The notes under the pieces are model-generated. The model was given only the letters and a program-made list of their open reading frames with translations. It had not been told where the DNA came from and made no database searches. A program made the translations under genes and the position numbers. A DNA stretch of 64,000 nucleotides, taken from positions 1 to 64,000 of the forward strand of contig CAVUWV010000026.1 in assembly GCA_963745075.1 (NCBI GenBank). The letters run 5' to 3'. The stretch is from Candidatus Hydrogenedentota bacterium (GTDB taxonomy: Bacteria; Hydrogenedentota; Hydrogenedentia; Hydrogenedentales; SLHB01). Of the stretch, positions 1-64,000 are shown piece after piece (the first letter of the stretch is position 1; every line of letters starts with the position of its first letter).

Positions 1-1
1 G

Positions 2-644
2 TATCGCTCATTCGGCGTCACCGGATGGGGCGCGCACAGCTACGACCAGATCAACCGGGGTCTGGGCACCGACGAGACCGGCCCGGTCGAAGTAATCTTG
101 GAAGAAGCCGTGCGCGACATGCCGTCCGGGAAGTTCGAGGAGCGGACACCTTCCGAAGACGAAACGGGCGCCTGGTACTACCCCATGACGAAGGGCGTGA
201 CCGGTCCGCGCGCACGCGTCAACATGAAGTTTGCGAACAGCACCGAGTTGCACCTCAATCTCGACGGCGATTGGGGACCCGGGCTTGGCTGCATCTTCGT
301 CGGCGAGAAGGGAACCATCGAAATCAACCGCGACCAGATTTCGGCCGCGCCGAAAGAATCTGATCGAGTCTCCCGACCGGCCACCGAAACTGGACGTGCT
401 CGAGACGCAGCCGCACATCGAGAACTGGATCGAATGTATCAAGTCTCGCGGCCGGTGTAACGCCGATATCGAGTATGGTCTGCGCAGCACCACCTTGTGT
501 TATCTTGTGAACATCGCGCGCGACGTGGGTCGCGTCGGTGAAACGCTCCACTGGGATCCGAACGCGGAACAGTTCACGAATTGCGATGAAGGAAACGCCC
601 TGCTCACGCGAGCGCGGCGGGCCGGCTACGAACTTCCGACGTAA
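2..644 (+). CDS. Gfo/Idh/MocA family oxidoreductase, C-terminal part (5' truncated by the window; apparent +1 frameshift near 358)
   Basis: Frame 2 reads GVTGWGAHSYDQ...GCIFVGEKGTIEINRD...APKE, then frame 3 continues LIESPDRP...HIENWIECIKSR...NADIEYG...WDPNAEQFTNCDEGNALLTRARRAGYELPT, a typical Gfo/Idh/MocA C-terminus. Confidence 0.8.
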
Positions 645-689
645 GCACGGGGCGGCTGGTGACAGACGCTTGAATTCGAAGTTTGAATA

Positions 690-723
690 AAGATGGATTC
701 CCGCGAAAGCGGGAATCCATCTT
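690..723. repeat. REP-like perfect hairpin, possible terminator
   Basis: AAGATGGATTCCCGC-GAAA-GCGGGAATCCATCTT, 15-bp arms; related copy at 27558-27587. Confidence 0.75.
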
Positions 724-803
724 ACTAAACAAGGTGTCAGCACCTATCGATTGAGCAAACGAAATTCCGGCATGCAGCACTTCATTGCGGGAGCGGATAA
801 ACA

Positions 804-1844
804 TTGGCTCGTACCTGGATATGCTTGATCGTTCTATTCGGTGCGTTGACATCGGCCTCGGGGCAGGAATACACCGACGTTTTCGTATCCGGTCAAGGCG
901 GATACCATACGTACCGAATCCCCGCGCTTGCCGTCACCAGCGATGGTACCTTGCTGGCCTTCTGCGAGGGGCGGAAGACGAGCGCGAGCGATGCGGGCGA
1001 TATCGATCTTCTCCTGAAACGCAGCAACGACAACGGCGCGACGTGGACCGAACAGCAGATCGTGTATGAAGAGGGTGGCGATGCCGAGATCACCATCGGC
1101 AACCCTTGCCCCATTGTCGATACCACGCAGCAAACCGTCCATCTCCTGTTCACCCGCAACAACGAGCGGGTCTTCCACACGATGAGCACGGACGACGGCA
1201 ACACCTGGTCTGCGCCGCGTGAAATCACTGAAGCATTGCATGCTTTCGATTTTCCCTGGACCCGCGTCGGCACCGGACCCGGACACGGCATTCAACTGAA
1301 AAGCGGGCGCCTCATGGTTCCTCTTTGGTTGAATGAACGCATTCGATACAACTACCGATCCGCGGTGCTCTACAGCGGCGACCATGGGGAGACCTGGTAC
1401 GCCGGCGGTCTGGTAGGCCCAGAAGTTCCAGACACGAACGAGTGCATGGCTGCTCAGCTTTCGGATGGGACCGTATACCTCAACATGCGCGCGCGGGATG
1501 TCCATACTCGAACCTTCGCCCGGAGCAACGATGACGGTCTGACATGGTCCACGCCGGTACCGGATCCCAGCCTGCCCGACCCTGTCTGCCAGGCAAGCGT
1601 GCTGGCTGTTAACAACCGCATGCTCTTTACCAATCCTTCGGGACCAGGACGGGCTAATCTCATGTTGCGCGCGTGCGATGATGGCGCAAAAACCTGGCAC
1701 GAGGCACAAGTTCTACATCGCGGTCCCGCAGCCTATTCCGATCTTGCGTTATCCTCGAGTGGGGACATACTGTGTCTTTACGAGTGCGGCGCCCATGGAC
1801 CATATGAGAGAATTCGGCTGGCCCGCACCGAGATGCCCAACTAA
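804..1844 (+). CDS. Sialidase-like BNR/Asp-box protein (GH33-like)
   Basis: Signal peptide, YRIP motif, Asp-boxes (SNDNGATW, STDDGNTW, SGDHGETW, SNDDGLTW), C-terminal AYSDL...LYE. Confidence 0.88.
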   Translation: MARTWICLIVLFGALTSASGQEYTDVFVSGQGGYHTYRIPALAVTSDGTLLAFCEGRKTSASDAGDIDLLLKRSNDNGATWTEQQIVYEEGGDAEITIGNPCPIVDTTQQTVHLLFTRNNERVFHTMSTDDGNTWSAPREITEALHAFDFPWTRVGTGPGHGIQLKSGRLMVPLWLNERIRYNYRSAVLYSGDHGETWYAGGLVGPEVPDTNECMAAQLSDGTVYLNMRARDVHTRTFARSNDDGLTWSTPVPDPSLPDPVCQASVLAVNNRMLFTNPSGPGRANLMLRACDDGAKTWHEAQVLHRGPAAYSDLALSSSGDILCLYECGAHGPYERIRLARTEMPN

Positions 1845-1886
1845 AGTGAGTGTTATCAAACCGGAGTCACTCCGGAGGAGGAAATC

Positions 1887-2585
1887 GTGAAACCCAGTCT
1901 TGTCCTATGTCTTGCCGCGGCACAAATCGTGGCGGTATTCGGTGCTTTGGCCGAGACCGAAGAAGGCTTCGTCTCCATGTTCAACGGCAAAGACCTCACC
2001 GGTTGGGAAGGGAAACCCGGCGGTTGGTGGGTGGAGGACGGCTGCATCACGTCGGAAAGCACGCCCGAAAAGCCTTGTCTGAAAGCTCACTACCTCTACT
2101 GGAAGACCGACGAACCCGGCGACTTCATTTTGCGGTTCAAGTTCAAACTCGTCGGAGGTAATTCGGGTGCTCAGTTTCGCAGCGAACCGCGGCCCGATTT
2201 CGACACGTGGGGGTATCAGGCTGACATGGATGCCGAAGGACAGTGGACGGGATGCCTGTTCCAACACGATCGCGGCGGCGTGGTCATGCGTGGGTACAAG
2301 GCCAAAATCGCCCCGGACGGCACGCGAACGGAAGAACAGTTTGCCGACCCTGCAGAACTGATCAAGAAAGTCAAAATGGAGGACTGGAACGAATATGAAG
2401 TCGTGGCCGAAGGCAGCCATATCAAGTTGAGCATCAACGGCCAACTCATGTGCGAGGTCGACGACAAAGACGCCACGTATTCGCGCGCGAAGGGGCTGAT
2501 TGCGTTACAAATGCATCCCGGACCACCGATGAAGGTGCAGTTCAAAGACCTTCGGATCAAGATTCTCGACCGGAAGGACCGTTGA
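1887..2585 (+). CDS. DUF1080 / 3-keto-glycoside hydrolase family protein
   Basis: FNGKDLTGW, GGNSGAQFR, GYQAD, WNEYEV, IALQMH...VQFKDLRIK; GGAGG RBS before GTG. Confidence 0.88.
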   Translation: MKPSLVLCLAAAQIVAVFGALAETEEGFVSMFNGKDLTGWEGKPGGWWVEDGCITSESTPEKPCLKAHYLYWKTDEPGDFILRFKFKLVGGNSGAQFRSEPRPDFDTWGYQADMDAEGQWTGCLFQHDRGGVVMRGYKAKIAPDGTRTEEQFADPAELIKKVKMEDWNEYEVVAEGSHIKLSINGQLMCEVDDKDATYSRAKGLIALQMHPGPPMKVQFKDLRIKILDRKDR

Positions 2586-2591
2586 CAACGG

Positions 2592-4009
2592 TCAAGGCGT
2601 TTGCGGATGCGCCGCGATATATTCTTCCCAGGATTTTCGCCAAGGTACCGGCGAGAAACGCCGCGCGAAAACGTGCCGTTGTGGGTCCGAGATGATATAC
2701 GTCGCGCAACAGTCGTTCGCGCGTCGCCCAGAAGGCGTCAACGGCGGCCAAACGCGCGTCGGTCCATTCGTCTTCTGCGACGATCGCGGAGTTTAACTTC
2801 ATCAGTTCCAATTTCAAACTGCCATTGTTCCCGCCGCCAATTCTGAGGAATCGGTCGCACGCTCCAACGCTCTTGAAGTCGACAGCGGCGGCGTGTAGTG
2901 TCGACCGCATAAGGCCGGCCCCATTGATAGAGCCACGCCGCCCACGATTCGGGCATACCCGCCCGGGCATCCAGATACGTGGCCGCGTAGGTGCGCAGTA
3001 CGGCATCGGCGTCGGCAAATTGGTGTGTCGACAACCCCGCCAGGATGGCCTTATTCACATCGTCGAAGATGCCTTCGGAGTAGGCCATCCAGCCCGTACA
3101 CCCCTGTTTCTCGAATGCGGCCACCGTGCGTGCTAACCGTTCGGGTGCAATGACCGGACCCAGGTGACCGTAGATGTCTTTCGGACTTGCCTCGTCGGCA
3201 TACCCGATGTGGACGAAGGCTTGCCGCGCACAGCCGTCCGGCAGCGGCACGTCAGCCACGGTGTCTTTACCGTAGGGAATGTGCAAGGCCATGCTCTTCG
3301 CCCAGCCCGGGGCCTCGGCATTCACCCAGTCCGCAAAGAGTTGGTGTTCCTCGGGCGTCCACCACCAGCCGATAAAGCGCATCTCGACGCCGGGGTGGTA
3401 TTCCTCCGCAATCGCGTGAATCTCCTTGCAAAGTTTCGCAAAGGTAAGAATCCAGGGGTTGCAGGCATCGCACGCGCACCCACCGTAGTCGTACGGGCAC
3501 GCCGAGATCGCCCGCAGATGGACACCGGCCTTGGCCAGATCATCGAACCAGTTCCGGTAATTCTTGAGTATCGCCGATCGACCACCGTCCGTGGACGGAC
3601 ACACCAACTGGCCGAAGATTCGGTCCTTCTTTGTCGCCGCGATGTCCGGCAGAACTTGATCCAGGAAGACATGATTCGGCGTGATGACCAGTACACACGG
3701 CAAACCGAGGGACTGTGCAATCAAGAAGTTGCGTTTCTTCGCATCCCACAACGCGTGCCCCATGTTGTAGTGCGCATCGTTGAACGGGTCCGCGCAGTCG
3801 ATCGTGTCAAACCAATCCGCGTATTCGTTGAATCCCCAGTTGCGGGCTTCCGTCAAAAGCGCCCGGCATTCGTGTGCGCCCATGCACTCGTAGCTGTTCC
3901 CGAAATGTCCGGGCGCGTAGAGCGTGCGCGTGGCCAGCGGCGCGTCAAGTTGATCCGCTTGAGCGAGAGCAGTCATAAGAGCCAACAAAGTCAACATAAA
4001 TCGCCACAT
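2592..4009 (-). CDS. Secreted hypothetical protein, possibly a glycoside-hydrolase-like barrel; 3' end broken by several +1 indels (about 2680-2900)
   Basis: Signal peptide and AAGGAGG RBS; coding-like C-terminus continues across frames to ...PVPWRKSWEEYIAAHPQTP* with stop at 2592. Confidence 0.65.
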
Positions 4010-4066
4010 GAGTTACTCGACCTCCTTCGTGCTACGTCTAACAAAAAGACCGTGTCTCTTCCGACC

Positions 4067-4136
4067 GTTGTGGCGCGGGCATCCCTGCCTGCCGACGCCA
4101 TCGGTCCGAAAGCAGCCAGGATGGCCGCACCACAAC
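4067..4136. repeat. REP-like imperfect inverted repeat
   Basis: GTTGTGGCGCGGGCATCCCTGCCTGC ... GCAGCCAGGATGGCCGCACCACAAC downstream of dinB. Confidence 0.65.
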
Positions 4137-4197
4137 TTGACCCCATGGTTTTTGTTCGAAGTTCTTAACGTTATGGGCAGTCATTTCCGGGCATCGC

Positions 4198-5403
4198 CTA
4201 TTTACGAGGTGGATCTTTGGTTTCGGATTCCCGAGGGTCTCTCCTCACCGACTTGGCCGTCCGAATGAGTTCGAACCCATGACGGCCGCGGACCTTGTCC
4301 ACGCTTTCGAGGACCTTTTCCCACTTCTCACTGTTCAGCGCCCCGAACAGGCGAAGTTGGTGTTGGTTCTGCATCAGCGAAGTGAGCGCCACGCCAATGA
4401 GCCGGATTTTGTCGCGCCGTTCACGGGCTTTTGGGATCAGATCATGCAGGACTTTGATGATTTCTCTGTCGAGGGAGGTGGGTTCGGGCAGCGAGTGGGA
4501 GAAGGTCTTGGTGATGAAGCCGGTATAGCGGACTTTCAGTGTGACGCACTTCGTCTCCATGCCGTGTTCGCGCAAGGTATATGCCGTGCGCTCCGCGAGG
4601 TAAACAAGCACCCGTTCGACTTTGTCCCAGTCGCCCGAATCCTGGTCGAACGTGGTCTCGCGACTGATCGACTTCGGAATCGCGTCTACCTCGACGGGCG
4701 ACGTGGACTCGCCGCGCGCCGCGCGTTGCAGACCGTGGGCCGAGGGGCCGAAAACGCGCGTCAGTGTGTCGATCGGCAAACCAGCCAAATCGCCGATGGT
4801 TCGCACGCCGTACCGTTCGAGGATTTCGCGCGTGCGCGGTCCGGCGCCCGGCAGTCTTTCAAGCGGTAGCGGACGCAGGTAGTCCGCCTCGGCCCCCGCG
4901 GGAATGGCGATGTACCCGTCCGGTTTAACCCGATCGGTCGCGATCTTCGAGACCAGTTTGTTCGGGGAGATGGCAATCGTACACGGCAGGCTCGTGTCCT
5001 CGCGAATGCGGCGCTTGATAAACGCGGCGATGGCGTCGTCTCCGCCGAAGAGTCGTTGCGAGCCGGAAACATCGACGTAGGCCTCATCAATGGACGCGGG
5101 CTCCACCAGCGGCGAAACCGACTCGAGGATGGAGCGCACTTTCAACGAGGCTTCCCGGTATTGCGCGTGATTGCCGCGCATGAAGATCCCATGCGGGCAA
5201 AGACGCTTCGCCTGTGACAGAGGCATCGCGGAGTGAACGCCGAATTTCCGCGCTTCGTAAGATGCCGTACTGACCACGCCACGCAGGTCCGTTTTCGCTC
5301 CGCCGATGATTAGTGCTTTGCCACGCAAGTCCGGGTTTAGCACTTGTTCAACGGACGCGAAGAAGGCGTCCATGTCAATATGTAGAATGCGACGTTCCAT
5401 CAT
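4198..5403 (-). CDS. dinB: DNA polymerase IV (Y family)
   Basis: ILHIDMDAFFASVEQ, STASYEARKFGVHSAMP, SIDEAYVD, KSISRETTF, IRLIGV. Confidence 0.97.
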   Translation of the reverse strand: MMERRILHIDMDAFFASVEQVLNPDLRGKALIIGGAKTDLRGVVSTASYEARKFGVHSAMPLSQAKRLCPHGIFMRGNHAQYREASLKVRSILESVSPLVEPASIDEAYVDVSGSQRLFGGDDAIAAFIKRRIREDTSLPCTIAISPNKLVSKIATDRVKPDGYIAIPAGAEADYLRPLPLERLPGAGPRTREILERYGVRTIGDLAGLPIDTLTRVFGPSAHGLQRAARGESTSPVEVDAIPKSISRETTFDQDSGDWDKVERVLVYLAERTAYTLREHGMETKCVTLKVRYTGFITKTFSHSLPEPTSLDREIIKVLHDLIPKARERRDKIRLIGVALTSLMQNQHQLRLFGALNSEKWEKVLESVDKVRGRHGFELIRTAKSVRRDPRESETKDPPRK

Positions 5404-5444
5404 TCGATCTGGCGCGAGCGCCGGTTTCGCAAGAGAAGCGCCTC

Positions 5445-8400
5445 TTACTGCACATGGACATTCGCCTCGCTCGTGTGCGCACTCAGCAGGTCCGCCACGC
5501 GAACGATCCAGTCGCCAGGGGGATCGTTCAGTGCAAACGCGATTGGTACCGACACGGGATTTTCACCGACGACAACCGTCTTGGCGAACCAGGCCGCCGG
5601 ATCACCGTCCGGATCAATGAGGTTGACCTGAACCGGATCACCGTACCTTGCCTCGGGAAGTTGCACCGATAGCATCAGTTCGCCTCCCCGTTGAACCGGG
5701 TTGCGCGAGACGGACACTACGGGAAGGGGAATCGGATCCGAATGCAGCGCAAAAAAGGACGCGCGATTGGCCCGAAGACGAGTCGCAAAACTGCTCATCG
5801 CGCCGAGACCCTTGTGTTGTTTCAAGTCGTATATGTTTTGCACGGCAGGCAGTTGTACTACCACTTCGCCGTCATACGTGCCGAACAAGGCCAACAATGC
5901 CGAGTCCCCGTTGGCCCAGCGCGTGATTTCAATGTCGCGGAGCGGCTGGCCATCGGGCATGGCGACCTTCACGACCGGGTCTACTCCGCAGGCCGCCAAC
6001 AGGTCTCCGAGAAACCGCCCGGCAGGCGCATTGTTGAGGGAGAAGTTGAGCAGGATTGCCTGGCCTTTGCCGTACTGGTTGAGAATGCACAAGGGCGATT
6101 CCAAGCCGGTCCAATAGTGAATGTGGTAGGCGTCGCCCCGCTTCTCGCCGGTGGTCAATTCGACGTTCGGGTCTACGACCATCCGGGGGTAGATCTCTTT
6201 GCCGTGCCAGTTTCCCCAATCCATGCGCACGCTTTGACCGTTGATTTCGCCGTCGACGCGCAGCCGGTCCACCTTCTCCGCTTCGCGGTTGCCGGTCCGG
6301 CGAATGCCGAACACGTCGTCTAACAGTCCCTGTTCGAGCGGCTTGCAGTGGCCGTCGTAGATGGCGGGGCGCACATCGGCAATGACCGTCCCGCCGCCTT
6401 CCACAAATGCGCGAATAACATTGGCTTCTTCCGGGCTCATGGCGAAGGACAATGGCAGAATCAAGACTTTGTATTTCGACGCGTCAAACTCGCCGCGTCG
6501 AAGCATTCGATCCGTCACGTAGCGAAACTGAAGTCCCGCGCCGTGAATAAGCTTATGCCATTGGCCGTGATCCCGCTTCTCCAGACCGTAGGTATCGTTG
6601 CCGTCGAAGTGGGCGATATAGGTGGACGGCAACGAATAGAGCATTGCGATTCCGTCGTCCTGCATTTGGCAGTGCATCAGGAGCGTGCCGAGCCCCTCGC
6701 GCACGACGGCGGTGTCTTCCAGCAGTTCACGCACCGCCGGATACGGTGATAACGTCGGCATGAGATAGCCGTTGTACCCGTCGAGATTGTCCCAGCGCCA
6801 CCACTGGACGGCGTTCATGTTGTCCGTGACCTGGCTCCAGTACTTGTGAATCAGCACGTCCAGTTCCGGGTCGTATCCGATCCAGTTGCCCTTTGGAAAC
6901 TCGGGCGAAGCAATGGAACGCACCACTTCGTTCGCCGGCCCTTCGTACGGACCGAAGTAGTCCATCTCGCGCACGAAGGCATCGAGATCCCCGCCCTGAC
7001 GGGAGCGGGTGGTCAGTTTGCGAATCGTGAAACTGTCGGTGCCCTCGAACCCCGTCCACGCTATGGGATCGATTTCGCGGAAAGCCTGTTGGAACCGTTT
7101 GCACCAGATGAGATAGTTCCGGTTTTGAAATTCCTGCCGGTCGTACCAGCGCGCGAAATTGCCGGCCTGCAACGCGCGCAACTCGTCGTTGATCGCGCCC
7201 ATTGCCACCTGGCGCTCTAAAGCCTCGCCCTCCGCGCCTTCGTTGTCCGTATGGTGAAGCAGGTTCCAGTCGGCGAAGTACTGCTTGAACCACTGCGGGG
7301 CGTCTGCGGCAGGTAATTCGCCTTCAGCGAGCAACTCGATTTCGCCGAAGGTCCCGTATCCACTCTCCCACTCCTCATTCAGGGCACCGATAGTGCCGTA
7401 CAAATCCTTCAAATACTGCCGGTACGCGTCTAGACAATAAGGGCTGAGACAGGACGCGCGCACCGCGTTCTCGTCCCCAAGGGAATAGGCAAACACGCCC
7501 AACTGCCGCGCCTCCTGCATCCGGTCGGCGGTATCGTGGACCTGTTGCCACATCTTCTCGTCATCATGAACGCATCCGGTCTTGAGCACGCCGGTCTCGG
7601 GGTCAAGCATGGCGGTGGTGGTATGACTGCTCGCACGAAAACTGCTCGCGTAGGGGACAAACGACAACCCGTATTGCGCCATGAACAACGGGGGCTTGCC
7701 GCCCTGCAAGACGGCCGTCACGCCGTTCTTCGCCAGGCTCTCGGCCATGTATGGCGTCAGATCGCCAGTGGCGAGATTCCACATCACGAAGTTGAACTGG
7801 TCGCGATTCCGATTCGTCACCTTCAGATACTGGTACGCGGAGGCAACCTCATCTTCGCCGTCGCGAATTGCCGCTTCAACGCGCATCAGCGGGGGCATCC
7901 AGGGCCTGACCTGAATCGAGAAGCGCGCGCCATTATCCGGCGATACGTCTTCTTGCTGAAGGACTCGATCCTCTGAATCGACAAGTCGTAGGATAACCGA
8001 ATCCGTATCGCCGAGCGCATCCTCGGTCACGACGTGCCCCTGGATGGTTTCGCCCACTTCCGCCCAGTCTTTGACCAGTTCCACCGATGTAACCCGACGC
8101 TCATCAGTGACGACGAGCGGCGCACTGGCCCAATTGGCAACGCCGTTCGACACATTCGCAATCACATCTACGTGATACTCCCCGGAGCGGACCAACGGTA
8201 GCGTGAGGTTTGCGGACGCCGGAAAATCAAAATGACCCAGTTCCGCGGTTTGACCGTCCCATCGACGAAGTAGCGCACGCGCCTCACCGGAGACACCGTC
8301 AGCCTCGACACGCACTTGGACCGGATTATCCCCCAGGCGATCGCGGTCGATTTCGGATGAGTTGAGGGCGATTGTAATCCCGACCGCAGGTTCATGCTTT

Positions 8401-9125
8401 GCCGCCCAAAGGAGTACCCTCCCCTGGTCGGCCATTTGATAATCAAATTCCGTTTCCCAGCCCAGGTGGTACTCCAACTCCTCGCGAGGCGGCAAGAACG
8501 CTACACGGCCCGCGCCCAGCGTGAAATAACGGCCCGCCGGCAATTCAGACGGTGGATTCTCCAGCGGCTGAACCTCCGGGAAATGCTTCTTTTGCTTCTT
8601 GCCTACCAGCACGAGTCCGGTTCCTTGCCGGACTTTCTCCGCAATCGCGTCGCGCACGGTTTCGGGCAGACCGTCTACCTCGAATTGATTGAAGAAGAGC
8701 ACGTCGACGGGACCACTCAGCAGACGCAGAACACGCTTCGTTCCCGCTTCCGGGTCGCCGCCGTACCAGTCCGGCCGGCCATCGCCGAGCAACCGCGACC
8801 CCTTCAGGTAGTAGACGGCGTCCGCGTCCAAGTCGAAGCGTTCCATCAACTCGACAATTTCGCGGCCATCGGTGCTCCCCTGAGCCCACGACACAAAAAA
8901 CAGCGCGCGGGTGGTGCCTTGCGCATAGGGCTTCGCCCATTCCGTATGGGGGGTGACGAAATCGAGCGACAGTTCGTGCTGGAGTTCGAGATAATCGCGG
9001 GGCGGCGGGGCCTCTTCGTTCTCCTGGGCCAACGCCGCAAGCGCTAAGGCAAATAGCGCGATAACGACAATTTGCCCGGCCCGGATGACGCGAAGAATCG
9101 ATGGCAGATACCCATTGGCAAGCAT
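5445..9125 (-). CDS. Large secreted glycoside-hydrolase-like protein with GH42-type beta-galactosidase trimerisation domain
   Basis: AAAAGGAG RBS before ATG 9125, signal peptide; YSLGDE, YGTIGALNEEWES, YKVLILP...FVEGGGTVIAD; C-terminal ALNDPPGDW Ig-like tail. Confidence 0.72.
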   Translation of the reverse strand: MLANGYLPSILRVIRAGQIVVIALFALALAALAQENEEAPPPRDYLELQHELSLDFVTPHTEWAKPYAQGTTRALFFVSWAQGSTDGREIVELMERFDLDADAVYYLKGSRLLGDGRPDWYGGDPEAGTKRVLRLLSGPVDVLFFNQFEVDGLPETVRDAIAEKVRQGTGLVLVGKKQKKHFPEVQPLENPPSELPAGRYFTLGAGRVAFLPPREELEYHLGWETEFDYQMADQGRVLLWAAKHEPAVGITIALNSSEIDRDRLGDNPVQVRVEADGVSGEARALLRRWDGQTAELGHFDFPASANLTLPLVRSGEYHVDVIANVSNGVANWASAPLVVTDERRVTSVELVKDWAEVGETIQGHVVTEDALGDTDSVILRLVDSEDRVLQQEDVSPDNGARFSIQVRPWMPPLMRVEAAIRDGEDEVASAYQYLKVTNRNRDQFNFVMWNLATGDLTPYMAESLAKNGVTAVLQGGKPPLFMAQYGLSFVPYASSFRASSHTTTAMLDPETGVLKTGCVHDDEKMWQQVHDTADRMQEARQLGVFAYSLGDENAVRASCLSPYCLDAYRQYLKDLYGTIGALNEEWESGYGTFGEIELLAEGELPAADAPQWFKQYFADWNLLHHTDNEGAEGEALERQVAMGAINDELRALQAGNFARWYDRQEFQNRNYLIWCKRFQQAFREIDPIAWTGFEGTDSFTIRKLTTRSRQGGDLDAFVREMDYFGPYEGPANEVVRSIASPEFPKGNWIGYDPELDVLIHKYWSQVTDNMNAVQWWRWDNLDGYNGYLMPTLSPYPAVRELLEDTAVVREGLGTLLMHCQMQDDGIAMLYSLPSTYIAHFDGNDTYGLEKRDHGQWHKLIHGAGLQFRYVTDRMLRRGEFDASKYKVLILPLSFAMSPEEANVIRAFVEGGGTVIADVRPAIYDGHCKPLEQGLLDDVFGIRRTGNREAEKVDRLRVDGEINGQSVRMDWGNWHGKEIYPRMVVDPNVELTTGEKRGDAYHIHYWTGLESPLCILNQYGKGQAILLNFSLNNAPAGRFLGDLLAACGVDPVVKVAMPDGQPLRDIEITRWANGDSALLALFGTYDGEVVVQLPAVQNIYDLKQHKGLGAMSSFATRLRANRASFFALHSDPIPLPVVSVSRNPVQRGGELMLSVQLPEARYGDPVQVNLIDPDGDPAAWFAKTVVVGENPVSVPIAFALNDPPGDWIVRVADLLSAHTSEANVHVQ

Positions 9126-9291
9126 TCGGTCTCCTTTTGGAAAATGGAATTGTGACCGTGGTTCCAGAGCAGTTTGGTCCCCATGATAACGGCCACGCGG
9201 CGGGATTTCGATATCGAGGCTTGCGCGGACGAGCGTAAACGGGTCAAGATGGTGGCTCTGAGCAGTTGTAGCCGGGAAGGAGTCACACCCC

Positions 9292-12200
9292 ATGGTACCG
9301 AAAATACTCAATTTGACCGCTGCGTTGTTCTGGATCGTGGGCGCTATTCTCGCCATACCCGCAGCCCATGCCGAACCCGTCACGCTTTTTGTCGCACCGA
9401 ATGGCAACGACGCATGGTCTGGCAGGTTGGATGCCCCCAATGCGGACGGGAACGACGGGCCACTCGCGACCATTACCGCCGCCCGGGACGCGTTGCGCAC
9501 GATGAAGGCCAACAACGGACTGGCCGATGGCGCGGTTGTGGAGATTCGGGGCGGCACGTATCCGATCACGGAAGCTATCCAGTTCACGCAGGAGGATTCG
9601 GGAAGGGAGGCGGGCGAGATTACCTATCGCGCCTATTCCGGCGAAGTGCCGGTCATTAGCGGTGGGCGAACCATCACGGGCTGGAAGAACGAGGGGAAGT
9701 TCTGGACCGCAGAAGTTCCGGAGGTCGCCGACGGAAGCTGGGATTTCAGTGCGCTGTGGGTCAATGGCGAACGGCGTCAACCGGCCCGCACCCCAAATGC
9801 CGCCCATCCCTGGGGCGACAATCCGCCGGATTCCGATTACTTCCGGACAGTGGGCCCGGTCATGGAGAAAGACGCGGAAGGTAAGGACGTTAAAAGCTCG
9901 ACGAAGTTTTACTACAACCCCGACGAACTTCAGCCTTGGGACGATCTGGACGATGCGATTGTCGTGGTCTTCCATTCCTGGGCCACGTCGTTGTTGCGCG
10001 TGAAGAATCTTGACCAGGAGAACCATATCGTCGAGTTTACCGGGCCCGCGCGGTGGTTCTTCGGATACTGGCAACCGGACCAGCGCTATTATGTCGAGCA
10101 TCTCTTCGAAGGTCTCGACCAACCCGGCGAATGGTATCTGAATCGCAAGACGGGCAAGGTCTACTACATCCCGATGCCGGGTGAAGATATGAACTCGGCG
10201 GAAGTCGTTGCACCGGTAGCGCGGCAATTGCTCGTGCTCGCAGGTAGCCCGGCGGAAGGGAAGTTTGTCGAGCACCTGCACTTTGAAGGCCTCGACTTCC
10301 TCTATACCGAATGTCCCATCGCTCCGGAGGGACACAGCGACGCGCAAGCGGCGTTTGCGGTGGATGCGGCGGTGCAGACTGTCGGCGCGCGGAACTGTTG
10401 GTTCGAAGACTGCAACATTAAACACGTCGGCAATTACGCGGTATGGTTCCGCACGGGAAGTCAACACAATCTCCTGCGGCACTGCGAACTCTACGATATG
10501 GGCGCGGGCGGAGTGCGCATCGGTGAAGGCGGCGATCCAGCGTCTGACAACGAAATCTGTGGACGCAACGTGGCCGACAATAACTTCATTCACGACGGCG
10601 GGCGCATCTTCCGCTCGGCGGTGGGTGCATGGATCGGGCGCAGTTCGTTCAACGAAGTCACGCACAACGAGATCTGCGACTTCCGATACTCCGGCGTGTC
10701 GGTGGGTTGGTCGTGGGGGTACGCGCCGAGTTCGGCGAACAATAATCACATCGACTACAACCACATCCACCACATCGGCCTCGGTCAGCTCAATGACATG
10801 GGCGGCATTTATACCTTGGGCGATTCACCGAGCACGACGCTGTTCGGAAACGTCATCCACGACGTGTGGTCGCATCCACGACTGTACGGCGGCTGGGGGT
10901 TGTACACCGACGAAGGCAGCAGTGAGATTCTGCTCGCCAACAACCTCGTATACAACGTCCGCACCGGCACGTTCCACCAACACTACGGCCGGGATAACCG
11001 GGTCGTAAACAACATCCTCGCGTACTCGGCTACGCCGCAGATCATTCGCTCCCGTGAAGAAGATCACAACTCGTTCTTCTTCGAGCGGAACATCGTCTAT
11101 TTCAACAACGGGCAGCTATTGGGAAGCACGTGGAAGAATGGCAACTGGACCGCGGACAACAATGTCTATTGGGACACGTCCGGACAGGTTCTCGACTTCG
11201 CGGGCCGCACGTGGGACGAGTGGCGGGCCGCGGGATACGATCAGCATTCCATCAATGCCGATCCGCTGTTTGTCGATGCCGAACACGGCGACTTCCGGCT
11301 CCGGGAAGACTCGCCCGCCCTCGCCGTCGGTTTCGTGCCCTTCGATTTCAGTAAAGCCGGACTCTACGGTGATCCGGACTGGGTAAACGCGCCCAAACAA
11401 ATTGCGCGGGAACCTTTCGCTCCCCCACCCGTCCCGCAACCGCATCATGTCAAGGACGACTTTGAATCGACGGAACCGGGGCAGCCCGCCGCCAATGCCA
11501 GCACCAACGGCGAGGAAGGCACCGCCCAGATTCGCGTCAGTGCCGACACGGCTGCCAACGGATCGCACAGTCTCAAGTTCACCGACGCGGAAGGCCTGGA
11601 CCGAAGCTACAATCCGCATCTCGTGTACAGCCCGCACCTGCGCAGCGGGCTGGCCGTGGGCGAGTTCAGCATCCGCGTCGATGAGGGCGCTTCCTTCTAC
11701 CACGAGTGGCGCGACAGCCGGAACCCCTATCGCGTTGGACCCTCGATCTGGTTCGATCCCGACGGAACCATTCGCGCATCGGGACAACCCGTCGCGAAAG
11801 CGCCGCTCGGCCAATGGATTCATGTGAAGATTACGTGTGCCCTCGGACGCGACGCCGACGGCACGTACGACTTGAAGATTCAGATCCCGGATCAAGACGA
11901 GCAGGATTTTCCCGCGCTGGCCTGCGGAAGCCCGGCCTTCAATCGGTTGGACTGGTACGGGTTCGTCTCGAATGCGACGCATCCTGCGACGGTCTACATC
12001 GACGATCTGAATCTGCGCGTGGAAAGCACCCGCAAGCCGACGTTGCTGTCGGTCGAGAAAATCTGGGACCAAGGCGGCCATAACGCCTTCACCGATTTGA
12101 CCCGGTTCAAGAACCGTTGGTTCTGCACGTTTCGTGAAGCGGAGGGGCATGTCAAAGGCGACGGGAAGATACGCATCATCTCGTCACCGGACGGCAATGC

Positions 12201-12951
12201 GTGGGAATCGGTTGGCCTGCTCGCGGAAGACGGCATCGACCTGCGTGACCCGAAGATTTCCATTACGCCGGACAACCGGTTGATGATCGTCATGGGCGGG
12301 TCGGTCTACCAGAACAACGAGTTGGTAGGTCGTCAACCGCGCGTCGCGTTTTCCCAGGACGGGACAACGTGGTCCGCGCCGCAGCGCATCCTCGACGAGG
12401 GCGACTGGTTGTGGCGTGTCACGTGGCACGACGGTATAGCCTACGGCGTGTCCTACAACATCAATTCCGGCGGGCCGGAAGAATGGCGTCTAAGTCTGTA
12501 TCGGAGCACGGACGGAATCCATTTTGAGCCGGTTACGAAGTTGGACGTGCCCGATCGGGCAAACGAGACAACACTCCGATTCCTGCCCGACGGCAGCATG
12601 GTCGCCTTGGTACGGCGCGAAGCAGGCACGAAACACTGCTGGATCGGCACCAGCAAATCGCCCTACACGGATTGGACCTGGACGGAGACGGATTATCAGA
12701 TAGGCGGTCCCAACTTCGTTTGCCTGCCTGACGGCAGCCTCTGGGCCGCGGGCCGCTACTATCCCGGCGGCGCGCAAACCGTGCTCGCGCGGATGACCAC
12801 GACGAGTTATGAACCGGTCCTTACCTTGCCCAGCGGCGGCGATTGCAGCTATCCGGGGTTGGTCTGGTACGACAACGTGCTGTGGATGAGCTACTACTCC
12901 TCGCACGAGGGAAAGACGAGCATCTATCTTGCAAAGATTGCGCTGGAGTGA
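9292..12951 (+). CDS. Multidomain secreted protein: right-handed beta-helix (GH141/pectin-lyase-like) + beta-sandwich + C-terminal sialidase-like propeller
   Basis: FVAPNGNDAWSG, GPLATITAARD, LDQPGEWYL, DMGGIYTLG, GWGLYTDEGSS; then HNAFTDL, DLRDPK, GDCSYPG, SYYSSHEGKTSIYLA. Confidence 0.85.
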   Translation: MVPKILNLTAALFWIVGAILAIPAAHAEPVTLFVAPNGNDAWSGRLDAPNADGNDGPLATITAARDALRTMKANNGLADGAVVEIRGGTYPITEAIQFTQEDSGREAGEITYRAYSGEVPVISGGRTITGWKNEGKFWTAEVPEVADGSWDFSALWVNGERRQPARTPNAAHPWGDNPPDSDYFRTVGPVMEKDAEGKDVKSSTKFYYNPDELQPWDDLDDAIVVVFHSWATSLLRVKNLDQENHIVEFTGPARWFFGYWQPDQRYYVEHLFEGLDQPGEWYLNRKTGKVYYIPMPGEDMNSAEVVAPVARQLLVLAGSPAEGKFVEHLHFEGLDFLYTECPIAPEGHSDAQAAFAVDAAVQTVGARNCWFEDCNIKHVGNYAVWFRTGSQHNLLRHCELYDMGAGGVRIGEGGDPASDNEICGRNVADNNFIHDGGRIFRSAVGAWIGRSSFNEVTHNEICDFRYSGVSVGWSWGYAPSSANNNHIDYNHIHHIGLGQLNDMGGIYTLGDSPSTTLFGNVIHDVWSHPRLYGGWGLYTDEGSSEILLANNLVYNVRTGTFHQHYGRDNRVVNNILAYSATPQIIRSREEDHNSFFFERNIVYFNNGQLLGSTWKNGNWTADNNVYWDTSGQVLDFAGRTWDEWRAAGYDQHSINADPLFVDAEHGDFRLREDSPALAVGFVPFDFSKAGLYGDPDWVNAPKQIAREPFAPPPVPQPHHVKDDFESTEPGQPAANASTNGEEGTAQIRVSADTAANGSHSLKFTDAEGLDRSYNPHLVYSPHLRSGLAVGEFSIRVDEGASFYHEWRDSRNPYRVGPSIWFDPDGTIRASGQPVAKAPLGQWIHVKITCALGRDADGTYDLKIQIPDQDEQDFPALACGSPAFNRLDWYGFVSNATHPATVYIDDLNLRVESTRKPTLLSVEKIWDQGGHNAFTDLTRFKNRWFCTFREAEGHVKGDGKIRIISSPDGNAWESVGLLAEDGIDLRDPKISITPDNRLMIVMGGSVYQNNELVGRQPRVAFSQDGTTWSAPQRILDEGDWLWRVTWHDGIAYGVSYNINSGGPEEWRLSLYRSTDGIHFEPVTKLDVPDRANETTLRFLPDGSMVALVRREAGTKHCWIGTSKSPYTDWTWTETDYQIGGPNFVCLPDGSLWAAGRYYPGGAQTVLARMTTTSYEPVLTLPSGGDCSYPGLVWYDNVLWMSYYSSHEGKTSIYLAKIALE

Positions 12952-14817
12952 CTACCAGGCACTGATGGGTTGAACCGTAACTTCCGGCTGTGCTCCACCA
13001 TCCGTCCAGACGGGCGCGAGTTGCACGGCGATCGTAACGTCACCGTCGCCGGGCACACGGACCAAGAGACGGTTCACACCTTTATTCGTCTTCTGCGGGG
13101 GTTGCTGCTCGGCGGAACCGACGGTGAACTGGGCGCCTTCGGGCGACAGGACGCGGGCGAGGAGTTGATTCCCGTCCAGCGTGAGCATGGCCGTGCCGTC
13201 CTCGTGCGGTTCAATTCCTGCGTCCGTGGTCATTCCCCACTGCACTTCGCAGGGTTTCGCGAGTGCAAATTCATCCTGGACCAAGACGCCTTTCCGGCCC
13301 TTCGTAACCGCAACACCGCGTGTGACGCTTTTCGCCAAGTCCGGGTAAGCGCTCGATAAGTCGAGCGTGACAAAGGCATGGTCAGGCTGCGATTCGAAGC
13401 GAAGAACTTTGGCGACGGCATTGGCGTCTTGATCGTTTCCATTCAACAACGGCACATTGTGGCTTTGCGAATTGAGACGGTAGTACTGCCAGCGCTTACC
13501 ACCTTTTCTCTTGTCCCAGTATCCGGGAAGATTGTAGTCATCTGAGCCGAGATCGCGCGCCCAACGCACGCCGAGGGCATCCATCTCGAAGTTCCCGAGA
13601 TCGAGATGACCGTGATTGACCTGGTTGTAGCCCCCTTTCACGCCGACGAACAAGGCGTTGGGGTCATCCCAGGCACTGCGCATCACCATGATGTCCACGG
13701 GACTCCGGAAATGGCGGTCCAGATTCCGGTCGCCCAACGGCACGCCGGATGGCGGCACGTACCACACGACGTGGCAGGCATCCGCGCCGTCTTTGGCTAC
13801 GACCGCATGTTCGGCGTCGCTGATGAAGGTATTGTCGTACTTCCGGGCGAGCCAGAACATGCACGGCATGGGACGCCGACGGGCTCGTTCGCCACTGTCC
13901 GCGTAGTTGAGCAAGAGTCCCGTCGGACCGGTCGCGTACGTAGGGAACAACCCCGTAACCGAGAGTCCCTTGATCGTGGACAACCCGAAGTCGGTACCCA
14001 ATGCCGTATCCATGGCGCAGAGGCCGTACGCCGTGTAGCGCGTGGCGTAATGCCAATAGCCCGGCCCTTCCATCCAGGCGCCATCCGGCCCATACGCGGC
14101 CAGGGCTTTCGGCAACGACGCGACGGCCCGAGGCACGATGTATTCCGCCCATGCGGGATCGGTGTCGGCAATCGCCAAAGCGCCGACCGTCAAGCCGCTG
14201 TTGCAGACCTGATTCCAGTTGAACTCGGACTTCGACCACCAGGCACCGCTGTTGTACGCCGTCTTCCCCGCCATCATCCCGTGTTGAATCAGTCCTTCGC
14301 GAATTTTCAAACGGGACTCATCCGACAAGTAGGGGTAAAACCAATCGTATCCGACACCGACGGCGTGCGACATTTCGGCGGTATCCAAGAAATGCGATGG
14401 GTTCCAGTCGGGAAAGGCGCAGACCGTGAGCAAGTTGGATTCGGCGGCTTTTGCGTACTTCTCGTCGCTGGTCCAACGCCAGGCGACACCGAGAGTGTAA
14501 ATCCGATGGAGGCAATTGCGGCTTACGCTGAGCAGTCGCGGCCCGACAAGCTTATGTTCGAGCGCCGGCAACGCCAATACGTCGTCGGCTTGCGCGAGCA
14601 CTTGCGAGACGTAATTCTGCAAAACCGGATCGGTCGGCGCTGCCGCCTTCAAAGCCGCCAGATGCTCATCCGTCAACATGAGCCGGGGATGCCCCTGCCG
14701 CAACATGCCTGGCAGGGCTTGCGGATCGACTGGTTCCAGGTTGGCTTCGCTGTACGCACAGATGGCGCCAACGATCATGAATACCGTAATGAATAGCAAA
14801 GGACGGATTCTACTCAT
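12952..14817 (-). CDS. Heparinase II/III-like polysaccharide lyase
   Basis: HPRL, WNPSHFLDTAEM, NWNQVC, EGPGYWHY, NHGHLDLGNF, SHN. Confidence 0.88.
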   Translation of the reverse strand: MSRIRPLLFITVFMIVGAICAYSEANLEPVDPQALPGMLRQGHPRLMLTDEHLAALKAAAPTDPVLQNYVSQVLAQADDVLALPALEHKLVGPRLLSVSRNCLHRIYTLGVAWRWTSDEKYAKAAESNLLTVCAFPDWNPSHFLDTAEMSHAVGVGYDWFYPYLSDESRLKIREGLIQHGMMAGKTAYNSGAWWSKSEFNWNQVCNSGLTVGALAIADTDPAWAEYIVPRAVASLPKALAAYGPDGAWMEGPGYWHYATRYTAYGLCAMDTALGTDFGLSTIKGLSVTGLFPTYATGPTGLLLNYADSGERARRRPMPCMFWLARKYDNTFISDAEHAVVAKDGADACHVVWYVPPSGVPLGDRNLDRHFRSPVDIMVMRSAWDDPNALFVGVKGGYNQVNHGHLDLGNFEMDALGVRWARDLGSDDYNLPGYWDKRKGGKRWQYYRLNSQSHNVPLLNGNDQDANAVAKVLRFESQPDHAFVTLDLSSAYPDLAKSVTRGVAVTKGRKGVLVQDEFALAKPCEVQWGMTTDAGIEPHEDGTAMLTLDGNQLLARVLSPEGAQFTVGSAEQQPPQKTNKGVNRLLVRVPGDGDVTIAVQLAPVWTDGGAQPEVTVQPISAW

Positions 14818-14834
14818 GAGAACTCCAAACGTCG

Positions 14835-17063
14835 TTAACCGCGGCTGCAAATCATCAGGATCGGGCAATCCGTAGCGCGAGCGATCTGCTGTGTGAAATG
14901 ACCCAGCAATTTTTGTCTCCGGCTTAGTCGTTGGACGCCCAGAATAAGGAGGTCGCACGAGGACGCGCGTTTGGCGACCTCGTCGACCGGAGAATCGCTG
15001 GTGACTACCACGATCTCAGTATGGGGAATGGACTGGTCGTGTGCAAAGTGATACAGCTCCCGTTTGATCGCAGCTTGGTCGCGCAACGTGGATTTCGCCG
15101 GCAGGACACGCAGAAACTCGACTTCCCGCTCCGCATCGCGCCCGAGACTGCCGATGAGGCGTGCCAACAACTGGTCGTGTCCCCCGCGCCCGCCAACCGG
15201 AACGAGAATGCGGCGGACGTCCGACAACCGCCATCCCGGTTTGGATCGCAAGACGACGATATCGCATTCGACGGTGCTGATCAGATGTTCGAGAGGAGAT
15301 TCAATCGCGTCATCGCTCAGTTTGCTGAGCCCCAACAGTAAGCTTTCACACGCATGAACCTTCGCGACGCGGCTGATTTCCTCCCAGGGACGCGACGCCA
15401 CCGTGGTCAAGGTCTCAGGGTATATCCCCCGCGCGGCGGACGCTGTGATCGCTTTCCGCAACACAGACTGCGCGTAGTCCAAGGGCTGAGGCACGGCCTC
15501 CGGTTGCCAATTCTCGGGCGCGGCGATGACCGTCAGCAGCACGACACGGCCCACGCCGGGCGGGATCAGCGCGTTTGCGACTTCGATCATGTTCTCCGCG
15601 TTCTCGGGATTGGCGACGGGAACCAGGGCGAGTGGACGCTTTCCGCGAAGCTGAATCACTTCGGGATCGAGGGCCGCGGCAGACGCGTCCACCACACGCG
15701 CACGGCGTGCAAACAGCACGAGGAAGAGGATGCCGCCCACGCCGAGCCAGGTGATCGTAATCGACCCCGCGCTGGGAACGGCGAACCCCTGAAATACCGC
15801 CAGGCCGGCGCAGGCGACGCCACCCAAAATGGGTACCAATGGAAACGCCGGGGACCGGAACGGCGGCGGACGATCGATGCTGCGTTGCCGCACGAGAACG
15901 GCGATCCAGTGCACGATGGCAAAGGTTATCAGAAAGATCAGACTCGACGCTGCACCGGCCGCGGCGACGCTCGGCAAGAGCGCAACCGTTACCGCAACGA
16001 TGATGGCGGTCACCACCACAGCGGTCCTCGGGATCTGCCGCTTGGTGGAAACCAATCCGAGTCTGCGCGGCAACGAGCGATCTCGCGCCATAACCAGGGC
16101 CACCCGTGACGCGGCGAAAAGGTTCGCCTGCAATGCAGACAACATTGACAAAATACCGGCGACCATGACAAGCCAGTATCCGAAGGGTCCAAGGAAATGC
16201 TGTGCGGCGATGGCAACGATCGTTTCCGGGTCGGCCTTACCGGCATCGGCTACGGAGATCCCCGGACTCATGCCCACGGTCGAGATGATAAGAAGAAGCG
16301 GCAGATAAATAAGCAGCGCAATTCCGAGCGAGTAAAACATGGCCCGCGGAAGATTTCGCTCGGGCTGACGCACTTCGCCCGCGACTGCGGCAATGAGATC
16401 GAATCCCTGCAACGCGATAAACGAGAATCCCATCGCGCGCAGCAAACCGACGCCACCCTGTGAGAAGAAGGGGCGCAGTCCCGCAGACCAATCCGTTGGT
16501 GCGCGGCGTGTCATCGCCCAGAGTCCACCCGCAATCACAATGGCGAATACGACGACCTTCGCAACGTTGGTGAATTTGCCGCCGCCCGCGCTTCGGCGCA
16601 GCAGGTCTACCGTGAAGTATGCAGTTGCGCATAGGGCCAGCACCTTGGGTGTCCACGGATTTGCCAGCCAGGCCGGCGCAGTCATTGCCCGCGATGCGTA
16701 GACCTCTGCTATCGCGGCACTGGCGAATGCGCCGAAACCAATTGCGTATAGAACGCCCGCGACGATCGATGCGAACCAGACTACCCAGCCTACGGCAAAG
16801 GCAGTCTCGACGGACAATACTTTTTTCGCGAAGGTGTAGGTGCCACCCGACTGGGGGAACTTGGAAGACATCTCCGCGAAGCTCATCGCGGTCAGGAACG
16901 CAATAATGCCGTTCAGGCCGAAGGCTACGATGGCACTCGGGCCCGTCGCCGCAAATGCGACACCGGCCAAGGCGAGAATTCCCCCGCCAACAATGGCACC
17001 GACACCGACACTTGTTGCGCCGAACAAGCCGATGTGTCGCTGAACGGTATCTCTAGGGGCCAA
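14835..17063 (-). CDS. APC-family amino acid permease fused to universal-stress-protein (USP) domains
   Basis: GVGAIVGGGI, FAEMSSKFPQSGGTY, AGEVRQPERNLPRA; soluble C-terminus LVPVANP...ILVPVGG...LLILG...CPIL. Confidence 0.9.
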   Translation of the reverse strand: MAPRDTVQRHIGLFGATSVGVGAIVGGGILALAGVAFAATGPSAIVAFGLNGIIAFLTAMSFAEMSSKFPQSGGTYTFAKKVLSVETAFAVGWVVWFASIVAGVLYAIGFGAFASAAIAEVYASRAMTAPAWLANPWTPKVLALCATAYFTVDLLRRSAGGGKFTNVAKVVVFAIVIAGGLWAMTRRAPTDWSAGLRPFFSQGGVGLLRAMGFSFIALQGFDLIAAVAGEVRQPERNLPRAMFYSLGIALLIYLPLLLIISTVGMSPGISVADAGKADPETIVAIAAQHFLGPFGYWLVMVAGILSMLSALQANLFAASRVALVMARDRSLPRRLGLVSTKRQIPRTAVVVTAIIVAVTVALLPSVAAAGAASSLIFLITFAIVHWIAVLVRQRSIDRPPPFRSPAFPLVPILGGVACAGLAVFQGFAVPSAGSITITWLGVGGILFLVLFARRARVVDASAAALDPEVIQLRGKRPLALVPVANPENAENMIEVANALIPPGVGRVVLLTVIAAPENWQPEAVPQPLDYAQSVLRKAITASAARGIYPETLTTVASRPWEEISRVAKVHACESLLLGLSKLSDDAIESPLEHLISTVECDIVVLRSKPGWRLSDVRRILVPVGGRGGHDQLLARLIGSLGRDAEREVEFLRVLPAKSTLRDQAAIKRELYHFAHDQSIPHTEIVVVTSDSPVDEVAKRASSCDLLILGVQRLSRRQKLLGHFTQQIARATDCPILMICSRG

Positions 17064-17193
17064 GCGCGTCTCCTTGTAAGATAATTGTCCGGGTTCCGGT
17101 TCGTATCATAACGAATCCATTGCTGGTATACCAATCTTCGGGAGCACATAAGCATTTAACATGATGGAACTTACCCACGCAATTAGAATTTGC

Positions 17194-17222
17194 TTGACAG
17201 GGGTGTCCCTAAAAAGTATAAT
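17194..17222 (+). promoter_or_regulatory. Consensus sigma70 promoter of the Rrf2/NO cluster
   Basis: TTGACA (17194-99), 17-bp spacer, TATAAT (17217-22), 21 bp before the Rrf2 ATG. Confidence 0.88.
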
Positions 17223-17243
17223 CACATGTGAAAAGAGGTTGCT

Positions 17244-17666
17244 ATGCTCTCAAAAACTGCTTTACACGCACTGCACGCTGTGGCCCAGTTGGCCGAACTC
17301 CCGGAAGGCCAGTTCCGCGGGGCGACATCCATTGCCGAGGAAATCGGTGCGCCGGCTAATTACCTGGGCAAGCTGCTCCAGTCCTTGGTTCAGGAAGGGA
17401 TCGTGTATTCCCAGAAGGGCATCGGCGGCGGTTTTCGTTTGGCAAAGAAGGCGTCTTCCATCCCGCTCTACAACGTCATTGAGCCGATCGACCATATCAG
17501 CAAGTGGTCCGGCTGTTTCATGGGACGCAGCCGATGCTCATCGGAGGAGCCTTGCGCGATGCATACCCGGTGGGCGAAGGTGCGAGACGAATACTTTTCG
17601 CTCCTAAAAGAGGCGACGATCGCCGATATCGCATCGGGTAAGAACAGTTTTGCGGTTTCCCCGTAA
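17244..17666 (+). CDS. Rrf2-family Fe-S transcriptional regulator (NsrR/IscR-like)
   Basis: wHTH YLGKLLQSL...SQKGIGGGFRL; three Cys in CFMGRSRCSSEEPCAMH. Confidence 0.93.
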   Translation: MLSKTALHALHAVAQLAELPEGQFRGATSIAEEIGAPANYLGKLLQSLVQEGIVYSQKGIGGGFRLAKKASSIPLYNVIEPIDHISKWSGCFMGRSRCSSEEPCAMHTRWAKVRDEYFSLLKEATIADIASGKNSFAVSP

Positions 17667-17729
17667 GTTCCATATTTTTGTGACACTAAATACGATAAGC
17701 ACATGCGATTATAGAAAGGAGCAAAACCA

Positions 17730-18389
17730 ATGGCATACTCTCCGATTCGTAGCCGCCTAAACAACATTCAATTTCTGGGCCTGCTTGCCTTACCCCTAGT
17801 CCTTTCTATGTCGGCCTTTGCGCATTGCGACACGTTGGACGGACCGGTCGTCACGGACGCGAAAACGGCGTTAGCCGAAAAGAACGTAGAACCCGTGCTG
17901 AAATGGGTCCGCCCTCAAGATGAAGCCGAGATTCGTGAGCTGTTCGCAAAGACCGTGAAGGTACGGGAAAGCGACGCCGAGGTCCGGGAACTGGTGGACC
18001 GGCACTTCTTCGAAACGCTTGTACGCGTCCATCGCGCCGGCGAAGGTGCACCTTTCACGGGACTGAAGCCTGCGGATACCCCGGTAGAACCCGGCATCGA
18101 GGGGGCCGAAGAGGCCTTGGCGACGGGTTCCGACAACGAGCTGGTCACGAATCTCCAGGCTGAACTCGGGAAGGCGCTGAATATGCGCTATTCGCACGTG
18201 CTCGAAGCCAGAGAGCGCTCAGATGAAAGCGTTGAGGCGGGGCGCGCGTACGTCGCCGCCTATGTCGAGTATATCCACTTCGTGGAGCGGCTCCATGAAA
18301 CCATTGCGTCGCCTTCGCACGAGGGCCACGGAGAAGCGCATGAAGGGCCTTCGTCATCGCACGACGAAGACCATGGAGACGGCGCGTGA
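17730..18389 (+). CDS. DUF6448-like exported protein with His-rich tail
   Basis: Signal peptide AFA|HCDTLDGPVV, FFETLVRVHRAGEGAPFTGLKP, GRAYVAAYVEYIHFVE; AAAGGAG RBS. Confidence 0.78.
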   Translation: MAYSPIRSRLNNIQFLGLLALPLVLSMSAFAHCDTLDGPVVTDAKTALAEKNVEPVLKWVRPQDEAEIRELFAKTVKVRESDAEVRELVDRHFFETLVRVHRAGEGAPFTGLKPADTPVEPGIEGAEEALATGSDNELVTNLQAELGKALNMRYSHVLEARERSDESVEAGRAYVAAYVEYIHFVERLHETIASPSHEGHGEAHEGPSSSHDEDHGDGA

Positions 18390-18461
18390 TACGCCGAGTG
18401 AAAACGTATTTTTAGGGCCGATTTTCGAGAGTCGAACTGCGGAAAGTATTGAGGAAGAGTC

Positions 18462-20330
18462 ATGAGCACGCCGAAACAAGTGTTGGATACGTTGGGTGAA
18501 GAAACGATGTTGCCGGACCTGTTGAAAGCCGCGCCAAGTGTCCGGCCGGCACTGGACCGGTACGGATTGCGCGGATGCGGTGGCGAGCACGGTCCGATGG
18601 AGACGTTGGGATTCTTCGCGCGGGCCCATGGCGTTCCGGTGGGGCAACTTCTTCAGGATATCCGGGTAAGTCTCACGGCGACAGAAGTGACGACAACGTC
18701 GACGGAATCGTTTTCGGACCAAATCGCTGACACCATTTATCAGCCCTTCTTCAAAGGCGGTATCGCGGTGGCCCTCACACTCGGCGCCGTCTGGGGAGCT
18801 TTCCTTCTGATCCGCATCGCCCTGTCGGGCTCGTTCACCGCGGTGGGGATTCAAGAAATCAACGCCCACGGGCACGCGCAGATCTTTGGCTGGGTGGGGC
18901 TGTTCGTGATGGGCTTCGCCTATCAGGCCTTTCCGCGTTTCAAGCACACGTCCCTCGCCCATCCGCGTATGGCATTGGCCACGATGTGGCTGATGGTGAC
19001 CGGCATCATTCTTCGGTCGTCGAGCCAGGCACTGCTCCCGTACACCCATTGGACCGTCAAGTCGGGCATTTTCGGTTCTCTGCTGGAGATTCTGGCGATT
19101 GGATTGTTTGTGGGCATCATCTGGAAGACGCTGCGCCGGTCCGGGAAACCCTTCGCGTTCTATGACTACTACATCCTGAGCGGGTTGGCCTGGTTCTTCC
19201 TTCAGGCGGTATACGGCAGCATCTACTTCACCGCCACGGCACTGGCCCCAACACGCGACGCGCTCCTGGGACTCGTCTCGACATGGCAGGCCCCACTTCG
19301 GGACATCCAGATCCACGGGTTTGCCATGCTGATGATTCTCGGCGTCAGTCAGCGCATGTTTCACAACTTCTATGGCTTGTCGGCACCCAGCCGGCGGGCG
19401 AGTTTGATCGCCTTGCCGCTCTTGAACGGCGCGGTGATCGGGGAATGCGTGGGATTCATACTGATGCGGACCTCCGGCCATATTTGGACCGCCCTTTGGT
19501 ACGGGTCGGTCATCACGCTCACGGCGACGCTCGCGGTCCTGGTATCGGGCTGGCACATCTACCGGCCCACCGCCGAAGCGGATCGCAGCCTGAAATTCCT
19601 CCGCACGGCCTATCTCTGGCTGTTCGTTTCGCTGACGATGCTCATCGCGCTGCCGCTCTACCAGTTCGGACTGCTGCGCGCCCTCGCCCCGGACAGCGAA
19701 GCGGCACGGATTGGTTTCTCCCACGCTTATTACGGAGCAGGCCGCCACGCGATTACCGTGGGCTTCATCAGCCTGATGATCGTCGGCGTCGCGGCCAAGG
19801 TGGTGCCGACGCTGAAAGGTATTGACGTACGCAGCCTGAACGGACTCTGGGTGCCGTTCATCCTGCTGAACGCGGGGTGCGCCATGCGTGTCGGCTTCCA
19901 GATTCTCACGGATTTCACCGATGTAGCCTTCCCCATTGCCGGGGTGAGTGGCATATTGGAAGTTTCCGCGCTGGCGGTCTGGGGGATCCACTTGTGGTCG
20001 CTGATGAACGCGCGCGTGGGCGCTTCGCCCATGCTGTCCCGGCCCATGACGTTGAAGGCAGGCGAGCCTATCGCTGCACGCAGTGTGGTTGCAGAGGTGC
20101 TCCGGGTTTACCCTGAAACGCTTGAAACATTCTTGAAACACGGATTCAAGCCCCTAGCGAACCCCATGCTCCGGCGCACCGTTGCTGCAACGGTTTCTGT
20201 CGAGGGTGCCGCACGCTTGCTCGATGTTGACCTGGACCATCTCCTGGCCGACTTGAATAGGGCTCGGGTGACACAGGAAGACGACCGAGGTCACCCCGAG
20301 GCCGACGGCCTGACCGTGGACTTGGCCTGA
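18462..20330 (+). CDS. NnrS-like polytopic membrane protein flanked by DUF1858-like domains
   Basis: About 11-12 hydrophobic segments with HGHAQIFGW, IQIHGF, RHAITVGF; soluble N-terminal (LDRYGLRGCGG) and C-terminal (YPETLETFLKHGF) small domains. Confidence 0.75.
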   Translation: MSTPKQVLDTLGEETMLPDLLKAAPSVRPALDRYGLRGCGGEHGPMETLGFFARAHGVPVGQLLQDIRVSLTATEVTTTSTESFSDQIADTIYQPFFKGGIAVALTLGAVWGAFLLIRIALSGSFTAVGIQEINAHGHAQIFGWVGLFVMGFAYQAFPRFKHTSLAHPRMALATMWLMVTGIILRSSSQALLPYTHWTVKSGIFGSLLEILAIGLFVGIIWKTLRRSGKPFAFYDYYILSGLAWFFLQAVYGSIYFTATALAPTRDALLGLVSTWQAPLRDIQIHGFAMLMILGVSQRMFHNFYGLSAPSRRASLIALPLLNGAVIGECVGFILMRTSGHIWTALWYGSVITLTATLAVLVSGWHIYRPTAEADRSLKFLRTAYLWLFVSLTMLIALPLYQFGLLRALAPDSEAARIGFSHAYYGAGRHAITVGFISLMIVGVAAKVVPTLKGIDVRSLNGLWVPFILLNAGCAMRVGFQILTDFTDVAFPIAGVSGILEVSALAVWGIHLWSLMNARVGASPMLSRPMTLKAGEPIAARSVVAEVLRVYPETLETFLKHGFKPLANPMLRRTVAATVSVEGAARLLDVDLDHLLADLNRARVTQEDDRGHPEADGLTVDLA

Positions 20331-20371
20331 CATTGTATTGCCAAAAGTGCGACGAGAACTGAGGAATCAAA

Positions 20372-20400
20372 GTAAACATGCATTTCGTTTACCTGTTTAC
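20372..20400. promoter_or_regulatory. NsrR-like operator upstream of qNor
   Basis: GTAAACATGCATTTCGTTTACCTGTTTAC; left half AACATGCATTT matches the NsrR half-site AAGATGCATTT at 10/11; outer 7-bp perfect inverted repeat. Confidence 0.55.
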
Positions 20401-20498
20401 AGGGATCGGCTCTTCAACCGTAGCTGAATTGGGACGGAGTCGCCGCAGCCACCGCCGGTAGACGATTTGTGCAGTATCGAACGAGGGAGGAGTCACGT

Positions 20499-22811
20499 AT
20501 GAATTATAGAAGGTTGTGGGCTGCGCTGGCCACGGTCATCGTGGTGTCGTTTGCCGTGCTGCTGTATTTCGGAAGGGACATCTACCGCAAGATCCCGCCC
20601 ATACCCGATACCGTCGCCACGGCGGACGGTACGGTGATCTTCACGGGCGACGATATCCGCAATGGGCAGAATGCGTGGCAATCGGTGGGCGGCCAGGAAA
20701 TGGGCACGGTCTGGGGCCATGGTTCCTACGTTGCGCCGGACTGGTCGGCGGATTGGCTGCACCGGGAAGCCGAGTGGCTGCTCGATCATTGGGCAACGCA
20801 AGACTACGGCGTAAAGAGCTACGCCGATTTGAATGACGAACAAGCAGCGGCATTGAAAGCGCGCGTGAAGGACGAAATCCGGACGAACACGTACGATCCC
20901 ACGACGAATTCGATTGTCGTCTCCCCCACCCGCGCGCAAGCCATCGCCGCCGTGAGCGAGCACTACGAGAAACTCTTCAGTGGCGATCCGGAACTCAACG
21001 ACCTTCGGGAAGCGTACGCGATTCCGAAAAACGTGATGCCCGATCCGGAGCGGCGTGCAGAATTAAGCGCCTTCTACTTCTGGACCGCTTGGGCCTGTGG
21101 CACGAATCGTCCTGGCGAGGCGCATACCTATACGCAGAACTGGCCGCCCGACCCGCTCATTGACAACACGCCCACGGGCTCGATCGTCGTATGGTCGGTC
21201 GTCAGTTTCGTGCTGTTGCTGGCTGGTGTTGGCGCGCTGGCGTGGTACTACGCCATTCTCAAGCACAAAGAACACGATGAACTCGAGCCGCCCGCGGTCG
21301 ATCCCTTGCTGGCCCTCGACCCGACGCCGTCTATGAAGGCGACACTCAAATACTTCTGGGTGGTCGTTGCCTTGATTGTGTTTCAGGTGGCCATGGGCGC
21401 GGTGACGGCGCACTACGGGGTGGAAGGCTCGGGATTCTACGGGATACCACTCGCGGAGATTCTCCCTTACGCAGTCACGCGAACCTGGCACACGCAGCTC
21501 GCGATCTTCTGGATTGCGACGGCCTGGCTGGCAACGGGACTCTTCATTGCGCCCGCGGTTTCGGGACATGAACCGAAGTTCCAGCGTTTGGGCGTGAATG
21601 TGCTGTTCGGCGCGTTGTTGGTTATCGTCGTCGGTTCCATGTTCGGGACCTGGTACGCCACGCGGCAGAAGATGGGCCTGACCATGAATTTCTGGTTCGG
21701 CCATCAGGGTTACGAGTACGTCGATCTCGGGCGCTTCTGGCAGTACTTCCTTTTCGCCGGGCTGTTCATATGGCTCGGTCTGATGGGACGAGCGCTTTGG
21801 CCCGCCCTGAAGCAACCCGGGCCAAACCGGCATCTGCTCACCCTGTTTTTCATCTCGAGCCTGGCGATTGCCGTGTTCTACGGCGCCGGTCTCACGTGGG
21901 GTCAGCACACGCACCTCGCCATCGCCGAATACTGGCGCTGGTGGGTGGTCCATCTGTGGGTGGAAGGCTTCTTCGAAGTGTTTGCCACGGTGGTCATCGC
22001 GTTCCTGTTCACACGGATGGGCCTATTGAAAGTATCGACCGCCACCGGCGCGGTGTTGTTCGCCACGAGTATCTTCCTCGCGGGCGGCATCATCGGGACC
22101 TTCCACCACCTGTACTTTACCGGAACGCCGACGGCCGTACTGGCGCTGGGCTCCGTGTTCAGCGCGCTCGAAGTGGTACCGCTGGTCCTGATTGGCTTTG
22201 AGGCCTACGAGAACCTGACGTTGAGTAAGGCGCGGCCGTGGGTAACCGCTTACAAGTGGCCCATCTATTGCTTCGTGGCGGTGGCCTTCTGGAACCTGGT
22301 GGGCGCGGGAATCTTCGGGTTCCTGATCAATCCGCCGATTGCCCTCTATTACATGCAGGGACTCAATACGACGGCCGTGCACGGCCACACGGCGCTCTTC
22401 GGCGTGTACGGCATGCTCGGCATCGGCTTGACGCTCTTCTGCCTCAAGGGTCTCGCGGCGCGTAACGTCTGGAAAACGTCGACCCTGTCCTTCGCGTTCT
22501 GGTCGATCAATATCGGCCTCGCACTGATGGTCCTGCTGAGCGACCTGCCGCGCGGCCTGATGCAGGCTTGGGCGAGCGTGAATGATGGCATGTGGTACGC
22601 CCGGTCCGCCGAGTTCATGGGCACGGGTCTCATGGACACCCTGCGCTGGATGCGCATCATCGGCGACAGCATCTTCGCCGTTGGCGTGCTTGCGTTGGGT
22701 TGGTTCGTGCTGGGACTCAAGACGGGCTGGTCTGTCACCAGCGAGTTGGATCCCGCAATGCAACAGGAACCGGCGGCGCGGATACCGGAGGCGGTTACGG
22801 AACGTAGCTGA
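20499..22811 (+). CDS. norZ: Quinol-dependent nitric oxide reductase (qNor)
   Basis: WGHGSYVAPDWSADWLHRE, RTWHTQLAIFW, GYEYVDLGR, WWVVHLWVEGFFEVF, GTFHHLY, SALEVVPL, HGHTALFGVYG; GGAGGAG RBS. Confidence 0.96.
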   Translation: MNYRRLWAALATVIVVSFAVLLYFGRDIYRKIPPIPDTVATADGTVIFTGDDIRNGQNAWQSVGGQEMGTVWGHGSYVAPDWSADWLHREAEWLLDHWATQDYGVKSYADLNDEQAAALKARVKDEIRTNTYDPTTNSIVVSPTRAQAIAAVSEHYEKLFSGDPELNDLREAYAIPKNVMPDPERRAELSAFYFWTAWACGTNRPGEAHTYTQNWPPDPLIDNTPTGSIVVWSVVSFVLLLAGVGALAWYYAILKHKEHDELEPPAVDPLLALDPTPSMKATLKYFWVVVALIVFQVAMGAVTAHYGVEGSGFYGIPLAEILPYAVTRTWHTQLAIFWIATAWLATGLFIAPAVSGHEPKFQRLGVNVLFGALLVIVVGSMFGTWYATRQKMGLTMNFWFGHQGYEYVDLGRFWQYFLFAGLFIWLGLMGRALWPALKQPGPNRHLLTLFFISSLAIAVFYGAGLTWGQHTHLAIAEYWRWWVVHLWVEGFFEVFATVVIAFLFTRMGLLKVSTATGAVLFATSIFLAGGIIGTFHHLYFTGTPTAVLALGSVFSALEVVPLVLIGFEAYENLTLSKARPWVTAYKWPIYCFVAVAFWNLVGAGIFGFLINPPIALYYMQGLNTTAVHGHTALFGVYGMLGIGLTLFCLKGLAARNVWKTSTLSFAFWSINIGLALMVLLSDLPRGLMQAWASVNDGMWYARSAEFMGTGLMDTLRWMRIIGDSIFAVGVLALGWFVLGLKTGWSVTSELDPAMQQEPAARIPEAVTERS

Positions 22812-22892
22812 ATTCGGATTCGTAGCACGTGTGGTCCTGTATTCGAAGCCCCCAAGGGCACAGTGAAGAATAGAGTAAGAGGAGTTAAAGAT

Positions 22893-23612
22893 ATGACAAC
22901 CATTTCACCGGAGATCACAATTGGCCAACTGGTCACGGAGCGGCCGAGCCGGTCGCGGGTATTCGAGAAGCTGGGGATCGATTACTGCTGCGGCGGGAAG
23001 AAATCTATCGCCGAAGTGTGTGAGAAGAAACAGATCGATCCCGCGACGTTGATCGATGTCCTCGATGCCGAAGCGGCCGATGCCCCCGAGGATGGTCCGA
23101 ACGTGAGCGATATGGCCCTGTCGGATCTGGCGGATCATATCGTCGCGACGCATCACGCCTATTTGCGCACGGAACTGCCGCGCCTAGGGAAGATGGCGCA
23201 ACGGGTGGCGAAGGTCCACGGCGACAAGGACGACCGGTTGCAAGCAGTGAGCCAGACCTTCGATGCGTTTACGGCCGAACTCGATTCGCACATGGCCAAG
23301 GAGGAGAACGTGCTGTTCCCGGCCATCCGACTGGTGGATCGGGCTGACCAGATGCCCTCGCTCCCCTTTGGCCGTGTGGCCAACCCCATCCACTGTATGG
23401 AACAGGAGCACGACAACGCGGGGGCCGCGCTGGAACGTATGCGCACCCTCACCGATGGATTCACGCCGCCGGACTGGGCCTGCAACACCTACCGCGCGCT
23501 GTTGGACGGACTTCATGAGCTGGAGTTGGACATGCACCAGCACGTCCACAAGGAGAACAATGTGCTCTTTCCTGGAATCATTGAGCGTGAAGAGCAACTC
23601 TTGAGCGCCTGA
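22893..23612 (+). CDS. ric: Iron-sulfur cluster repair di-iron protein (Ric/YtfE/ScdA)
   Basis: GIDYCCGG, HIVATHHAYL, HMAKEENVLFP, MEQEHD, ACNTY, HVHKENNVLFP. Confidence 0.95.
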   Translation: MTTISPEITIGQLVTERPSRSRVFEKLGIDYCCGGKKSIAEVCEKKQIDPATLIDVLDAEAADAPEDGPNVSDMALSDLADHIVATHHAYLRTELPRLGKMAQRVAKVHGDKDDRLQAVSQTFDAFTAELDSHMAKEENVLFPAIRLVDRADQMPSLPFGRVANPIHCMEQEHDNAGAALERMRTLTDGFTPPDWACNTYRALLDGLHELELDMHQHVHKENNVLFPGIIEREEQLLSA

Positions 23613-23639
23613 CGGTATCGACCTCCGTTCCTGTGACGA

Positions 23640-23675
23640 GGCGCACGCGGAATGCATTCGTTCCGCGTGCGCCTT
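23640..23675. terminator. Strong GC hairpin closing the NO cluster
   Basis: GGCGCACGCGGAA-tgcattcg-TTCCGCGTGCGCC just after the ric stop; U-tract is short. Confidence 0.6.
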
Positions 23676-23682
23676 AAGGTAT

Positions 23683-23710
23683 TGTCATTCTGAGCGAAGC
23701 GAAGAATCTC
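23683..23710. repeat. REP-like element (GTCATTCTGAGCGAAGCGAAGAATCT type)
   Basis: TGTCATTCTGAGCGAAGCGAAGAATCTC between convergent genes. Confidence 0.6.
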
Positions 23711-23795
23711 GTTTGGGCAATTGCTTCGGGATTTCAAGATTATTCACTTCGTTGAGATTGACGTGAGTTGGGTAGTCGGGACTGTAAGACCGAAT

Positions 23796-24275
23796 TCAGG
23801 CAATCACGTCCAACCCCGATGGGGTGCCGGGGTTGGCCGGGGGCTGGTTGGGAGCAATGCCGGTTTGGCTGTGGGAGAAACGTTGGAGAACGCCTGGCGC
23901 CAGCAGTTGTAGGAGTTCTCCCTCGGGCGTGTTCTGAATTGACGCGACGTAGTCCTTCACGCCCTGACGTCCACCATTCTGAAAGGCGTCTTTAAGGGCG
24001 TCCCGCTGATTCCGAATGACGCTCTTGAGTTCATTCTTGCTCACCTTGCCATCGCCGTCCGTGTCCAGCTTTGCGAACGCATCCTTCGAGAGTCCAGAAA
24101 GAACCTGGGCATCCACATCGCCATCGCCATCGGGATCGCTCTGGCTGAACAGACGATTCACAATCGTGTCGAGGATTTTCGAGGGGTCTCCCGGGTGGGA
24201 GCCATTGACGGGACTCCCGAAGTTGGCGCCCGAAGCGCTTGAGGGGTTGAACGGGCCGATTGGATTGATACTCAT
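23796..24275 (-). CDS. EF-hand-containing hypothetical protein
   Basis: DPDGDGDVD and DTDGDGKVSKNEL loops; AAGGAG RBS; ends GLDVIA. Confidence 0.78.
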   Translation of the reverse strand: MSINPIGPFNPSSASGANFGSPVNGSHPGDPSKILDTIVNRLFSQSDPDGDGDVDAQVLSGLSKDAFAKLDTDGDGKVSKNELKSVIRNQRDALKDAFQNGGRQGVKDYVASIQNTPEGELLQLLAPGVLQRFSHSQTGIAPNQPPANPGTPSGLDVIA

Positions 24276-24324
24276 TGCGGTCACTCCTTGCAGTTGTGTG
24301 CGCTTCGCGCACTTAATCTTCAGT

Positions 24325-24351
24325 ATGTCGGCAGGAGTGAAGAAAACTTTA
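24325..24351 (-). promoter_or_regulatory. sigma28 (FliA) promoter
   Basis: Minus strand TAAA-gttttcttcactcct (15 nt)-GCCGACAT, about 50 bp before the EF-hand ATG. Confidence 0.75.
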
Positions 24352-24508
24352 GGGAAAAACGGTTGCCTGAATTCAAGAAAAGTTCGAGAGCGGCACGAAG
24401 AAGTGGCTAAATTTGTGTTATTCTCCCGGCGAGAATTTCAATAGACGAGCTGCGTTCGCCAGCACTTTTTCGTTCGCATGCGCGGTACGCTGTCAGGGCA
24501 AAAGTCCG

Positions 24509-24901
24509 TTATTCGTGATCCGTATTCGGCTTCAGCTTGTCCTTGAGTGCTACAAAGGGGTTGTGACCAAGGGACTCGTCCTGGTTCGTGGCAGTGGCGT
24601 AGCCGCCGAAGTGGTTGACGCGATCGCCTTCCTGGTGGGCGTCGTCGTGGCAGGAAACGCAGAGCAGTTCCCAGTTGCTGCCGTCGGGTGGGTTGTTCAT
24701 GTGGTCGTTGTCTTTGTGGTGGACGGTAAGCTCGCGGAGGTTGTTGCCGGAGAATTCGCGTCCGCAGCGGGCGCAGACGTGCGGAAATAGGGCTAAGGCC
24801 TTTTCGCGGTAGCCGCTCTCGCGCTGGGCTTGTTCGCGCTTGACCTTGGCGATGAACTCGGCCTGCTTCGTTTTGTCGATCTTGACCTTTTTGAGTCGCA
24901 T
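24509..24901 (-). CDS. yajD: YajD-family HNH nuclease
   Basis: GYREKALALFPHVCARCGREF...LRELTVHHKDNDHMNNPPDGSNWELLCVSCHDDAH...HNPF. Confidence 0.85.
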   Translation of the reverse strand: MRLKKVKIDKTKQAEFIAKVKREQAQRESGYREKALALFPHVCARCGREFSGNNLRELTVHHKDNDHMNNPPDGSNWELLCVSCHDDAHQEGDRVNHFGGYATATNQDESLGHNPFVALKDKLKPNTDHE

Positions 24902-25050
24902 AGGGGAAACCTCCGACTCCATGATAGATGGCGCAATTGCGTGCGTCAATGGACGGGATGGACATAGCAATTGCAGGGAATCCCCTGACAAAGCTCCATT
25001 GTGTGGCGGACCGTGTAGGAACCACACGTCCTTTTCCGGCCGGGAATCTC

Positions 25051-25181
25051 CACTGGGAGCGCCTGACTCCAGCCTGGCGAAGGAGCGGAGCGAATCAATC
25101 GATAGTGCGGAACCGAAGTCGATGCATGGCAACCGGTAGACGCTCCGGACCCCGCGAGGCTGGAGCCTGGCGCTCCCAGTG
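25051..25181. repeat. REP doublet / REPIN-like element
   Basis: 29-bp arms CACTGGGAGCGCCTGACTCCAGCCTGGCG and CGCGAGGCTGGAGCCTGGCGCTCCCAGTG, 26/29 complementary. Confidence 0.72.
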
Positions 25182-25259
25182 ATTTGTTTGCGATGGTGCG
25201 GGATTGTGCGGTACCGTGTAGGGGAGCTGCTCGCATAGCGCGCCGTCCTGGAGGAATCG

Positions 25260-26576
25260 ATGTCTGGTACCGTTCCAGTTCCGAATTTTCACGTCATGGT
25301 GAAACCGACCGGTCCGATCTGCAATCTGGACTGCAAGTACTGCTTCTACCTGGAGAAGGAGAACCTCTACCCCGACGTGTCCAAATGGGCCATGTCGGAG
25401 GAGATCCTCGATAATTTCATCCGGCAGTACATCGCGTCGCAGAAGGCGCCGGAGATCACCTTCGCGTGGCAGGGCGGGGAACCGACCATTCTGGGTTTGC
25501 CCTATTTCGAGAAGATCGTCGAACTGGAAGAGAAGTACTCGGATGGGCGGCCCGTGCGGAACGCGTTTCAGACGAACGGCGTGCTGATTGATGAGCGCTG
25601 GGCCTCCTTTCTTGCCGAAAACGAGTTTCTCGTTGGCGTCTCCATTGACGGTCCGCCGAAGTTTCACGATCACTATCGTGTCGATAAGGGCAACCGGCCT
25701 ACTTCCTCAAAAGTCATGCGTGCGATCGAGCTGTTCAAAGAGCACAAGGTCGAATTCAATACGCTGACCTGCGTGCAGCGCCACAACGCCGACCATCCGC
25801 TCGAGGTCTATCGTTTTCTGAAGGAGATCGGAAGCGGATTCATGCAGTTCATTCCCATCATCGAGCGCTTGTCCGACGATGAAGAGCAAAAGCTTCGACT
25901 GGTGTTGCCGGATTACGATGAGAAAGCCCGGGTAACACCGTGGTCGGTGCGGCCGCTGCAATACGGGAAATTCCTTTCGGCCATTTTCGACGAGTGGGTC
26001 CGGAACGACGTGGGCAATTGCTTTGTCCAGATCTTTGACATCGCGCTCGAGGCGTGGTACGGGTACGAGCCCAGCCTGTGCGTGTTCGCCCGAACCTGCG
26101 GTGACGCGGTCGCGTTGGAGCACAACGGCGATCTCTATTCGTGCGATCATTACGTCTACGACGAGAACCGCCTGGGCAACATCATGGAGAACCCAGTCGA
26201 GGCGATGGTGGGATCGGCGCAGCAGCGGAAGTTTGGCCAGGACAAGCAGGACACGCTGCCCAAGTTCTGCCAGGAATGCGACGTGCGGTTTGTGTGCAAT
26301 GGCGAATGCCCCAAGCATCGGTTCTTGACCACCCCGGACGGGGAACGCGGGTTAAGTTATCTCTGCGAGGGATATAAGCACTTCTTTCACCACATCGACG
26401 AGCCGATGCGGTTCATGGCGAACGAACTCCGGCAGCAGCGTCCTCCGGCCAACGTAATGGCCCACATGCGCAAACAGGATTCGGGCCACAAGGGCAACGG
26501 ACAAGCCGAGCCGAACGATCCGTGTCCCTGCGGAAGTGGCCGGAAGTTCAAGAAATGCTGCGGACGCACGGCCTGA
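25260..26576 (+). CDS. Anaerobic sulfatase-maturating radical SAM/SPASM enzyme with C-terminal SEC-C motif
   Basis: CNLDCKYC, WQGGEPT, YSCDHYV, CQECDVRFVCNGECPKHR, NDPCPCGSGRKFKKCC. Confidence 0.94.
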   Translation: MSGTVPVPNFHVMVKPTGPICNLDCKYCFYLEKENLYPDVSKWAMSEEILDNFIRQYIASQKAPEITFAWQGGEPTILGLPYFEKIVELEEKYSDGRPVRNAFQTNGVLIDERWASFLAENEFLVGVSIDGPPKFHDHYRVDKGNRPTSSKVMRAIELFKEHKVEFNTLTCVQRHNADHPLEVYRFLKEIGSGFMQFIPIIERLSDDEEQKLRLVLPDYDEKARVTPWSVRPLQYGKFLSAIFDEWVRNDVGNCFVQIFDIALEAWYGYEPSLCVFARTCGDAVALEHNGDLYSCDHYVYDENRLGNIMENPVEAMVGSAQQRKFGQDKQDTLPKFCQECDVRFVCNGECPKHRFLTTPDGERGLSYLCEGYKHFFHHIDEPMRFMANELRQQRPPANVMAHMRKQDSGHKGNGQAEPNDPCPCGSGRKFKKCCGRTA

Positions 26577-26597
26577 GGATTTGCGCCACGCCCAACA

Positions 26598-26759
26598 AAG
26601 AACATCCCCCTACACCCCCTTCAAAGGGGGAATTGTTCGCGCGGTCGCGCGCAAAGAAGACATTGCTTGGGCTTGTCCTTGCGGTTCCACACCCCCCCTA
26701 CCGATAAGCACGAATTCGCAATGCTCCCCCTTTGAAGGGGGATCAAGGGGGATGTTCTT
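26598..26759. repeat. Palindromic REP doublet (CCCCCTTCAAAGGGGG type) overlapping the modA 5' end
   Basis: AAGAACATCCCCCTACACCCCCTTCAAAGGGGGA ... TCCCCCTTTGAAGGGGGATCAAGGGGGATGTTCTT. Confidence 0.78.
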
Positions 26760-27516
26760 CGTAATGATCGTGCTGGCAACTCTCGGGGTGTCGAACTGTT
26801 CCGTAACAAACCGACATCCAGAATCGGTTATGCTCTTCGCTGCCGCGAGTACGACGGATGCGATCAGTGACATCGTGAACCGCTTTGAGCAGCAAAACCT
26901 CGGGGCGCGCGTGACCACCAACTTCGCCGCGTCGTCCACGCTCGCTCACCAGATTGAGTCGGGGGCCGGGGCGGACCTCTTCCTATCGGCCAACGAGGAA
27001 TGGGTAGCGTATCTTGCCAAGAAAGGGTTCGTCGCCGAGCGCCGCGACCTCCTGGGAAATCAGTTGGTCGTGGTCGTACCGGCCGGGAGTCCGTTGCGGC
27101 TCGAACAACCATCCGATCTACTGGATGAGAATGTACAACGCATTGCCATCGGCGAGCCGGACGCCGTTCCGGCGGGGATCTACGCGAAGCAGGCATTGAC
27201 AAAGCTTGGCCTGTGGGAGAAGCTAAGGGCGAAGTGTGTTCCCTCGGCCAACGTGCGGCAAGCGCTACTATACGTGGAAGAGGGTGAGACCGAGGCGGGC
27301 ATCGTGTACGCGACGGACGCCGCGATCTCCGACAAGGTGCGCGTCGCGTTTGCATTTAATTCATCCGCGCACGAGCCAATCGTGTATCCACTGGTGTTGC
27401 TGAAGCACGGCGCGGAGACGCCGGGTGCGAAGAGGTTGTATGCGTATCTCGCGGGTCCGGAGGCTGCAAAGGTCTTTCGCGAATCGGGGTTTACGGTGTT
27501 GGATGGTGGCGAGTGA
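26752..27516 (+). CDS. modA: Molybdate ABC transporter substrate-binding protein (alternative start TTG 26581)
   Basis: FAAASTTDA, FAASSTLAHQI, ADLFLSAN, VPAGIYAKQAL, NVRQAL, GIVYATDA, IVYP. Confidence 0.93.
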   Translation: MFFVMIVLATLGVSNCSVTNRHPESVMLFAAASTTDAISDIVNRFEQQNLGARVTTNFAASSTLAHQIESGAGADLFLSANEEWVAYLAKKGFVAERRDLLGNQLVVVVPAGSPLRLEQPSDLLDENVQRIAIGEPDAVPAGIYAKQALTKLGLWEKLRAKCVPSANVRQALLYVEEGETEAGIVYATDAAISDKVRVAFAFNSSAHEPIVYPLVLLKHGAETPGAKRLYAYLAGPEAAKVFRESGFTVLDGGE

Positions 27517-27557
27517 TCCCGACAAACAAACGTACGTTTTTGGCCGGCATGGATTAG

Positions 27558-27587
27558 AAGATGGATTCCCGCGTAGCCGGGAATGAC
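27558..27587. repeat. REP-like element, same family as 690-723
   Basis: AAGATGGATTCCCGCGTAGCCGGGAATGAC; first 16 nt identical to 690-705. Confidence 0.7.
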
Positions 27588-27649
27588 GGTGCTGAGTTGA
27601 CGCGCGGTTTGACTCATCGAGCCTATCGTCTGACTTGGAGACTGCGCAG

Positions 27650-28336
27650 GTGTTGACGGAAATGGAATGGAACGCGCTGCGGTTGAGCTTGCTGGTCGCG
27701 AGCGTGGCCGCGGCGGTGAGTTTGCCGTTCGCGGTTGCGCTTGCGTACAAGCTGGCGCGCAGTCAATCTCGGGGAATGTGGCTCGTTGAAACGCTGGTCA
27801 ACCTGCCCCTTGTGCTTCCTCCCGTGGTGACGGGGTATCTGTTGCTGGTTGCCTTCGGCCGCAGCAGCGTTGCCGGTTCGTTTCTCGAGCGTGTCTTCGG
27901 TATCACTATTGCCTTCACGTGGCTGGGCGCGGCGCTCGCCGCGGCGGTCGTGGGCTTTCCGCTGATGGTTCGCGCGATCCGGTTGTCTTTCGAGTCGGTC
28001 GATCCGCGGCTGGAACTGGCCGCGCGAAGCCTGGGCGCAACACCTTTGGCTTGTTTTTTCACCGTGAGCCTGCCCCTCGCGTTTCGCGGCGTCGTCGCCG
28101 GTATGGTCCTGGCCTTTGCGCGCGGCGTCGGTGAATTCGGCGCAACCATTGTGATTGCGGGAAACATTCCTGGGCAGACGCAGACCATCCCGCTGGCCAT
28201 CTACTCGTTAACCGAGCGGCCGGGTGGGGTCTCGCAGAGTTGGCGATTGGTCGTGTTGTCCGTTCTCATCGCAGCCATCGCAATCCTACTCAGCCGGTGG
28301 TTCGAGCGACGACAAGGAAAACTCCACCGTGCTTGA
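27650..28336 (+). CDS. modB: Molybdate ABC transporter permease
   Basis: LPLVLPPVVTGYLLL, AARSLGA, FARGVGEFGAT, TQTIPLAIY. Confidence 0.95.
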   Translation: MLTEMEWNALRLSLLVASVAAAVSLPFAVALAYKLARSQSRGMWLVETLVNLPLVLPPVVTGYLLLVAFGRSSVAGSFLERVFGITIAFTWLGAALAAAVVGFPLMVRAIRLSFESVDPRLELAARSLGATPLACFFTVSLPLAFRGVVAGMVLAFARGVGEFGATIVIAGNIPGQTQTIPLAIYSLTERPGGVSQSWRLVVLSVLIAAIAILLSRWFERRQGKLHRA

Positions 28337-29396
28337 GTTCGTCTGCAAACACACTTACCCGGGCGGGTTCGGAATTGACGCGTCCTTTGTCGCCAGGGAA
28401 TCGGTGGTCGCCCTGTTCGGACCTTCCGGCGCGGGCAAAACCAGCATCCTCGAGATGATTGCCGGCGTTCGCAGGCCCGATTCGGGAATCGTACGCCACG
28501 GCGAAGACGTCCTGCTTGATACCGAAAAATGTGTTGACCGTCCCGTACACCAGCGGCGAATGGGCATGGTATTCCAGGATCAATTGCTTTTCCCGCACAT
28601 GACGGTCGCGGCGAACCTGCGGTACGGTTCCCGATGGAACCGGCCGGAGAAGCCTGTTATCGATTTCGACCGAGTCGTCGCAGTACTGGAACTTCAAGCG
28701 CTTCTGACGCGGTACCCGGCGGGCCTGTCCGGCGGCGAACGCCAACGGGTCGCGCTGGGCCGGGCATTGCTCCGCCAACCCCGCTTGTTGCTGATGGACG
28801 AACCACTGGCGGCCCTTGACGACGCCCTAAAATTCCGCATCCTCGCGTATTTGGATCGCGTCGTCAACGAATGGCAGGTGCCCGCACTTTTCGTCAGCCA
28901 TGGGCAAGCCGAAGTGCGGCGCTTCGCGCAAGGGGTCGTCGTAATCGACAACGGCCGGATAGTCACGGAAGGTACGCCTGCTGACGCGCTATGCGCACCG
29001 GGTGCACTCCATCTGAAAGATGCGTCCGGGCCGGTCAATCTCTTGCGACTTGACGACGTGTGCAAAGAAGATGATCGTTGGATCGGACGCGTGGGCGATC
29101 ACGTCGTTCAACTCCCCAATCCCCCAGCCGAAAACGACGGGACGGTCTACCTTCAGTTCCTTCCCGAGACCGTCCTGTTGAGTCCGGCGGACATCCGCGA
29201 CATAAGCGCTCGAAATCACCTGACCGGAACGGTGCGCCAAGTGCTCGCACACGGGTCCATCGTATTTGTGGCGGTGGACGTCGGACAGATCATCTGGTCG
29301 GAGGTCACACCCGGAGCCATGGAAGACCTGGCGCTCGTGCCTGGCGTACCCATAACCTGCCTGATCAAAACTCACAGCCTCCATATGCTTTCCTAG
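28329..29396 (+). CDS. modC: Molybdate ABC transporter ATPase with TOBE domain
   Basis: GPSGAGKT, LSGGERQRVALGRAL, LLMDEP, ISARNHL. Confidence 0.94.
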   Translation: MLEFVCKHTYPGGFGIDASFVARESVVALFGPSGAGKTSILEMIAGVRRPDSGIVRHGEDVLLDTEKCVDRPVHQRRMGMVFQDQLLFPHMTVAANLRYGSRWNRPEKPVIDFDRVVAVLELQALLTRYPAGLSGGERQRVALGRALLRQPRLLLMDEPLAALDDALKFRILAYLDRVVNEWQVPALFVSHGQAEVRRFAQGVVVIDNGRIVTEGTPADALCAPGALHLKDASGPVNLLRLDDVCKEDDRWIGRVGDHVVQLPNPPAENDGTVYLQFLPETVLLSPADIRDISARNHLTGTVRQVLAHGSIVFVAVDVGQIIWSEVTPGAMEDLALVPGVPITCLIKTHSLHMLS

Positions 29397-29485
29397 CCCT
29401 CGCGTTCAGAGGCAGTTGGGGTAGCGTCGCGGGGCGGAATTCGTTATTCTTGCGGCTACCCATCAATACGGTGGAAGGAGGATTC

Positions 29486-29896
29486 ATGGTTGCACGAACG
29501 ATGGTACCGGGGTTGGTCATGCTATTGGCGGCGGGATGCATCTCCATCAAAGGGAACGTGGTGGATGCCGATACCGCCCAAGCGGAGGAAAATGTGTTTC
29601 GTCATGTCGTGTTGTTCAAGTATAAGGACACCGCAACGCCTGAAAACATCAAAGCGGTCGAAGACGCATTTCTCGATTTGAAGAACAAGATCGATGTCAT
29701 CAAAGACATTGAGACGGGAAGCAACGTGAGCACGGAGAATCTCAGTCACGGATTCACCGATTGCTTTATCGTGACATTCGCCGATTCGGCGGGCCGGGAC
29801 GCATATTTACCCAGCCCCGAGCACCAGGCGTTCGTCAAGTTTGCCGGACCCTTTCTTGCCGAAGCGTTGGTCATTGACTTCAAGCCGCGAAAGTAG
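29486..29896 (+). CDS. Dabb (stress-responsive A/B barrel) family lipoprotein
   Basis: LAAGC lipobox; FRHVVLFKYK, ENLSHGFT, RDAYLPSPEH; AAGGAGG RBS. Confidence 0.85.
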   Translation: MVARTMVPGLVMLLAAGCISIKGNVVDADTAQAEENVFRHVVLFKYKDTATPENIKAVEDAFLDLKNKIDVIKDIETGSNVSTENLSHGFTDCFIVTFADSAGRDAYLPSPEHQAFVKFAGPFLAEALVIDFKPRK

Positions 29897-29934
29897 TCTC
29901 CTTTTCAACAGAAATCCCGATCGTATCCCAAATG

Positions 29935-29965
29935 GCGGACCGGTCCTTTTGGCCGGTCCGTTTCT
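29935..29965 (+). terminator. Probable intrinsic terminator
   Basis: CGGACCGGTC-ctttt-GGCCGGTCCG followed by TTTCT. Confidence 0.5.
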
Positions 29966-30165
29966 ACACGCTCTTTCGGTTGTATGGTCGGCACGGGCCC
30001 AACGCACGCACAGAACGTTGTTCGGCCGACTTTACACTTGTGCTTTGAGCACTTCTGTACGAGTTGATCAAGAATGCCCAACTCAGCCGTAGCCCGCATG
30101 GACCCATTATCGCCTAAACCTTTTTGCAAAAATGCTTTACAACCTAATCCTTCATTTCGAATTCA

Positions 30166-30181
30166 TGGCACGAACTATGCT
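30166..30181 (+). promoter_or_regulatory. sigma54 (-24/-12) promoter
   Basis: TGGCACGAACTATGCT (GG-N10-GC), about 90 bp upstream of the DUF362 gene. Confidence 0.72.
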
Positions 30182-30270
30182 TTTCCCGAAGGGGTCCGTG
30201 TGTCTGCGTCGACCTGGGTACATCCGAAGCCGAGACCGGCTTGCCCTGAGGCATTAGGAGGAGTCACGAA

Positions 30271-31209
30271 ATGGGTGAACAAACACGCCGAAACTTCTTG
30301 AAACGAACCGTCGCTACCGGTACCGCCGCGACGTTGTCCACGACGGCAGGAAAGGCCTTGGCGCAGAACGATTCTCCAGCCAAGATGGCGATTGTGCGCT
30401 GGGCGGGTCAGCCGGTTGCGGAAGAAGGGGTCGACGCGATGGCTGCCACGCTGGCTGAACGGGCCATCACCGCTCTGGGCGGAATGGGACGGTTTGTGAG
30501 CAATGGCGACGTGGTCTGGATCAAACCCAATATGGCCTGGGACCGGACCCCCGAGCAGGCGGCGAACACCAATCCGAATATCGTAGCCACATTAGTGCGT
30601 CTGTGCCTGGACTCGGGCGCCAAGCAAGTGAAAGTGGGCGATTTCCCGTGCAATGAAGCGACGAAAAGCTATCCGCGCAGTGGGATCGAAGCGGCCGCGC
30701 AAGCCGCGGGCGCCGAGGTCGTCTACTTAGATCCCAATCGTTTCCGGGAGGTTGCCCTGGGAGGCTCCCGACTGGACAAATGGCCGGTTTATCCAGAAAT
30801 CGTCGAGTCGGACCTCGTGATCAACGTGCCGATTGCCAAGCACCACAGCATTTCGACGGTGACGCTGGGCATGAAGAACTTCATGGGCGTGGTCGACAAG
30901 CGAAACAAGCTCCATCAAGATCTGCCAACCTGCCTGTGTGACCTCACGCGGTTTATGAACCCCCGCCTATGCGTGCTTGATGCGGTCCGGATTCTTACCG
31001 CCCACGGCCCCACGGGCGGCGATCTTGCCGACGTTCAGCGAAAAGACACCGTCGTAGCGAGCACGGACATCGTCGCCATGGACGCGTTTGGCGCGGAGTT
31101 GCTCGGTCACGAACCGAAGAACATCGCGACCGTCGCGGCGGGCGATGCGGCAGGTCTCGGAACGATGAACTATCGCTCCCTGTCCCCCGTGGAGATCGAA
31201 GTGACGTGA
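30271..31209 (+). CDS. Tat-exported DUF362 protein
   Basis: TRRNFLK; ALGGMGRFV, IKPNMAWDRTPEQAANTNP, INVPIAKHH, TLGMKNFMG, DIVAMDA. Confidence 0.88.
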   Translation: MGEQTRRNFLKRTVATGTAATLSTTAGKALAQNDSPAKMAIVRWAGQPVAEEGVDAMAATLAERAITALGGMGRFVSNGDVVWIKPNMAWDRTPEQAANTNPNIVATLVRLCLDSGAKQVKVGDFPCNEATKSYPRSGIEAAAQAAGAEVVYLDPNRFREVALGGSRLDKWPVYPEIVESDLVINVPIAKHHSISTVTLGMKNFMGVVDKRNKLHQDLPTCLCDLTRFMNPRLCVLDAVRILTAHGPTGGDLADVQRKDTVVASTDIVAMDAFGAELLGHEPKNIATVAAGDAAGLGTMNYRSLSPVEIEVT

Positions 31210-32879
31210 CTTCCAGGCAACGCATGCAGACGCTCCGGTGGGTGCGCCGAACCGTTCAGGTATTCTTTCTTGCGTTGTTTCTCGGTACCATCACCTGGGC
31301 GGCACTCGGCGCTGTTTCCGAGGTAAGCCGGGCTACGGAATTGTACTTCGCGCTGGATCCCTTGGTATTCCTGTCCACGTTACTCGCGTCGCATGCAGTA
31401 CCGGCCCTCCTATGCTTTTCCCTCATCACGCTCGCGTTGACCGTGATCTTCGGCCGCTTCTTCTGTGGGTGGATTTGTCCCCTGGGCACGATTCACGCCG
31501 CGGCCAGTTCCCTCCGCAATGAAGATGCCTTTGAAATGGTGCAACGCGAGAAGTGGTCGCCTTGGAACCGGTGGAAATACTACATTCTGATCGCGCTGCT
31601 GGTGGGCGCAGTTTTCGGGGCGAACTGGATTGGCGTGCTGGATCCGTTTTCGGTGTTGTACCGTACGACGTTCACCGTGCTGGGTCCGGCCTTGCGTGGA
31701 GCGGTCGAAGACGGTTCCACGGCCGTCTACCAGGCGGACCCACATATCGGACCGATTCATGCAACGTCCGCAACGGAGCCGATCTACCGTTTTCTTCGCG
31801 ACCACACGTTCATCGGCAGCCGGCAGAGCTTCTTCGGCGGGACATTGATTGCGGTATTGTTTCTCGTCACCGTTGGACTGAACTTTTATCGCAAGCGCTT
31901 CTGGTGCCGCTACCTTTGTCCCCTCGGTGCCTTGCTGGGCTTGGCCGCAAAGTGTTCCTGGATCCGCCTCACGACGTGCGAGGAGAGCTGCACGGAATGC
32001 GGGTTGTGCCGGATAAACTGTCAAGGGGCGGGATCGCCGGATAAACCCGGGGAATGGCAATCGTCGGAATGCTTCCTCTGCCTGAACTGCGCGGCCAAGT
32101 GTAATTGGGAATCGATTTCCTTCACGATTTCTAACCCCTTACGCGACCGTCGCGGGGGTTCACTGGATCTATCGAAGCGCGCCATGCTCACTTCCGGCCT
32201 ACTGGGTCTTGGCACGTTTTTGAGTCTCCGTCTCGCGCCGGTAGCCCAAGGTAAAGTCTTCGATCCCGACCTGGTGCGGCCCCCGGGGGCACGGCCGGAA
32301 GATGAATTCCTGTCGAAGTGCGTGCGCTGCGGACTCTGCATGCGCGTCTGCCCGACGAACGGGCTGCAACCCGCAGGATTCGAGACCGGGCTGGAGGGAA
32401 TTTGGACCCCCCGCCTCGATGCGCGCGTCGGGTATTGCGAGTACGAGTGCAATCGCTGCGGCAGCATCTGTCCCACTGGCGCGATCGAGGAACTGGATCT
32501 TGAGACCAAGAAGAACACCAAACTTGGCCTGGCAACCTTTGACACGTCGCGATGTCTGCCCTACGCTTACGGCCGGGAGTGCATGGTCTGCGAAGAACAC
32601 TGTCCCGTTCCCACCAAAGCGATCTATTTCGTGGAGACGACGGTCACGCTTCGCGACGGGGCGCAACGGGTCCTCAAACAGCCGCGGGTTGATCCGGATC
32701 GGTGTACGGGGTGTGGGATCTGTGAAGCGAAGTGTGTGTTTCGGGATCGTCCGGCGGTTCGCGTCACGAGCGCGAACGAAACCCGCCACCCGGACAACCA
32801 ACCAATTCTGGGTGGCGCACCGATCTACGAGACGCCGAGCGGCACCGACTCGTCCTCGAGCGGCGACCCTTACGGATAA
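31206..32879 (+). CDS. Membrane polyferredoxin: NapH/MauN-like fused to NapG/MauM-like
   Basis: GRFFCGWICPLG, RFWCRYLCPLG, CTECGLC, CFLCLNC, VRPPGA...CVRCGLCMRVCP, CMVCEEHCP, CTGCGICEAKC. Confidence 0.88.
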   Translation: MTSRQRMQTLRWVRRTVQVFFLALFLGTITWAALGAVSEVSRATELYFALDPLVFLSTLLASHAVPALLCFSLITLALTVIFGRFFCGWICPLGTIHAAASSLRNEDAFEMVQREKWSPWNRWKYYILIALLVGAVFGANWIGVLDPFSVLYRTTFTVLGPALRGAVEDGSTAVYQADPHIGPIHATSATEPIYRFLRDHTFIGSRQSFFGGTLIAVLFLVTVGLNFYRKRFWCRYLCPLGALLGLAAKCSWIRLTTCEESCTECGLCRINCQGAGSPDKPGEWQSSECFLCLNCAAKCNWESISFTISNPLRDRRGGSLDLSKRAMLTSGLLGLGTFLSLRLAPVAQGKVFDPDLVRPPGARPEDEFLSKCVRCGLCMRVCPTNGLQPAGFETGLEGIWTPRLDARVGYCEYECNRCGSICPTGAIEELDLETKKNTKLGLATFDTSRCLPYAYGRECMVCEEHCPVPTKAIYFVETTVTLRDGAQRVLKQPRVDPDRCTGCGICEAKCVFRDRPAVRVTSANETRHPDNQPILGGAPIYETPSGTDSSSSGDPYG

Positions 32880-32900
32880 GGTATATCCCGGCCAGTCAAC

Positions 32901-33491
32901 TCAGGGAAACAACCATTCCGTCGTCCATCGATCTTCCGTTCGCGTGTATAACAGACGCTCGTGCAGGCGGAAGGGCTTTTCGAGCCAGAATTCCATTCGA
33001 AACGGCTTGATCCGGTATCCCGACCAGAAGTCCGGCCGAGGGACTTTTCCCAGGCCGAATCTAAGTGCGTATTCCGCGGCGCGACGCTCCAGTTCGAAAT
33101 AGGCTTCTACGGGTTTCGACTGCTTGCTCGCCCACGCCCCGATCTGACTTTGCCGGTCGCGGCTTGCGAAGTACGCGTCCGCCTCTTCGGCGCTTACGGG
33201 TTCCACGTCACCCTGAACCCGGACCTGCTTCCCGATGGGCATCCAATAAAAGCACAAGGCCGCGCGGGGGTTTTCCTCGAGTTCCCTGGCCTTCACGCTG
33301 CCCAGATTCGTATAGAAGACAAACCCCGCGTCATCGACCTTCTTGAAAAGTATCATGCGGGACGAGGGCATGCCGCCGGCATCGGCCGTCGACAGGCACA
33401 CCGCGGTGGGCTCGCGGAAGCCGCAGCCTTTGGCGTCTTCGAACCAATCCTTGAACAGATCGATGGGGTTATCCATTTTACGAATCGACAT
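32901..33491 (-). CDS. pdxH: Pyridoxamine 5'-phosphate oxidase
   Basis: PSSRMILFK, FYTN, QVRVQG, SQIGAWASKQS, WSGYRI, EFW...RLHER. Confidence 0.95.
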   Translation of the reverse strand: MSIRKMDNPIDLFKDWFEDAKGCGFREPTAVCLSTADAGGMPSSRMILFKKVDDAGFVFYTNLGSVKARELEENPRAALCFYWMPIGKQVRVQGDVEPVSAEEADAYFASRDRQSQIGAWASKQSKPVEAYFELERRAAEYALRFGLGKVPRPDFWSGYRIKPFRMEFWLEKPFRLHERLLYTRTEDRWTTEWLFP

Positions 33492-33599
33492 CAGCATTCC
33501 TTTATCAGTAGACGGAGGTTCGTCGCAGGGAGTCGACAATCATAGACGATATGGGGCGCGAACGGGGAACGGGCTTTCAGAAGGCGAGTGGCCGGGCGC

Positions 33600-34855
33600 T
33601 CACGATGGTACGGCAGCCTCTTCCGCTTCGCGCAGCCGGTTGACTTCCCATCCCGTGTCGCGGGCAATGATGAGTTCTTCGTCGGTTGGGATAACCATGA
33701 CGGCGACTTCGGAGTCGGCCGACGGTCACAACCCGTTCGTTGCGAAGGTTACGCTCGGAGTCGAGCCTGACGCCCAAGTGCCCCGCGTTCTGCAGAATGC
33801 GTTCGCGCATGTAGGCATCATGCTCGCCGATGCCACCGGTGAAGACGATCGCGTCCACCCCGTTCAATGCCATCGCCGATCCGCCGATGAACCGGGACGC
33901 CCGATAGGAAAACATGTCCAGCGCGAGCGCGCAATTGCGGTCGCCCTTTTGCATCAGATCTTCGATTTCCCGGACGTCATGGTGGTGACAGATACCCTCG
34001 AACCCGCTGCGTTTGTTCAGGACCGTATCCACCTCGTCGGCAGACATACCGAGTTCCTTGATCATGAAAATTGGAATGTAGGGATTGAGAGTCTCCCGGC
34101 CGGGTCCCCATGATGACACCGGCCAACGGCGTCAGCCCCATGGTGGTGTCGATCGACTTTCCGCCCAAAACCGCCGTGATGCTGCAGCCATTTCCGAGAT
34201 GACAGGAAATAATCTTGGTTTCCTCGATCGGGCGCTTCAGAAACCGCGCGGCCTCCCGCGAGACGTAGCGATGTGATGTGCCGTGGAAACCGTACTTGCG
34301 GATTCCGTGCTTGGTGTACAGTTCCTCGGGTACCCCGTAGCGAAACGCCTTTTCCGGAATGGTCCGATGGAACGCCGTGTCAAAAACCGCGACCTGTGGA
34401 GTCCGATTCCCGAACACTTTCCGGCACGCGCGAATACCGGCCAGCGCTGGCGGGTTATGCAGGGGCGCGAGTCGCGCGCACCGCTCGATTCCGGCAAGAA
34501 CATCGTCATCGATGAGGGCGGAATTCGAGAACTCTTCGCCACCATGAACGACGCGATGACCGATACCGGCGATCTCGGACAGGTCCTTTACAATACCGCA
34601 CTTCTCGTCCTGCAGAAGCCGGCAAATAATGTCGATGGCGCTCTCATGATCGGGGGCGTCCAGGTTACCGTTGTCGCTCGCGCGTTGGCCTAAGCACCCG
34701 GAGTTACCGGGAAGACCGCAATCACACTTGAGCCCGGGATTCTTCTGCCCGATCCGCTCCACTTGCCCTTTGGCGAGCGTCCGTTCGGTTTCGCCCAACT
34801 CGATGACTTTGAATTTTACTGAGGACGAACCACTGTTCAGTACCAAGATCTTCAT
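33600..34855 (-). CDS. ackA: Acetate kinase (two apparent +1 frameshifts near 34093 and 33722)
   Basis: ILVLNSGSSSVK, GHRVVHGG, APLHNP, FDTAFH, YGFHGTSH, HLGNG, GTRPGD | FTGGIGE | VMVIPTDEELIIARD; stop at 33600. Confidence 0.92.
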
Positions 34856-34864
34856 GATGTGCCT

Positions 34865-35902
34865 TCACTGCGCAGCAGATTCTTTCGGCTGGCTACCGCC
34901 CACGGCTGCCCTGCGCATTTGCCATTGGACGGTTGTAACGGCGGCAACGCCTACGATGTCTTCCCAGGAACATCCTCGAGACAGGTCGTTCACGGGAAGT
35001 CGAAGACCCTGTACGATGGGACCATACGCGCCGGCGCCGGCGAGGCGTTCGACCAGTTTGTAGGCAATATTGCCGGAATTCAGATCGGGGAAAATGAGTA
35101 CCTTCGCTAGCCCCGCCACGGGACTATTCGGCGCCTTCCGCTGACCGACACTTGCAACCAAGGCCGCGTCACCCTGTAACTCGCCATCGATCTGAATCGG
35201 ACTATCCGGGCCGAATCGTTCGCGCGCGCGCTCTTGGGCGATCCGGGTGGCTTCGACGACCTTCTCGGTGAGCGGGCTCTTCGCGGAACCCTTCGTCGAG
35301 TACGACAGCATCGCTACCAGCGGCTCGATTCCGAAACCCATCGCGCTTTGCGCGGTGCACAGCGCAATCTCCGCCAGTTGCTCCGCGTCCGGGTTCTCGA
35401 CGAGACCGGAGTCGGCGAAAAGATAGGTCGTATCCGGAAAAGCCATGAAGAAAAAGCTGGATACGAGCGGAATTCCGGGTGCCGTGCGGAGAATTTGAAG
35501 GGCCGGGCGCAACGTTGCCGCGGTCGAATGACAGGCCCCGGCAACAAGACCGTCCCCCATCTCCCGATCCAGCATCATGATCCCGAAGGTGATGGGGTCC
35601 AAAAGGGTCTTCCGGGCGTCTTCTTGACTGATGCCTTTGGACTTACGAAGCTCGTAATAACGGTCTGCAAACGAATCCAAGTGTTCGGATCGTGCCGGAT
35701 CAACGATGGGAGCGCTAACCTTTACGCCGACTTCACGGGCTTTTGCGGTGACAGCATCTGCGTCTCCGACCAGGATAACCTCGGCGATCGCTTGTTCTTC
35801 GATCGCTACTGCCGCACGTAGCGTGCGCTCGTCCTCGGGCTCGGGAAGGACAATCCGTCCAGGCATTTCCTGAGCCCGCCGACATATTTCATCCAAGAAC
35901 AC
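34865..35902 (-). CDS. pta: Phosphate acetyltransferase
   Basis: IVLPE, VAMLSYSTKGS, DGELQGDAAL, IFPDLNSGNIAYKL, GPIVQGL, VNDLSRGC. Confidence 0.96.
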   Translation of the reverse strand: MFLDEICRRAQEMPGRIVLPEPEDERTLRAAVAIEEQAIAEVILVGDADAVTAKAREVGVKVSAPIVDPARSEHLDSFADRYYELRKSKGISQEDARKTLLDPITFGIMMLDREMGDGLVAGACHSTAATLRPALQILRTAPGIPLVSSFFFMAFPDTTYLFADSGLVENPDAEQLAEIALCTAQSAMGFGIEPLVAMLSYSTKGSAKSPLTEKVVEATRIAQERARERFGPDSPIQIDGELQGDAALVASVGQRKAPNSPVAGLAKVLIFPDLNSGNIAYKLVERLAGAGAYGPIVQGLRLPVNDLSRGCSWEDIVGVAAVTTVQWQMRRAAVGGSQPKESAAQ

Positions 35903-35984
35903 AAGTCCGCGCTCCAGTCTTCACTACGCGATTGACACGTACAATCGGAGTAAGCATACGCCTCTCCTCTACTTAATACAAGGG

Positions 35985-36000
35985 AGCACAAACCGTGCCG
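35985..36000 (-). promoter_or_regulatory. sigma54 (-24/-12) promoter for pta-ackA
   Basis: Minus strand CGGCACGGTTTGTGCT (GG-N10-GC). Confidence 0.65.
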
Positions 36001-36147
36001 GTCTGACAGAAAGGATACTGGAAGGGACGTAGAGGATTGGCTAGATGGTACTTACGTCTGAATTGCCGAAGTTCGTTCAAGAAACTACGAGTGTGCGGAA
36101 ATCTCGTAAAGCAGATATGCCCAAGACACTTGTGCGCAAGCTTTCCG

Positions 36148-37884
36148 TCAGATCGCGGGGCGCTCGATGTTCATTGACTTGAGTCTTTGGTACAGCGTGT
36201 TGCGCGCAATGCCAAGAAGGCGCGCCGCCTTCGCAACATTCCAGTCGGTCTTGTCGAGTACCGCAATGATTCGTTCCCGTTCCGAAGCGCCGGAACCGCG
36301 CCCATCGGTCGGCGAGACATGGGTACCGCCACTCCCATGGGCCTTGTTCAGGATTTCCGGCGGAAGATGGCGAGGTTGAATCTGGGAGTCGTGGCAGACG
36401 ATAAAGGCGCGCTCGATGCAATTCTCCAGTTCACGCACGTTCCCCGGCCAAGGATAATTGAGTAAGACCTCCATCGTATCGGGCGCAACGCCCGTTACCT
36501 CGCGACGGATTGACCGGTTGAAGCGCCGGCAAAAGTGCTCGACCAGGAGTGGGATATCCTGCCGCCGTTCGCGGAGCGGCGGGATATGGATACGCACGAC
36601 GTTCAAGCGGTAGTACAAATCTTGGCGGAACTCCCCGGCGCGGATCTTATGCTCGAGATCCTGGTTCGTGGAGGCGATTACCCGTACATCCGTGCGAATA
36701 GGCGTAGACGACCCGACCCGTTCAAATTCGCGTTCCTGAAGCACGCGCAGCAACCGCAACTGCAAGCGGGCCGAGATATCGCCGATTTCGTCCAACAGAA
36801 TGGTCCCGCCATCCGCTGCTTCAAACCGTCCGATACGGTCTTTCACCGCGCCGGTGAACGCACCCTTCACATGCCCGAAGAGTTCACTTTCGAGGATATC
36901 TTCGGAAAGCGCCGCACAATTGACGCGGAGAAAAGGCCCCTTGCCTCGGGGACTGGCGTGGTGCAACGCGGCTGCGACGAGTTCCTTGCCGGTGCCGCTC
37001 TCGCCGCAAACCAACACCGTCGAGTCCGTTTCGGCGAGTTCGCGAATCAGCCGGAAGATTTCCTGCATTTTCGCGCTCTTACCGATCATGTTGCGGTATT
37101 GCTGGCTGTCTTCCAACTGCCGTTCGAGGCGCGTTAAGCGGGTCATGTCGCGAATCATGAGCACCGCCCCTGCGAACGTTCCGCGCTCGCTGATGAGTGG
37201 CATGGTGTTGATGACGAGAATCTTTTCGTCCTCGCCGTTCTGGAGCAGCAACCGCCGGTCGACGACCGGCTCGCGGGTTTTGAGGGTCTCTTGAAGGGCT
37301 TCCTCTGCGCGTTCGAACCCCTTACGAACGGACCCGAAGGGTTTTCCGCTGAGGGCGCAGGTCGCCAGCCCCAGAATGCGACCCGCAGCGGTGTTCACCT
37401 GGCGCACGCACATGTCCGCGTCCACGGTAATGATGCCCTCGGTTACGCTGTTGAAGATGGCCTGCAAGTCGCTGCGATACATGTCCATCTGTTTGGCGTA
37501 GTGGTCACGCTCATCGGCGATTCGCTTCTGCTCCAATGCGAGTCGCGCGACGCGCTGCAGGGCGTCCCGAGTGACGGGCTTGCCAAGGTAGTCAAAGGCA
37601 CCCAATCGAACCGCTTCGGATGCGGTCTCGACATTGGGTTCGCCCGTAATCATCACGACCGGACACTGGAGCCCCCGTTCGCGAATGGTGCGCAAGAGAT
37701 CGACGCCCGTCTTACCCGCGAGGATGATATCCGTGACGACCAAATCGAAATCGTCTGCGTCCAGATGCCCCAACGCTTCCTGATAATCGGATGCGGTCGC
37801 AACGTCGTAACCGCGCTGCGCAAGAAACTCGCTGAAGGTCAATTGGAGCACGGCTTCATCTTCTACAACCAGAATGTGCGCCAT
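36148..37884 (-). CDS. sigma54-dependent enhancer-binding response regulator (REC-PAS-AAA+-Fis HTH)
   Basis: ILVVEDE...VVTDI; PAS EGIITVD; GESGTGKE, GAFTGA, LLDEIG, WPGNVREL; AARLLGIARNTLY. Confidence 0.95.
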   Translation of the reverse strand: MAHILVVEDEAVLQLTFSEFLAQRGYDVATASDYQEALGHLDADDFDLVVTDIILAGKTGVDLLRTIRERGLQCPVVMITGEPNVETASEAVRLGAFDYLGKPVTRDALQRVARLALEQKRIADERDHYAKQMDMYRSDLQAIFNSVTEGIITVDADMCVRQVNTAAGRILGLATCALSGKPFGSVRKGFERAEEALQETLKTREPVVDRRLLLQNGEDEKILVINTMPLISERGTFAGAVLMIRDMTRLTRLERQLEDSQQYRNMIGKSAKMQEIFRLIRELAETDSTVLVCGESGTGKELVAAALHHASPRGKGPFLRVNCAALSEDILESELFGHVKGAFTGAVKDRIGRFEAADGGTILLDEIGDISARLQLRLLRVLQEREFERVGSSTPIRTDVRVIASTNQDLEHKIRAGEFRQDLYYRLNVVRIHIPPLRERRQDIPLLVEHFCRRFNRSIRREVTGVAPDTMEVLLNYPWPGNVRELENCIERAFIVCHDSQIQPRHLPPEILNKAHGSGGTHVSPTDGRGSGASERERIIAVLDKTDWNVAKAARLLGIARNTLYQRLKSMNIERPAI

Positions 37885-37896
37885 TCAACCGCCCCC

Positions 37897-39519
37897 CTAC
37901 TTCTGTTCGGCATTCGGCGCCGTCCAACCATTGTCTAACGGAAGGTCCACGTGGAACCTGGCAAACTTGCCGTGCTTACTCTCCACGGATATCTGTCCCC
38001 CATGATCTTTTACAATGCCGTCGGACACGGAAAGTCCCAATCCCGTACCGACATCCCGGCCTTTTGTCGTGAAAAACGGATCGAAAAGCCGCTCGATGTG
38101 AATTGGCGCGATCCCGCAGCCATGATCTTCTACCGTCAGCCGCAGGAATGCGTGGTCGTCGAGGTCGATGGGGCGCGCTTCGATTCGCAGTATCTTATCC
38201 GGGTCACCGTCCGGATACTTTTCATCCAACGAATGCAGGCCATTAATAATCAGATTCATGAGGACCTGCTGGAGCTGCTCGCTGCGACACTTGAGCTTAG
38301 GGAGATCCTCCGGAACGTCCACCGATAGCGTGACCATGGATTTCGCAATCTTTTTCCGGCTGAGCGAGAGCACGGCCTCCACGATGTCAATGAGGCGGGC
38401 CGGGCTATGCTTTTCCCGGTCTTGCCGCGAGAAGGTCAACAGATTCCGGACGATTCGAGCGATACGCTCGGCTTCCGACCGCACCAATTCGGCAAACTGC
38501 CGCTCTTTCGAGTCGACTGCGAGTCCCTGCATCAGGATGTCCGCGCAGTTAATGATTGCGTTCAGCGGATTGTTGATCTCGTGTCCTACGCCGGCGGCCA
38601 ATTCACCGATTGATGCCAGTTTCGACGCCTGAATGACCTTGCTTTGGGCGTCGCGTCGTTCGACCGTTTCGCCGAGGACTGCCGCAATTCCCTCGATGAG
38701 ATCGTGTTCTTCGCTTTGGAATGGTGTGGTGTCCACTGAGTCTTCGCCTACGTACGCGATTTCCACTTCCCCACGTTTTCGACCGGAAACGGTTATGTCA
38801 CAGCAGACGCGGTGGTCCGAGTCTGCTTCCGAACCGCGCACGTATGCGTTTCCGTCGAAACTGACGCGCGCACGGACAATGTCGGGGTGTTGAAAGGCCG
38901 TCCGAATGGTATCCGCCACGTCACCGCAGATCTCCGCGAACTCCCGGCCGGATCGAACCGCTTCGCCAATCCGGTACAAACAGGTGATCTGAATGTTGCG
39001 CTTGTTGAGCACCCGAAGGAGTTGATCTTTTTCCTCCTGGGCGGCCCGGCGCGCGCTGATGTCGTGCAGGATTCCCGTGAACAGGCGCCGATCCCCGATA
39101 TAGACTTCACTGACGGATAACTCGAATGGGAACATCCGGCCGCTTTTGTGCCGTCCCTCCAACTCGCGGATGGTGCCGATAATGTTTTGCCGCCCGGTCT
39201 TACGGTAGCGTTTCAGGTATTCATCGTGCTTCGGGCCATGGTCCTTCCCCATCAGGATGTTGATGTTTTTCCCGATGAGTTCGTCGGAATCGTATCCGAA
39301 CATGCGAACCGCCGCCGGATTCAGATACTCGATGAGCCCCATCTCATCGATCGTGATGATGCCATCCACGGCCGATTCGATAATCGCACGGGTCCACGCT
39401 TCCGAATCGCGCAGCAAGTCGGTGGCCGAGGGACCAAGACGAGAGGAGAGACGGGAGCTACCCCTGCCGGCGCTCACACGTTCCCCATCATCTTCGGTTC
39501 TTTCCGTTTGAACGGTCAT
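37897..39519 (-). CDS. Cytoplasmic FixL-like heme-PAS sensor histidine kinase
   Basis: PAS NINILM...KHDEYLKRYRKTGRQNIIGTIRE; GVGHEINNPL; QVLMNLIING, DHGCGI, FDPFFTTK, GTGLGL; no TM segment. Confidence 0.9.
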   Translation of the reverse strand: MTVQTERTEDDGERVSAGRGSSRLSSRLGPSATDLLRDSEAWTRAIIESAVDGIITIDEMGLIEYLNPAAVRMFGYDSDELIGKNINILMGKDHGPKHDEYLKRYRKTGRQNIIGTIRELEGRHKSGRMFPFELSVSEVYIGDRRLFTGILHDISARRAAQEEKDQLLRVLNKRNIQITCLYRIGEAVRSGREFAEICGDVADTIRTAFQHPDIVRARVSFDGNAYVRGSEADSDHRVCCDITVSGRKRGEVEIAYVGEDSVDTTPFQSEEHDLIEGIAAVLGETVERRDAQSKVIQASKLASIGELAAGVGHEINNPLNAIINCADILMQGLAVDSKERQFAELVRSEAERIARIVRNLLTFSRQDREKHSPARLIDIVEAVLSLSRKKIAKSMVTLSVDVPEDLPKLKCRSEQLQQVLMNLIINGLHSLDEKYPDGDPDKILRIEARPIDLDDHAFLRLTVEDHGCGIAPIHIERLFDPFFTTKGRDVGTGLGLSVSDGIVKDHGGQISVESKHGKFARFHVDLPLDNGWTAPNAEQK

Positions 39520-39789
39520 ATTTCTAATAAACCAACAATCTCGTTTCGAAGCGACAGTCCGCCAGTCCCGTGGTATGCATGATGCCCCCGATTGTTCGCA
39601 GTCCGGTGTTGTGTCACCAGCCTCGGCGAGACACTACGAACCGCTCATCGAGCGGGTCGCAGCATTCTCGATCCACGGAATCCAGCCACCTTGCCCCCTA
39701 TTTTAGTGGATTGAGCGAGTACCTGCAATGATGAACCCAATAAATCGACGCGCGTGCCCGGGGCAGCGTCCAGGGCTTCCCGGAAAACC

Positions 39790-41034
39790 CTAATCGGCTG
39801 GCACGATCTTGAAGACAGTCCCCGTGAAGTAACTGGCAACATACAGTTCCCCGGCCGCATCCTGGCCAAAGGAGGCGATGTATCCAAAACCATCCGGCGG
39901 GGCCATTTGTGCGGTACGATCGGCGAATTCCGAAATCGAGGTCCCATCGTACCGGAAGGTCCAGATATGGCCCATCATGTAGTCCCCGAAGAAGTACGTG
40001 CCTTGCAGTGCCGGAATCGCACTTCCACGGTACACGTACCCTCCCGTGACTGCCCGTCCGGCGCCCGGGTGGGCGTAATCGTAAATCGGCGGCACCAACC
40101 CGAAGTCGGAGCCGCAGGTTCCGGCGCCACCCCGACAAGCAAGACCCTCCGCCGCGTTCCAACCGTAGTTTTCTCCACCGGGACTGTCGGACCGTTGAAA
40201 ATCGACCTCTTCCCGGGCCTCCTGCCCGACGTCGCCGATGAACAGGTCACCCATCAACCGATCGAAACTGAACCGCCACGGGTTCCTCAACCCGTATGCC
40301 CAGATTTCGTCGCGTGCATTGGCATCATTCACGAAGGGGTTCGACGGTGGAATTCTGTATGGAATGTCCCGGGGGGCGCGGACATCGATACGCAGGATCT
40401 TACCGAGTAGCGAGTCAAGACTTTGGCCGTGGCCCAGGGGGTCCTCGGCGCCGCCTCCGTCCCCGGTTCCGATATACAAATACTTATTGGGACCGAACGC
40501 GAGCATCCCGCCGTTATGATTGGGGGCCGATTGGTGAATGGTGAGAATCAATTTACATTTCTTTCGCCTGGCCTTGTTGAGGTGCTTGCGAACCTTGAAA
40601 CGTTCGATGACGGTATCGCCGTCTTTGTTCGTATAGTTCACGTAAATCTGGCGTCTTCTCGGGTAATCGGGGTGGAACGCGAACCCCAATACGCCCTGTT
40701 CCGGCTCCGTGGCGCCCGCGCGATCCGCGAGATTCAGGTACGGCTTCGGGAGTCTGACACCGTTCTTGAAGATTATGATTCGGCGGGTCTCCCGCTCGAC
40801 GATGAGAATGCGGTCCGGGTCTCCCGGCGGGGAGCCAACAAATACCGGTTGGTCCAACCCGGTAGCAAACGTCTCGACGGCGAGGACCGGCGTTGGACTC
40901 GGGTCGCGAGACACGGCGGCATCGGTAGGGATCTCCGGCGCCACGAGCCCGGACGTGAGTAGAACCCCGGCGAGAACGAATAGACCTACCCAGGATTTGG
41001 CTATCCCGCTCACTTCGACACTCCACCTTGACAA
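39790..41034 (-). CDS. Glucose/sorbosone (PQQ-dependent sugar) dehydrogenase family protein
   Basis: EQGVLGFAFHP, NHNGGMLAFGP, LLGKILRID, AYGLRNPWR, NYGW, VTGGYVYRG, SFGQD. Confidence 0.9.
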   Translation of the reverse strand: MSRWSVEVSGIAKSWVGLFVLAGVLLTSGLVAPEIPTDAAVSRDPSPTPVLAVETFATGLDQPVFVGSPPGDPDRILIVERETRRIIIFKNGVRLPKPYLNLADRAGATEPEQGVLGFAFHPDYPRRRQIYVNYTNKDGDTVIERFKVRKHLNKARRKKCKLILTIHQSAPNHNGGMLAFGPNKYLYIGTGDGGGAEDPLGHGQSLDSLLGKILRIDVRAPRDIPYRIPPSNPFVNDANARDEIWAYGLRNPWRFSFDRLMGDLFIGDVGQEAREEVDFQRSDSPGGENYGWNAAEGLACRGGAGTCGSDFGLVPPIYDYAHPGAGRAVTGGYVYRGSAIPALQGTYFFGDYMMGHIWTFRYDGTSISEFADRTAQMAPPDGFGYIASFGQDAAGELYVASYFTGTVFKIVPAD

Positions 41035-41111
41035 GGTTCTTGTATAGGGGGACTAGCCCCTCTTGGCTCCCCTATTATACACAGCCGGGGCACGCGCCGT
41101 TGCAGGCCGGT

Positions 41112-42677
41112 TTACTCCAGGGTGCGCGCCAGCACGCGAAGGCATGTAAGGTGGTCTGGCGGAGTCTCGAACAATGCCGTACAAAGCCGTTCCAGCGCGT
41201 CGTCATCAAGCGACAGCGTCCCAACAGCGGCGCGGTGCCGGTCATCACGGCGAAAAGCCCACAGGATCTCGGCGGCGTACGCTGGCTTGCAGATCTCCTT
41301 CTTGGGCTTGCCTTTGCGAATCTGGGTAAGGGCCTTTTCAAGGCGTTCGGGAGACGATCCGGGAAAGCCGGTCGGCTGCACGGCCATGTCATGGGCCAAA
41401 TTCGTCGCAGGCGCAACCGAGAGCCGGGATAGAAGCATCCGCTCCAATTCTTCCTCGAGAATGCCGCCCAACAGAAACTCTTCCGGCGGCGTCGGGCCTC
41501 CGCTTTTCAGGAGACGAAGCATTTGTTGCGAGCGCGATGTGAACCGCTCAAATCCGGGGATCCACGCATCCAGCGTTTGTCCGACCGGATCCGGAATCGC
41601 CATTGCAACGCTCAGACCCGATTCGTGCGAAGAAAGGGTCACTTCACCGCGGTGCACCGCTTCGACCGCGCGGCGAATCGATGCGAAGTGCCGTATGGCA
41701 CTTCGATCGTATTGTGTGCCGGCTATTTCGCCCAGCAGTTCCACCCGGCGCGACGCGGAATGGTACTCTGCAAGAATCGACACTTCTCCGCCACGGGTAA
41801 ACGCTTCACAGGAATGCCGCAACAGGTTCACAAATACGGACCGAAGACGTTTCCGGTGTATCGCAATCGGGGGGATGTCGTCCTGTACTTCGCTTGCGCA
41901 TTCAATGGCAGCTCGGTCCAGTGCAGTCCGCTGCGACTCGACGACTTCCGCCAACATCACCGAGATATCGGCCGGTTCGACGCCGCGCCCGTCGTCATCG
42001 ACGAACGCAAGGGCCTTGTCGACCGAGTCCAGGATCCGTTGCCGCACTGCGGCGGGACGGGACGTTGCATCTCCGGACACGACGCGCGCGTTTCGTTCGG
42101 CCACCCGCACCGTGTCCAGCAGTTCGTCCGAAGGCGACGCGATTTCCGGTAGAACGCGAATTCCCGCGAGACGCAGATCGATACCGTCCGGCCGGCGATC
42201 GAATCGTCCCCCGCGAGTGGCCAGCGTCCAGCACGGTTCCAGAACTTCCCGGGTCATGGTGACGAATCCGCCCAGACGCCATTCCGGTAGCAATTTACCG
42301 GGGCCGTCAAAACTCAGACGGACGACGGGCACCTCGTCCTCCTCCACCACATCGAGCCGCGTAATTGCGTCGGCATCCAGCCAAATACTCTGGAGAATCG
42401 CGCGAATCGCCACGGCGACTTGTTCGCGATCCCCGCGGCAACGAACTTCTCGCACATTGCCTCGTTCCAACGACACGTCCGGCTGAGTTGCAAAGACGGG
42501 TCGCAGAACGTCTTCGAGATTGTACTCCTCCGGCGAGGATTCCCGCTGAAGCTCCACAAAGTCCCGCACCGCGCGAAGGGCGCGGTGGACTTCCTCGTCC
42601 TCTGAAGCCACACTACGCAACAGTAGGGTGCGTGCGTGGCACAGGGCGGGTTCGATCGTTTCCAGGTCAATATGCAT
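41112..42677 (-). CDS. Hypothetical protein with degenerate HATPase_c-like segments
   Basis: RLRSVFVNLLRHSCEAF...GGEV...IRRAVEAVHRGEV resembles a kinase ATPase fold without G-boxes. Confidence 0.6.
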   Translation of the reverse strand: MHIDLETIEPALCHARTLLLRSVASEDEEVHRALRAVRDFVELQRESSPEEYNLEDVLRPVFATQPDVSLERGNVREVRCRGDREQVAVAIRAILQSIWLDADAITRLDVVEEDEVPVVRLSFDGPGKLLPEWRLGGFVTMTREVLEPCWTLATRGGRFDRRPDGIDLRLAGIRVLPEIASPSDELLDTVRVAERNARVVSGDATSRPAAVRQRILDSVDKALAFVDDDGRGVEPADISVMLAEVVESQRTALDRAAIECASEVQDDIPPIAIHRKRLRSVFVNLLRHSCEAFTRGGEVSILAEYHSASRRVELLGEIAGTQYDRSAIRHFASIRRAVEAVHRGEVTLSSHESGLSVAMAIPDPVGQTLDAWIPGFERFTSRSQQMLRLLKSGGPTPPEEFLLGGILEEELERMLLSRLSVAPATNLAHDMAVQPTGFPGSSPERLEKALTQIRKGKPKKEICKPAYAAEILWAFRRDDRHRAAVGTLSLDDDALERLCTALFETPPDHLTCLRVLARTLE

Positions 42678-42809
42678 GGCAGGCGAGATCCTAGCAAAGG
42701 ACGAGGCCGTCAGGAAATATGGGGCTCCGAATTATCAACCCAATCGTACGTGTGCTAAGCTTCCAGTTAATGCACGCCCGACACCGGGCCCGTCCGAGGG
42801 GATGCCATT

Positions 42810-43946
42810 ATGTCTGATAGCGCGGCGTACTACCGATTCGAGTTCACGGATTGGCACCTCTATCGCAACGACGAGTTGTCGCTCGTGTACCGTCCGAGCG
42901 TCAGGACCCTCATCCGCCGGCTGGCTTGGAGCGCGGTCGCGGTGATGCTTATTGTTGGCCTCCACTATGGGTTCTGGGCGACCACCGATCGGCTCGCTCA
43001 GCCGGAATCATTGGAACCCGCGTATCCGGTTCCGATCCAGGAAATGGAACAAGAGACTGCGGACATCCGTAATTCGCTTCGCGATACCCCGTCCGAGGAG
43101 GAATGGCGCGACTTCGAAACCAGGGAAGCAGCCAATCGCGCTGACAACCAAGCGCAGATCGGGGCCATGCAAGACCGACGCGCGCGCATCCGCGACATTG
43201 TACGCTATTGCGTTCTCGCGGCCACTGCCCTCCTCGCCGCACTTGCGATTCTCCCGCCGCTCCTCGCCTTAACCGAGCAAATCTCCGTCGGACGCGACTT
43301 ACGCGGCAATTTCATTGTGACCCACCGTTGGTTCCTGACACGCACGCGGTCGTGTCCTCTAAGCACATTGACGCCGTTCCGGCTTACGGCGCAGCAGATG
43401 GGGCAGCAGGGAGGGCCTGGAAGTTCCCGCCAATCCGGTTACCGTTGGATTGTCTCGACCGTGAGTGACCCATCGCACGGAGGATCGGGAGTAAACTTTG
43501 CGTTCCACATCGACCACGGAATGACCCGGCCAGACCCAGCGGCTCCCCTTCCAGGTCGCGTTGCGACGTTCGTGGAAGGCATGCGGCGCCTGACCGGAAT
43601 CCCCCACAACGAGCCAATCGTGTTGGACTCCCCTCTCATTGAGCGATCGCCGTTCAGGATTCAAACGGGCGTGCACATCAGTCGTGGGCCCGCCGTTCGC
43701 ACGCAAACGTTCTCAAACCTCGATGAGATTCCACCGGAACTTCGCTCCGAAATCGACGCCATGATGGGAGCAAGCGAACGCAAGGGGAATCCCCACGTTG
43801 AACATCGCGTGTTCCGAAGTCAACATATTACCGTGAAGGACGCCGATGGCAACGTGCGCACGTACACGTCGCCGGACGAGATGCCCGCCGAGTTGCGGGC
43901 CGTCTACGAAGATGCCAAGCGACAATACGAATCCGATCGGCAATAG
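42810..43946 (+). CDS. Hypothetical membrane protein (2 TM)
   Basis: 378-aa ORF with GAGGGG RBS; two hydrophobic segments; repeated LDEIPPELR / PDEMPAELR at the C-terminus. Confidence 0.65.
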   Translation: MSDSAAYYRFEFTDWHLYRNDELSLVYRPSVRTLIRRLAWSAVAVMLIVGLHYGFWATTDRLAQPESLEPAYPVPIQEMEQETADIRNSLRDTPSEEEWRDFETREAANRADNQAQIGAMQDRRARIRDIVRYCVLAATALLAALAILPPLLALTEQISVGRDLRGNFIVTHRWFLTRTRSCPLSTLTPFRLTAQQMGQQGGPGSSRQSGYRWIVSTVSDPSHGGSGVNFAFHIDHGMTRPDPAAPLPGRVATFVEGMRRLTGIPHNEPIVLDSPLIERSPFRIQTGVHISRGPAVRTQTFSNLDEIPPELRSEIDAMMGASERKGNPHVEHRVFRSQHITVKDADGNVRTYTSPDEMPAELRAVYEDAKRQYESDRQ

Positions 43947-43967
43947 AATAAAGATCAGTGGAGGGAA

Positions 43968-45101
43968 ATGACCATGGAGTTGTACGGGAAGAGTTATTCG
44001 GTTCGCGAGTTGCGCAAACGCGCGGGAAACATGGATCAGATTGCCGGGATACGGACGGTGCAGTTGAATGACGGCAATGAACGTCCATCGCGCGCAGCCA
44101 TCATTCACACGGGAAGCGGGCTTGAACTCACCGTGTTGCTTGACCGCTGCCTCGACATCGCGTCGGCAAGCTTTCAGGGGAAAGCCATGGGCTGGCGCTC
44201 CACCACGGGCGACGTGGCGCCGTCGTACTATGAAGCCGAGTGGCTCCGCTGGTTGCGCAGCTACTTCGGCGGCCTGGTCACCACTTGCGGACTGATGAAC
44301 GTCGGCGCCCCCACGGAGGATAGCGGGCTTCTGGGTACGGGATTGCACGGCCGAATCGGCAACACACCCGCGCGCGACGTTTGTATCACCCAGGAATGGC
44401 GGGGCAACGACTATGTCTTGCGCGTGAGCGGAACTATGCGGGAAACGGTCGTGTTCGGTGAAAACCTGACGCTACGACGAACCGTGTCCACCAAATTGGG
44501 ATCGCGCAGCTTTACCCTTCACGACGTCGTGACCAATGAGGGGTTCAAAAAAACCAAGTACCAATTGCTCTATCACTGCAACATCGGGTGGCCCGCCGTG
44601 GACGAAGGGTCCGAACTGATTACGCCGAGCCGCCATGTTGCGCCGCGCGACGCGGAAGCCGAGGACGGCAAGACGGATTGGTGGAAGTGCGATGCGCCCA
44701 CCCACGGGTATAAAGAGAAAGTCTACTACCACGACATCGCGGGGGATCGGAAAGGAAACGCGACGGTCGCCATCGTGAACGATGGGTTTGCGTCGGGCGA
44801 CGGTTTCGGCGTATACCTGAAGTACAACACGAAAGAGCTGCCGCGCTTCGCCCAATGGAAGCAGATGGGGGAGCAAGATTACGTGGTCGGATTCGAGCCC
44901 TGCAATTGCGGCGTCGAAGGACGGCAAGTTGACGAGAAGCTAGGCTTACTCCACAGCCTGAAACCCGGGGAAAGCACGTCCGTTACCCTGGAATTTGGCG
45001 CCATCACCGACGCAAAAGAGGTCAAAGCGCTGCGTGCAGCCCGGCGGAAGGTTAAAACGAAGTTCGCGAAGCGCTATCAGGATTTCGTGAAGAAACCGTA
45101 G
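43968..45101 (+). CDS. Aldose-1-epimerase-like DUF4432 protein
   Basis: LDRCLDI, GGLVTTCGL, LHGRIGN, LLYHCNIG, QWK...YVVGFEP. Confidence 0.85.
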   Translation: MTMELYGKSYSVRELRKRAGNMDQIAGIRTVQLNDGNERPSRAAIIHTGSGLELTVLLDRCLDIASASFQGKAMGWRSTTGDVAPSYYEAEWLRWLRSYFGGLVTTCGLMNVGAPTEDSGLLGTGLHGRIGNTPARDVCITQEWRGNDYVLRVSGTMRETVVFGENLTLRRTVSTKLGSRSFTLHDVVTNEGFKKTKYQLLYHCNIGWPAVDEGSELITPSRHVAPRDAEAEDGKTDWWKCDAPTHGYKEKVYYHDIAGDRKGNATVAIVNDGFASGDGFGVYLKYNTKELPRFAQWKQMGEQDYVVGFEPCNCGVEGRQVDEKLGLLHSLKPGESTSVTLEFGAITDAKEVKALRAARRKVKTKFAKRYQDFVKKP

Positions 45102-45107
45102 CAACGT

Positions 45108-45395
45108 TCAGCGTTCGCGCTTGAAGGATTGGTTCAAGCGATACACATAGGCGAGCACTTCGGCAACGGCACGGTACAAGGCCTCGGGAATCTCCCGTTC
45201 CACGTCCAATTTGGCCAGCACGGCGACGAGGTCGGGGTCTTCGTGAATCGGGATTTCGTTTTCCTGGGCGATTTCGATGATGCGTTCGGCAAGCAAGCGG
45301 TTTCCTTTGGCCACGACGCGTGGCGCGCTGTCTTCTTGGGCGTCGTAGCGTAAGGCGACTGCCTTTCGACCGGGTTTTGCCTTCTCTTCGCTCAT
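45108..45395 (-). CDS. FlhB C-terminal-like (EscU/YscU family) small protein
   Basis: AVALRYD...APRVVAKG...AERIIEIA...IPEALYRAVAEVL. Confidence 0.93.
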   Translation of the reverse strand: MSEEKAKPGRKAVALRYDAQEDSAPRVVAKGNRLLAERIIEIAQENEIPIHEDPDLVAVLAKLDVEREIPEALYRAVAEVLAYVYRLNQSFKRER

Positions 45396-46640
45396 GCTTC
45401 CAGACTGATCCCTTCAAAACGGCGCATCAGGTTGGCGGTTTCCTGGAGACGGTCGCCATCCCAGAGCGTTGCATGGACCGTTGCACCCGGGTAACCGCAC
45501 CCTTCCAGACGGGAGGCGAGGCCGGCGGACGACTCCTCGACCGCGCGAACAACGTTAACGTCCGTAGCGCGAATCCAACACTGGCAGGCGCCGTGCACCA
45601 TATTGAGCGATATCCAGAGATCGCCGAGATTCGTTGTCGACAGATCCAGGACAATCGTCGAGTTCGCGGGATCGAAGCGGCGGCCCTTTCCCCCGCCTTC
45701 ACCGAAAATGTGAATCTGCGCTTGCCCGATTTGCGCGTTTGGATCGAAGGGCACCTCGAAAAAGTGGTAGGGCATTTCCGCCGACCGCAGGTTCTGCAGG
45801 TGTCCCGCAGCGAATCGATCGATGGTCCGATCGACGGCGTGTTCAAAATCTGCCAAACGACCGGAACGCCGCAGAAACGACGTCAACGCGTCATCCGATC
45901 GAAGACGTTGCAACTGCACGGCTATATCCTGGTCCAGTTCGCCAAGAAACACGTCGAGCTTCCCGGCGGCAATGGCGGACGCGAGGCGCGCTTCCAGCGG
46001 TTTGCCGGCGTGGTCTGCGAGCCGCTGCAGCAGCGGCGCGGAATCGACATCCGCGTCGGACGCCGCCAACCGCAAAAACGCCGCCACAGCGGAGGCATCG
46101 CGCTCGGTCAATACACCCGCATCAACCGCCTGCCGGACCACCGTCGCGATGTGCTGCAGATCGATCCCCGTCGCGCCGCGGTGCAAATAGAGGGTTAACA
46201 CCTGTCGAATCGCTTGCTCGCTCCGCGGGAGATCTCGCGGAAGCAGGTGCACGGCTTGCCGAATCACGTCGAGCCGATTCAGGGATTCCAGGAACGTCGG
46301 TCAAGATAACAGGAAGTTGCGTGGCGGGTGTTGCGCCCTGGGTGGCGGCTGTCTGCGTCGGAGGCGCCGGGGTGGGTAACGGGGTCAGGCGCAGGCGAGG
46401 CCCCGCGTCCGTACGAATGAGTTCCGCGCTGACACGGGTGCCCGGAGTCAGCTCGGCCACGGGTTCAATAGGCGATTCAGCGCCGCCAATGCGAAGCAGT
46501 AGCCCCTGCTCGTTTTCCTGAATGGTGCCCTCGGCCACCTGGCCGGGCCGGAGCGCCGCGATAATACCGGTTTGGCCGAACACGGCAACCGTGAAAGGTG
46601 CTATGGGTGGGACACCGCCGAGGCCTGCCAATTCAATCAC
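45392..46640 (-). CDS. fliK: Flagellar hook-length control protein FliK-like (apparent +1 frameshift near 46293)
   Basis: N-terminal part (46640) joins ...DVLESLNRLDVIRQAV; C-terminal LDLSTTNLGDLWI...LASRLEGCGY; abuts the flhB-like gene. Confidence 0.7.
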
Positions 46641-47502
46641 TCCTGTTCTTACGCAGGCTCAGAATCAGCCGTACCTCCCCCTTACCGATACCCATCTCCT
46701 GTGCGATCTGCGCAACGGTCATCCCCGCATCGTTGTATTCATAAACGCTGGTGTGCATCGGCGGTACCGTTTTTCCGTTTCCTCCGTGAGAGCCAGGCGC
46801 TCCGGCCGACGTCTTGTTGACGGCCGGACCGTTTCCCGGAGGTTTCTCGGGATTCAGGTTGAGCAATGCGCGAAAGGCTTCCCGCGCGGCCTCGGCGTCT
46901 TCGGGCGCTTCAGGCGGTGTCTCCGGTATGTCAAAGGCCAAGGGGTCGGGTTCGTCTCCCCCAAAATCGAGGCCCACCCACGATTCAATCACATCGTCTT
47001 CACCCGGCAACTCTTTGGGCAACGCCAACAATTGCAACGCCGGTCGTTCTAATTCCTGACGTGCTTCGTTTTCCACGACGGTCAAGTGTGGTGCCCTCTT
47101 TGAACTCTCGGGAGAAACCGCGTCCGGATGGCTAACACCGTGCGCAGCCGAACCTTGCACCGGACCGGCCGGAACGTGCTGTGCCAAGGTGGCGGCTTGC
47201 CGAATCCCGGTCCGCAGGTTTTCCAAATCCTTCAACGCTTCATCGACCGACTCACGGATAAACTTAACCTTCTTGTCCAGACTGGCGTTGAGTTGGCGGG
47301 CGAGTTGCTTCTGCTGGTCGAGGATGTCGCGCATGGTCTGGAGCAGAATCATCATGTTTGCGAGATCGTCGCGGGATTGCTTGAGGGTGCGCGACCGACC
47401 CACGTATTCGCGCCGGAAGATGTACATGAAGAGCAGGATCACCACGCCGAGGAGGACTAGCCAACCCGCTGCAAAAAGGCTATTTTGCAGGTTCTCTACC
47501 AT
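46633..47502 (-). CDS. Flagellar-cluster membrane protein with coiled coil and C-terminal HTH-like motif (DUF2802/DUF6115-like)
   Basis: N-terminal TM; C-terminal GMTVAQIAQEMGIGKGEVRLILSL. Confidence 0.7.
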   Translation of the reverse strand: MVENLQNSLFAAGWLVLLGVVILLFMYIFRREYVGRSRTLKQSRDDLANMMILLQTMRDILDQQKQLARQLNASLDKKVKFIRESVDEALKDLENLRTGIRQAATLAQHVPAGPVQGSAAHGVSHPDAVSPESSKRAPHLTVVENEARQELERPALQLLALPKELPGEDDVIESWVGLDFGGDEPDPLAFDIPETPPEAPEDAEAAREAFRALLNLNPEKPPGNGPAVNKTSAGAPGSHGGNGKTVPPMHTSVYEYNDAGMTVAQIAQEMGIGKGEVRLILSLRKNRSD

Positions 47503-47571
47503 GATCTCTCGATAACCGATAGGCCTTCGGACGCACTGCCCCACCGTGCGCCCCATTACGCTGGATTCCTG

Positions 47572-47907
47572 CTAAATCGTGACGTCCAGCTTGTGTTCTT
47601 CCGTTCCTTCGGCGATTACGCGAAGGTCACCGGCTTTCGGCTTCGTCTCGTGTTCCGCGCCGTCGCCCTTCTTCCCCTTCTTGCGTCGCCCCACGTACGG
47701 ATTCCTGCGGCGGCCGTTCGCGTCGACCTGTTCGTTCTCGGTCTCATCCGTCTGTTGCACCTGAGTTTCCACGGACACACGAGACTCTTCCATGTCGTTC
47801 GCGACACGTTGCTGCGCGGCCAAGGAGGCCCGATCCGCCGTCTGTTGAATACGTTCGGCAGCCGTCACCCGGGCAAGCTCGGTTTGCAAATCGACGGGTT
47901 GTGGCAT
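47572..47907 (-). CDS. Hypothetical flagellar-operon protein
   Basis: Start overlaps the fliA stop (TGATG) with AGGAGG RBS; Q/E-rich, ends HKLDVTI. Confidence 0.7.
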   Translation of the reverse strand: MPQPVDLQTELARVTAAERIQQTADRASLAAQQRVANDMEESRVSVETQVQQTDETENEQVDANGRRRNPYVGRRKKGKKGDGAEHETKPKAGDLRVIAEGTEEHKLDVTI

Positions 47908-48659
47908 CAGCCACCTCCTTGCACGGCCTTTCGCAATGTTTTCATGGCCGCGCTGTGGATTTGGCACACGCGCGATTCCGTTACTTCAAGAACCGCGCCG
48001 ATCTCCTTCAGCGTCAATTCCTCGAAGTAATATAAGTTTAGCACTTTTTGCTGCCGATCCGGTAACCGCAGAATGGCTTTCGCGATCCGATCCTGGCGTT
48101 CCTTCTCGAGAACCGCCACGTTCGCTTGGGCCGCCCGTTCGTCGACGGTGACGTCCAGCTTCCGCCCTTCGCCGTTGTCGTCGGTCGGCAAATAATCTTG
48201 CAAGGAAAGGACTTGTGCGGTCTGAAGCTGCGCCACCGTATCGTCGACATGTTCCTCGGTCGTGCCCAACCGCTCGGCGATGTCCATGGTGGAAGGTTCG
48301 CGGCCCTGCTCGTGGCGCAATTGGTCGCGCGCACCAGCCACTTTGCGGGCCATGGCCCGCAACGACCGCGGCGCCCAATCGAGGGAGCGGATCTCATCCA
48401 GAATGGCGCCGCGAACGCGAATGGATGCGTAGGTGGTGAATTTGATGTCTTGTTTGTGATCGTACTTCTCGACCGCGTCCATCAGCCCCAGGACGCCCCA
48501 CCCCACCAAATCGTCCATGTCGATGCTGGACGGCACATGGATCGCCATCCGGCCCGCGATGTACTTGACGATTCGCATGTGCCGGATGATTAATGCCTCG
48601 CGTGCGTCAAGGTCGCCCCGTTCCTTCCAGCGCGCCCAGAGTGCCTTTTCATCCGCCAT
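47907..48659 (-). CDS. fliA: RNA polymerase sigma-28 factor
   Basis: DDLVGWGVLGLMDA, FTTYASIRVRGAILDEIRSLDWAPRS, ELTLKEIGAVLEVTESRVCQIH. Confidence 0.95.
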   Translation of the reverse strand: MADEKALWARWKERGDLDAREALIIRHMRIVKYIAGRMAIHVPSSIDMDDLVGWGVLGLMDAVEKYDHKQDIKFTTYASIRVRGAILDEIRSLDWAPRSLRAMARKVAGARDQLRHEQGREPSTMDIAERLGTTEEHVDDTVAQLQTAQVLSLQDYLPTDDNGEGRKLDVTVDERAAQANVAVLEKERQDRIAKAILRLPDRQQKVLNLYYFEELTLKEIGAVLEVTESRVCQIHSAAMKTLRKAVQGGG

Positions 48660-48689
48660 GGTCGAGAAAATCCCTGGAGCAGTCCACCG

Positions 48690-49655
48690 CTACCGCAGGC
48701 TTTCAATTCGTTCGCGAGGGCTGACGATTTCTGTGATGCGCAGGCCAAACTTCTCGTCGACCACCACCACGTCGCCGCGCGCGATGAGCTTGTCGTTGAC
48801 GAGCAGTTCGACCGGTTCGTCGACCAGATGACCAACCTCGATAATCGAACCGGGACCCAATGAGAGGATCTCGGCGATGGGCATCTCGACCCGTCCCAAA
48901 CGGGCAGTCGCCACGAGACGGATATCCAGCACCATATCGAGATTCTTCGCGAGCGGTTCTCTCGAAATGGGCTCCGGCGGGCGACTGGATGGCGCCGACT
49001 CGGATTCGTGCCCTTCCGAGTTCTCATTTAGAATCTCGTTTATATCATCTGGACTAAGGGACTCACCCACGCCAGTTCCTCCCGTTTCCGATTTGGCCGA
49101 CGCAACTACGCCGACCGGAATCACGTCTTCAAAACGGCTGGAGAACGCGACAACACCGCGTTTTCCCGCAACAGGACCGACGACCAACGTGAACGGGGCG
49201 GCGATTCCGTCCGCTCCTACTATCGCTTCCAACGCCGATTGGGTTGTTTTGCCGGAATCGGTGGAAACGTCCACGCTGTCAATCGTCAAAACCTGGCCGT
49301 ACTTCTCCTTAAAGTGACTGACGCCGCCGCCCATACACGGTTCGAATACCTCGCGCAGCGACGCCGCATCCGCTTGTTGTACTGTCTCCCATGTCGCGGC
49401 TTCGTCACCTGTCGCCGCTCCGAAGACCGCCGCGGCGCCGTCACCAGGCAACATAACCACAATTGCACCGCCCTCTGCAATCGGGCTGCACATTAGGAGA
49501 TCGCAATCCGCCGCAGCGCCACGTGACTCCAACTGCTCAAGCGAAACCGGCGCATCGGGTGAGGCCGTTGCCGTACCGCCCGTAAGCGCCGATACCACGT
49601 CAAAAAAACCGGTCACGTATCCGCGAGCGAAAATATCGGCGGCGACATCGTTCAT
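48690..49655 (-). CDS. fliN: Flagellar motor switch protein FliN with CheC-like N-terminal region (FliY-like)
   Basis: NLDMVLDIRL...LGPGSIIEV...EPVELLVNDKLIARGDVVVVDEKFGLRI; LSPDDINEIL. Confidence 0.88.
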   Translation of the reverse strand: MNDVAADIFARGYVTGFFDVVSALTGGTATASPDAPVSLEQLESRGAAADCDLLMCSPIAEGGAIVVMLPGDGAAAVFGAATGDEAATWETVQQADAASLREVFEPCMGGGVSHFKEKYGQVLTIDSVDVSTDSGKTTQSALEAIVGADGIAAPFTLVVGPVAGKRGVVAFSSRFEDVIPVGVVASAKSETGGTGVGESLSPDDINEILNENSEGHESESAPSSRPPEPISREPLAKNLDMVLDIRLVATARLGRVEMPIAEILSLGPGSIIEVGHLVDEPVELLVNDKLIARGDVVVVDEKFGLRITEIVSPRERIESLR

Positions 49656-49669
49656 CCGTTCCCCAATTC

Positions 49670-50656
49670 TCAGTCGTCTACGGTCGGCTCAAGCAACTGA
49701 ATGGCGCTTAGCTCGCCCCGCTTCCCGCAAGAGGCCTTGAAACGCGGAATTCCCCCAATTTCGATATTGATGGGAGATTTGACGTCGGAATCCAACTGGA
49801 TAACATCACCAACTTGCAGGTTGATCACGTCTTCGAGCGGCAGTTGCGCCCGTCCGAGGATTGAATCCACCGGAACTTGGGCACGGCGGATGGCCCGCAT
49901 GATTTGCGTGCGTGTCCGATCGGCCATTTCAATCGACATGCGACGAATGAATTTCGTTTGTTGCGATATCTGGTCGAGAATGGGGTTCAGCACCATGAGC
50001 GGAATGCACATGTTCATGGAACCGACCGTTTCGACAATGTGAATCTCGTACGCCACGAGGATCACCATTTCGCTGCCGGCGACGATCTGTACGATGAGCG
50101 GATCGCTCTCCTGGTGAACCACGCTCAGTTTGAATTCGATGAGTTGTTCCCAGGAACGTTTGAGACTTTCGAGTATCATCAGCATAATGCGATGAACGAT
50201 GCGGTTCTCGATCTCGGTCAACTCCCGGGGCTTGCCCATGCCCACGCCTTTGCCGCCCAGAATTCGATCGACGACCGGAAAGACGACGCTGGGGCTCAGG
50301 TCGATAACGGCGTTGCCTTCCAGCGGGGCCATATTAATCACCGACATAGACGTGGGCCGGGAAACGGAAAGAATAAACTCGTCGTAGGTGAGTTGATCGA
50401 TGGACACCAGATCCACCCGCACGACGGTCCGCAGGAAGGGCGGCAGCGCGATACTGAGTTCGCGCGCGAAGGCCTCGAAGAGGCTTTGAAGGCCCTTAAG
50501 TTGCTCCTTGGAAACACGTTCGGGACGGCGGAAGTCATAGTGCATCATGTCCCGGGTTTCGGCCCGTTCCACGACCTCATCGGGAACTTCCACCTCACCT
50601 TTGGACACGGCGCTCAGGAGGAGATCGACTTCATCCTGACTTAGAATGTCCGCCAT
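49670..50656 (-). CDS. fliM: Flagellar motor switch protein FliM
   Basis: MADILSQDEVDLLL, YDFRRPERVSKEQL, DQLTYDEF, RELTEIE, MNMCIP, LQVGDVIQL. Confidence 0.96.
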   Translation of the reverse strand: MADILSQDEVDLLLSAVSKGEVEVPDEVVERAETRDMMHYDFRRPERVSKEQLKGLQSLFEAFARELSIALPPFLRTVVRVDLVSIDQLTYDEFILSVSRPTSMSVINMAPLEGNAVIDLSPSVVFPVVDRILGGKGVGMGKPRELTEIENRIVHRIMLMILESLKRSWEQLIEFKLSVVHQESDPLIVQIVAGSEMVILVAYEIHIVETVGSMNMCIPLMVLNPILDQISQQTKFIRRMSIEMADRTRTQIMRAIRRAQVPVDSILGRAQLPLEDVINLQVGDVIQLDSDVKSPINIEIGGIPRFKASCGKRGELSAIQLLEPTVDD

Positions 50657-50988
50657 AACCGCTCGCTCTCCGTTCCGATGATCCCAGTTGCGCGAGTATA
50701 GCACGGCCATTGTAAGTCCGCAAGGGACCGGCACATCTAACACTAGAAAAAGTAACCAGATACGGCTTCTGCCCCGGCGGACGCCCCGTGCCAATGCTGC
50801 CCAATTCCACTCAAAAAGGAACTTCGTGCGCATACAGGGAATATATGTACATGGAAGGGCCGAAAAACTCGCCGGACGGTACAAGGCGAGTATGTGTCAT
50901 CCGAACCGTCGGCAGGGACGTTCGTTCCAATAGAAGGGTGACAGTGCAACAACGGAAGAAGGCGATCCCCTACCGTCTTCTTCCTCTT

Positions 50989-51048
50989 TCCGGCGCGCGG
51001 GTACACCCCCTCTACCCCAGACCCCAGCCCGCGCGCCGGCCTCCTTTT
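50989..51048. other. GC-rich stem-loop in the intergenic region upstream of fliM
   Basis: CCGGCGCGCGGG ... CCCGCGCGCCGG, 12-bp arms. Confidence 0.45.
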
Positions 51049-51146
51049 TCAGGTTCATCTCCGAAGAATGGTGTCACTCGGTGCTCGCACACAACGACAC
51101 TCGCGCACCGGACTTCCGCCTCCGCCGATTGGAGATACACTCTTTC

Positions 51147-51974
51147 TCAATGACCGGCAATGCGGTTCAACGCGCGCCGGGCAACCAGTGCGGGGCGCGA
51201 CTCGAGATGCCGCAGGAGATCCAATTGCCCCCTAACCTTGCGGCAAAAGGTGTCCAAGGTATCGGTGCGGTCGATCCAGATTCGGCGCAACTCCCACGGG
51301 GCAAGCCGTTCTGCAACGTTTACCCCGTACCGGTTCGAGCAGGCATAGGAAAATCCCGTTTCCCGCACAATTCGCACGGAGCGTTCGTCATAATCGAGCG
51401 CGCTGCCGAAGGGGTAGGCAAACGCCTCGATGGGATGGTTCAGTTGTTCGGCCAACATCGCGGCGCACCCCGCAATTTCTTCGCGTTGCTGCGATTCCAT
51501 CAACCGAGACAACCGCGGATGGGACAGGGTGTGGGCGCCAATGGCTATCCCCATGGATTCAAGGACGCGGATTTCGTCCCACGACATCAGCCGGGCGGGT
51601 TCGTGGCGGCTGTCATGATCGAGGAATTCTCCGGCCCGTCCAGCGACGATGAAGACGGTTGCGGGCATGCCAAACTCTCGCAACACCGGTGCAGCCTGGG
51701 TCAGATTGTCCCGGTACCCGTCGTCGAATGTGAGTGCAACGCCAGGTGTACCGCGGGCGGCGTCGGCCAGGGAAACGACGTTGGCGTGCTCCCGAAGCCA
51801 GGCCATTTGTTCGCGAAAGGCTCTTGGTGTGACGTTCATTTCGTGATCGCGTTCGCCCACGCTGTGGTAGGTGAGAATCCGAGCGCATGGCCGGGAGTGA
51901 GGGACAAAAACTCCCACCGCGCCAGCGGCCCTTTTCACCGCGTGCTTCACGGCATGCTTTACTGTGCCGCTCAT
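51147..51974 (-). CDS. Polysaccharide deacetylase (CE4/NodB)
   Basis: ILTYH, LTFDDGY, GAHTLSHPRL, FAYPFG. Confidence 0.92.
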   Translation of the reverse strand: MSGTVKHAVKHAVKRAAGAVGVFVPHSRPCARILTYHSVGERDHEMNVTPRAFREQMAWLREHANVVSLADAARGTPGVALTFDDGYRDNLTQAAPVLREFGMPATVFIVAGRAGEFLDHDSRHEPARLMSWDEIRVLESMGIAIGAHTLSHPRLSRLMESQQREEIAGCAAMLAEQLNHPIEAFAYPFGSALDYDERSVRIVRETGFSYACSNRYGVNVAERLAPWELRRIWIDRTDTLDTFCRKVRGQLDLLRHLESRPALVARRALNRIAGH

Positions 51975-52855
51975 GCCTGTCGCGGATGGTCGGGCGCACC
52001 GGCCACTGCATCCTGCCGGGCGGTAAGGGTTCCCCAAAGATATCCGAAGGCGTAGGCCACGTAAGCCGCGAAGCGAAGAAGTTTCCCCTGCATCAGTGCC
52101 CGTATAAGCCGTACCGGAAATCGAAGCAGGCGATACATGAATGACGTGCGCGGCGTAAAGGATCGATCGCTGAGTTCTTCGTGGGTGTCGTACACGGACT
52201 CCGGCTGAAACTTGCGGGCGTACGCCGAACCATATCCGTTACGGAAGAACATGCGAAACAGCTTGCGCCAGCCGTCGGGCAGGGGGTGATAGATCCGTGC
52301 ATTCGGCGCCAGCACCACACGGTACCCGGCACTCCGAAGGCGCACCCGGAGATCGGGATCCAATCCCCGGATAATGTCTTCGCGTTCGCGGCCTACGGCG
52401 TTAAAGACCTCCGTTCGCATGGCGCAACACCCGTGACAGGCCAAATCGCTGTCGACGACGGTGTCCACGACGGGTGTGTTGAACCGGGGGAACTGCAACG
52501 CGGCGCGCCGTTGAAAAGCGTTCGCTTCGGGCGGCACCACGATGCTCGCGCCCGCCATACCGATGGACCGATCTTTGTCGAGGACGCTCACGAGGGTTTG
52601 AAACACGGTCTCGTCCGCGAGTCGGCTGTCGTCGTCCAGGATCAGCAGGATTTCGCCTCGTGCTTCCTGAGCACCTTGGTTGATGGCCTTCCCTTGAGGC
52701 GAAACTCCTTTGATGAGGTTCACTTCAAAATCCCGGAAGGTTTGCCGTTCCACGCTTTCAAGGAGTCGCGGTACACAGCCGCCCCGGTGTCCGTCCCAAG
52801 TTGGAATGAGCACGGTAAGACGGGGTGGGCGGCCATTACTGGTATCACTTGTCAT
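51971..52855 (-). CDS. Family 2 glycosyltransferase
   Basis: VLIPT, AINQGAQEARGEILLILDDD, DPDLRVRL...GYRV. Confidence 0.9.
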   Translation of the reverse strand: MTSDTSNGRPPRLTVLIPTWDGHRGGCVPRLLESVERQTFRDFEVNLIKGVSPQGKAINQGAQEARGEILLILDDDSRLADETVFQTLVSVLDKDRSIGMAGASIVVPPEANAFQRRAALQFPRFNTPVVDTVVDSDLACHGCCAMRTEVFNAVGREREDIIRGLDPDLRVRLRSAGYRVVLAPNARIYHPLPDGWRKLFRMFFRNGYGSAYARKFQPESVYDTHEELSDRSFTPRTSFMYRLLRFPVRLIRALMQGKLLRFAAYVAYAFGYLWGTLTARQDAVAGAPDHPRQA

Positions 52856-52927
52856 CGTTGCGGAGTATACGGCGTCGAAGATCATCCGTTCAACGGAACG
52901 GCGGGGGCCTGTAAATGTGACCAGCCC

Positions 52928-55006
52928 TTATTCACCCGGCTGCGCCGGTACCGGCACCTGGGCGAAGTCGATATCCGCGCGATCGAGAAAAATGAAGCGA
53001 CCGGTTTCCATACCGACCACGATGCCCGGTCGATCGCCCCTACCCAACGCGGCCAACGTCGGCCCGCAGGCATGCTGTCCGAAGAACACGGGCTTCCCGC
53101 GAAAATGAATCAACTCGGGATAGGCAAAAACCGGTTCCTTATCTGAACCGGTATTGCGAAGTAGCAGCACGCCCGATCCGGGAAGTCCCAGGGCCTGTGG
53201 CAGACCGTGCTCGGGATCGGGTACGGAACCATGACGCGGCGTTCCCACCAGAAGGTCCGTTTTCCCGTCCGCGTCCCAGTCCACGAAACTCAGCTTCAGC
53301 CGGCCGGTTCCCCCTGACTTGAGGAAATTGGCGCCGATAACGGGACCGGTGTCGAGATGAAGTTTCCCGCCATCCTCGACGTTAAAGGGATCCAGTTGCC
53401 AGTAGAGATGAAACTCGTCGTCATCGTCGAGCGCGACGTACGCCATGCGTCCGGCGAGTTTCGCGATCGCGGGCTTCACGCGCCACGATCCATGGAGTTC
53501 CAGCCCCTCAAGGTAAATGGAGTGTGGCGCAGCCAATCGTGGATTGGCAGGCGATCCTTCATTCAAAAAGACGCGGTGTTGGGCCGTGGCGTCGCTCATG
53601 ACGATGTCGTAGAGTCCATCATCGTTCCAATCGGCCACCGTCGGGCAGGTGTAGCCCCAGCGCGCCTCCACGGGGCCCTGAATGCTGTCCGAATACCCCG
53701 GCTGCACGTGAATGATTTCACTGTTGGCTTTCAACGGCACGCCGGGCTCGAATGCTGGTTCGTGGTTATCCCCGCCGTTCCGGAAGTACAGGACGAGCCC
53801 CTCCGAATTCCCGGAGACAATGTCCAACGCTCCGTCACCATCCCAGTCCACGACATTCGGGACGAGCAGGGTGCCGCCGAAAAGGTCGGCGCCGCGCTGC
53901 AGTGCGGGCGTCGGCTTGGCGTAGACGGGTTGCCCCGAATCGGTGAAGCGCCCCAGAAACCGGTAGAAGTAGATAGCGCCTTCTCCCCCGGCAAGCAGGT
54001 TACAGGGGTGGCCCTGCGGATCTGGATACGCCACCGGCGTCGCACGCACCGTCGGATGACGTATCACGATTCCATCACCGTCAACGAGGAATCGATAGGG
54101 TTCCAACGCTGGGTTAGCGCCTTGGTTGACTTCGTAGTAATAGAAGGGCCCGAAGTGCGAGCCACCGATGATTCCCGGTTGTCCGTCAGTCCCCAAAACA
54201 ACGGACGTCAAAGATTGGTAGTCTTGAAGAACGTCGCTGGGTGTAGCGCTTGCCAAGACGGGCTCCCCGTCCGGCGCATCGAGCAATCGGACGTGGTGCG
54301 TCATGTAAAGGCCCGCGTGGGAGAGTTTGCCGCGCCAGATACCGGCGCCGTCATAGGGGTCGTATCGAGGGTCGCGGCTTGACGTGAACCCCTCCATCGG
54401 CGGACCGTGGCCGGTACCGTCGTTCACATCGTAGAAGAGACGAAAGCCCGATCCGTTCCCATCCGGCAACCAGCCCACCGTTCGGGCACGCCGGGGCGTT
54501 TTGGGAACGGGTATCCGCGAGGATTCGTGAAACGCCAGCGTTGTCCGATCGAAATTGAGCAGCACCAGCGCGTCGCCTACGATCCAGAGCGCGTGGATGT
54601 TGCCGTCCACCTCAAAGACCGTGCCGTAATTGCCGGATGGCAGGTAGTCCGGCGTCGTCACCAAAACCGGCGGATCGAAGACAGGAACGCCGTTCGCGCC
54701 CCATTCGCGCCAAGGGAAAATCACCAGTTCCGGGTAGAACCGGCTGCCGCCGATCACAAAGAGATCGGGCATTTCCTTCCCATAAACGTGCGCAACACCG
54801 ATGGGAAGGTTGTTGAGTTTTGGTGCAGCGAGTGGACCCACACCGTTGGCCCTGCCGACCTTCAAGGGTGCTCCGCTGACGGGTTCCGCTGCGTTGACCG
54901 GAGACAAGCCCAACGATACAACCGACAAAAGGACCAACCCGCAAAGATTCCCATTTGTGAGACCGATAGATTTCACTGCGCTCTCCCCCGTGCGTTCATT
55001 TGCCAA
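52928..55006 (-). CDS. Secreted FG-GAP/VCBS-repeat propeller protein
   Basis: VVDWDGDGALDIV, ADWNDDGLYDIV, VDWDADGKTDLL; signal peptide. Confidence 0.82.
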   Translation of the reverse strand: MANERTGESAVKSIGLTNGNLCGLVLLSVVSLGLSPVNAAEPVSGAPLKVGRANGVGPLAAPKLNNLPIGVAHVYGKEMPDLFVIGGSRFYPELVIFPWREWGANGVPVFDPPVLVTTPDYLPSGNYGTVFEVDGNIHALWIVGDALVLLNFDRTTLAFHESSRIPVPKTPRRARTVGWLPDGNGSGFRLFYDVNDGTGHGPPMEGFTSSRDPRYDPYDGAGIWRGKLSHAGLYMTHHVRLLDAPDGEPVLASATPSDVLQDYQSLTSVVLGTDGQPGIIGGSHFGPFYYYEVNQGANPALEPYRFLVDGDGIVIRHPTVRATPVAYPDPQGHPCNLLAGGEGAIYFYRFLGRFTDSGQPVYAKPTPALQRGADLFGGTLLVPNVVDWDGDGALDIVSGNSEGLVLYFRNGGDNHEPAFEPGVPLKANSEIIHVQPGYSDSIQGPVEARWGYTCPTVADWNDDGLYDIVMSDATAQHRVFLNEGSPANPRLAAPHSIYLEGLELHGSWRVKPAIAKLAGRMAYVALDDDDEFHLYWQLDPFNVEDGGKLHLDTGPVIGANFLKSGGTGRLKLSFVDWDADGKTDLLVGTPRHGSVPDPEHGLPQALGLPGSGVLLLRNTGSDKEPVFAYPELIHFRGKPVFFGQHACGPTLAALGRGDRPGIVVGMETGRFIFLDRADIDFAQVPVPAQPGE

Positions 55007-55015
55007 CGAACGCGA

Positions 55016-57493
55016 TCAATGCTCCAGCAGCGTCACTTCGCGCACTGACTTTGTTTCCGGATCGACGCGAAACGTCTTCACTTCGAAGGCCGAGAGGCAT
55101 ACCGCACGTCGCACTTCCAGCGCCGGTATTGTCACTTCCGTGCTCCTTGCCGTGCCCGTGGGCTCGAACAAGCGGAACACGTAACCTTCTCCATCCTCGG
55201 CGCGTTTGAAGGCCACCAACTGAACGACGTCGTCGCTCAACGAAACACCGGGCAACGGTTTCGTCCCCGCTCCCGACGGGCAGAAAGACAGGGCAAACGG
55301 CGTCTCATTGTGGATCACGGCTTCGCGGTCGACTCGCTCCAACCGTTCGGAACGCGACCCTGCGTTGATCCAAAACCGGAAAACCCGTTCCCCCTGATCG
55401 ATGCGCGGCGTGTAGCGATCCTGCGGTACGATAGTCCGTTCCCCGATGGGATGACCCGAATAGGCCGCGGACCGCAACAGGCTTAGCCGCAATTCCCCGT
55501 CCGCGAAATCGGAACCGTACGTACCGGCGTTGATACACGTCAAGGCTTTGCCGGCAGATTCCGACTGCACGGCGAGCCACTGATGTGCCACGTTCTCGCG
55601 TCCCGTGCTGGGAAAGTTCTGCACCCCGAAGGCGACCTGCCCCGAACATGCGCCATCGTCAAACGCCGTGGGGATGGACAACTTGAGCATGGTGTTCTTC
55701 TCATTCCAATGAACGCGAACAACGATCTCGATTTCCGTGCCCTGTTTCGGAAATTTGTAATGGACGACAGCGAAGGAGTGATGATACCGGAACAACGCTT
55801 CCACCACGGTCCGGACGTTGCCGTCCTCGATGACGCGGACGGAATCCGGACGCCCCTGGGTGATACCGGAGACGCGCGCGCCTTCCTGGGGCGACATCAG
55901 CGTGAAACTGCCGATGACTTCGCGGAAGCTCTGCGCGCGGGTTTCCCAGGGATCCTCGTTGTCGGCAAGTACCAGCAGATTGAACGATTCGGGCTTGACG
56001 AACTCGAATCCATCCACGACCAACCAGTCGATTAATCCGGTTCGGCAATTAACTGTCGCTTCCAACCGATCCGTTTGTATGTCAAAACATGCGTCTACCG
56101 GCTTCAGGTCCGGAGTGGGACGGGCCGGAAGCACTTCCAGCGTGCAGTCGAAGCGATTCATTTGAGATGGCGCCAAGTCGGCAACGAAGACCGCATGTTT
56201 CCGCCAGTCCAGATTCAGGTTGCTCAGTTCCTGCTCGTTTTGGCACGGAACCGGATTGCCGTCTTTGTGGACTACGGGGATTGTGAATTGGTCGCCCCAG
56301 TTGGCGTCGGGCAACTGGAACTCGCATTCCACGATGGTGCGTACCGGGAAGGGATGCGGGTTGTAGACGAGAATGGGGATTTGTCCCTCCGCCGGTTTCG
56401 GTTGTCCTTGTGCCGACGCGAAAAACGCGCGCGCACGGATGCGCGATAGGAACTCCAGCCCATGATCCAGCAACCGAAGGCATGCGTCCTCCACGGGTTG
56501 GATGGAGGAACCCGGAAGAATGTCGTGAAACTCGGAGAACAGCAGGTCTCGGACGACCTCGTTCAATTCCGACTGAGGGTATTCCATAAGTCCTTGCAGC
56601 GCCGCGTTTGCGACCATCTTCTCGACGGCAAAGAGCGCATTCTCGAGCTGCCGGTGTCGCTGTTTGATGCGAACTTGCGACGTGTAGCATCCCGGCGCCC
56701 AGGAATTAATGTCGTCAGCGTGTTGGGGAACTTCGGAGCCGGACGCACGCAATTCGTCGAAGTAGTTCTCCGGTGACGAATGTAGAATCTTCCTTTCGTC
56801 ACTCTCCGCCATCAACTCAGCGAGGCAATTCAAATCGACGCGGGACGGACCGCCCCCGTGGTTTCCCACACCCCAGAGCACCAGTCCCACCGCGTGATCC
56901 GGATGGTTGGTGATCCATTTCTCGACCTTCTCCCGGGCTTTCCCCAAGGGCTGATTGTAGAAATCCGACGCACGGTGAGCCGTAACCTCCGAGCCGTCGA
57001 ACCCGACCCACGTAAAGTCGTCGGACGGAAGCGGGCAGTCATCCTGAAAAGGCCGGCAGAACAGGTAGGAATCATATCCGGATTTACGAAGGATCTGGAC
57101 CAAGCCGCGATTGTGGCCGAAAGGGTCGAAGTTGATGGCGGTCCGCGGCGCCGCGCCGAATTTCTCTTGAAAGTAACGGCGACCCGCCAAGACTTGGCGG
57201 ACGAACGATTCTCCGCTCGGCATGTTACAGTCGGGCTGGAGGTACCAGCCGCCCATGATGTGCCATTGGCCGTCCGCGACGAGGCGCTGGATCCGCTCGA
57301 ACAACGCGGGTTCGTACTCCTCCACCCAACGGTAGAGGATGACCTCGTTGTGATTGAACACGAAACCGTCGAATTCTTCACAGAAGTCCGCGGCGGCACG
57401 GAAGGTGGAAATCGCTTCGGCAGCGCCTTCCTCCCACTCCCATAACCAGACCGGATCGAGGTGGGCATTGCAGATCAAATGTATCGTTTTCAA
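55016..57493 (-). CDS. GH38 alpha-mannosidase
   Basis: NAHLDPVWLW, GGWYLQPDCNMPSGES, DPFGH, GVGNHGGGP, FHDILPGSSI, LSLLRS. Confidence 0.94.
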   Translation of the reverse strand: MKTIHLICNAHLDPVWLWEWEEGAAEAISTFRAAADFCEEFDGFVFNHNEVILYRWVEEYEPALFERIQRLVADGQWHIMGGWYLQPDCNMPSGESFVRQVLAGRRYFQEKFGAAPRTAINFDPFGHNRGLVQILRKSGYDSYLFCRPFQDDCPLPSDDFTWVGFDGSEVTAHRASDFYNQPLGKAREKVEKWITNHPDHAVGLVLWGVGNHGGGPSRVDLNCLAELMAESDERKILHSSPENYFDELRASGSEVPQHADDINSWAPGCYTSQVRIKQRHRQLENALFAVEKMVANAALQGLMEYPQSELNEVVRDLLFSEFHDILPGSSIQPVEDACLRLLDHGLEFLSRIRARAFFASAQGQPKPAEGQIPILVYNPHPFPVRTIVECEFQLPDANWGDQFTIPVVHKDGNPVPCQNEQELSNLNLDWRKHAVFVADLAPSQMNRFDCTLEVLPARPTPDLKPVDACFDIQTDRLEATVNCRTGLIDWLVVDGFEFVKPESFNLLVLADNEDPWETRAQSFREVIGSFTLMSPQEGARVSGITQGRPDSVRVIEDGNVRTVVEALFRYHHSFAVVHYKFPKQGTEIEIVVRVHWNEKNTMLKLSIPTAFDDGACSGQVAFGVQNFPSTGRENVAHQWLAVQSESAGKALTCINAGTYGSDFADGELRLSLLRSAAYSGHPIGERTIVPQDRYTPRIDQGERVFRFWINAGSRSERLERVDREAVIHNETPFALSFCPSGAGTKPLPGVSLSDDVVQLVAFKRAEDGEGYVFRLFEPTGTARSTEVTIPALEVRRAVCLSAFEVKTFRVDPETKSVREVTLLEH

Positions 57494-57587
57494 AGGGATC
57501 TCCCAACGTTTCGTTTAGGGGATTGATATGAAGACCGGCCCGCGCACGATGGCCTCAGGCGCCGCGCGGGCCGATACAACTCATTAC

Positions 57588-58919
57588 TTACGATTTCGCC
57601 CGTTCAACGACAGCTTTTCCTGCGTCGATGGCTTGGGCAACGATGGTCGGTCCCAACTGGTCGCCGTAGAACGAGACGCCGGGTTCGTAGCCGCCTTGCG
57701 TGTACTCTTCGGGAGGAAGAATGTAACTGATCCATTCATTGCCGAGTCCGACGACGATGGGATGTTCGGCGCCGTCTTTCCGCAGGGCGTCTTTGACCTG
57801 CACGCCGAGGGAGGACGTCATCTCGCCCGGTATTGACACAGCGACGAGGCCGCCAACGCGCAACACGCCCAGATAGGAGGTCTCGGGAGAGAGGGTATTA
57901 ACCAGCGTCGTGATGTTCTCCGGGGTCAGGCCGTACTCCGGGCCGGCGGAGTCCAACAGAGCCGCCGGGGCGACGCGTTCCGGAAGTTTCAGCGTGGTCA
58001 TTGAATAATCGAGGGATACATCGGCTGCGGTCTCGATCGTGGGCACAAAGTCCAGCACCTGAATGGCAAGCTTCCGTCCATAGTCCTCCGCTTTGGCAAA
58101 CTCGCTCGGGCCCTCGCCACCGGCCGGAGAGATATCGCCCTCCGCGCCGTTCGTGTACATGCACGTCACGCCGGGAAGAAACGCTTCGATTTCCCGCTGC
58201 AAATACCCTGGCCACCCCGACGAAACCTGCATGACTTTCTCGGACATGTACGTGGGGTGTGCGGTCCAGTTGATGAAGATGACGAAGGGCTTGCCATCCA
58301 TCGTATCGAACCGGGTGACGGTCAGTTCATTGTCCACAACCGGATCGTGTCGCCGGTTGCGGTTCATGCCTTCCAGATGTTTGGAGGCCGTGCCCACGCG
58401 TACGGGTTGATAGGACTGGTCGGCATCCGTAATCGCCTGCGCGATTCGATCGACGGTGAAGGTGAGCAACGACTCGTCGAAGATTCCAATGGCCTTGTTC
58501 TGGAAAATGTTGGCGCGGTTCATGGCATTCATCTCGGTAGACGCATGACAATGGCTTCCCGTGAGCATGAGCGTGTCGGACGTGATGCCCGTATCGGCGA
58601 TTCGCGTCAGGACTTCATCCCGTAACGAACGGGGAATCCCGAGCAAATCCAACGTCACAAGGCAGTACTTCTTGTCACCCTGCTTGAGGATTAGTGCTTT
58701 GCAACGGGCATAGTCATGAATGCCCGTTGCGGGCGCATTTTGGCGTTCGCCATAACCGCCCAGGGGCACGTGATATTGATTGGTATCCGGCGTGATGTTG
58801 GAGGTTGCCACGCCTGCCAGTAGTGGCTCGGCGCCCAGTGCCAACGGTGCCGGTGCCATGCCGATCACTACACACAATCCAACCATTACCATGAAATGAC
58901 GTATGCAATTGTTAACCAT
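57588..58919 (-). CDS. Neutral/alkaline ceramidase-like secreted hydrolase
   Basis: SNITP...LGGYG, GIHD, GSHCHA, NRNRR, NWTAHPT, GAEGDISP, IPGE, SYI...GGYE. Confidence 0.85.
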   Translation of the reverse strand: MVNNCIRHFMVMVGLCVVIGMAPAPLALGAEPLLAGVATSNITPDTNQYHVPLGGYGERQNAPATGIHDYARCKALILKQGDKKYCLVTLDLLGIPRSLRDEVLTRIADTGITSDTLMLTGSHCHASTEMNAMNRANIFQNKAIGIFDESLLTFTVDRIAQAITDADQSYQPVRVGTASKHLEGMNRNRRHDPVVDNELTVTRFDTMDGKPFVIFINWTAHPTYMSEKVMQVSSGWPGYLQREIEAFLPGVTCMYTNGAEGDISPAGGEGPSEFAKAEDYGRKLAIQVLDFVPTIETAADVSLDYSMTTLKLPERVAPAALLDSAGPEYGLTPENITTLVNTLSPETSYLGVLRVGGLVAVSIPGEMTSSLGVQVKDALRKDGAEHPIVVGLGNEWISYILPPEEYTQGGYEPGVSFYGDQLGPTIVAQAIDAGKAVVERAKS

Positions 58920-59006
58920 TCCCCTGTGAACCCTTTCTGTTTCGGCGTTGCCTGGCAGGCGAAAACCTCGTAGGACAGGCTCCGGCGGTTCGAGCGCCGC
59001 ATGGGC

Positions 59007-59945
59007 TTAGCCACCCCCCGCCTTCTCCCCTTTCGTGGCAAGATACTCGTTCAAAGGCTTCTCGAAATCCTTGCGCATTTCCTCCGGGGCGAGTTGAATC
59101 GCTTTCTTCTGCTGTTCGATGGCGCCGTCGACATCTCCGGTCAGGAAGAGTGCGCGCGCATACGTATCCCGGACGGAGGGGTTCTTTCCTTTGCTGGCGG
59201 TCATCGCTGCTTTGGCGATTTTCAACGCGAGGGTTGGGTTGCGGACGTCCTTGTTGGTGTGCGTAAGCAAAGTCCAACCAACCGCGTTCATTAGATCGGC
59301 GCTTGCGCTATGCTCCTTCAACATCTTCTCCGCCAACGCATTTGCCTTCTCGGAATCGCCACGCTGGCAGTAGCCCATGAATTCGGAGAACAACTTTTCA
59401 CGGACGGCCATCAGCTCCATCTCGCGTTGCGCGGCGGCGATGTCGTACGTCCCGGCAAGAATATCATCCAAGGCAACGTCGAGACCGGCCATGGGATGTC
59501 CCAACCAAGCGACTTGGCCTTTCTTGTTAACAATGAACGCAGTTGGAATACCATTCTGTCCATAGCGGCCCATGTAAGCCGCAGACGTTTTGCCTGCATC
59601 ATCAACAGCTACGGTATAGTCCATTTTGTCGCCCATCTGATCTACGAAAGGTTTCACCGTAGCGGCGTCTTCCTTGCTCACGCCGACAAACACGACGTTC
59701 TTGTCCCGGTATTGTTTCTGCAAATTCGTTAAATGGGGAATGCTCTTCCGGCACGGTCCGCACCACGTCGCCCAAAACTCCACCACGTAGGTCGTCTCAC
59801 CCGGAGCAATCGTCACGGGATCGCCTTTCACCCACGTCGCGATATCCAGTGGGGCTGCCGCGTCACCCAGCTTGGCGTCTCCGTCTGCAGTCGCATAACC
59901 GGTAACACACAGCACAACGCTAAGGATCCGTACCACAAGGTTCAT
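59007..59945 (-). CDS. TlpA/redoxin-family thiol-disulfide oxidoreductase with TPR tail
   Basis: EFWATWCGPC, GIPTAFIV, WLGHP; DTYARALF TPR. Confidence 0.92.
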   Translation of the reverse strand: MNLVVRILSVVLCVTGYATADGDAKLGDAAAPLDIATWVKGDPVTIAPGETTYVVEFWATWCGPCRKSIPHLTNLQKQYRDKNVVFVGVSKEDAATVKPFVDQMGDKMDYTVAVDDAGKTSAAYMGRYGQNGIPTAFIVNKKGQVAWLGHPMAGLDVALDDILAGTYDIAAAQREMELMAVREKLFSEFMGYCQRGDSEKANALAEKMLKEHSASADLMNAVGWTLLTHTNKDVRNPTLALKIAKAAMTASKGKNPSVRDTYARALFLTGDVDGAIEQQKKAIQLAPEEMRKDFEKPLNEYLATKGEKAGGG

Positions 59946-60348
59946 CTTTCGTGCTCCTCGTTGATGACGGCAGCGTCAGCCGTCCTGCACAAGACCCGCA
60001 AAGCGTTGCGGATTCGCCTACGCCAATTACAGGTCTTAACCATCCTTGCCACCTCGCGCTAAAGATTATGCCAACGAACGGGATCTTTCAACTTCGATAA
60101 TGCCGAATTGGCGCCAGCGTTCACCCATTCATGAATGATCGAATTCCGGTGAAACCCTGTTGGGTCACAGCACCCCGATGCGGTTCGGCCAAATGCCCGA
60201 TCCCGTACCGTCCTCTGTATGTTCTTACGGCTCAACCGGTAGCCATGGCGCTACGACCGGTCTGTTTGCGTGAATCCCGTAACGATGGTATAGATCGGAA
60301 GAGGTTAATCCGTATCGAATCTTAGCCAACGCAAGAAAGGGAGCACAC

Positions 60349-60423
60349 ATGTCTGCGCTGATAATTTTGGTTATTTGGTCAATCCTGGGTTATCTGCTTT
60401 TCGGCGGAATGACGCCTTTCTGA
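60349..60423 (+). CDS. Unannotated 24-aa hydrophobic small protein
   Basis: AAAGGGAG RBS then ATG; MSALIILVIWSILGYLLFGGMTPF*; promoter-like TTGCGT-N17-TATAGA at 60266-60294. Confidence 0.55.
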   Translation: MSALIILVIWSILGYLLFGGMTPF

Positions 60424-60528
60424 TGATCCCAACTTGAGAGCGGAGGCGATTTCCGTTAGGCCAACCCGGTTCACACAGGTTGGGATCGTGTTGAACAACT
60501 CGCGCAGCAAACAGCAAGAGACTGGTTG

Positions 60529-63252
60529 CTACTGTCCATATCCCAATGCGTTGAGATTCTCGCGGTCTTCCTCGGTCAGTTCGGGGACAGAGGTGCGCTT
60601 GTGGGCCGGCGATTCGTACCAAATGGCGATGGTCGGCTGCTCCGAATCCATCGTAGGAATCGGATCGGGCTGTGGGAAACTCCGCGCCGTGTGATCGAGG
60701 ACCATGCGCAGGTCCTTGGTTTCAATCGGGGCATCTTGGCCCAAATACACGAGGATTGGAACATTGCTGTCGGGAGCACTCTTTATATCCAGCGATAGAG
60801 ATGACTCACTGTTCGCCGTGCGCAAAACGAGTTCGTCTTCCGTTGTGAACTGATCCCAAAGCAGTTCGACACGGTGGGGAGTTCGATTGATGTTGTGGGT
60901 AAAGTCTCGCCGGTCGCCTTGCGCTAACGGGCTGGAAACAATGGTGTCCTCGGTATTGACCGCGATCGTTGCGGAGACTGGAGTTCGGTTGTACGACAAG
61001 GAAAAGTGCCACCCATCCGGCCTTTCCGCAAAAAAGTCTTTGCGCTTCTGCTCCAACGTTGCCATTTCGGGAGGGGGCGTTTGGTGTAGATCCACGAGTT
61101 CCTCGGGATCTCGCTGCAAATCATAAAACTGTGAAGTGGAGTGCCGGGGCAAATAAATGAGTTTGTATTGGGGTGTTCGGACCGCTTGCTGTGACATCCG
61201 CTGAATATAGGCGAATGAACGGCCGCCCTGGCCATCTCTGATGACCGGCAATAGACTTCTCCCATCGATCTGGCCCGCGTCTCTCGATGGGTCAATGACG
61301 TCCAACACGGTTGGAAAGATGTCGATGTTCTGAACCAATTCCGAAATCCGCGTTCCGCCATATTCGCCATTGGGGAATCTGATGAGAAGCGGCACCCGCG
61401 CGCACTCGTCAAACACTTGCGAATGACCGTAAAGGCCATGCTCCGCAAACTCTTCACCATGGTCGGACGTCAGGATGATGAGGGATTGGTCGTAAAGGTT
61501 CAGTCGCTTTAACTCGTCAAAGAAGCGGGTAATTTCATAATCCACCATTCGAATACAGTCGTCGTAAAGGGCAATGCAATATGCCTTTTCTTCGTCGGAG
61601 ATCGTGATCTCACCCCGATTCGCCGCGCTCATAAACTCTTCGGTAGGAGGAAAATCAGAATCGACCCGCTTGAATGAAGGCGGCGGATCGAACGCTTTCG
61701 CGAAGTGCAGGAAGGATGGGTTACCCGGATCGTAGGGTGTCGTATAGCCCATGCTGGAAATCTTCTGGTGACAATCTCCATTGTGAAGGAATAGAAACAG
61801 GGAAGGCGTGGGATGCGCGCTCAGCCATTGGGACGCCCGAATATTGGTATCCGAGATTTTTCGCAGGGGGACGGTTGGCACGTCGTAGAGGTCAAAGCCT
61901 TGCGCAAATCCCCAACTGGGCGCCAGCCAGTACTGGAATCCGGTGAATCCGGCGGCGAGATAGCCCTCTTCACGCGCCACGTCCGCCAGTGTCACAATCG
62001 ATTCGGCGAGAACGGAATCGGCCGTTGCCCCGTGTGTTTTCGGATACAGCCCCGATAACATGGATGCATGGGAAGGCATCGTCCAGGTCTCAGGAACGAT
62101 GGCGTTCTCGAACAGCACGGCCTCCTGTGCCGCCCAGGCATCGAGGTTTGGCGTCGTCTCTCGTTTGTAGCCGTAGCACGAAAGGTGATCCGCGCGTAAG
62201 GTGTCACACGAAATGAGAATGACGGGAATGGCCTTCTCAGGTGCATCGCCATAGACGATAGGATCGCCCCAGTAGAAGTAATCATGGTGCTTCGTATTGA
62301 GATGATCGACTTCCAGTGTGAACGTGACTTGCTGACCTGCGAAGGCATTGAGGTCGATCTTCTTTCCCGCCCACGAATTTCCCCGAGCGTAAAGTCCGGG
62401 GTAAACCTTTTCGTTCAACAGTTCCATCTCGGGACTCTGAGGTGCCTTCATGCGCACAATCATTCGCCCCCTGCCCACTCGGTCCCCCACTCCGAGCGCA
62501 ACCTCGAACGTGCCCCCAGGCGGCACCGTCACGGTCCACGGCGGTTGCGTCCCGAACACAACTTCTCGAGTTTCCTCTCCTACCGTCAAGCGTTCGGGGC
62601 CTTCGGGAGGGACGTAGACCAACTGCATCCCGGCAATTTCTACGTCCGTCGGCACGTCCGACGGTGTGAGAACAATTCTCGTCAGGATACCGTGCCAATA
62701 CCCTGGCGCCGCCGACTGAAGGGCGATGCGGTATTCATGGAACTCGCCATCGGGAAACAGCGAAAACGCCACGGTAGAGCCCACTATGTCGTCGCCGCTC
62801 AAGTCCGTGAACCACGTCACGTTCCCCGTTTCGCCGGCCCCGGTCCGCATTTTCAGAACCAACGTGTTGTAGCGATCCGTGGACTCGTCGAGGGGGATCG
62901 TAATCGCGGACGGTTCCGTTACCTGGCTGACATGTAGACCCTTCGAGTCGGTCGTAACACCCACGTCACTGGGCAATACCGACACCGATTCGAGATCGAG
63001 TGATAGCGGGTCAACGTGGACTTGTCGTATGCGCTTCCAACGTTCCTCCACGAGACGGGCCGGGCGGCTCGAAGGCTCTGTAACATACGGCTCTTGCCGT
63101 TCTTGCGCAACAGCGGCGGATTCGTCCGAAGATTGCCGAGGCGTTGCCGATGGCGTACAACCCTGGGGGAGCAGCGCGCCCAGAAAAGCAATCAGTGAAA
63201 ACCCGAGACTCCAGGACATGCGAATGCCCAAGCCCTGACGCACTGCCAGCAC
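60529..63252 (-). CDS. Sulfatase-fold protein with long N-terminal extracytoplasmic domains (start uncertain, about 63219-63318)
   Basis: ILISCDTLRADHLSCYGY, WTMPSHASMLSGLYP, TSDHGEEF, RVPLLI, IDIFPT, DGRSL, YDLQRDPEE, LNALGY. Confidence 0.87.
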   Translation of the reverse strand: MLAVRQGLGIRMSWSLGFSLIAFLGALLPQGCTPSATPRQSSDESAAVAQERQEPYVTEPSSRPARLVEERWKRIRQVHVDPLSLDLESVSVLPSDVGVTTDSKGLHVSQVTEPSAITIPLDESTDRYNTLVLKMRTGAGETGNVTWFTDLSGDDIVGSTVAFSLFPDGEFHEYRIALQSAAPGYWHGILTRIVLTPSDVPTDVEIAGMQLVYVPPEGPERLTVGEETREVVFGTQPPWTVTVPPGGTFEVALGVGDRVGRGRMIVRMKAPQSPEMELLNEKVYPGLYARGNSWAGKKIDLNAFAGQQVTFTLEVDHLNTKHHDYFYWGDPIVYGDAPEKAIPVILISCDTLRADHLSCYGYKRETTPNLDAWAAQEAVLFENAIVPETWTMPSHASMLSGLYPKTHGATADSVLAESIVTLADVAREEGYLAAGFTGFQYWLAPSWGFAQGFDLYDVPTVPLRKISDTNIRASQWLSAHPTPSLFLFLHNGDCHQKISSMGYTTPYDPGNPSFLHFAKAFDPPPSFKRVDSDFPPTEEFMSAANRGEITISDEEKAYCIALYDDCIRMVDYEITRFFDELKRLNLYDQSLIILTSDHGEEFAEHGLYGHSQVFDECARVPLLIRFPNGEYGGTRISELVQNIDIFPTVLDVIDPSRDAGQIDGRSLLPVIRDGQGGRSFAYIQRMSQQAVRTPQYKLIYLPRHSTSQFYDLQRDPEELVDLHQTPPPEMATLEQKRKDFFAERPDGWHFSLSYNRTPVSATIAVNTEDTIVSSPLAQGDRRDFTHNINRTPHRVELLWDQFTTEDELVLRTANSESSLSLDIKSAPDSNVPILVYLGQDAPIETKDLRMVLDHTARSFPQPDPIPTMDSEQPTIAIWYESPAHKRTSVPELTEEDRENLNALGYGQ

Positions 63253-63598
63253 CGCGCCTCCCTGCGATACCTGCTTCAAGAGCGCCGGATCGGGAACACG
63301 TAACCGCGGACGCTTCATCGATATCCTGCCAACTACCGGGACCATTGGTTTACGCACTTGCATCAAAAGAACCAAGGTGTATGCAGCCAGAAACTTACTA
63401 AAACTAAGAATAGCATCTTGACGCCTCCATATGCCAGAGAAGAAAACGCCGAGGCGGAGCGATCGACCCCGCGTTGCGCGGTTGCGGAAAGAAGCAAACA
63501 CGCATTGCCACCGTTGGCGACGTTTTTGGTATCCTGCGATCAAATAACCAATACGACCACGCATTCGTTCTCCGCGAACGTCGAAGGAGATTCTCAGC

Positions 63599-64000
63599 AT
63601 GAACGATCGGAGTATTACGCGTCGCACATTTGTTTTTGGGAGCGCACTCGCGGCGGGCGGATTGCTTTCGGTACGCGCGGGCGCACGCGCCGTATCGCCG
63701 AATGAGAAGCTCAATACGGCCCACGTCGGCGTCGGGGGCAAGGGACGCGGCCATCTGAAATTCTGCTTGAACTACGAAAACGTGGTTGCCCTCTGCGACG
63801 TCGACGACAAGGCATCCGCCGAAGCCTATGGTTGGTGTCCGGATGTACCGAAGTACCGCGACTGGCGCGAAATGCTGGAGAAACAGAAAGACATCGACGC
63901 GGTCGTCGTCACAACGCCCGATCACACGCACGCGATCATCGCGATGGCCGCCATGGAACTCGGCAAACATGTCTATGTCGAGAAACCCATGGGCCACACG
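63599..64000 (+). CDS. Tat-exported Gfo/Idh/MocA oxidoreductase, 5' part (runs off the window; absent from the ORF track)
   Basis: AAGGAG RBS; MNDRSITRRTFV, GVGGKG, VALCDVD, YRDWREML, DAVVVTTPDHTH, GKHVYVEKP. Confidence 0.92.
   Translation, partial: MNDRSITRRTFVFGSALAAGGLLSVRAGARAVSPNEKLNTAHVGVGGKGRGHLKFCLNYENVVALCDVDDKASAEAYGWCPDVPKYRDWREMLEKQKDIDAVVVTTPDHTHAIIAMAAMELGKHVYVEKPMGHT

Follow-up and report, generated by a model that had tools for sequence, protein, structure and literature searches.

What might a protein whose predicted mature N-terminus begins His-Cys-Asp, recalling the nickel hook of superoxide dismutase, be doing among genes for nitric oxide (NO) metabolism? The question is raised by a gene in a 64,000-nucleotide stretch of DNA from a Candidatus Hydrogenedentota bacterium (contig CAVUWV010000026.1; hereafter the window, meaning the whole stretch that was analysed). 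An earlier note, made from the sequence alone, had proposed a processing-dependent metal site resembling that of nickel superoxide dismutase (Ni-SOD), with Asp6 in place of Cys6, in a periplasmic NO- or superoxide-reactive metalloprotein or a metallochaperone for the NO reductase qNor.

A DUF6448 gene in a nitric oxide stress operon

The gene is the second of five on the forward strand, in the order Rrf2, DUF6448, NnrS, qNor, RIC, with no forward-strand terminator predicted between them, and the five form a nitric oxide stress operon. The first gene (17244..17666) encodes a 140-residue Rrf2-family (NsrR/IscR-like) regulator (PF02082, E = 4.3e-28; TIGR00738, E = 1.7e-29) for which every equivalog model, NsrR included, stayed under its cut-off. 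Downstream of the DUF6448 gene lie those for an NnrS-type membrane protein of 622 residues (18462..20330; PF05940, E = 7.6e-16; PF08984, E = 6.6e-19), the quinol-dependent nitric oxide reductase qNor of 780 residues (20469..22811; PF22085, E = 3.3e-72; PF00115, E = 8e-56), and a 249-residue di-iron iron-sulfur cluster repair protein, RIC/YtfE/ScdA (22863..23612; TIGR03652, E = 1.6e-73, 247 bits against a cut-off of 204.7; PF04405 and PF01814 matched too). The NnrS-type protein carries a C-terminal DUF1858 domain (PF08984, residues 542-595) and, at its N-terminus (residues 14-67), a match to the related redox-disulfide domain TIGR03980 that at 39.6 bits falls below the cut-off of 44.95.

A putative sigma-70-like promoter on the forward strand (17194..17222), matching the consensus at 12 of 12 positions (TTGACA, a 17-nt spacer, TATAAT), lies 5' of the Rrf2 gene and is the likely start of the operon. 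The end of its -10 box is overlapped by a 10-bp perfect palindrome, TCACATGTGA (17222..17231, no strand assigned), which we read directly from the DNA and regard as a candidate operator for the Rrf2 regulator; an inverted-repeat search of 17050-17760 returned one weak palindrome inside the Rrf2 gene and did not report TCACATGTGA.

A predicted signal peptide ends at a conserved His-Cys-Asp motif

The DUF6448 open reading frame (17730..18389, forward strand, 219 residues) starts with ATG, 8 nt downstream of the Shine-Dalgarno sequence AAGGAG (17716..17721, same strand). Its product matches PF20046 (DUF6448) with E = 3e-59 and 199.6 bits against a cut-off of 27, covering the full profile (1-147 of 147) with residues 37-184, and no NCBIfam model matches it. 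The translation begins with MAYSPIRSRLNNIQFLGLLALPLVLSMSAFA (31 residues), continues with HCDTLDGPVV, the His being residue 32 (codon 17823-17825), and finishes with SPSHEGHGEAHEGPSSSHDEDHGDGA.

Signal peptides were judged by rule, from a basic n-region, a hydrophobic core and small residues at -3 and -1. The first 31 residues (17730..17822, forward strand), ending in A-F-A, are accordingly a predicted Sec signal peptide, with basic R7 and R9, a best 10-mer Kyte-Doolittle mean of 2.68, and Ala at both -3 and -1. The rule is kept across the family: among 263 motif-bearing members, 260 have A, G or S at -1, 259 have a hydrophobic core and 250 carry K or R in the n-region, and all of the best 120 homologues (120/120) combine a hydrophobic leader, a small-x-small end and HCD. 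The codons of His1-Cys2-Asp3 (17823..17831, forward strand) thus directly follow the predicted junction AFA/HCD (the slash marks the presumed cut), as the earlier note had anticipated, and homologue conservation makes these near-invariant residues candidate metal ligands. Two other export routes were considered and rejected. A lipobox reads L-[AS]-[GA]-C with Cys at +1; the window has S-A-F-A-H-C, with His before Cys, and the conserved cut across the family is AxA/H. For Tat export, the twin-arginine motif is absent from the window leader and from the other leaders inspected.

The motif was examined further in the best 150 of 1,748 representatives (clusters at 50% identity), which are 38-54% identical to the query. 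HCD is present in 143 of these 150, and AxA/HCD in 143 of the 146 that are readable; 142 of the 150 extend it to HCDxxxGP and one reads HCDAIDGV. The seven without HCD comprise three N-terminally truncated sequences, one with a garbled start (P0268), and three with substituted motifs (PCD, QCN and YFD), of which the YFD variant, P0267, has also lost R71, H152 and all tail His. Conservation at this level (120/120; 143 of the best 150) puts the motif far above chance, and the proposal thus withstands one of the conditions that the earlier note had named for its refutation, a lack of conservation at His1 and Cys2. Divergent DUF6448 members may nevertheless lack HCD, because these figures describe the best 150 of 1,748 clusters and because the PF20046 model begins at mature residue 6.

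Helical core, His-rich tail and candidate metal site

An AlphaFold2 model built from a 53-sequence alignment has a mean pLDDT of 90.7 and contains seven helices (mature residues 8-19, 23-26, 31-48, 52-73, 90-101, 105-131 and 137-162), in keeping with the helical body expected from the sequence. This core, mature residues 4-162 (17832..18308, forward strand), is delimited by the PF20046 match, the model and the invariant residues. Beyond it, from about residue 163, model confidence is low; this last segment, ASPSHEGHGEAHEGPSSSHDEDHGDGA with the stop codon (18309..18389, forward strand), is the His- and acid-rich tail that had already been described. Such a tail is a trait of the family: in the 170 of 270 sequences recognised by the motif pattern, tails contain 15.8% His against 3.2% in cores, and 150 of 163 tails have at least three His.

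DUF6448 proteins divide into a secreted branch and a leaderless branch, described below. The residues invariant in both are H1, C2, D3, G7, P8, L26, E64, R68, H70 and R71, together with E74, T79, G80, A98 and R141, and this invariance across both branches marks HCD and the helix-4 residues as the family core. At the sequence level, the predicted signal peptide stands directly before a conserved mature His, as in secreted histidine-brace-like proteins, and H70, invariant in both subfamilies, could supply the second His of a brace. In the AlphaFold2 model a beta-bridge pairs residue 4 with residue 82, the latter lying in the conserved loop C-terminal to H70 and E74; from this single bridge and the conservation, we infer that H1, C2 and D3 may lie near H70 and E74. 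The conserved His/Cys/Asp tip, the helix-4 His and Glu residues, the lone Cys and the His-rich tail all point to a metal site.

In 167 of 170 sequences the mature core contains no Cys other than Cys2. A lone, near-invariant Cys beside a His in an exported protein, in an NO-stress context, also fits a metal-free alternative in which Cys2, activated by the His and the N-terminus, would be a reactive thiol for NO-derived species or a redox sensor. Its chemistry would be S-nitrosation, or the scavenging of peroxynitrite or N2O3. We consider this alternative very unlikely: it explains neither the invariance of E64, H70 and E74 nor the His-rich tail nor the links to CDF and VIT1 proteins, and a stoichiometric trap without an evident periplasmic reductant would presumably be spent after one turnover.

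Resemblance to nickel superoxide dismutase

Ni-SOD (PF09055) resembles DUF6448 in having a functional N-terminus that begins His-Cys after loss of a leader (a loss that is predicted in DUF6448), a Gly at position 7 and a helical body. Compared position by position, however, the Ni-SOD hook H-C-x-x-P-C-G-x-Y and the window's H-C-D-T-L-D-G-P-V agree only at H1, C2 and G7. DUF6448 lacks Pro5, Cys6 and Tyr9, has a core of about 160 residues in seven helices as against about 117-130 residues, and differs further in its additional invariant body His, Glu and Arg, its His-rich tail, and its NO-stress genomic context. The idea of Asp6 standing in for Cys6 finds no support: the residues at position 6 of 142 representatives are D (94), N (15), E (11), A (5), S (4), G and T (3 each), R (2) and five others once each. 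So variable a position cannot be a conserved ligand, and without one an N2S2 site of the Ni-SOD type is impossible. The Ni-SOD ligand set of His1, Cys2 and Cys6 is described as N2S2 (PMC5722923), and both sulfur donors, Cys2 and Cys6, are required (PMC5722923; PMC12291696).

Nor was kinship with Ni-SOD, which the resemblance might have implied, detected by sequence, profile or fold search. The window protein has no Sod_Ni (PF09055) match up to E = 10, PF20046 being its sole Pfam match, and when 53 DUF6448 sequences were compared by hhalign with 14 Ni-SODs drawn from genomes of the window's phylum, the probability was 0.14% (E = 0.42, 11 aligned columns). Searches of PDB chain sequences with the single protein and with a profile found no match below E = 0.5, and Foldseek against the PDB found none at E = 0.001 or better, either for the whole model or for residues 1-102. 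The best VIA-align hits were Z = 7.9 over 62 residues for the whole model, confined to the helical hairpin 103-165, and Z = 5.5 over 68 residues of TetR-type helices for residues 1-102, both values that are common among helical proteins. Ni-SOD, a small four-helix bundle, is missing from all four of these fold-search lists (Foldseek and VIA-align, whole model and residues 1-102), which hold generic helical pieces only, and the ESM Atlas returned DUF6448 clusters only, with no usable match once DUF6448 was left out.

The window genome does encode a true Ni-SOD (G000:C10:474426-474818) with the junction TFA/HCQIPCGIY, and all 17 Ni-SODs extracted from the phylum have a Sec-like leader with an AxA end; no S26/S24 (SodX-like) peptidase lies within about 1.5 kb of this genome's own Ni-SOD gene. 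Since the same genome holds a true Ni-SOD with a Sec-like leader, and the two proteins have no detectable homology, the resemblance looks convergent, and the shared H1, C2 and G7 are best explained by independent arrival at an N-terminal His-Cys chelate.

A functional analogue of Ni-SOD, that is, a periplasmic nickel enzyme whose His1 and Cys2 dismutate superoxide and so avert the formation of peroxynitrite from NO and superoxide, can be argued from several sides. H1, C2 and G7 match hook positions that are invariant in the phylum's Ni-SODs (H1, C2, P5, C6, G7, I8 and Y9), the leader is like that of the genome's own enzyme, and an NO operon would suit peroxynitrite prevention. His-rich tails are typical of nickel-handling proteins, and DUF6448 has one. 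The nickel enzyme ACS/CODH, moreover, is encoded next to a leaderless member in 3 of 76 loci. The absence of the Cys6 thiolate at a variable position 6, the absence of P5 and Y9, the need of Ni-SOD for two sulfur donors (PMC5722923; PMC12291696), the failure of Sod_Ni and hhalign to connect the families, and the fact that the organism has a Ni-SOD already together make such an enzyme highly improbable.

Genomic context of the secreted branch

A scan of species-representative genomes yielded 80 loci, in 73 of which the gene was recognised by pattern. They are spread over Hydrogenedentota, Acidobacteriota, Verrucomicrobiota, Planctomycetota, Nitrospirota, Desulfobacterota, Proteobacteria and Bacteroidota, among other phyla. 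At least one NO-related gene lies within 4.5 kb in 29 of the 73 loci, and none in 44; by gene, the counts are qNor 14, RIC 10, hemerythrin 10, Rrf2 5, HPP 5, Hcp 3 and protoglobin 3. Classifying 137 immediate neighbours with Pfam showed an NO-linked gene right beside DUF6448 in 16 of 73 loci, often only a few bases away. The tie to NO biology first seen in the window therefore recurs far outside it, both in these loci and in the fusions described below. Within the window's phylum DUF6448 is patchy (15 of 135 genomes), and qNor is found in 11 of the 15 genomes with DUF6448 against 26 of the 120 without, a co-occurrence that is only suggestive, as related genomes are not independent.

Efflux-type genes (TetR, HlyD, ABC, RND) fall within 4.5 kb in 21 of 73 loci, with TetR directly upstream in 8 and an HlyD/CusB-like adaptor directly downstream in 4. 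These neighbours raise the alternative of a general periplasmic heavy-metal buffer (Zn, Cu or Ni) that works with efflux, its NO link being secondary to NO-induced metal release; CDF fusions and a Metal_resist gene that is a neighbour in one of the 73 loci fit such a role, as do the tip residues, His, Cys and Asp being classical Zn ligands. We judge it unlikely, given that NO-related neighbours (29/73) outnumber efflux neighbours (21/73), that the fusions are mostly with di-iron NO-stress proteins, and that the window operon contains no efflux gene.

Stand-alone hemerythrins encoded downstream of DUF6448 are of the same subtype as the fused domains and have no leader. They would hence be cytoplasmic, placing the two members of an unfused pair in different compartments, and co-regulation fits better than direct contact.

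Fusions to di-iron proteins and qNor

Fusions of DUF6448 with hemerythrin, RIC or rubrerythrin account for 14 protein clusters, and those with qNor for 2. The order DUF6448, His-rich tail, hemerythrin was found in 6 clusters that were checked and in 2 more by precomputed labels only; DUF6448 precedes a whole RIC in 3 clusters and rubrerythrin in 2, and a hemerythrin domain stands N-terminal to DUF6448 in 1. In the fusions the same hemerythrin domain follows the exported domain, so the fused pair would share a compartment. Another 4 clusters are fusions to CDF metal exporters, in which MPPHCD is internal and comes right after the cytoplasmic domain without a hydrophobic segment.

Several further candidates were set aside as fusions. 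P0292 (CopD) and P0271 have sequence like that of a frameshifted translation. In P0278 (SCO1), P0274 (Rce1-like) and P0257 (HPF) the leader is complete, whether or not an internal start is present; each may be a pair of neighbouring genes read as one. At one locus (L042), DUF6448 has a C-terminal extension in the genome DNA.

In the two qNor clusters, qNor, a leader-like segment and AxA/HCD follow one another in a single reading frame. Together with the adjacency of qNor to DUF6448 in 6-7 of 73 loci, its presence in 11 of the phylum's 15 DUF6448 genomes, the nearness of both NnrS and qNor in the window operon, and the one case in which SCO1, a copper chaperone, is merged upstream (P0278), these clusters could speak for DUF6448 as an accessory subunit or periplasmic metallochaperone of qNor or NnrS, docking on either protein or supplying it with metal. 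Yet 59 of 73 loci have no qNor within 4.5 kb, and 4 of the 15 DUF6448 genomes in the phylum, with completeness values of 78-98%, show none. The commonest fusion partners are soluble di-iron proteins, and the leaderless subfamily has no NO-related neighbours. A role dedicated to qNor or NnrS thus appears improbable.

A leaderless branch

A search with the DUF6448 part of the CDF fusions uncovered a large branch of proteins of about 175 residues without a leader, which start with MPPHCD in 118 of 120 cases (one starts with VPPHCD and one is truncated). MPP stands directly before HCD in 79 of 79 metagenome loci. The start was set at the Met of MPPHCD, as in-frame upstream extensions looked non-coding and high in GC. 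The few named members are Actinobacteria. In both branches, HCD sits at a constrained distance from the N-terminus.

This branch bears on two points. The term "processing-dependent" used in the earlier note suits the secreted members, in which a signal-peptidase-type site precedes the His, and is qualified by the leaderless MPPHCD proteins and the internal MPPHCD of the CDF fusions; these indicate that the motif can operate without a free His1 alpha-amine, which is consequently not universal in the family. Moreover, none of 76 leaderless loci has NO-related neighbours, so the NO role may be a specialisation of the secreted branch and not the core chemistry. The commonest leaderless neighbour is a VIT1-family exporter, located upstream in 5 of 76 loci.

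Proposed role

The best explanation, to which we give about an even chance, is that the exported and cleaved DUF6448 protein has a metal site at its HCD tip and acts in the periplasmic NO-stress response. The protein would be exported and cut by signal peptidase I, making His1-Cys2-Asp3 the new N-terminus, and this tip, probably with His70, Glu74 and Glu64 of helix 4, would make up one metal site for the periplasmic response to NO stress. Our preferred guess is a mononuclear non-heme site that works outside the cytoplasm, either by binding NO or as a buffer for iron that has been nitrosylated or released; the His-rich tail would be its capture arm. The links to metal exporters, taken with the precedent in PMC12537917, where DUF4198, DUF6702 and Ang proteins chelate metals through an N-terminal His that is exposed when the signal peptide is removed, likewise point to a metal site. 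As to which metal it might hold, iron is a tentative first guess, suggested by fusion to di-iron proteins and by the association with VIT1 and CDF exporters; nickel and copper seem to us equally doubtful candidates, zinc more doubtful, and no metal at all the least likely outcome. The NO-stress context of the secreted branch suffices to assign its physiological setting, though not the reaction.

A wider variant would make DUF6448 a very widespread and hitherto unrecognised class of metalloproteins in which an independently arisen N-terminal His-Cys chelate resembling that of Ni-SOD, with His70 and Glu74 replacing Cys6, holds a redox metal that destroys or sequesters NO-derived species in the periplasm. 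These species could be NO, superoxide or peroxynitrite precursors, or nitrosyl-iron. Unlikely as we hold it to be, this variant would, if true, supply a missing extracytoplasmic arm of the nitrosative-stress response, alongside the fused di-iron hemerythrin/RIC module.

The preferred reading, a metal site at the HCD tip of an exported protein, rests on a combination (HCD at a signal-peptidase site, a lone Cys and NO-stress fusions) that makes for a sharp and cheaply testable hypothesis, for which the MPPHCD branch is a natural control on the role of the free N-terminal amine. If true, it would add a periplasmic component to the NO defence of environmental denitrifiers and anaerobes, and would be a second, independent case of the N-terminal His-Cys metal chemistry known from Ni-SOD. 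The family concerned is large, with at least 7,996 clusters at 90% identity and 1,748 at 50% identity, and is spread over many phyla. A literature search on DUF6448 found no paper naming the family, and literature searches on periplasmic proteins of the NsrR regulon and on Ni-SOD with signal peptides in Planctomycetes turned up nothing that names it. New here are the tie of the secreted subfamily to NO stress, the fusions to di-iron proteins and qNor, and the leaderless MPPHCD subfamily with its VIT1 and CDF associations.

Comparison with known systems

RIC/YtfE/ScdA and hemerythrin-like proteins share operons and a presumed regulon with DUF6448. They are cytoplasmic four-helix di-iron proteins without sequence similarity to it, whereas DUF6448 has a leader and a different set of conserved residues; they are partners, not relatives.

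A closer parallel in design is the "signal strapping" class (the Ni-binding DUF4198 protein, DUF6702 and Ang-1/2; also the histidine braces of CopC and LPMO), in which, according to PMC12537917, a conserved His right after the signal peptide would chelate metal through its amine and imidazole. The text of that paper and five of its supplements do not mention DUF6448. Like DUF6448, these are families of unknown function with metal-related neighbour genes. Unlike it, they fold as beta-sandwiches or in other ways and lack an equivalent of its Cys2. Conservation of His1 is 65-79% in the signal-strapping families (PMC12537917), against about 98% in DUF6448, and DUF6448 is further set apart by its leaderless MPPHCD branch.

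The promoter 5′ of the Rrf2 regulator gene that opens the DUF6448 operon is sigma-70-like, with 12 of 12 consensus matches, and its -10 box is overlapped by a perfect palindrome, TCACATGTGA (window 17222-17231). A hexamer akin to this palindrome, CACATG, lies at about 17700-17705 in the spacer between the Rrf2 and DUF6448 genes; both are possible operator sites. In the NnrS-type membrane protein encoded downstream (18462-20330, + strand), a DUF1858 domain at the C-terminus (residues 542-595) scores above its cut-off, and residues 14-67 match the "hybrid cluster protein-associated redox disulfide domain" below threshold (39.6 bits; cut-off, 44.95), together an unusual architecture for NnrS.

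The window's genome encodes a second qNor-type gene at G000:C4:47120-47614 (+ strand; NorB cytochrome c-like domain, E = 3.5e-54). Elsewhere, a fixed order of NorB, DUF6448, and a protoglobin-PsiE fusion protein recurs at loci L057 and L060, in a Betaproteobacteria MAG and a Nitrospirae MAG; HPP (nitrite-transporter-like) and CBS genes are close by in L060.

One hemerythrin subtype (FVDRCHHAKEE...HEKYH) occurs both fused to DUF6448 and as a separate gene, and the predicted compartments of the two forms disagree: the fused form lies behind a leader-bearing DUF6448 (proteins P0133, P0143, P0158, P0175, P0208, and P0216) and would therefore be exported, whereas the stand-alone form, encoded just downstream of DUF6448 (loci L046, L074, and L075), is leaderless and so would be cytoplasmic.

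Leaderless DUF6448 proteins (about 175 aa) start with Met-Pro-Pro-His-Cys-Asp throughout their branch (118 of the 120 proteins P0293-P0412; loci L101-L180). That Met-Pro-Pro does not vary hints that it is processed in a defined step or, alternatively, that its two prolines serve a structural purpose.

The PF09055 match at G000:C10:474426-474818 (- strand; E = 1.3e-31; locus L085, 1495-1977) is a true Ni-SOD encoded by the window's genome. No SodX-type peptidase gene was found within about 1.5 kb of it. This Ni-SOD has a leader resembling a Sec signal peptide, with a predicted cut at TFA|HCQIPCGIY, and the same leader-then-His-Cys design recurs in every one of the 17 Ni-SODs taken from genomes of the phylum.
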